Made by a program: the position numbers and the translations under genes
Notes under the pieces: model-generated
What the model saw: the letters and a program-made list of their open reading frames with translations, nothing else
What the model was told of the DNA's origin: nothing
Databases searched by the model: none
Part shown: one piece after another, positions 1 through 5,061 of the stretch
How the letters are laid out: each line of letters begins with the position of its first letter
Position numbering within the stretch: the stretch's first letter is position 1
DNA from: a virus
Taxonomy: Duplodnaviria; Heunggongvirae; Uroviricota; Caudoviricetes
Length of the DNA stretch: 5,061 bases
Direction: 5' to 3' (one strand)
Virus record (IMG/VR): IMGVR_UViG_2548876865_000015

Positions 1-1026
1 TTACTTGGAATATTTTCTTGGAATATTTTCAGGTAACGGGACATCAAGTGTTGGTGAAACTTTAACCTTCCTGTCATAGATTAGCACTTGCCCTTCGGTT
101 TTGTGACCAGAGAAAAGTTGCTTATCACGGCTGCTTCCTTCATAGTCTGAAATTCCTTTCGCCTTCAGATCATGAAAGGTGAAGTCGGTTAAAATACCTG
201 AAATTTTTCCAGCACGATTTCTTGCTTCTACCCACATTTCGTTAAAGCCTTTGTACATATATCGGTTGCCGTATTGATTGCTGATCACATAGGCAGATTT
301 TGGTAACTGTTTTGCTTTTTCGATCGCTGCCTGTAATCGTGGACTCCATGCTTTTATCTGTTTTTTTCCGGTTTTCCCTTGCTGGATGAATATCCCGTCG
401 TTTCCAATCTGTTCCCATTTCAGCGATAACACATCGGAAACCCTCGCTGCACACAGATAGGCAATTTCCATTGCGATAAAAACAGGAAGAGGTGCAACGC
501 TTAATACTGCCTGGTATTCTTTGTCGGTTACATATCGTTCGCGGTTTTTGGCCTTGAATTTACTTACACCTGCACATGGGTTAGCCTTGACGTACCCTCG
601 CTCATACCCCCAACTGTAAACACGGGACATACTGCTTTTTTCATGGTTGGCTTGCGTTTTACTCTGCTCCCCTCTTTTGTCCATGTATCGACGGATGTGT
701 TCTGGTTTTATGGAATCCGCTGGTACCTTACCGAATACGGCAAGCAACTTTTTTTGATGTTGCAGATAATCTTTTTGTGTTCTTGGACTAAGGTCACTGT
801 AATAGGCGCTGGCGAGGAATTTTTCCCACAAGCGACCGAATGTCATTGCACGATCGCGATTATTTACAGTTTCCTCATACTTTTTCCATAAAGCAGCTAA
901 ACCATCCTTGATGGCGGTTAGTGTGACAGATTCTCTGGATGTTGGTTTCCATACATAACTATATTTATTTGGGTATACATTTGGAGGTAATTTTTCGTGT
1001 TCAGGATTTTTCCTTCGTCTTCCCAT
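1..1026 (-). CDS. int: Phage tyrosine integrase (lambda Int family), apparently full length, 341 aa
   Basis: Complete ORF from ATG at 1026..1024 to TAA at 3..1. The N-terminus MGRRRKNPEHEKLPPNVY resembles the arm-binding N-terminus of lambda-type Int. Core signatures are readable in the translation: R195 (AARVSD), K218 (QGKTG), H285 (FTFHDLK), H308 (SGHKT) and Y317 (VLIYDRK), with the Tyr nine residues after GHK as in lambda Int. Residue 288 is Lys where box II normally has Arg. Confidence 0.9.
   Translation of the reverse strand: MGRRRKNPEHEKLPPNVYPNKYSYVWKPTSRESVTLTAIKDGLAALWKKYEETVNNRDRAMTFGRLWEKFLASAYYSDLSPRTQKDYLQHQKKLLAVFGKVPADSIKPEHIRRYMDKRGEQSKTQANHEKSSMSRVYSWGYERGYVKANPCAGVSKFKAKNRERYVTDKEYQAVLSVAPLPVFIAMEIAYLCAARVSDVLSLKWEQIGNDGIFIQQGKTGKKQIKAWSPRLQAAIEKAKQLPKSAYVISNQYGNRYMYKGFNEMWVEARNRAGKISGILTDFTFHDLKAKGISDYEGSSRDKQLFSGHKTEGQVLIYDRKVKVSPTLDVPLPENIPRKYSK
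4..30. repeat. Perfect tandem direct repeat, 13-bp unit in two copies (CTTGGAATATTTTC at 4..17 and 17..30)
   Basis: Read directly: ttggaatattttc at 5..17 and again at 18..30. It lies in the last codons of int (…PENIPRKYSK stop), next to where the att site is expected. Confidence 0.9.
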
Positions 1027-1229
1027 CAGATCGCACCAAAATTCGGCTCTACCTCGCGTGGTGGTAAAGTTTTATTGCAGGTAAATAGATCCCGGCTGAC
1101 AATCGGTTTGCCACTACGATTGGTATAGAACGGAAGCCCGTTTTCCATTAACCATTTTCGCTGGTGGCTTGCATATTTGCAGCCCGTTAATATTAGCAAT
1201 TCATCTTCGGTTAAAAATAAGCTGCTCAT
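1026..1229 (-). CDS. Excisionase-like small protein (DUF4224-type), 67 aa
   Basis: ORF from ATG at 1229..1227 to TGA at 1028..1026. Its stop overlaps the int start codon by one base (TGATG), and it sits immediately upstream of int. The stretch LTEDELLILTGCKYASHQRKWLMENGLPF fits the pattern I remember for the phage DUF4224 family. The Xis role is assigned by position and family, not shown. Confidence 0.65.
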   Translation of the reverse strand: MSSLFLTEDELLILTGCKYASHQRKWLMENGLPFYTNRSGKPIVSRDLFTCNKTLPPREVEPNFGAI

Positions 1230-1246
1230 AGCTATATCTCATAACC

Positions 1247-1272
1247 GCCGCTAACTATATACGGTTAGCGGC
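1247..1272 (-). repeat. Perfect 9-bp inverted repeat (hairpin, 8-nt loop) in the intergenic region between the nuclease and the xis-like gene
   Basis: gccgctaac at 1247..1255 and gttagcggc at 1264..1272 are exact reverse complements around the loop tatatacg. No U-tract follows on either strand, so it is not a canonical intrinsic terminator. Confidence 0.6.
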
Positions 1273-1287
1273 AATTAGGGTTGAACA

Positions 1288-3729
1288 TTAAAAATCAGCC
1301 TGACTCGGGATCAGTTTTTGCCAGATAGCTGAAACGTATTTTGCCTGGTAACGAGCGTCATCAAGTGCATTATGGCGCTCACCTTCGAATGGGATAGCAG
1401 TTCTGGCATCGAAGTCTATGGCTTTCCCCAGCTCAACGATTGTGCGTACATCGCGATCGTTGCAGTAGCGCCATGGGCAGGGGATACCCTGTCGTTCGTA
1501 TGAACGGCGTAAAATCACGTTGTCGAAGTTGGCCCCATTACCCCAGACCTGAACAAAAAATTCACCGGAGTTTTCGTCGATAAATTCCCGCAATTGCAGT
1601 AGTGCATCATCTAACGGGATTTCATCGGTCATAATGGCAGACTGCGCTTCACGTGATTGCTTCAGCCACCATTTAATGACGTCACGATCAATGACTCCGC
1701 CAGCAGTATCCAGATCGATGGTCTTGCTAAATTCCGGTCCCATATCTCCGGTTTGTGGATCGAAAAATATTGCGCCTATTGAGATAATCGGGGCATCGGG
1801 ATTTTTTCCCATGGTTTCAAGGTCGATCATCAGATGAATCCCCGCTCTGCTGGTGGATGTGAGCTTATGATGACCATTCACCTTAATTAAGGGATCTGTC
1901 GCCTCGCCAGTTTTATTATCGCTGGCGTGATGCTGATTGCCGCCAGGGTTCTCCTTGTGTGGATGTTCAGCGCCTTCCATTTCCTCCGGATCATTTTCCT
2001 GAACTTCAACCTGATTCTCTTCATCGAATGTTTCCTGGTATGTTGCGTCGCCCATCACCGCGCCACAATCAGGGCAGTTGCCGCCACCGCTCTGACCGCA
2101 GGCGGTGCAGACTTTTTCCGGTTCCTGTTGCGCTACTGGTTCGGATTGTTTCGTTTCTGGCTCGTTTTGTAACGCATTTGGGCTGTTTTGTTCCGCTTTT
2201 TGGTCGTTCCGTTCCGATTCATGCTGGTTCTGGTTCACAGAATCGCGAGTCTGGATCCCCTTGACCCATTTCGGATCATTAGGGTCGCTAATCCCCTCAA
2301 CAAATTCACCACGCGATACAGCAAGTAACTTATCGGCGTCAGGCTGGCTGATATTGGCTGCCTGCATAATTTTGTTTACTTCGTCAGCGGTGACTTTTAC
2401 TTGGTTAGCGGAACTCACCTGCGACTGAGCATCCAGCGACTGCGCGTTCTGGCCATGTTCAGTTGTATCCGGTTCCATTGTTTCAGTTGTTGCCTGTTCA
2501 CCTGCCATTGCGTCAGATGGTTGTGGTTTTTCTTCTTCTGTTTCACGCTCAGTAACCACCTCGCGGTTAATTTCTTCCAGGATATCTTTTTCCGGCGTAT
2601 GCCGGGCAGCTGTGAGAGTTTCCTTGCTGGGGTTCTCGTGATTAGTTTCCGTCAAATAGGCGTTGATATACCCCTGAAGGCGTCCCGGGTAGTGATAAAA
2701 TTCAGGGTGTGCGCTTCGGATAAGTGCAAAAATAGCGGCGCGGGAATAGTCCAGAATACCCGGGGTTGCACGAAGTGCTGCGGACCATTCTTTGAACGGA
2801 CTTTCTTTGTTCAGGACTACTTCTTTTGCGCGACGATAAACGCTGCCCGGAATTTCATAAATATTAAAATCCATCGGAAGTGTGGCTGCTGCAATCTCCA
2901 CATCCAGTGTGTCGAGGGTGTGTACTAAATTCGGATTGCGATCGGTTTTGTTCCCACCGCCAGCATTAGCACCGGAAGCCGTGCGGGTGATGCGTGAAAC
3001 ACGATTTCCTTTCATCCACTCTTTTGTCAGCAGACCCCGATCAGTGTAGTCAGCGTCCAGGTATGCTTCGAAAAAAGCAGTTATTAGTCCCAGGTCTGAA
3101 TTACCAGGATTAGGGAAAACTTTGTCAGTGTCACGAACCAGTTTGTGGAGGTCGCGAATCTCCAGCGAGTCGAGCAGACTGGTTTTATGCGAAATAGCCA
3201 GGGCAGTAACAGCCGGTAGTTCTTCAGCCCGTGCAATGTGTAATGCCTGGAGTTCGTCGCGTGAAACGTGCGTTACTGGTTTTTCGCTGCCGTGTTGAGC
3301 AAGCCAACGAATGGGCAGTTCCTGACCGGAGACAGGCAGAAGCATGCTCTCCTCAATCTCAGTCATGTCTTCGCCGTTGATGTTGGTATTGTCAGTGCTG
3401 GCTGGTTTGTCCTGAACAGAGGGGGAAGGGCCGATAAATGTCATTGTGATGCCATCTTTCCCGCCTTTTTCATAGCGGTTGCAGAATTCAGTATCAAACA
3501 CGCCTTCTGGCGGAAGGTCGTCAACAACGGGCAAATTGACGCGGACGGGTTTTTTAAAGTCGTCTTCATCATAATCGTTGTCATCCATTGCGGTAATGCA
3601 GCGGGAGATTGCAACAGATAATTTTTTTGTTGTAGTCCAGTAAAAACCACCTTTAATTCCCAGGCGTTTTCTTACTTTGTCATTTTTTGCTTCGCAATAT
3701 AGTGCAAATTCTTCTTTATCAGTGCTCAT
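1288..3729 (-). CDS. Large prophage nuclease: RecE (exodeoxyribonuclease VIII)-like N-terminal region, acidic linker, zinc ribbon, and C-terminal DEDDh (DnaQ-like) 3'-5' exonuclease domain; 813 aa
   Basis: ORF from ATG at 3729..3727 to TAA at 1290..1288, with a GAGG Shine-Dalgarno 9 nt upstream of the ATG. The three DEDDh motifs are directly readable in the C-terminal translation: Exo I IHLMIDLETMG (D636, E638), Exo II VWGNGANFDNVIL (D736), Exo III HNALDDARYQAKY (H786, D791). Residues about 385-620 are acidic and Gln/Glu/Thr-rich, and contain CTACGQSGGGNCPDCG (C541, C544, C552, C555). The N-terminal roughly 380 aa resemble, from memory, the non-catalytic N-terminal part of Rac RecE and the truncated Qin YdfE. 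Confidence 0.85.
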   Translation of the reverse strand: MSTDKEEFALYCEAKNDKVRKRLGIKGGFYWTTTKKLSVAISRCITAMDDNDYDEDDFKKPVRVNLPVVDDLPPEGVFDTEFCNRYEKGGKDGITMTFIGPSPSVQDKPASTDNTNINGEDMTEIEESMLLPVSGQELPIRWLAQHGSEKPVTHVSRDELQALHIARAEELPAVTALAISHKTSLLDSLEIRDLHKLVRDTDKVFPNPGNSDLGLITAFFEAYLDADYTDRGLLTKEWMKGNRVSRITRTASGANAGGGNKTDRNPNLVHTLDTLDVEIAAATLPMDFNIYEIPGSVYRRAKEVVLNKESPFKEWSAALRATPGILDYSRAAIFALIRSAHPEFYHYPGRLQGYINAYLTETNHENPSKETLTAARHTPEKDILEEINREVVTERETEEEKPQPSDAMAGEQATTETMEPDTTEHGQNAQSLDAQSQVSSANQVKVTADEVNKIMQAANISQPDADKLLAVSRGEFVEGISDPNDPKWVKGIQTRDSVNQNQHESERNDQKAEQNSPNALQNEPETKQSEPVAQQEPEKVCTACGQSGGGNCPDCGAVMGDATYQETFDEENQVEVQENDPEEMEGAEHPHKENPGGNQHHASDNKTGEATDPLIKVNGHHKLTSTSRAGIHLMIDLETMGKNPDAPIISIGAIFFDPQTGDMGPEFSKTIDLDTAGGVIDRDVIKWWLKQSREAQSAIMTDEIPLDDALLQLREFIDENSGEFFVQVWGNGANFDNVILRRSYERQGIPCPWRYCNDRDVRTIVELGKAIDFDARTAIPFEGERHNALDDARYQAKYVSAIWQKLIPSQADF
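1330..1848 (-). other. DEDDh 3'-5' exonuclease domain (protein residues about 628-800) inside the 813-aa CDS
   Basis: Motif codons map to D636 at 1824..1822, E638 at 1818..1816, D736 at 1524..1522, H786 at 1374..1372 and D791 at 1359..1357. Spacing and order match DnaQ-like DEDDh exonucleases. Confidence 0.8.
2065..2109 (-). other. CxxC-x7-CxxC zinc-ribbon-like motif inside the 813-aa CDS
   Basis: The translation CTACGQSGGGNCPDCG was confirmed by reverse-complementing 2065..2109. It sits inside the low-complexity linker between the N-terminal region and the exonuclease domain. Confidence 0.6.
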
Positions 3730-3822
3730 TATTGGTAAACCTCATCACAGATTTAAGGGTGAACAAATCTCTGCCATTGCTGACATATAAGAATGAAACT
3801 GGATATTTATTACGGTGCTGTT

Positions 3823-4014
3823 TTAAAATCCTGCCGGGATTTCGTTATTATCCTGGTGAATAACTTTATCGACCGGATAACAGTTGCCTGGAATTTTCTG
3901 TTCGGTTGCTGCTGCCATACATTCCTGCATTGTTCTGTGAACACTGACTGCAATATCAACTGGCTCTCCGGAAACAAGAAAAACCGTCAGAATAAGTGCA
4001 AATACTGGATTCAT
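3823..4014 (-). CDS. ydfD: YdfD-like small protein, 63 aa, with N-terminal hydrophobic segment (Qin YdfD is reported to induce lysis)
   Basis: I favour the ATG at 4014..4012 because it overlaps the upstream stop as ATGA and has an AAGGA Shine-Dalgarno 8 nt upstream; the longest ORF starts at 4068 but would overlap the upstream gene by 58 nt. Stop is TAA at 3825..3823. The product MNPVFALILTVFLVSGEPVDIAVSV... has a hydrophobic N-terminus. Identity with E. coli K-12 YdfD is recalled from memory and needs BLASTP. Confidence 0.6.
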   Translation of the reverse strand: MNPVFALILTVFLVSGEPVDIAVSVHRTMQECMAAATEQKIPGNCYPVDKVIHQDNNEIPAGF

Positions 4015-4199
4015 TGTGCACATCCTTTTGGCATCAGACGTAAACGGGCCAGCATTGAAACAATGCATACTTTATTTAATAACTCCCGTTCGTGTTTTCT
4101 TTTGTTAATGGCATCTTCAGTAAATACAGGATTACTGATAGTGACACCAATTTCAAAACAACCTTCAGACGTATTAACGTTTGGTAATAACGTTTTCAT
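4011..4199 (-). CDS. dicB: DicB-like cell-division inhibitor, 62 aa
   Basis: ORF from ATG at 4199..4197 to TGA at 4013..4011, with a GAGGA Shine-Dalgarno 7 nt upstream that overlaps the stop of the preceding gene. The product MKTLLPNVNTSEGCFEIGVTISNPVFTEDAINKRK...MLARLRLMPKGCAQ matches my memory of K-12 DicB (62 aa) almost residue for residue, and it lies directly upstream of the YdfD-like gene as in Qin. Confidence 0.7.
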   Translation of the reverse strand: MKTLLPNVNTSEGCFEIGVTISNPVFTEDAINKRKHERELLNKVCIVSMLARLRLMPKGCAQ

Positions 4200-4209
4200 T
4201 ATCGCGTCC

Positions 4210-4767
4210 TCAACAATGAATTTTTAGTAATTGCTCCACAGTCATATTTTTAATTGCGCTCCGGTTTACAAGAGTCCAGCCTTGTTTCTCCAGATAAAAC
4301 TGGAAGGTATCCAGGGTGCAGACCATTGCACCATCAGGAACGGTTTCAGTGAATTTGATATTGCCGTGTTCGTCGAGACGGATAACCAGGGTACGTCCGT
4401 CCCCGTGAATCATTTTGTCGGGAGACGGGGCGTTATTCTGGCGCAGTTCTTTCTCCATGCGATCGAACTCAGCGATGTAGGCTTCTTTAAATGCAGCGGC
4501 TTTTTTGCCGGTGAAACCCATCACCAGGAAAACGAAGCCGTTTTTGGTGATTTGGTACATAGGGAGTTTGCGCCCGGTTGAGTCGGTATATTCACTGGGC
4601 GAAAAATTTCGCTCAGTGAATTCCGCTGAACAGTCTAGACGTGAAATTTTTGCCAGTACATCTTTGTGTGGTTTCCGGAAATACTCGGCAACAGCTAAAG
4701 AGGATGTAACAGCACGCCCATTGGCGATAGTAATTTCAGGGTGAGAAAGGGCAGGGATAGTAGCCAT
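4210..4767 (-). CDS. Rha-family phage regulatory protein with an uncharacterised C-terminal region of about 80 aa; 185 aa from the favoured start
   Basis: Stop is TGA at 4212..4210. The Rha signature is clear: RAVTSSLAVAEYFRKPHKDVLAKISRL ... PMYQITKNGFVFLVMGFTGKKAAAFKEAYIAEFDRME. I favour the ATG at 4767..4765 (MATIPALSHPEITIANGRAVTSS) because GGAGG at 4780..4776 lies 8 nt upstream and Rha domains normally sit at the extreme N-terminus. Alternative starts are 4794 and 4782. The longest ORF runs in frame to the window edge at 5061 (283 aa) and may be what an automated annotation calls. Confidence 0.7.
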   Translation of the reverse strand: MATIPALSHPEITIANGRAVTSSLAVAEYFRKPHKDVLAKISRLDCSAEFTERNFSPSEYTDSTGRKLPMYQITKNGFVFLVMGFTGKKAAAFKEAYIAEFDRMEKELRQNNAPSPDKMIHGDGRTLVIRLDEHGNIKFTETVPDGAMVCTLDTFQFYLEKQGWTLVNRSAIKNMTVEQLLKIHC

Positions 4768-4797
4768 GATGGCAGCCTCCATGATGAATTTCATTAA

Positions 4798-4903
4798 CTC
4801 ACCACCAGAGGTAGCAATCTCATGGGTGGTGAGACGCACAGGGTTGCTACAACCGGTCATCATGGAACCCGGCCAGCCTTGCGGCTGCCCTGCACGCCCC
4901 ACC
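4798..4903 (-). promoter_or_regulatory. Candidate structured RNA leader upstream of the Rha gene, with mutually exclusive helices
   Basis: On the minus-sense RNA, GGUGGGGCGUGCAGGG (from 4903..4888) can pair with CCCUGUGCGUCUCACC (from 4843..4828) over 16 contiguous base pairs: 12 Watson-Crick and 4 G-U. The same pairs are C-A mismatches on the plus sense. The enclosed loop holds a 5-bp hairpin capped by a GCAA tetraloop (4887..4874). The 3' part CUCACCACC (4833..4825) can instead pair perfectly with GGUGGUGAG (4806..4798), which is the Shine-Dalgarno-like sequence 3 nt upstream of the ATG at 4794. Confidence 0.3.
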
Positions 4904-4931
4904 ATAATCTGAATGTGGCTGTGCATTACGC

Positions 4932-4956
4932 ATAAAAAAACCGCCTGAGCGCGGTT
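4932..4956 (-). terminator. Weak candidate intrinsic terminator (short hairpin followed by a U-run) on the minus strand
   Basis: Minus-sense AACCGC-GCUCAG-GCGGUU followed by UUUUUAUG. The stem has only 4 G-C pairs plus 2 A-U pairs and a 6-nt loop, so it is marginal. It falls inside the N-terminal extension of the longest Rha ORF. Confidence 0.25.
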
Positions 4957-5061
4957 ATGCGCCATGATGAACATCGGGGTAGCAATCCCGGCACCCGCTT
5001 TATGAGGTGCAGGTGCACTATAATTCCACCCGTTCTGGTTTTCAATAGCTACATTCAACAT

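Follow-up and report, generated by a model that had tools for sequence, protein, structure and literature searches.

The gene on the minus strand at 1288..3729 of the window, which is the whole 5,061-nucleotide stretch of IMG/VR record IMGVR_UViG_2548876865_000015 (Caudoviricetes) analysed here, encodes an 813-residue protein in which the non-catalytic region of Rac RecE is joined to a predicted DEDDh (DnaQ-like) 3'-5' exonuclease domain, and no recT gene accompanies it. We propose with moderate confidence that this fusion protein is a 3'-5' DNA exonuclease of the phage early-left operon, carried on a RecE-type scaffold, and not one half of a RecET-type pair. The open reading frame, which starts with ATG, and the five DEDDh residues lie exactly where an earlier sequence-only reading of this DNA had placed them, and the features of the gene and its neighbours are collected in Table 1.

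Table 1. Features of the fusion gene and of its neighbours, in window coordinates.
Feature	Position	Strand	Evidence
Whole gene, RecE-N/DEDDh exonuclease fusion	1288..3729	-	ORF list
RecE-like region, residues 1-615, homologous to residues 1-591 of Rac RecE (non-catalytic)	1885..3729	-	NF007259, BLASTP, DNA homology
PF06630 Exonuc_VIII match, residues 57-189	3163..3561	-	Pfam, E 3.7e-36
N-terminal part with three blocks predicted to fold	2542..3729	-	
Acidic low-complexity tract, residues 397-631	1837..2541	-	Composition, pLDDT, RecE alignment
CxxC-x7-CxxC knuckle, residues 541-556	2062..2109	-	Sequence, RecE alignment
Predicted DEDDh (DnaQ-like) 3'-5' exonuclease domain, PF16473, residues 632-813 and stop	1288..1836	-	Pfam, fold model
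Exo I motif, D636 and E638, in MIDLETMG (from 634)	1816..1824	-	
Exo II motif, D736, in NGANFDNVIL (from 731)	1522..1524	-	
Exo III motif, H786-x4-D791, in HNALDDA (from 786)	1357..1374	-	
Excisionase-like xis (DUF4224, phrog_1266), directly 3' of the fusion gene	1026..1229	-	Pfam, PHROG
int, beyond xis on the same strand as the fusion gene	1..1026	-	Pfam, PHROG
ydfD-like DUF1482 gene and dicB, operon neighbours upstream of the fusion gene	3823..4199	-	

The N-terminal part had been read as some 380 RecE-like residues followed by a 235-residue acidic linker with a zinc ribbon. The likeness to RecE is borne out by PF06630 and NF007259, but it covers about 615 residues, since BLASTP aligned residues 58-615 with residues 50-591 of K-12 RecE at 58% identity, acidic tract and zinc knuckle included, and residues 1-616 matched positions 1-603 of the 877 positions of NCBIfam model NF007259, with a score of 944.4 bits that is below the curated equivalog cutoff of 1269. 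In the DNA, homology to Rac recE was found at 3391-2938 (a 454-bp patch, 92%) and at 2538-1886 (75%), and it ends at 1886. The tract called a linker is indeed acidic, with 22% Asp and Glu and 7% Lys and Arg over residues 381-615, and does carry the knuckle, but it is RecE sequence up to residue 615 and no new linker. The knuckle, CTACGQSGGGNCPDCG, begins at residue 541 and has CNACGQTGGDNCPDCG as its counterpart in RecE; judged from sequence, it is an inheritance from the RecE lineage, and it is restricted to Escherichia-type members (4 of the 30 long-form homologues and 5 of the 58 cluster representatives). Structure prediction, with sequences of cluster representatives as the input, gave an alpha/beta block over residues 1-100 and two helical blocks at about 120-240 and about 270-396, none of the three with a known fold relative, and the start of the acidic tract was modelled as disordered (pLDDT <50) over residues 398-420, where the model ends.

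The homology breaks off at residue 615, equivalent to residue 591 of RecE, 15 residues before the start of the crystallised RecE nuclease domain, which we take to be residue 606. No trace of that domain, described in PMC11611040, could be found in the fusion protein: model positions 604-877 of NF007259 were unmatched, no BLASTP alignment passed RecE 591 into the PD-(D/E)XK domain (about 600-866) and there was no PF12684 match, so that an end-to-end alignment with RecE does not exist. Residues 1-615 correspond to the non-catalytic scaffold that makes up two thirds of Rac RecE on its N-terminal side (residues 1-591), by prediction three folded domains and an acidic disordered tail, and residues 632-813 replace the RecE nuclease exactly at the domain boundary. 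The two proteins share the PF06630 match, the acidic stretch and the knuckle, and their genes stand at the same point of the early-left operon, ahead of xis and int, whereas the fusion protein lacks RecE residues 606-866, has no recT downstream and has a predicted polarity of 3'-5' instead of 5'-3'.

Over residues 632-803 the protein matches family PF16473 (Rv2179c-like) with 222.9 bits (cutoff 27, E 3.1e-66) and covers profile positions 2-177 of 177; this match and that to PF06630 are both far above chance. As the sequence-only reading had supposed, the C-terminus is, from its sequence and its fold model, a DEDDh/DnaQ-like fold with predicted nuclease activity and not a PD-(D/E)XK domain. The domain was modelled with a pLDDT of 85 and a pTM of 0.82, and the best Foldseek match of the model was T4 DexA (E 4e-11, TM 0.72), ahead of RNase T (E 1e-8), the relative that the sequence-only reading had suggested for superposition, and then Orn/REXO2 and Cap18; a sequence search of the PDB also returned T4 DexA (8KEL) as the best match. 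D736 and H786 are kept in all 77 homologues and D791 in 75 of them, and of the 31 long-form homologues 29-30 keep the Exo I residues, as do 41 of the 46 stand-alone ones, most exceptions being gaps in the alignment. PF16473 also occurs as stand-alone prophage proteins of 180-200 residues with 55-90% identity, encoded in early regions of prophages in many Gammaproteobacteria. The fusion protein differs from these by its 615-residue N-terminal extension, and the 31 fused domains form a single clade apart from the 46 stand-alone ones. This clade extends over the Enterobacteriaceae, with members in Escherichia, Enterobacter, Klebsiella, Citrobacter, Kluyvera, Pluralibacter, Kosakonia and other genera, and the catalytic residues are kept at cross-genus domain identities of 50-60%. 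The fusion protein therefore looks like an established protein family and not like a recent polarity swap of RecE.

The protein had been described as a chimera, but it is not an unusual one. DNA of the domain and the junction was found in 4052 of 5426 complete E. coli genomes (75%), often in several copies, and identical 813-residue proteins occur on hundreds of E. coli contigs under the names exonuclease or 3'-5' exoribonuclease; two of our three large protein searches were filled by such near-identical E. coli entries and contributed no diversity. The protein has a PHROG of its own (phrog_2082) and a correct RefSeq name ("3'-5' exonuclease"), and its two-domain Pfam architecture is already precomputed in databases. 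The fusion of a RecE head with a DnaQ-type domain is real, already catalogued and among the commonest E. coli prophage genes. In many phage records it is labelled exodeoxyribonuclease VIII, as the sequence-only reading had presumed, and this label implies a 5'-3' RecE-type nuclease that is absent from the protein; its correction matters to prophage annotation and to the mining of phages for recombineering enzymes. A large share of the database entries is fragmentary, some proteins are odd partial fusions (P0061, P0072 and P0244) and the integrase beside a 99.8%-identical chromosomal copy is annotated as frameshifted, all of which could be expected of a non-functional remnant of prophage decay. 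We regard this as extremely improbable, as the frame is intact on hundreds of contigs and is found in plaque-forming phages, the catalytic residues are kept across genera in one clade and both modules have confident predicted folds.

T4 DexA (exonuclease A; 8KEL/8KEN), the nearest protein in the PDB, shares the DEDDh fold, and its catalytic residues D7, E9, D119, H186 and D191 align with D636, E638, D736, H786 and D791, but the identity is 20-28%, the DexA-specific insertions are absent from the fusion domain and DexA is a 227-residue stand-alone protein of a virulent phage. Two studies of 2025-2026 show related DEDDh exonucleases on mobile elements, either stand-alone or with an auxiliary domain, to act against phages, and a defence role could apply to the fusion protein as well: EcD, an E. 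coli homologue of DexA, was shown to degrade the genome of T4 and to protect cells (PMC12153337), and ISG20-like DEDDh exonucleases of prophages and plasmids, which carry unrelated auxiliary domains, block MS2 and Qbeta (PMC13344964). The fusion protein would then attack either T-even phage DNA modified with 5hmC, as in the HREX model, or the 3' ends of RNA phages, as in TONDO, with its RecE-like region as the auxiliary domain. The abundance of the gene, often in multiple copies, and a weak PADLOC match to a CRISPR-associated DEDDh model (E 1.3e-4) are in keeping with such a role, which we nevertheless consider somewhat unlikely in view of the comparison with these systems and of the position of the gene.

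For this comparison, EcD was rebuilt from the primers of the published study, and a 17-mer scan of viral contigs retrieved a 189-residue protein (MIDTET..) with A78 and a matching 3' end, which we infer to be an EcD-like proxy. It shares the DEDDh fold, the catalytic residues and an E. coli origin with the fusion protein, but it is a stand-alone paralogue with only 37% identity to the fusion DEDDh domain. DexA residues W152 and D169, proposed for 5hmC recognition in the HREX model (PMC12153337), are not kept in the fusion protein, where C756 and K769 take their place, whereas W and E stand at these positions in the EcD-like protein; nearly every one of the 77 clade members has K or R where DexA has D169. 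Of the DexA pair S87/D90, which forms the tetramer and is lost in the defensive EcD-type form (PMC12153337), S87 is lost (P705) and D90 is kept (D708), in a loop whose alignment is uncertain by one residue. The TONDO proteins, compared by description, have in common with the fusion protein only a DEDDh domain with an auxiliary domain on a prophage, and the TONDO screen took only proteins of less than 500 residues. No defence genes were found flanking the fusion gene, and in plaque-forming phages it closes the pL operon, where λ-like repression would silence its expression in a lysogen.

The best Pfam family of the domain is named "3'-5' exoribonuclease Rv2179c-like", and an RNA substrate is therefore possible. 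The protein would in this case be an exoribonuclease acting on 3' ends of phage or host RNA, for example to process or turn over the long early-left transcript that includes dicF and dicB in relatives. The strong fold matches to RNase T, Orn and REXO2 and the frequent database name 3'-5' exoribonuclease point in this direction. The family name, however, says little because DEDDh enzymes often act on DNA and RNA, and the nearest PDB structure as well as the nearest PDB sequence belong to a DNA exonuclease, DexA, while the scaffold is common to a dsDNA exonuclease, RecE; an RNA-directed role appears to us quite improbable.

The DNA exonuclease that we propose would belong to a lambdoid prophage of the Qin/mEp460/Tritos type, as the last large gene of its pL operon, and expression from pL is suggested by this position. 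xis and int follow the gene directly on the same strand, as the sequence-only reading had noted, and the gene order in the intact phage Tritos is cI .. dicF dicB ydfD exo xis int. At the long-form loci, the same-strand downstream ORFs are mostly an xis-sized and then an int-sized ORF, or an int-sized ORF alone, and the same-strand upstream ORFs of at least 120 residues encode repressor-type HTH proteins. In the 99.8%-identical chromosomal copy a tRNA-Ser gene lies just beyond int. Promoter-like matches in the window (8) were not in excess over shuffled sequence (mean 7.1). K-12 YdfE, which occupies the same slot after ydfD in Qin, was considered as an N-terminal fragment of the fusion protein, but BLASTP showed no significant similarity between them. 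As a separate observation, YdfE-type N-termini (PF27430) were found fused to partial DEDDh domains in P0061 and P0072.

The same slot of the operon is occupied by recE-recT in Rac, and it may be asked whether the fusion protein is a true recombination exonuclease, a RecE analogue of reversed polarity whose unrecognised partner is a host protein or a small phage annealase. That the RecE scaffold has been kept under conservation would agree with this, as would the few stand-alone homologues that adjoin SSB, ERF or AAA_24 genes. However, no RecT/Bet/Erf-like ORF is present in the window, and Tritos carries no annealing protein, SSB or recombination gene anywhere in its genome. At 30 related long-form loci from other genera, the same-strand upstream ORFs of at least 120 residues, obtained by crude ORF calling, included no RecT, ERF, Rad52, AAA_24, SSB or Gam. 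These results uphold the earlier view that a RecET-type module is unlikely. Resection in the 3'-5' direction also gives 5' tails, which are not used by known annealase or RecA loading pathways. Int-proximal DnaQ-type nucleases and "RecE-2" proteins of lambdoid phages have been treated by Zheng, Casjens, Davidson, Amundsen & Smith (2025, PMC12315714), who in the main-text sections record DnaQ-type nuclease genes near int, explicitly leave these out of Rec modules and count DnaQ-type nucleases as Rec members if they are packed beside Rec genes, as in phage epsilon34. Those sections describe no fusion to the RecE N-terminal region and assign no function to the int-proximal genes, and they also state that 3'-5' exonucleases usually inhibit recombination instead of promoting it, so that a pro-recombination role is not obvious. 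A recombination exonuclease with a hidden partner is in our judgement a doubtful explanation, on a par with the RNA-directed role.

Tritos has 11 Chi sites (9+2) where about 1.3 would be expected, and with no Rec module it fits the lambdoid class "no Rec module, high Chi" defined in the main text of PMC12315714. The carriers lack annealase, SSB and Gam, and Tritos, the only intact carrier among those that we studied, is rich in Chi, so they probably rely on host RecBCD and RecA. In the mechanism that we favour, the fusion protein would be expressed after induction or infection and would remove nucleotides from free 3' DNA ends, either of single strands or of 3' tails, by a two-metal catalysis through D636, E638, D736, H786 and D791, while the RecE-type scaffold would provide oligomerisation or targeting; it would have no role as half of an exonuclease-plus-annealase recombinase. 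Our literature searches found no functional study of the fusion, in agreement with the earlier statement that its function is not established. A role as a defence factor or as a helper of RecBCD- and Chi-dependent growth would bear on two current debates; the present evidence favours neither role.

Among the cluster representatives, at least four distinct C-terminal heads follow the RecE N-terminal region, namely the RecE PD-(D/E)XK nuclease, the DEDDh nuclease, a phrog_7838-type domain and a phrog_26058 domain. This reuse with unrelated catalytic heads shows that the N-terminal two thirds of RecE, which have been called dispensable, form a conserved and, by prediction, folded module, and it offers a concrete route into a region of RecE whose function has stayed obscure for decades. 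The phrog_7838-type tail was considered as Rad52-like, but the Pfam match (E 0.012) is under the cutoff and a PDB profile search was empty, which leaves it as a lead only. More speculatively, and in our estimate unlikely, the region could be a portable module that delivers varied DNA-end effectors to one target (DNA ends, the replisome or RecBCD), the DEDDh version trimming 3' tails for RecBCD loading in Chi-rich lambdoids that have no Rec module; if this were true, phage use of host recombination would be an actively assisted process.

A Chi site was also observed 37 nt from the breakpoint of the RecE homology, which by its coordinates lies on the 3' side of Chi. Exchange stimulated by RecBCD falls on the other side of Chi, and we therefore take the proximity of the two as a coincidence.

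The 813-aa ORF, which opens with an ATG, was recovered in the ORF list of the window together with the downstream xis and int order of the sequence-only reading, all on one strand. Pfam assigned residues 57-189 to PF06630 (Exonuc_VIII, E 4e-36) and residues 632-803 to PF16473 (Rv2179c-like 3'-5' exoribonuclease domain, E 3e-66), and between them lies a strongly acidic stretch (residues 381-615) with a CxxC-x7-CxxC motif from residue 541. The DEDDh residues named earlier are in place, D636/E638 in MIDLETMG, D736 in NGANFDNVIL and H786/D791 in HNALDDA, and they align with D7, E9, D119, H186 and D191 of T4 DexA, whose structures (8KEL/8KEN) are the only PDB sequence matches of the C-terminal domain. 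An AlphaFold2 model of this domain from 39 homologues (pLDDT 85, pTM 0.82) was placed by Foldseek nearest to DexA (E 4e-11, TM 0.72), followed by RNase T, oligoribonuclease/REXO2 and Cap18. By fold and residues the C-terminal domain is a true DEDDh exonuclease, and the window protein is a PF16473 member of the DexA/RNase T type. The five catalytic residues are kept in essentially all 77 homologues from other species (80 loci), and it is extremely improbable that the gene is a decay remnant.

Features of the window and their positions
Feature	Position	Strand	Remark
Tyrosine integrase	1-1026	-	downstream of xis-like gene
DUF4224 excisionase-like gene	1026-1229	-	between integrase and exonuclease gene
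Chi site	1160-1167	+	in xis
Exonuclease gene, 813 aa	1288-3729	-	PF06630 + PF16473
Chi site	1849-1856	+	in exonuclease gene
DUF1482/ydfD-like gene + dicB	3823-4199	-	upstream of exonuclease gene
Rha/Ash-type ORF	4210-5061	-	upstream of dicB region
C4 antisense RNA	4822-4909	-	77.9 bits (Rfam); inside Rha/Ash-type ORF
isrK sRNA	4934-5010	-	64.7 bits (Rfam); inside Rha/Ash-type ORF

The prediction of a DEDDh head, not a RecE nuclease domain, agrees with the PF16473 match, the DexA-like model and the NCBIfam RecE equivalog model, of which residues 1-616 match positions 1-603 of 877; the score of 944 bits stays under the cutoff of 1269 because nothing in the protein aligns with the final 270 positions of the model. 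The window protein falls outside the RecE equivalog family, since its catalytic domain differs, its score is too low and a recT partner is lacking. The proposed division into a 380-aa RecE-like part and a separate 235-aa linker proved wrong, as RecE homology runs to residue 615: residues 58-615 are 58% identical to K-12 RecE 50-591 by BLASTP, an alignment that takes in the acidic tract along with the zinc knuckle, whose K-12 RecE counterpart is CNACGQTGGDNCPDCG. At nucleotide level the gene is homologous to Rac recE over window 3391-2938 (92%) and 2538-1886 (75%), and this homology ends at 1886, which is codon 615 of the window gene and RecE codon 591; the crystallised RecE domain begins at 606, and the exchange point therefore lies at the RecE domain boundary. 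Judged from these alignments, the non-catalytic RecE part is retained whole and the catalytic head alone differs. The zinc knuckle is confined to Escherichia-type members (4/30 long forms, that is, homologues with the RecE-like N-terminus, and 5/58 cluster representatives). Residues 1-420, modelled from 56 cluster representatives (mean pLDDT 84.7, pTM 0.45), form a multi-domain arrangement with an alpha/beta block at 1-100, helical blocks at ~120-240 and 270-396 and disorder from 398, and this model gave no significant match in BFVD. The N-terminal module is conserved and, by this model, folded, without a recognisable fold relative.

Clustering at 50% identity gave representatives in which the RecE N-terminal module carries several different heads. 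The phrog_7838-type head (phrog_2489/phrog_7838) is conserved, ~215 aa long and annotated 'exonuclease'; it matched no Pfam family (Rad52_Rad22 sub-threshold, E 0.012) and nothing in a PDB profile search, and its motifs resemble those of Rad52-type annealases. The phrog_26058-tailed proteins may be the 'RecE-2' proteins without a nuclease domain that are mentioned in a passage of Zheng, Casjens, Davidson, Amundsen and Smith (2025, PMC12315714). This comparison of heads suggests, as a lead and not a result, that the 'dispensable' RecE part is a reusable module.

Heads carried by the RecE N-terminal module
Head	Representatives	Members
RecE-type nuclease	~23	
DEDDh	~17	
phrog_7838-type	9	P0249, P0300, P0319, P0321, P0323, P0337, P0346, P0367, P0385
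phrog_26058	11	P0248, P0305, P0315, P0339, P0342, P0354, P0355, P0359, P0361, P0381, P0388
RecT fragment	1	P0244: RecE-N in frame with 5'-truncated RecT (phrog_148)

The claim that no RecT partner accompanies the gene holds for the intact phage Tritos and for related loci, within the limits of a crude ORF scan. Tritos has the order cI, three small ORFs, dicF, dicB, ydfD, exonuclease, xis, int, with no annealase, Exo, Gam or SSB annotated across its 46 kb, and a chromosomal copy is arranged in the same way. Downstream of the gene, long-form loci mostly have an xis-sized ORF and then an int-sized one, or the int-sized ORF by itself; the ORF scan found RecT, ERF, Rad52, AAA_24, SSB or Gam in 0/106 upstream same-strand ORFs of at least 120 aa. 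The recurring domain there is a repressor-type HTH, and the early-left operon is therefore short. Base composition predicts ~1.3 Chi sites for Tritos, but 9 are present on the top strand and 2 on the bottom strand; the phage thus matches the class, put at 22% of lambdoid phages in the relevant passage of Zheng et al. (2025), that lacks a Rec module, is rich in Chi and depends on RecBCD. The same source, where it treats sporadic DnaQ-type nuclease genes near int, leaves these genes out of the Rec modules. That the protein is a recombination exonuclease with a hidden partner is, next to these data, quite unlikely. The two Chi sites of the window (GCTGGTGG) lie on the same strand, and the one within the exonuclease gene is 37 nt from the RecE-homology breakpoint, at an equal gene offset in Tritos.

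Hundreds of contigs encode an identical 813-aa protein, listed with PF06630+PF16473 as its precomputed architecture and named exonuclease or 3'-5' exoribonuclease; RefSeq labels the gene '3'-5' exonuclease' or 'exonuclease', several phage records do use exodeoxyribonuclease VIII, as had been supposed, and phrog_2082 is the full-length PHROGs family. DNA of window 1288-2000 (DEDDh domain and junction, at least 80% coverage) is present in 4052/5426 complete E. coli genomes, in up to 8 copies per genome. With one genome per species, 80 loci were obtained, of which ~31 are long forms of 640-851 aa (Escherichia, Enterobacter, Klebsiella, Citrobacter, Kluyvera, Pluralibacter, Kosakonia and others) and ~46 are stand-alone DEDDh domains of 180-200 aa with a broader range in Gammaproteobacteria. 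All fused domains (31/31) fall in one clade of a neighbour-joining tree of DEDDh domains; the fusion is an old, established protein family and not a recent accident. The stand-alone homologues (L046-L110) lie in prophage early regions behind varied upstream neighbours (DUF551 x5, SSB x3, DUF2303 x2, VRR_NUC x2, ERF x1, AAA_24 x1), and their tie to recombination genes is loose. The protein is already known to Pfam, PHROGs and RefSeq and its gene kind is mentioned in a 2025 survey; it is commonplace by abundance and catalogued.

We give about even chances to a pL-expressed 3'-5' DNA exonuclease on a RecE-type scaffold. Expression from pL would follow induction or infection, the head would remove nucleotides 3'-5' by two-metal catalysis at DNA 3' ends, and the scaffold would serve oligomerisation or targeting. 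DNA 3' ends are the presumed substrate because DexA, the nearest relative, acts as an exonuclease on DNA, and because the scaffold derives from a dsDNA exonuclease; RNA, despite the exoribonuclease names, is an improbable one. The main rival, an anti-phage defence exonuclease, is unlikely, though less so. It draws on the E. coli DexA homologue EcD, which is reported to degrade 5hmC DNA and to give protection from T4 (Kang et al. 2025, PMC12153337), and on the TONDOs, DEDDh exonucleases of prophages and plasmids that carry auxiliary domains and are reported to block RNA phages (Santos et al. 2026, PMC13344964). However, an EcD-like protein reconstructed from published primers is only 37% identical to the window DEDDh domain and retains both the Trp and the acidic residue credited with recognising 5hmC, whereas the window protein has C756 and K769, the latter position being K or R in almost the whole clade. 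Membership in HREX, the group of 5hmC-recognising DexA/EcD exonucleases, fails because these defining residues are replaced, and location in a repressible operon would argue against defence in a lysogen.

The integrase of the window is an intact 341-aa ORF; in a 99.8%-identical chromosomal copy (L001:11976-13026) RefSeq gives it as a frameshifted pseudogene, and the tRNA-Ser adjoining the integrase end there is likely the attachment site. In K-12 Qin the slot after ydfD holds a different gene, ydfE, an IS2-cut pseudogene (L112:4079-4999), and a BLASTP comparison of its product with the window protein showed no similarity; YdfE-type N-termini (PF27430) are joined elsewhere to partial DEDDh domains without the Exo I motif (P0061, P0072).

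The C4 and isrK RNAs both map near the 5' end of the 'Rha/Ash' ORF (283 aa), which is probably not a single real gene; the region looks like a P1 immI-like or Gifsy isrK-type anti-repressor module with sRNAs, an Ash/Icd-like part and a Rha/Ant domain in that order. Near-identical relatives match the window to 4224 only and there carry dicF, ydfC, ydfB and ydfA upstream of dicB; Rfam found no DicF in the window, and strain A19 alone covers it fully among the matches listed (90% identity). In this prophage variant the dicF-ydfABC segment appears to have been exchanged for the anti-repressor module.

Follow-up and report, generated by a model that had tools for sequence, protein, structure and literature searches.

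A putative riboregulated antirepressor cassette of the P1 immI/Gifsy-1 isrK type between DicF and dicB in a Qin/Rac-like lambdoid prophage

The window, by which we mean the whole stretch of 5,061 nucleotides analyzed here, carries all of its genes on the minus strand (Table 1), and a public contig, L009, includes it entirely with exact identity. The region 1..3729, which encodes a tyrosine integrase, a DUF4224 excisionase-like protein and an 813-aa exonuclease, is co-oriented with dicB-ydfD and is the left end of a prophage; this end, with xis and int, is intact here, unlike that of K-12 Qin. The gene after ydfD also differs from K-12, the exonuclease being unrelated to YdfE, and the possibility that it represents the intact version of the K-12 pseudogene ydfE was rejected on the basis of BLASTP (best E 4.3).

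Table 1. Coordinates of the genes, RNAs, predicted signals and pairing sites in the window.
Feature	Position	Strand	Basis or remark
Tyrosine integrase	1-1026	-	Pfam Phage_integrase
DUF4224 excisionase-like gene	1026-1229	-	Pfam DUF4224
813-aa exonuclease	1288-3729	-	Pfam Exonuc_VIII + Rv2179c-like
ydfD, lysis protein, 63 aa	4014..3823	-	89% identity to K-12 YdfD; Pfam DUF1482
dicB, cell-division inhibitor, 62 aa	4199..4011	-	97% identity to K-12 DicB; Pfam DicB
Native dicB leader, right-hand cassette junction	4200..4224	-	Identical to K-12 dicB leader
Rha-family putative antirepressor, 185 aa, cassette cargo	4210..4767	-	Pfam Phage_pRha N-terminal; C-terminal domain common with Gifsy-1 AnrP
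N-terminal extension of annotated 283-aa ORF	4768..5061	-	Pfam Phage_ASH, 58.9 bits; overlies promoter, IsrK and C4
b2 target site, UCAUCAUGG	4787-4779	-	Complementary to C4 loop b'
a2 target site, UUGCUAC	4811..4817	-	Complementary to a'; co-varies with a' across leaders
C4-type antisense RNA	4909-4822	-	Rfam RF01695, 77.9 bits (gathering 45)
C4 loop a'	4850-4844	-	GUAGCAA
C4 loop b'	4865-4857	-	CCAUGAUGA
Predicted intrinsic terminator of IsrK	4956-4934	-	Terminator scan
IsrK-type sRNA	5010-4934	-	Rfam RF01394, 64.7 bits (gathering 50)
b1 decoy/target site in IsrK	4970-4962	-	Site mapping
a1 decoy/target site in IsrK	4985-4979	-	Site mapping
Predicted sigma-70 promoter	5045-5017	-	TTGAAA, 17-nt spacer, TATAGT; consensus prediction

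A preliminary description of positions 3823-4767 had assigned the 62-aa and 63-aa products to DicB and YdfD, and this assignment was borne out: by BLASTP against K-12, 60/62 residues are identical in DicB (E 1e-45) and 56/63 in YdfD (E 4e-43), and Pfam agrees, with the DicB family (PF05358) scoring 135.4 bits along all 62 positions and DUF1482 (PF07358) scoring 87.9 bits. On these measures both are intact orthologues. A Shine-Dalgarno (SD) sequence, GAGGA (4211..4207), lies 7 nt 5' of the dicB ATG, and the dicB stop overlaps the ydfD start as ATGA (4014..4011), an overlap noted before and shared with K-12 Qin. DicB of K-12 is known for MinC-dependent inhibition of the FtsZ ring and for ManYZ-dependent phage exclusion (PMC10448788); going by the 97% identity alone, the DicB of the window would have the same functions.

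The gene 5' of dicB encodes a Rha-domain protein, and its frame runs from ATG 4767 to a TGA (4212..4210) that overlaps the GAGGA of dicB, as originally described. Residues 21-106 match Phage_pRha (PF09669) with 106.7 bits (gathering cut-off 29.9), and residues 100-172 match PHROG anti-repressor families including phrog_2379 (AnrP family). The C-terminal domains of the Rha protein and AnrP are related at the profile level, whereas their N-domains are unlike (ORF6N in AnrP, Rha in the window protein); orthology of the two was rejected, BLASTP giving an E of 0.007 in the C-terminal region only. Across cassette variants, third-position variability is seen only downstream of 4767 (codon-position entropy 0.31/0.27/0.70), and the start proposed earlier, 4767, is therefore favoured over that of the longer annotated ORF (4210-5061). 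An SD, GGAGG (4780-4776), lies 8 nt 5' of this ATG, and in the alignment both the SD and the ATG context are invariant.

Upstream of the Rha start, at 4822-5045 and thus just outside the region to which the preliminary description was confined, we found a predicted promoter, an IsrK-type sRNA and a C4-type antisense RNA, all of which had been missed there. The predicted promoter matches the consensus at 10/12 positions, is the best site in the region and is nearly invariant across 31 cassette variants (entropy <=0.11); the first nucleotide of IsrK lies 7 nt beyond the end of its -10 hexamer. The predicted terminator at the end of IsrK, for which the scan gave 4956-4939, looks leaky. The match to C4 spans the full model (positions 1-87), the MFE fold is the family structure, and the RNA has the 3' end CACCACCC; in P1, the mature C4 RNA is freed from the operon transcript through RNase P processing. 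Gifsy antirepressors are LexA-controlled; a search of L009 for the LexA box CTGT-N8-ACAG with one mismatch allowed returned 4 matches against 3.76 expected, none of them near the cassette promoter.

The two RNAs and the region ahead of Rha are joined by a three-way complementarity, a1/a'/a2 and b1/b'/b2, in which the loops of C4 could pair with sites in IsrK and with a second set of sites downstream. Site b2 overlaps the Rha SD, the two together spanning 4776..4787, and it abuts the SD in all 37 specificity classes. Four variants co-vary in alignment A3, and 86 unique leaders hold 16 a' and 30 b' sequences in 37 specificity combinations. Cognate pairing in these leaders totals 2730 against 1849.5 +/- 30.3 when shuffled, and 0/300 shuffles match the observed value; the test was position-restricted, as a search without position limits had inflated the non-cognate scores.

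Both RNAs and the promoter are overlaid by the first third of an annotated 283-aa protein ("Ash-Rha," from ATG 5061), and the question arises whether this is a real product, made alone or alongside the RNAs. Translation from the upstream, DicA-controlled promoter would then melt the terminator and C4 and bypass the switch, giving a longer Rha isoform. The long frame is open in 31/31 unique variants, with 0 polymorphic stops compared with 13 and 11 in the other frames; a Pfam family, Phage_ASH, exists for the added part; in the alignment ATG 5061 falls where the dicB ATG does, with one and the same conserved leader preceding both; and P1 makes two in-frame Ant isoforms, which also counts in favour of such an isoform. 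We nonetheless regard it as unlikely, given that the 98 added codons show no third-position periodicity (entropies 0.20/0.25/0.27 and 0.34/0.41/0.38) and vary in the patches involved in RNA pairing, that the predicted cassette promoter lies inside the ORF, and that with other types of cargo the cargo frame closes 9-81 nt 5' of the cargo ATG. Also counting against it, Gifsy-1 orf45 is conserved in nucleotide sequence and variable in amino-acid sequence (Hershko-Shalev et al., 2016; PMC4825925). Despite a frame that is always open, we prefer to see the extension as an RNA leader. For annotation, this means that the first third of a widely annotated "Rha family" protein (Phage_ASH + Phage_pRha) is without a coding signature and covers a predicted promoter together with two structured RNAs. 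A pure-RNA reading leaves the always-open long ORF unexplained.

How the cassette came to lie before dicB could be addressed by comparison with cassette-free prophages, to which the window shows a 99.7% match ending at 4224. The 25 nt between this point and the dicB ATG are the native dicB leader and include the dicB SD together with the final codons and the TGA of Rha; since the homology restarts at 4224, these codons and the TGA derive from the native leader, and the Rha C-terminus reads ...EQLLKIHC before dicB and ...EQLLSIK before kilR. The left junction carries a diverged copy, of ~40 nt, of the dicB leader, and the junction leader is conserved among Qin- and Rac-like prophages. An apparent duplication of the dicB 5' end in strain C325, where PGAP calls a "partial DicB" 5' of the cassette, was rejected, as the annotation sits on the ordinary dicF-dicB spacer.

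DicF is absent from the whole window, as judged by Rfam at E<=10 and by blastn-short, and the same Rfam model finds K-12 dicF at 76.7 bits as a positive control. The same searches gave no match for a DicF concealed in the 3' end of Rha, a possibility that was accordingly dropped, and the gap between Rha and dicB is 10 nt with no terminator predicted in the terminator scan; to this extent the preliminary description, which saw neither DicF nor a terminator between the two genes, was correct. Extending the Rfam search beyond the window, however, reveals in L009 a DicF that is 53/53 identical to that of K-12 (76.7 bits), 184 nt past the right end of the window. In L009 there are also ydfA and ydfC, together with a short DicA-like repressor that is only 22% identical to DicA; ydfB is called in the near-identical contig L007, not in L009. 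The Qin-type context of a DicA-type repressor, ydfABC and dicF 5' of dicB was found in L009, outside the window; L009 also shares with K-12 Qin (dicA/dicC, ydfABC, dicF, dicB, ydfD, ydfE) the dicF-dicB spacer and the 25-nt dicB leader. Of the other Rha-cassette loci put through Rfam, each likewise had DicF or a DicF-like RNA upstream.

To judge from these alignments, a cassette of ~875 bp has been inserted between DicF and dicB, 25 nt 5' of the dicB ATG and ~150 nt 3' of the DicF terminator, so that DicF is displaced, not replaced. The preliminary description had placed Rha here instead of the Qin dicA-ydfABC-dicF context, and this part of it does not hold. In its strongest form that view supposes a protein-only module of Rha, DicB and YdfD, deliberately coupled in translation. 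Tight packing (the Rha stop on the dicB SD, the dicB/ydfD ATGA) and a window without DicF speak for such a module; against it stand the DicF, ydfA, ydfC and DicA-like repressor just outside the window, and the promoter and two regulatory RNAs predicted ahead of Rha. The overlap of the Rha stop with the dicB SD is, on the evidence of the native leader beginning at 4224, a by-product of the junction and not a designed coupling. Of the tight coupling proposed earlier, the close packing without a terminator stands and the designed overlap does not, and we consider a protein-only module highly improbable.

By its components, the cassette is a riboregulated antirepressor of the P1 immI/Gifsy-1 isrK type, and all of these components are of known kinds. 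The mechanism of the Gifsy-1 isrK locus (PisrK-isrK-orf45/STnc1160-anrP-isrJ) has been shown experimentally (Hershko-Shalev et al., 2016; PMC4825925). This locus scores 79.3 bits for isrK, 69 for C4 and 48.1 for c4-a1b1, and as in the window, where promoter and leakiness are predictions, IsrK comes first, with a promoter of its own and a leaky terminator, followed by a C4-like RNA and then by an antirepressor with a related C-terminal domain; a sequence complementary to a C4 loop comes before the SD of the antirepressor. Besides the N-domain of the cargo, the two differ in location, the Gifsy-1 locus lying 3' of Q and that of the window in the early-left operon. They differ too in what follows the cargo, since the window has neither isrJ nor a terminator there and the operon runs into dicB-ydfD. 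Gifsy-1 orf45 ends in AUGA at the cargo start, whereas the leader ORF of the window is fused in frame; no orf45-type ORF was found in the window, where AUG 4905 is in frame with Rha with no stop between them.

The immI region of P1/P7 (a1 b1 - c4 - a2 b2 - icd - ant) is similar in having a two-loop antisense RNA with two sets of targets, the downstream set lying over a ribosome-binding site, in having many heteroimmune specificities generated through co-variation, and in linking an antirepressor to a cell-division inhibitor. In P1, icd lies between c4 and ant, whereas in the window the division inhibitor dicB comes after the antirepressor and no separate icd-like ORF was found between C4 and Rha, the sole open frame there being that of Rha. 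The a1/b1 sites of the window lie in a discrete, terminated sRNA, unlike those of P1/P7, and the host element is a lambdoid and not a plasmid prophage. A third relative is the immunity system of P4 (CI RNA, seqA/seqC targets, an "Ash"/Bro-network ORF), with which the window shares an RNA repressor and an upstream target inside a Phage_ASH-family ORF; the C4 RNA is the equivalent of P4 CI and of Salmonella STnc1160, and the Rfam C4 and isrK models detect relatives of CI and seqA (PMC10111431). P4 CI acts through transcription termination (summarized in PMC4825925), whereas in the window the overlap of the downstream target with an SD suggests control at the level of translation.

Taken together, we read the locus as a dicBF-type early-left operon, belonging to a Qin/Rac-like lambdoid prophage, into which a riboregulated antirepressor cassette has been inserted, with a switch that would work by analogy to P1 immI and Gifsy-1 isrK; we put the probability of this reading at roughly 0.7. 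Most transcripts from the predicted cassette promoter would end as short IsrK. Those reading through would carry C4, whose a' and b' loops would pair with a2 and b2 and block translation of Rha; IsrK, offering the same sites as a1 and b1, could compete for C4 or refold the leader and so turn Rha translation on. The read-through mRNA would extend into dicB and ydfD, leading to division inhibition and lysis by a second, RNA-gated route in addition to the DicA-repressed upstream promoter, which would also make DicF. As dicB retains its own SD, it need not depend on Rha for its translation.

The cassette could also be a self-contained, moron-like passenger with no functional tie to dicB-ydfD. The upstream promoter and the DicF terminator would then be all that controls these genes, and modular recombination at a conserved leader would account for their being next to the cassette. 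The retention of the native SD by dicB fits this as well, as does a junction within the leader common to Qin- and Rac-like prophages, and the same RNA leader accompanies other cargos at very different sites: Gifsy-1 has it 3' of Q, mEp460 and SfV in the rightward operon. Any read-through must, however, enter dicB, given that no terminator separates it from Rha, and Rha-type cassettes recur directly 5' of division inhibitors, namely dicB at 27 loci and, in Rac-like prophages, kilR at 12 loci. We see the passenger as possible but on the unlikely side. The phage mEp460 itself, cited as a functional phage with dicB and dicF, was rejected as an example of the present arrangement: in its reference genome a different antirepressor follows the isrK/C4 leader, which lies in the rightward operon and not beside dicB.

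A further-reaching proposal, which is quite unlikely in our estimation, is that C4/IsrK-gated Rha cassettes have been captured repeatedly at the post-DicF leader before division inhibitors (dicB-ydfD in Qin-like, kilR in Rac-like prophages), co-gating antirepressor and division block, and with a functional long frame. Were this so, the locus would be a lambdoid counterpart of P1 c4-icd-ant in which ribosomes translating transcripts from the upstream, repressor-controlled promoter do away with both the IsrK terminator and the folded C4, leaving the switch to operate on those transcripts alone that start at the cassette promoter.

DicB and DicF are the usual examples of products made by cryptic prophages which change host division, metabolism and phage susceptibility, and to our knowledge K-12, with a single DicA-repressed promoter, is as yet the one strain in which the regulation of dicB and dicF has been elucidated. 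There, the operon has no internal promoter and dicF is followed directly by dicB (PMC10448788); in the prophage studied here, the 875-bp cassette with its predicted promoter lies between the two, in keeping with the earlier view that the arrangement is unlike that of K-12 and its regulation outside the K-12 model. The placement of such a cassette inside a dicBF operon seems to be undescribed. It is nonetheless common, and natural carriers include E. coli 042, strain 48 and C325. The cassette precedes dicB-ydfD in 248/5426 complete E. coli genomes, so that in ~5% of them these genes stand behind an extra predicted promoter and a probable RNA-based immunity switch that would also control a putative antirepressor. 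If the cassette route is active, filamentation and phage exclusion by DicB, lysis by YdfD and derepression of the prophage could come under the influence of signals and of co-resident prophages in a manner not foreseen by the K-12 model.

By analogy, Rha may act as an antirepressor of short, non-cleavable repressors of the DicA/Gifsy type. DicA of K-12 is relieved by an antirepressor (PMC10448788), and the repressors encoded nearby, which include types of 130, 135 and 166 aa, are all short (130-166 aa) and have no peptidase domain. An identical Rha protein is found beside three unrelated repressor types, which speaks against a strictly cognate Rha-repressor pair.

The Rha gene of the window is a C4/IsrK-gated putative antirepressor gene of a known kind, in a new position: we found no description, in the literature searched, of such a cassette placed within the dicBF operon. 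The IsrK and C4 RNAs lie a short way upstream of the Rha start; the preliminary description, whose coordinates (3823-4767) do not include them, missed both. The predicted -10 hexamer ends 7 nt ahead of IsrK nucleotide 1, and the target site b2 overlaps a GGAGG Shine-Dalgarno located 8 nt before the Rha ATG at 4767. All substantial ORFs of the window lie on the minus strand (ORF scan).

Features of the IsrK/C4 leader and genes of the window
Feature	Position	Strand	Evidence or remark
Predicted promoter TTGAAA-17-TATAGT	5045..5017	-	best promoter-like site in region
IsrK sRNA	5010..4934	- (coding strand)	Rfam 64.7 bits; gathering score 50
a1 UUGCUAC, in IsrK	4985-4979	-	complementary to a'
b1 UCAUCAUGG, in IsrK	4970-4962	-	complementary to b'
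IsrK terminator, hairpin + U7	4956..4934	-	terminator scan
C4 antisense RNA	4909..4822	- (coding strand)	Rfam 77.9 bits; gathering score 45
b' CCAUGAUGA, C4 loop	4865-4857	-	complementary to b1 and b2
a' GUAGCAA, single-stranded	4850-4844	-	complementary to a1 and a2
a2 UUGCUAC	4817-4811	-	complementary to a'
b2, same sequence as b1 (UCAUCAUGG)	4787-4779	-	complementary to b'
Long ORF including Rha	5061..4210	-	first in transcription order
dicB	4199..4011	-	second
ydfD	4014..3823	-	third
813-aa exonuclease	3729..1288	-	fourth; Pfam
DUF4224 excisionase-like gene	1229..1026	-	fifth; Pfam
Tyrosine integrase	1026..1	-	last; Pfam

The a and b sequences differ among four E. coli cassette variants, and the three copies co-change in each (alignment A3). 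Across 86 unique leaders, drawn from the viral-contig scan and the fetched loci, there are 16 a' and 30 b' sequences in 37 combinations; cognate pairing totals 2730 versus 1849.5 +/- 30.3 for shuffled C4 assignments (0/300 shuffles attain the observed value), and b2 adjoins the Shine-Dalgarno of the downstream gene in every specificity class. Co-varying complementarity with b2 at the Shine-Dalgarno is what defines the P1/P7 immI C4 system. The Gifsy-1 isrK locus has this architecture too; its leader scores 79.3 (isrK), 69 (C4) and 48.1 bits (c4-a1b1) with Rfam and aligns with that of the window. In viral-contig loci L014-L133, a' and b' seem to reassort independently, one b' occurring with different a' and vice versa, and at least three cargo N-termini have one leader type in common.

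The protein annotated by gene callers and PGAP has 283 aa and begins at ATG 5061, its first 98 residues matching Pfam Phage_ASH; the preliminary description assumed a start at 4767. Downstream of ATG 4767, codon-position entropy over 31 unique Rha-type cassettes reads 0.31/0.27/0.70 and 0.42/0.28/0.69; upstream of it the values are flat (0.20/0.25/0.27 and 0.34/0.41/0.38), with variability clustered in the a/b patches, and the start context GAGG..ATGGCTACTA is invariant. These sequence comparisons therefore place the functional start of Rha at 4767. By the same kind of evidence Rha is under purifying selection. The N-terminal extension (4768-5061) is mainly an RNA leader, with the promoter also inside it. 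Its frame is open in 31/31 cassette variants, with 0 polymorphic stops versus 13 and 11 in the other frames; it appears to be kept open without amino-acid constraint, and could still be translated on transcripts from upstream. P4 CI and seqA relatives have been found with the Rfam C4/isrK models inside "Bro-network" ORFs, including Phage_ASH (PMC10111431).

Experiments in Gifsy-1 showed that the isrK promoter drives the downstream antirepressor gene when transcription reads through the IsrK terminator, that the resulting mRNA is translationally silent but is activated by short IsrK in trans, and that the processed RNA STnc1160 comes from the region called C4 by Rfam (PMC4825925). By analogy with P1 and Gifsy-1, the cassette promoter would be active and the IsrK terminator partly read through, C4 would be processed from the transcript and would repress Rha translation, IsrK would relieve that repression, and Rha would act as an antirepressor. 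We infer this last role because the protein is matched by PHROG antirepressor families and has a C-terminal domain in common with the Gifsy-1 antirepressor AnrP, because the nearby repressors are small proteins (130-166 aa) without a peptidase domain match, and because DicA itself is under antirepressor control in K-12 (PMC10448788). Strict cognate specificity between Rha and repressor is unlikely, since identical Rha is found beside three unrelated repressor types. Short repressors next to the cassette that are otherwise unrelated (L009:3511-3903; L010:3324-3824; L011:4756-5163; L004:6701-7120), as well as K-12 DicA, carry a L..LF/L..LP.SEQ-like C-terminal motif, possibly a shared point of contact for an antirepressor.

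The two small products were correctly recognized as DicB and YdfD, and are ordinary orthologues, with 60/62 and 56/63 residues identical to the K-12 proteins. As the preliminary description had it, their genes overlap by ATGA (4014..4011), and the Rha TGA (4212..4210) lies inside the dicB Shine-Dalgarno GAGGA, 7 nt ahead of the dicB ATG; the sequence scan agreed also in finding Rha and dicB not separated by any terminator. A transcript that starts at the cassette promoter and passes the IsrK terminator would thus include dicB-ydfD, giving them a second expression route absent from the K-12 dicBF operon, in which no internal promoter was found (PMC10448788). What the analysis mainly offers is a revised view of the locus, together with this testable extra layer of dicB regulation. 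A 144-aa ORF (3793-4227, plus strand) runs antisense to dicB and ydfD. The 813-aa protein encoded after ydfD joins an Exonuc_VIII (RecE) N-terminal segment to an Rv2179c-like 3'-5' exonuclease domain, and has no homology to YdfE, its positional counterpart in the K-12 prophage Qin.

DicF is, as had been stated, absent from the window: there is no Rfam DicF match at E<=10, the same model detecting K-12 dicF at 76.7 bits, and blastn-short returned only 8-9-nt chance words. The further claim that Rha replaces the dicA-ydfABC-dicF context is wrong, because DicF or a variant lies upstream in every Rha-type locus scanned. Exact look-up of the 283-aa ORF retrieved contigs, among them L009 (GCA_023185895.1), in which the entire window is found with 0 mismatches. 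DicF there matches the K-12 RNA exactly (53/53, 76.7 bits) and lies upstream, 184 nt from the end of the window; before it come ydfC, ydfA, a HigBA pair and a repressor of 130 aa that resembles DicA in architecture (22% identity to DicA, full length). A call for ydfB is lacking in L009 but made in L007, a near-identical contig with a single mismatch to the window. All other Rfam-scanned Rha-type loci (L002-L008, L010, L011) have DicF or a variant (36-77 bits) upstream of the cassette. The variants score 36-61 bits versus 76.7 for K-12 (L003:9059-9107; L006:5756-5804; L005:6014-6063; L008, L010, L011:5753-5804), some of them under the gathering score of 48; they differ in the seed region, and their targets might differ too. 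The HigB toxin/HTH antitoxin pair is on the opposite strand, between repressor and ydfA (L009:3950-4614). The dicF-dicB spacer, conserved in Qin- and Rac-like prophages, gives sub-threshold Rfam STnc100 matches (29-42 bits versus a gathering score of 47; L001:4433-4642; L002:10358-10499; L004:5847-6016), and part of it is labelled "partial DicB" by PGAP in strain C325.

Junction comparisons show the cassette to be an insertion. Window 1-4224 has 99.7-99.8% identity to many E. coli prophages with int-xis-exo-ydfD-dicB and without Rha, ending at 4224. In the alignment, homology to K-12 restarts at AAAATTCATTGTTGAGGACGCGATAATG, and the last Rha codons and TGA therefore derive from the native dicB leader; the same Rha in Rac-like prophages ends ...EQLLSIK + TAA, versus ...EQLLKIHC + TGA here. 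The left junction falls ~38 nt past the window's right end, within the dicF-dicB spacer, and the cassette is thus ~875 bp. Both junctions (L009:5963-6000; window 4200-4224) carry diverged copies of one dicB-leader segment, CAAAGTTCACTTCGGTGA... and AAAATTCATTGTTGA..., and in the alignment ATG 5061 falls at the position of the dicB ATG, behind the same conserved leader; together these sequence features suggest module exchange by recombination within that leader.

The Rha-dicB-ydfD arrangement is common and already annotated at gene level. Among 5426 complete E. coli genomes, 387 carry the cassette at >=80% coverage and 248 have it together with dicB-ydfD (annotated "Rha family - DicB - DUF1482"); the exact 283-aa ORF occurs in 1787 index blocks. 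In Rac-like prophages the same cassette lies directly upstream of kilR-ydaE-recE or ydaE (e.g., L004:4714-5830; L005:4690-5830), kilR being the FtsZ inhibitor of Rac, with DicF and the same spacer also upstream of the cassette. In our sample, which is biased, the gene after Rha-type cargo is DicB in 27 loci (26 also with YdfD), KilR in 12 and YdaE in 8. With other cargos the same leader occurs elsewhere: in Gifsy-1 it lies downstream of Q, mEp460 and SfV have it in their rightward operon, and many Stx phages carry it too.

Follow-up and report, generated by a model that had tools for sequence, protein, structure and literature searches.

The CI RNA of satellite phage P4 acts through premature transcription termination of the replication operon, with no masking of a ribosome-binding site, and its cargo consists of replication genes. 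The c4 antisense RNA of the P1/P7 immI operon was, reportedly, described by Citron and Schuster in 1990. For P1 c4, RNase P processing and translational repression have been shown; the mechanism is given as cited in PMC8198154 and in Additional file 1 of Weinberg 2010, and the RNase P step is taken from secondary citations and from the P1 annotation. A C4 RNA is expected to be cut from a longer precursor by RNase P at a length of ~77 nt. The corresponding region of Gifsy-1, in Salmonella, has been analyzed as an IsrK system. A processed RNA of ~80 nt (STnc1160) was detected there (Hershko-Shalev et al. 2016, PMC4825925) and IsrK supplied in trans raises anrP translation more than 100-fold; Hfq binding by isrK RNA, and its trans activation of the translation of the read-through mRNA, are known only for Gifsy-1 (PMC4825925). 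The published model stresses translation of a leader ORF (orf45) and refolding in cis, rather than C4-type antisense repression, and constitutive orf45/STnc1160 failed to relieve IsrK toxicity (PMC4825925); both points speak against the C4 reading given below.

The window considered here (the entire 5,061-nucleotide stretch of IMG/VR virus record IMGVR_UViG_2548876865_000015, Caudoviricetes) carries on its minus strand a locus of this already known kind, with the layout of the P1/P7 immI operon. A previous, sequence-only reading had singled out a 16-bp helix that is available to the minus-sense transcript and proposed that it was part of a translational switch. The helix is real but ordinary, not the mark of a new switch: it very probably closes an antisense RNA of the C4/CI type, which lies in the leader of rha, an antirepressor-like gene of a lambdoid prophage of E. 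coli type. RNAs of this type serve phage immunity by blocking the ribosome-binding site of an antirepressor-like gene downstream; the RNA repressors of P1/P7 immI, of P4 immunity and of the Gifsy-1 isrK-orf45-anrP system belong here, and the a1-b1/isrK element and the a2-b2 targets that flank C4 in the window are those of the same systems. E. coli strain 48 (NZ_CP166879) carries this prophage at 99.5% identity. An Rfam search, which the reading had recommended, returns the C4 model (RF01695) at 4909-4822(-) with 77.9 bits (threshold 45, E = 1.2e-14) and all of its positions (1-87 of 87) matched, and the isrK model immediately upstream. The features of the locus are collected in Table 1.

Table 1. 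Features of the isrK/C4 leader and of the genes that follow it (positions in the window; MFE, minimum free energy structure)
Feature	Position	Strand	Description and basis
Sigma-70 promoter (predicted) for the isrK/C4 leader	5017..5045	(-)	TTGAAA, 17-nt spacer, TATAGT
isrK-type small RNA	4934..5010	(-)	Rfam RF01394, 64.7 bits (threshold 50)
Decoy site a1	4985-4979	(-)	in hairpin loop; 7-nt complement to a'
Decoy site b1	4970-4962	(-)	9-nt complement to b'
Intrinsic terminator of the isrK-type RNA	stem 4956-4939, U run to 4934	(-)	terminator scan
C4 antisense RNA gene	4822..4909	(-)	RF01695 match; MFE = Rfam structure; covariation
Closing helix P1 of C4	4904-4888 with 4827-4843	(-)	17 bp, 4 G.U; Rfam model
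Hairpin P2	4874..4887	(-)	4887-4883 / 4874-4878, GCAA tetraloop 4882-4879; inside P1
Hairpin P3	4852..4873	(-)	4873-4869 / 4852-4856, 12-nt loop carrying b' (4866-4857); inside P1
Antisense segment a'	4844..4850	(-)	GUAGCAA, unpaired C4 junction; complementarity
Alternative hairpin	4798..4833	(-)	folding, covariation, homologues, phage P1, Gifsy-1, P4
Target site b2 and Shine-Dalgarno	4776..4787	(-)	b2 (4787-4778) overlaps GGAGG (4780-4776); complement of b' loop
rha	4210..4767	(-)	Rha-family regulator, antirepressor-like, 185 aa; most probable start ATG 4767
dicB	4199-4011	(-)	after rha; ydfD next

The predicted fold has the closing helix, the two hairpins and the tetraloop of a C4 RNA, and these covary among homologues, as described below. 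Without the U4904-A4827 pair the closing helix is exactly the 16 bp first noticed (4903-4888 / 4843-4828), and its four G.U or U.G pairs (4899/4832, 4897/4834, 4894/4837 and 4893/4838) become A-C or C-A oppositions on the plus strand. The GCAA-capped hairpin inside it had also been seen correctly, though the second hairpin, P3, had gone unmentioned; GNRA and UNCG loops are listed as typical of the family in Additional file 1 of Weinberg 2010. In isolation, the 88-nt minus-strand RNA has exactly the Rfam C4 structure as its MFE fold (-46.3 kcal/mol, z = -3.54 against dinucleotide shuffles, of which 1 in 200 did as well). The plus strand of the same 88 nt reaches only -31.0 kcal/mol, z = -0.56, and the strand asymmetry is therefore real: this is a strand-specific RNA under selection for pairing, as had been argued from the G.U pairs. 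Set against the annotated mature ends of phage P1, the AUUAU|GG junction and the ACC tail keep their position, and from those ends a mature C4 of ~79 nt (4903-4825) that terminates in an unpaired ACC is predicted. A tRNA/tmRNA scan of the window found no match; the acceptor-like stem does not belong to a tRNA gene.

The antisense segments of the RNA have their targets immediately downstream. The junction segment a' (4850-4844) is complementary over 7 nt to a2 (4817-4811), and the b' loop to b2 over 10 nt of Watson-Crick pairs, or 11 nt with one G.U; b2 falls on the ribosome-binding site of the gene that follows, where GGAGG lies 8 nt before ATG 4767. The motif GGAG(G)-N7-10-ATGGC recurs in 58 of 87 loci and its equivalent here is 4780-4765. 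The sequence-only reading had instead taken GGUGGUGAG as the ribosome-binding region of an ATG at 4794, an assignment that does not survive: that codon lies within a spacer that is variable among homologues and usually has no ATG. The Rha domain of Pfam and TIGRFAM begins at residues 110-119 of the 283-aa ORF that runs through the region, and the starts of anrP in Gifsy-1 and of icd in P1 occupy the position equivalent to ATG 4767. Judged by these sequence comparisons, rha most probably starts at ATG 4767, not at ATG 4794. Its product scores 106.6 bits with Pfam Rha and matches PHROG antirepressor families; compared with P1 Ant1 it gives no significant match, and its similarity to Gifsy-1 AnrP is weak (E = 0.007), the two being at most distantly related. 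Since it is close to neither Ant nor AnrP, an antirepressor role is presumed from the family name and the PHROG matches, and the word should be taken as a family-level guess. The placement of the helix at the head of a rha-dicB-ydfD block, on the other hand, was correct from the outset.

Upstream of C4, the predicted promoter matches the consensus at 10 of 12 positions, and its predicted start, at ~5010, agrees with where the Rfam isrK match begins. The isrK family is defined by its model score together with two 5' hairpins and a terminal intrinsic terminator, and the isrK-type RNA of the window conforms to it, with its terminator located by the scan. It also holds, 5' of C4, the second copy of the targets (a1 and b1), recognized by direct complementarity to a' and b'; the score of the Rfam c4-a1b1 model, 19.6, falls short of its threshold of 46.7 and counts against the reading, although the isrK model that overlaps it passes.

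Covariation was scored in 68 distinct homologues, in a MAFFT alignment that had not been fitted to any structure, with slid controls. It is abundant, and the region is not conserved at the amino-acid level (see below); both findings that the sequence-only reading had named as refuting it therefore fail to appear. In the C4 structure 97.3% of cells are paired, 17 of the 27 pairs have changed on both sides, and the covariation score is 0.490, compared with at most 0.104 for the slid controls. Both-sided changes are found in 12 of the 17 pairs of the closing helix, and compensatory changes in all five pairs of hairpin P2; the P3 stem is invariant because the pattern used to search for homologues required it. 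The a'/a2 pairing is kept in 98% of cases, with compensation at five of seven positions. Compensatory changes also mark b'/b2, whether judged from the MAFFT alignment, from alignment-free offsets or by RNAalifold; the figure of only 73.6% paired in MAFFT arises because the alignment of distant homologues misplaces some b2 sites, and the alignment-free offsets are cleaner. In the RNAalifold consensus of the whole leader, a' finds its partner in a2, and b' in b2 together with GGAGG, in cis. This happens because these segments co-vary, and covariation cannot tell cis from trans action. An anti-Shine-Dalgarno segment, CCUCU at 4811-4807, was tried as a partner of GGAGG and set aside: 68.5% paired against 54% when slid, with covariation of 0.224 against 0.203, it looks like the controls.

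The second fold that the sequence-only reading had pointed to also exists. CUCACCACC (4833-4825), made up of the closing helix's 3' strand and the ACC tail, forms a perfect 9-bp stem with GGUGGUGAG (4806-4798); 4821-4819 pairs with 4810-4808 in an inner stem and a2 is held inside the loop. This hairpin and the bottom 6-7 bp of the helix that closes C4 exclude each other. The 54-nt segment 4843-4790 folds into it (-18.6 kcal/mol, z = -3.59), and so, as part of its MFE fold, does minus-sense 4960-4780, the stretch whose folding had been suggested. The MFE of the full 271-nt leader (-109.2 kcal/mol) combines the alternative hairpin with a cis a1b1:a'b' duplex; the C4-closed state comes to -106.8 kcal/mol. 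Folded in local context, closed C4 is favoured over the alternative by 5.8 kcal/mol, and the alternative may therefore be rarely populated. In the 68-homologue MAFFT alignment the alternative hairpin is 87.5% paired (at most 50.5% when slid), 11 of its 12 pairs show compensatory changes and its covariation score is 0.436 (at most 0.132 when slid). When no alignment is relied on, the hairpin with a2 in its loop is found in 67 of 67 homologues; it is present in phage P1 and Gifsy-1 as well and, by eye, in P4. The RNAalifold consensus of the whole leader, computed on a low-diversity subset, does not select it. The two mutually exclusive folds thus stand, both of them conserved; what the alternative helix covers is not the ribosome-binding region, as had been supposed. 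It is conserved and competes with the lower part of the closing stem, placing a2 in a loop and sequestering the ACC tail, and it probably marks an unprocessed precursor conformation in which a1-b1 is paired in cis with a'-b'.

The alternative hairpin might also be an attenuator or terminator that is set by C4 folding or binding, so that control would be by premature termination of the P4 type and not of translation. P4 and N15 do use RNAs of the C4 family to cause termination, and in some homologues GGUU or UUUU follows the arm. Weinberg et al. (2010), moreover, noted the alternative hairpin in part: at several C4 loci they saw a predicted terminator whose 5' half coincides with the 3' half of helix P1, and they suggested a possible role in cis. 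In the window, it is UUAAUGAAAUU that follows the arm, with no U tract, and the terminator scan found the isrK terminator alone. The constant presence of a2 in the loop fits target presentation better than termination, and b2 covers the Shine-Dalgarno sequence directly. We consider termination at this hairpin improbable.

Conservation of the region could, alternatively, come from protein coding: the region would encode the N-terminal 'Ash' domain of the 283-aa Rha protein that PGAP annotates, and RNA structure would be incidental. The ORF opens at ATG 5061, upstream of the leader promoter. PGAP annotates it (852 nt) in a 99.5% identical E. coli locus, Pfam Phage_ASH matches residues 14-109 and several PHROG families cover the region. 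In 56 of 58 loci no stop interrupts the frame in phase with the downstream start over at least 300 nt upstream of it; the remaining frames contain, on average, 4.1 and 2.4 stops. The two exceptional loci have the upstream ORF open in another frame. In Gifsy-1, orf45 occupies the same place and is translated, coupled to anrP (PMC4825925). Against this, codon-position periodicity is absent (entropies 0.56, 0.55 and 0.58). From the C4 AUG to the rha AUG, amino-acid identity (0.73) is below nucleotide identity (0.83), and the region is not conserved at the amino-acid level; the downstream gene, for comparison, has an amino-acid identity of 0.84 at the same nucleotide identity of 0.83. Compensatory double substitutions in the helices alter the peptide, more distant homologues have indels that are not multiples of three, and the ORF contains a strong promoter as well as a terminator. 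The old P4 'cI protein' CDS, which also matches Phage_ASH, contains a C4 match, and P4 cI is an RNA. The ORF is stop-free in this region yet without amino-acid-level selection: the region is likely to be translated through as a leader ORF but unlikely to yield a folded Ash domain, and a purely protein-coding origin of the conservation is very hard to credit.

Equally hard to sustain is a switch acting purely in cis, in which the 9-bp helix would occlude or free GGUGGUGAG, 3 nt before ATG 4794, as the ribosome-binding region of that start: both pairings exist, exclude each other and are conserved, but the ATG falls in the variable spacer, the conserved start signal corresponds to 4780-4765, the 3' arm of the alternative stem co-varies with the 3' strand of C4 and not with Shine-Dalgarno function, and the element has the score and the two target sites of a complete trans-acting C4 RNA. 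The alternative helix contains neither the conserved Shine-Dalgarno sequence nor the start codon; it is the C4 b' loop that covers the former. What remains of the proposed translational switch is a system for post-transcriptional control of the downstream gene, not as an unclassified cis switch but as a full-length member of the C4 family.

The family membership, structure, covariation, complementarities, promoter and terminator motifs and layout homology are established here, and from these, with function assigned by homology, we infer the molecular events at this locus and the part played by the alternative hairpin. The promoter at 5045-5017 would start a transcript near 5010. Most transcripts would stop at the leaky terminator (4956-4934), yielding a short IsrK-like RNA with a1 and b1; read-through RNA would comprise C4, then a2 and b2, then rha-dicB-ydfD. 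Its C4 segment would fold into a three-helix, tRNA-acceptor-like shape with an ACC end and be excised by RNase P at the predicted ends. The a' junction and the b' loop of the freed C4 would pair with a2 (4817-4811) and with b2 and the Shine-Dalgarno sequence (4787-4776), blocking rha translation and, probably by polarity, also lowering dicB and ydfD expression. The short a1-b1 RNA could titrate C4 and so lift the block.

Throughout the C4/CI family the competing hairpin could possibly serve as an inbuilt conformational gate, although we put this forward tentatively and regard it as rather doubtful. In one fold, a1-b1 would pair with a'-b' in cis while the hairpin hides the RNase P recognition elements and displays a2; with those elements hidden, no repressor would be released. 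In the other, C4 would be closed, excised and able to repress. This goes beyond the remark of Weinberg 2010 on terminator/P1 overlap 'in several cases', and the P1 and Gifsy-1 models consulted contain no such gate; in the Gifsy-1 paper (PMC4825925) the RNA is not called a homologue of C4, and neither a2-b2 nor the competing hairpin is discussed. If true, gating of C4 maturation would refine the switching model of RNA immunity modules, an incremental advance in a known system.

Picking the structured RNA by eye, from G.U asymmetry alone, was sound; the family has been known since 1990 and is curated in Rfam. The analysis also has some value for annotation, in that the PGAP 852-nt 'Rha family' CDS and the Pfam 'Ash' domain span a promoter, a terminator and two RNA genes. 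The locus also joins three literatures that are usually cited apart: P1 c4, P4 CI and Gifsy-1 IsrK.

P1/P7 c4 belongs to the same Rfam family and has the same three-helix fold. The annotated order in P1 is a1, b1, c4, a2, b2, icd; the window has the same order and then rha, with b2 covering the ribosome-binding site of the next gene in both. P1 also has a hairpin that competes with the closing stem and carries a2 in its loop, and its annotated mature ends give an ACC 3' tail that is conserved in the window. The a' and b' sequences differ between the two, and so, therefore, does their specificity. The first regulated gene in P1 is icd, followed by ant1/2, whereas in the window a Rha-family gene comes first, with dicB and ydfD after it; an isrK-type intrinsic terminator closes the a1-b1 segment, a feature stated here for the window alone; and the host element is a lambdoid prophage rather than a plasmid prophage.

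In the isrK-orf45(STnc1160)-anrP region of Gifsy-1, isrK (79.3 bits), C4 (69 bits) and anrP follow one another in the order and with the spacing of the window. The counterpart of the first AUG of orf45 (~+107) is AUG 4905, which lies within the 5' strand of the stem that closes C4; helix d-II of the published structure (PMC4825925) is the C4 closing stem, and its helix b-I is the cis a1b1:a'b' duplex that is also predicted in the MFE of the leader described here. The Gifsy-1 leader ORF ends at an AUGA that overlaps the anrP start, whereas that of the window is in frame with rha. A Shigella dysenteriae variant with a fusion of orf45 and anrP (287 aa; PMC4825925) is in the same situation as the 283-aa ORF.

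The P4 CI immunity region (seqA, seqB = CI, seqC) has the same order as the window, with a C4 match of 74.9 bits and an isrK-like match of 60.8 bits; there too, by eye, a 9-nt complement, GCUAUCGCC / GGCGAUAGC, links the 3' strand of the closing stem to the segment after an a2-like site.

The long helix on the minus strand of the window, taken in a sequence-only reading as one of two exclusive folds of a translational switch or processing site, is part of an ordinary member of an already known family, the C4 antisense RNAs. Over the whole window, Rfam places RF01695 (C4 antisense RNA) at 4909-4822(-) with a full-model match of 77.9 bits (gathering score 45, E = 1.2e-14) and RF01394 (isrK) directly upstream, at 5010-4934(-), with 64.7 bits vs 50; a tRNA/tmRNA scan of the window finds none. 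The 16-bp helix and its GCAA-capped hairpin are where that reading had put them, and the four wobbles (4899/4832, 4897/4834, 4894/4837 and 4893/4838) become A-C or C-A mismatches on the plus strand. In isolation, the 88-nt minus-strand RNA folds exactly into the C4 shape at -46.3 kcal/mol (z = -3.54), as against -31.0 kcal/mol (z = -0.56) for the plus strand of the same 88 nt.

According to Weinberg 2010 Additional file 1 and PMC8198154, the immI operon of P1/P7 is repressed by C4 RNA, whose a' and b' segments pair with a2 and b2 ahead of the next gene and also with the upstream a1 and b1. All of these parts, a', b', a2, b2, a1 and b1, are found in the window. The b2 target overlaps GGAGG at 4780-4776, which is separated by 8 nt from ATG 4767. 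The b' loop (4865-4858) has a further 8-nt complement in CAUCAUGG (4764-4771, minus), which spans the rha start ATG 4767 and is a possible third b site, confined to this specificity type.

Features of the C4 leader and of the neighbouring prophage arm (window coordinates)
Feature	Position	Strand	Detail
Sigma-70-type promoter, predicted	5045-5017	minus	TTGAAA, 17 nt, TATAGT; transcription start placed at ~5010
Intrinsic terminator, predicted	4956-4939 + U run	minus	3' end of isrK-like RNA
C4 closing helix	4904-4888 with 4827-4843	minus	17 bp, or 16 bp when the end U-A pair is not counted (4903-4888 / 4828-4843)
First enclosed hairpin	4887-4883 / 4874-4878	minus	GCAA cap 4882-4879
Second enclosed hairpin	4873-4869 / 4852-4856	minus	12-nt loop; absent from the sequence-only reading
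b'	4866-4857	minus	Second-hairpin loop; 10 nt complementary to b2 4787-4778, 9 nt to b1 4970-4962
a'	4850-4844	minus	GUAGCAA, C4 junction; complementary to a2 4817-4811 and a1 4985-4979
dicB	4011-4199	minus	
ydfD/DUF1482		minus	
813-aa exonuclease	1288-3729	minus	
DUF4224 excisionase-like ORF	1026-1229	minus	
Integrase	1-1026	minus	

Searching viral contigs with a pattern drawn from the conserved junction and second-hairpin core yields 120 loci, three of them false positives; 68 distinct sequences were aligned with MAFFT, with no fitting to any structure. Compensatory changes are abundant in the C4 helices of this alignment: 97.3% of cells are paired in the family structure, 17 of its 27 pairs change on both sides, and the covariation score is 0.490 (slid controls, ≤0.104). 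The antisense-target pairings covary as well. For a'/a2, 98% of cells are paired, with both-side changes at 5 of 7 pairs; b'/b2 changes in a coordinated manner across at least nine distinct loop sequences; counted jointly, the two score 0.505 (slid controls, ≤0.152). Two C4 cassettes occur together on some viral contigs: in one (L019; 9728-9760 and 11040-11072, minus, ~1.3 kb apart) a' and b' both differ between the cassettes, and in another (L104) only a' differs, b' being identical. To judge by their sequences, such double cassettes seem to give a single element two specificities of RNA immunity.

The 3' strand of the closing helix has a second partner: 4833-4825 pairs perfectly over 9 bp with 4806-4798, and this pairing is the minimum free energy (MFE) fold of the 54-nt segment taken alone (-18.6 kcal/mol, z = -3.59) and forms part of the MFE fold of minus-sense 4960-4780. 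In the 68 sequences 87.5% of the cells of this alternative hairpin are paired (slid controls, ≤50.5%), 11 of 12 pairs change on both sides, and the covariation score is 0.436 (slid controls, ≤0.132); co-varying arms include CCAUCACC / GGUGAUGG, GCCCGCCCC / GGGGCGGC and GUCUGACC / GGUCAGAC. Independently of any alignment, all 67 homologues with a recognisable a2 form the hairpin, its 5' arm being the closing-stem 3' strand and a2 lying in the loop. P1 (-18.5 kcal/mol) and Gifsy-1 (-18.1 kcal/mol) have it too, and in P4 a 9-nt complement is visible. The covariation of both structures and this distribution establish that the two mutually exclusive folds are real and under selection. For the full predicted leader, 5010-4740, the MFE structure (-109.2 kcal/mol) combines the cis a1b1:a'b' duplex with the alternative hairpin, and the form with C4 closed comes to -106.8 kcal/mol; once the 5' leader is removed, or downstream of the terminator, the closed form of C4 is the more stable by 1.4-5.8 kcal/mol. 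A terminator scan of the window finds none after the alternative-hairpin arm. The alternative hairpin would be the fold of the precursor state, displaying a2 in its loop as the isrK hairpin displays a1. It uses the ACC tail together with the closing stem's first six base pairs, and would therefore be incompatible with C4 processing; that it acts as a conformational gate of C4 maturation is possible but less likely than not. Judged against the more recent literature, it may be unpublished that the a2 hairpin is universal and co-varying and that it overlaps the ACC tail.

What the second fold occludes is another matter. GGUGGUGAG, proposed as the ribosome-binding site, forms the 3' arm in the a2 hairpin; ATG 4794, proposed as the start, sits in a spacer that varies among homologues and mostly lacks an ATG; and it is the b' loop of C4, not the alternative helix, that covers the Shine-Dalgarno. 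The sequence-only interpretation is partly supported: the structured RNA and its exclusive folds stand, and the ribosome-binding site and start codon assigned to them do not. The conserved start signal, carried by 58 of 87 loci, is GGAG(G)-N7-10-ATGGC and corresponds to 4780-4765. Within the 283-aa ORF the Rha domain starts at residues 110-119, 11-20 residues past Met99 (ATG 4767). In loci with different cargo, sequence similarity stops right past MAT(I/V)P, which seems to mark a recombination boundary just inside the gene start. One RNA leader is joined at that point to unrelated cargo in the window (4210-4767, minus), Gifsy-1 (L124 1038-1601) and P1 (L123 3688-4731): the window Rha is only distantly related to Gifsy-1 AnrP (E = 0.007) and unrelated to P1 Ant1.

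The whole 852-nt ORF is annotated by PGAP as a Rha-family protein, and Pfam PF10554 (Phage_ASH, 'Ash protein family') matches its residues 14-109, that is, translated isrK, C4 and a2-b2 (4768-5061, minus); the 46 codons from the C4 AUG to the rha AUG alone give 47.7 bits. In the window the leader frame covers 4767-5061 (minus). Among 58 enterobacterial loci, 56 have no stop codon in this frame over at least 300 nt ahead of the conserved start (two have a 1-nt indel before the ATG and a leader ORF open in another frame), and the two remaining frames average 4.1 and 2.4 stops. Conservation only as amino acids, which would have spoken against an RNA element, is not what is seen: amino-acid identity between the C4 AUG and the rha AUG is 0.73, below the nucleotide identity of 0.83 (0.84 at 0.83 in the true coding part downstream), and the leader has no codon periodicity (position entropies 0.56, 0.55 and 0.58). 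An open frame with these properties indicates that the peptide sequence is not under selection and that ribosome passage probably is, and suggests that the leader ORF, coupled with the cargo gene or fused to it, is kept for that passage. Since ATG 5061 lies upstream of the leader promoter, the 283-aa product could be made solely from transcripts starting further upstream. In P4, an obsolete 'cI protein' CDS (L125 8168-8584, minus) matches Phage_ASH and encloses the C4 match (74.9 bits). The 'Ash' family has the look of a protein model derived by translating a locus of non-coding RNA; judged against the more recent literature, this point too may be unpublished.

In the most likely mechanism, the short a1-b1 RNA would be made and some transcripts would read through; C4, excised from the read-through transcript, would mask a2 and b2 together with the Shine-Dalgarno of rha, and titration of C4 by the short RNA would relieve the block. 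By the P1-annotated ends, mature C4 would run from 4903 to 4825; its 5' G would be paired and its ACC tail unpaired, by analogy the form of an RNase P-type substrate (PMC2190699 cites work on the processing of P1 C4 by RNase P). Anatomy and conservation are read directly at the window locus; processing and repression have been demonstrated solely in P1, P4 and Gifsy-1 and would extend to it by analogy.

Of 5,426 complete E. coli genomes, 403 contain a near match to the leader, as do 220 phage records. The remainder of the window, 1-4199, has the minus-strand gene content typical of the left arm of a lambdoid prophage. Many E. coli genomes match positions 1-4224 at 99.7-99.8% identity, and the rha/C4 module (4225-5061), a mosaic segment distinct from this arm, reaches at least 99% identity in only four. 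In a 99.5% identical E. coli locus (L001), a sequence beyond the window's end (2760-2860) resembles the dicF small-RNA region and finishes in a terminator-like GCCGCCCUUUUU; it precedes the leader promoter by ~200 nt, and at gathering threshold Rfam gives no DicF match for it.

The C4 family, its targets and its typical tetraloops have already been described (Weinberg 2010 Additional file 1), and the annotated P1 genome has the same order as the window: a1, b1, c4, a2, b2, icd. Gifsy-1 (L124 798-1038) has Rfam matches to isrK at 79.3 bits, to c4-a1b1 at 48.1 bits and to C4 at 69 bits, with anrP next in line. That C4 match identifies the orf45 region and its processed STnc1160 RNA of about 80 nt (Hershko-Shalev et al., PMC4825925) as a C4 antisense RNA, and IsrK, on the same sequence grounds, as the a1-b1 decoy with its terminator. 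In the published accounts covered here, IsrK and c4 figure as two distinct systems; a 2025 review has them as separate entries and draws no link. Orf45 occupies the same place as the window leader ORF, is translated and coupled to anrP, shows conservation at the nucleotide but not the amino-acid level, and is reported fused to anrP in a Shigella variant (PMC4825925); the window leader ORF resembles both orf45, with its unselected peptide, and the fused Shigella form. Helix d-II of Hershko-Shalev et al. corresponds to the C4 closing stem and helix b-I to the cis a1-b1/a'-b' duplex, and the window leader, 5010-4740, folds into the same two states as their Gifsy-1 model.
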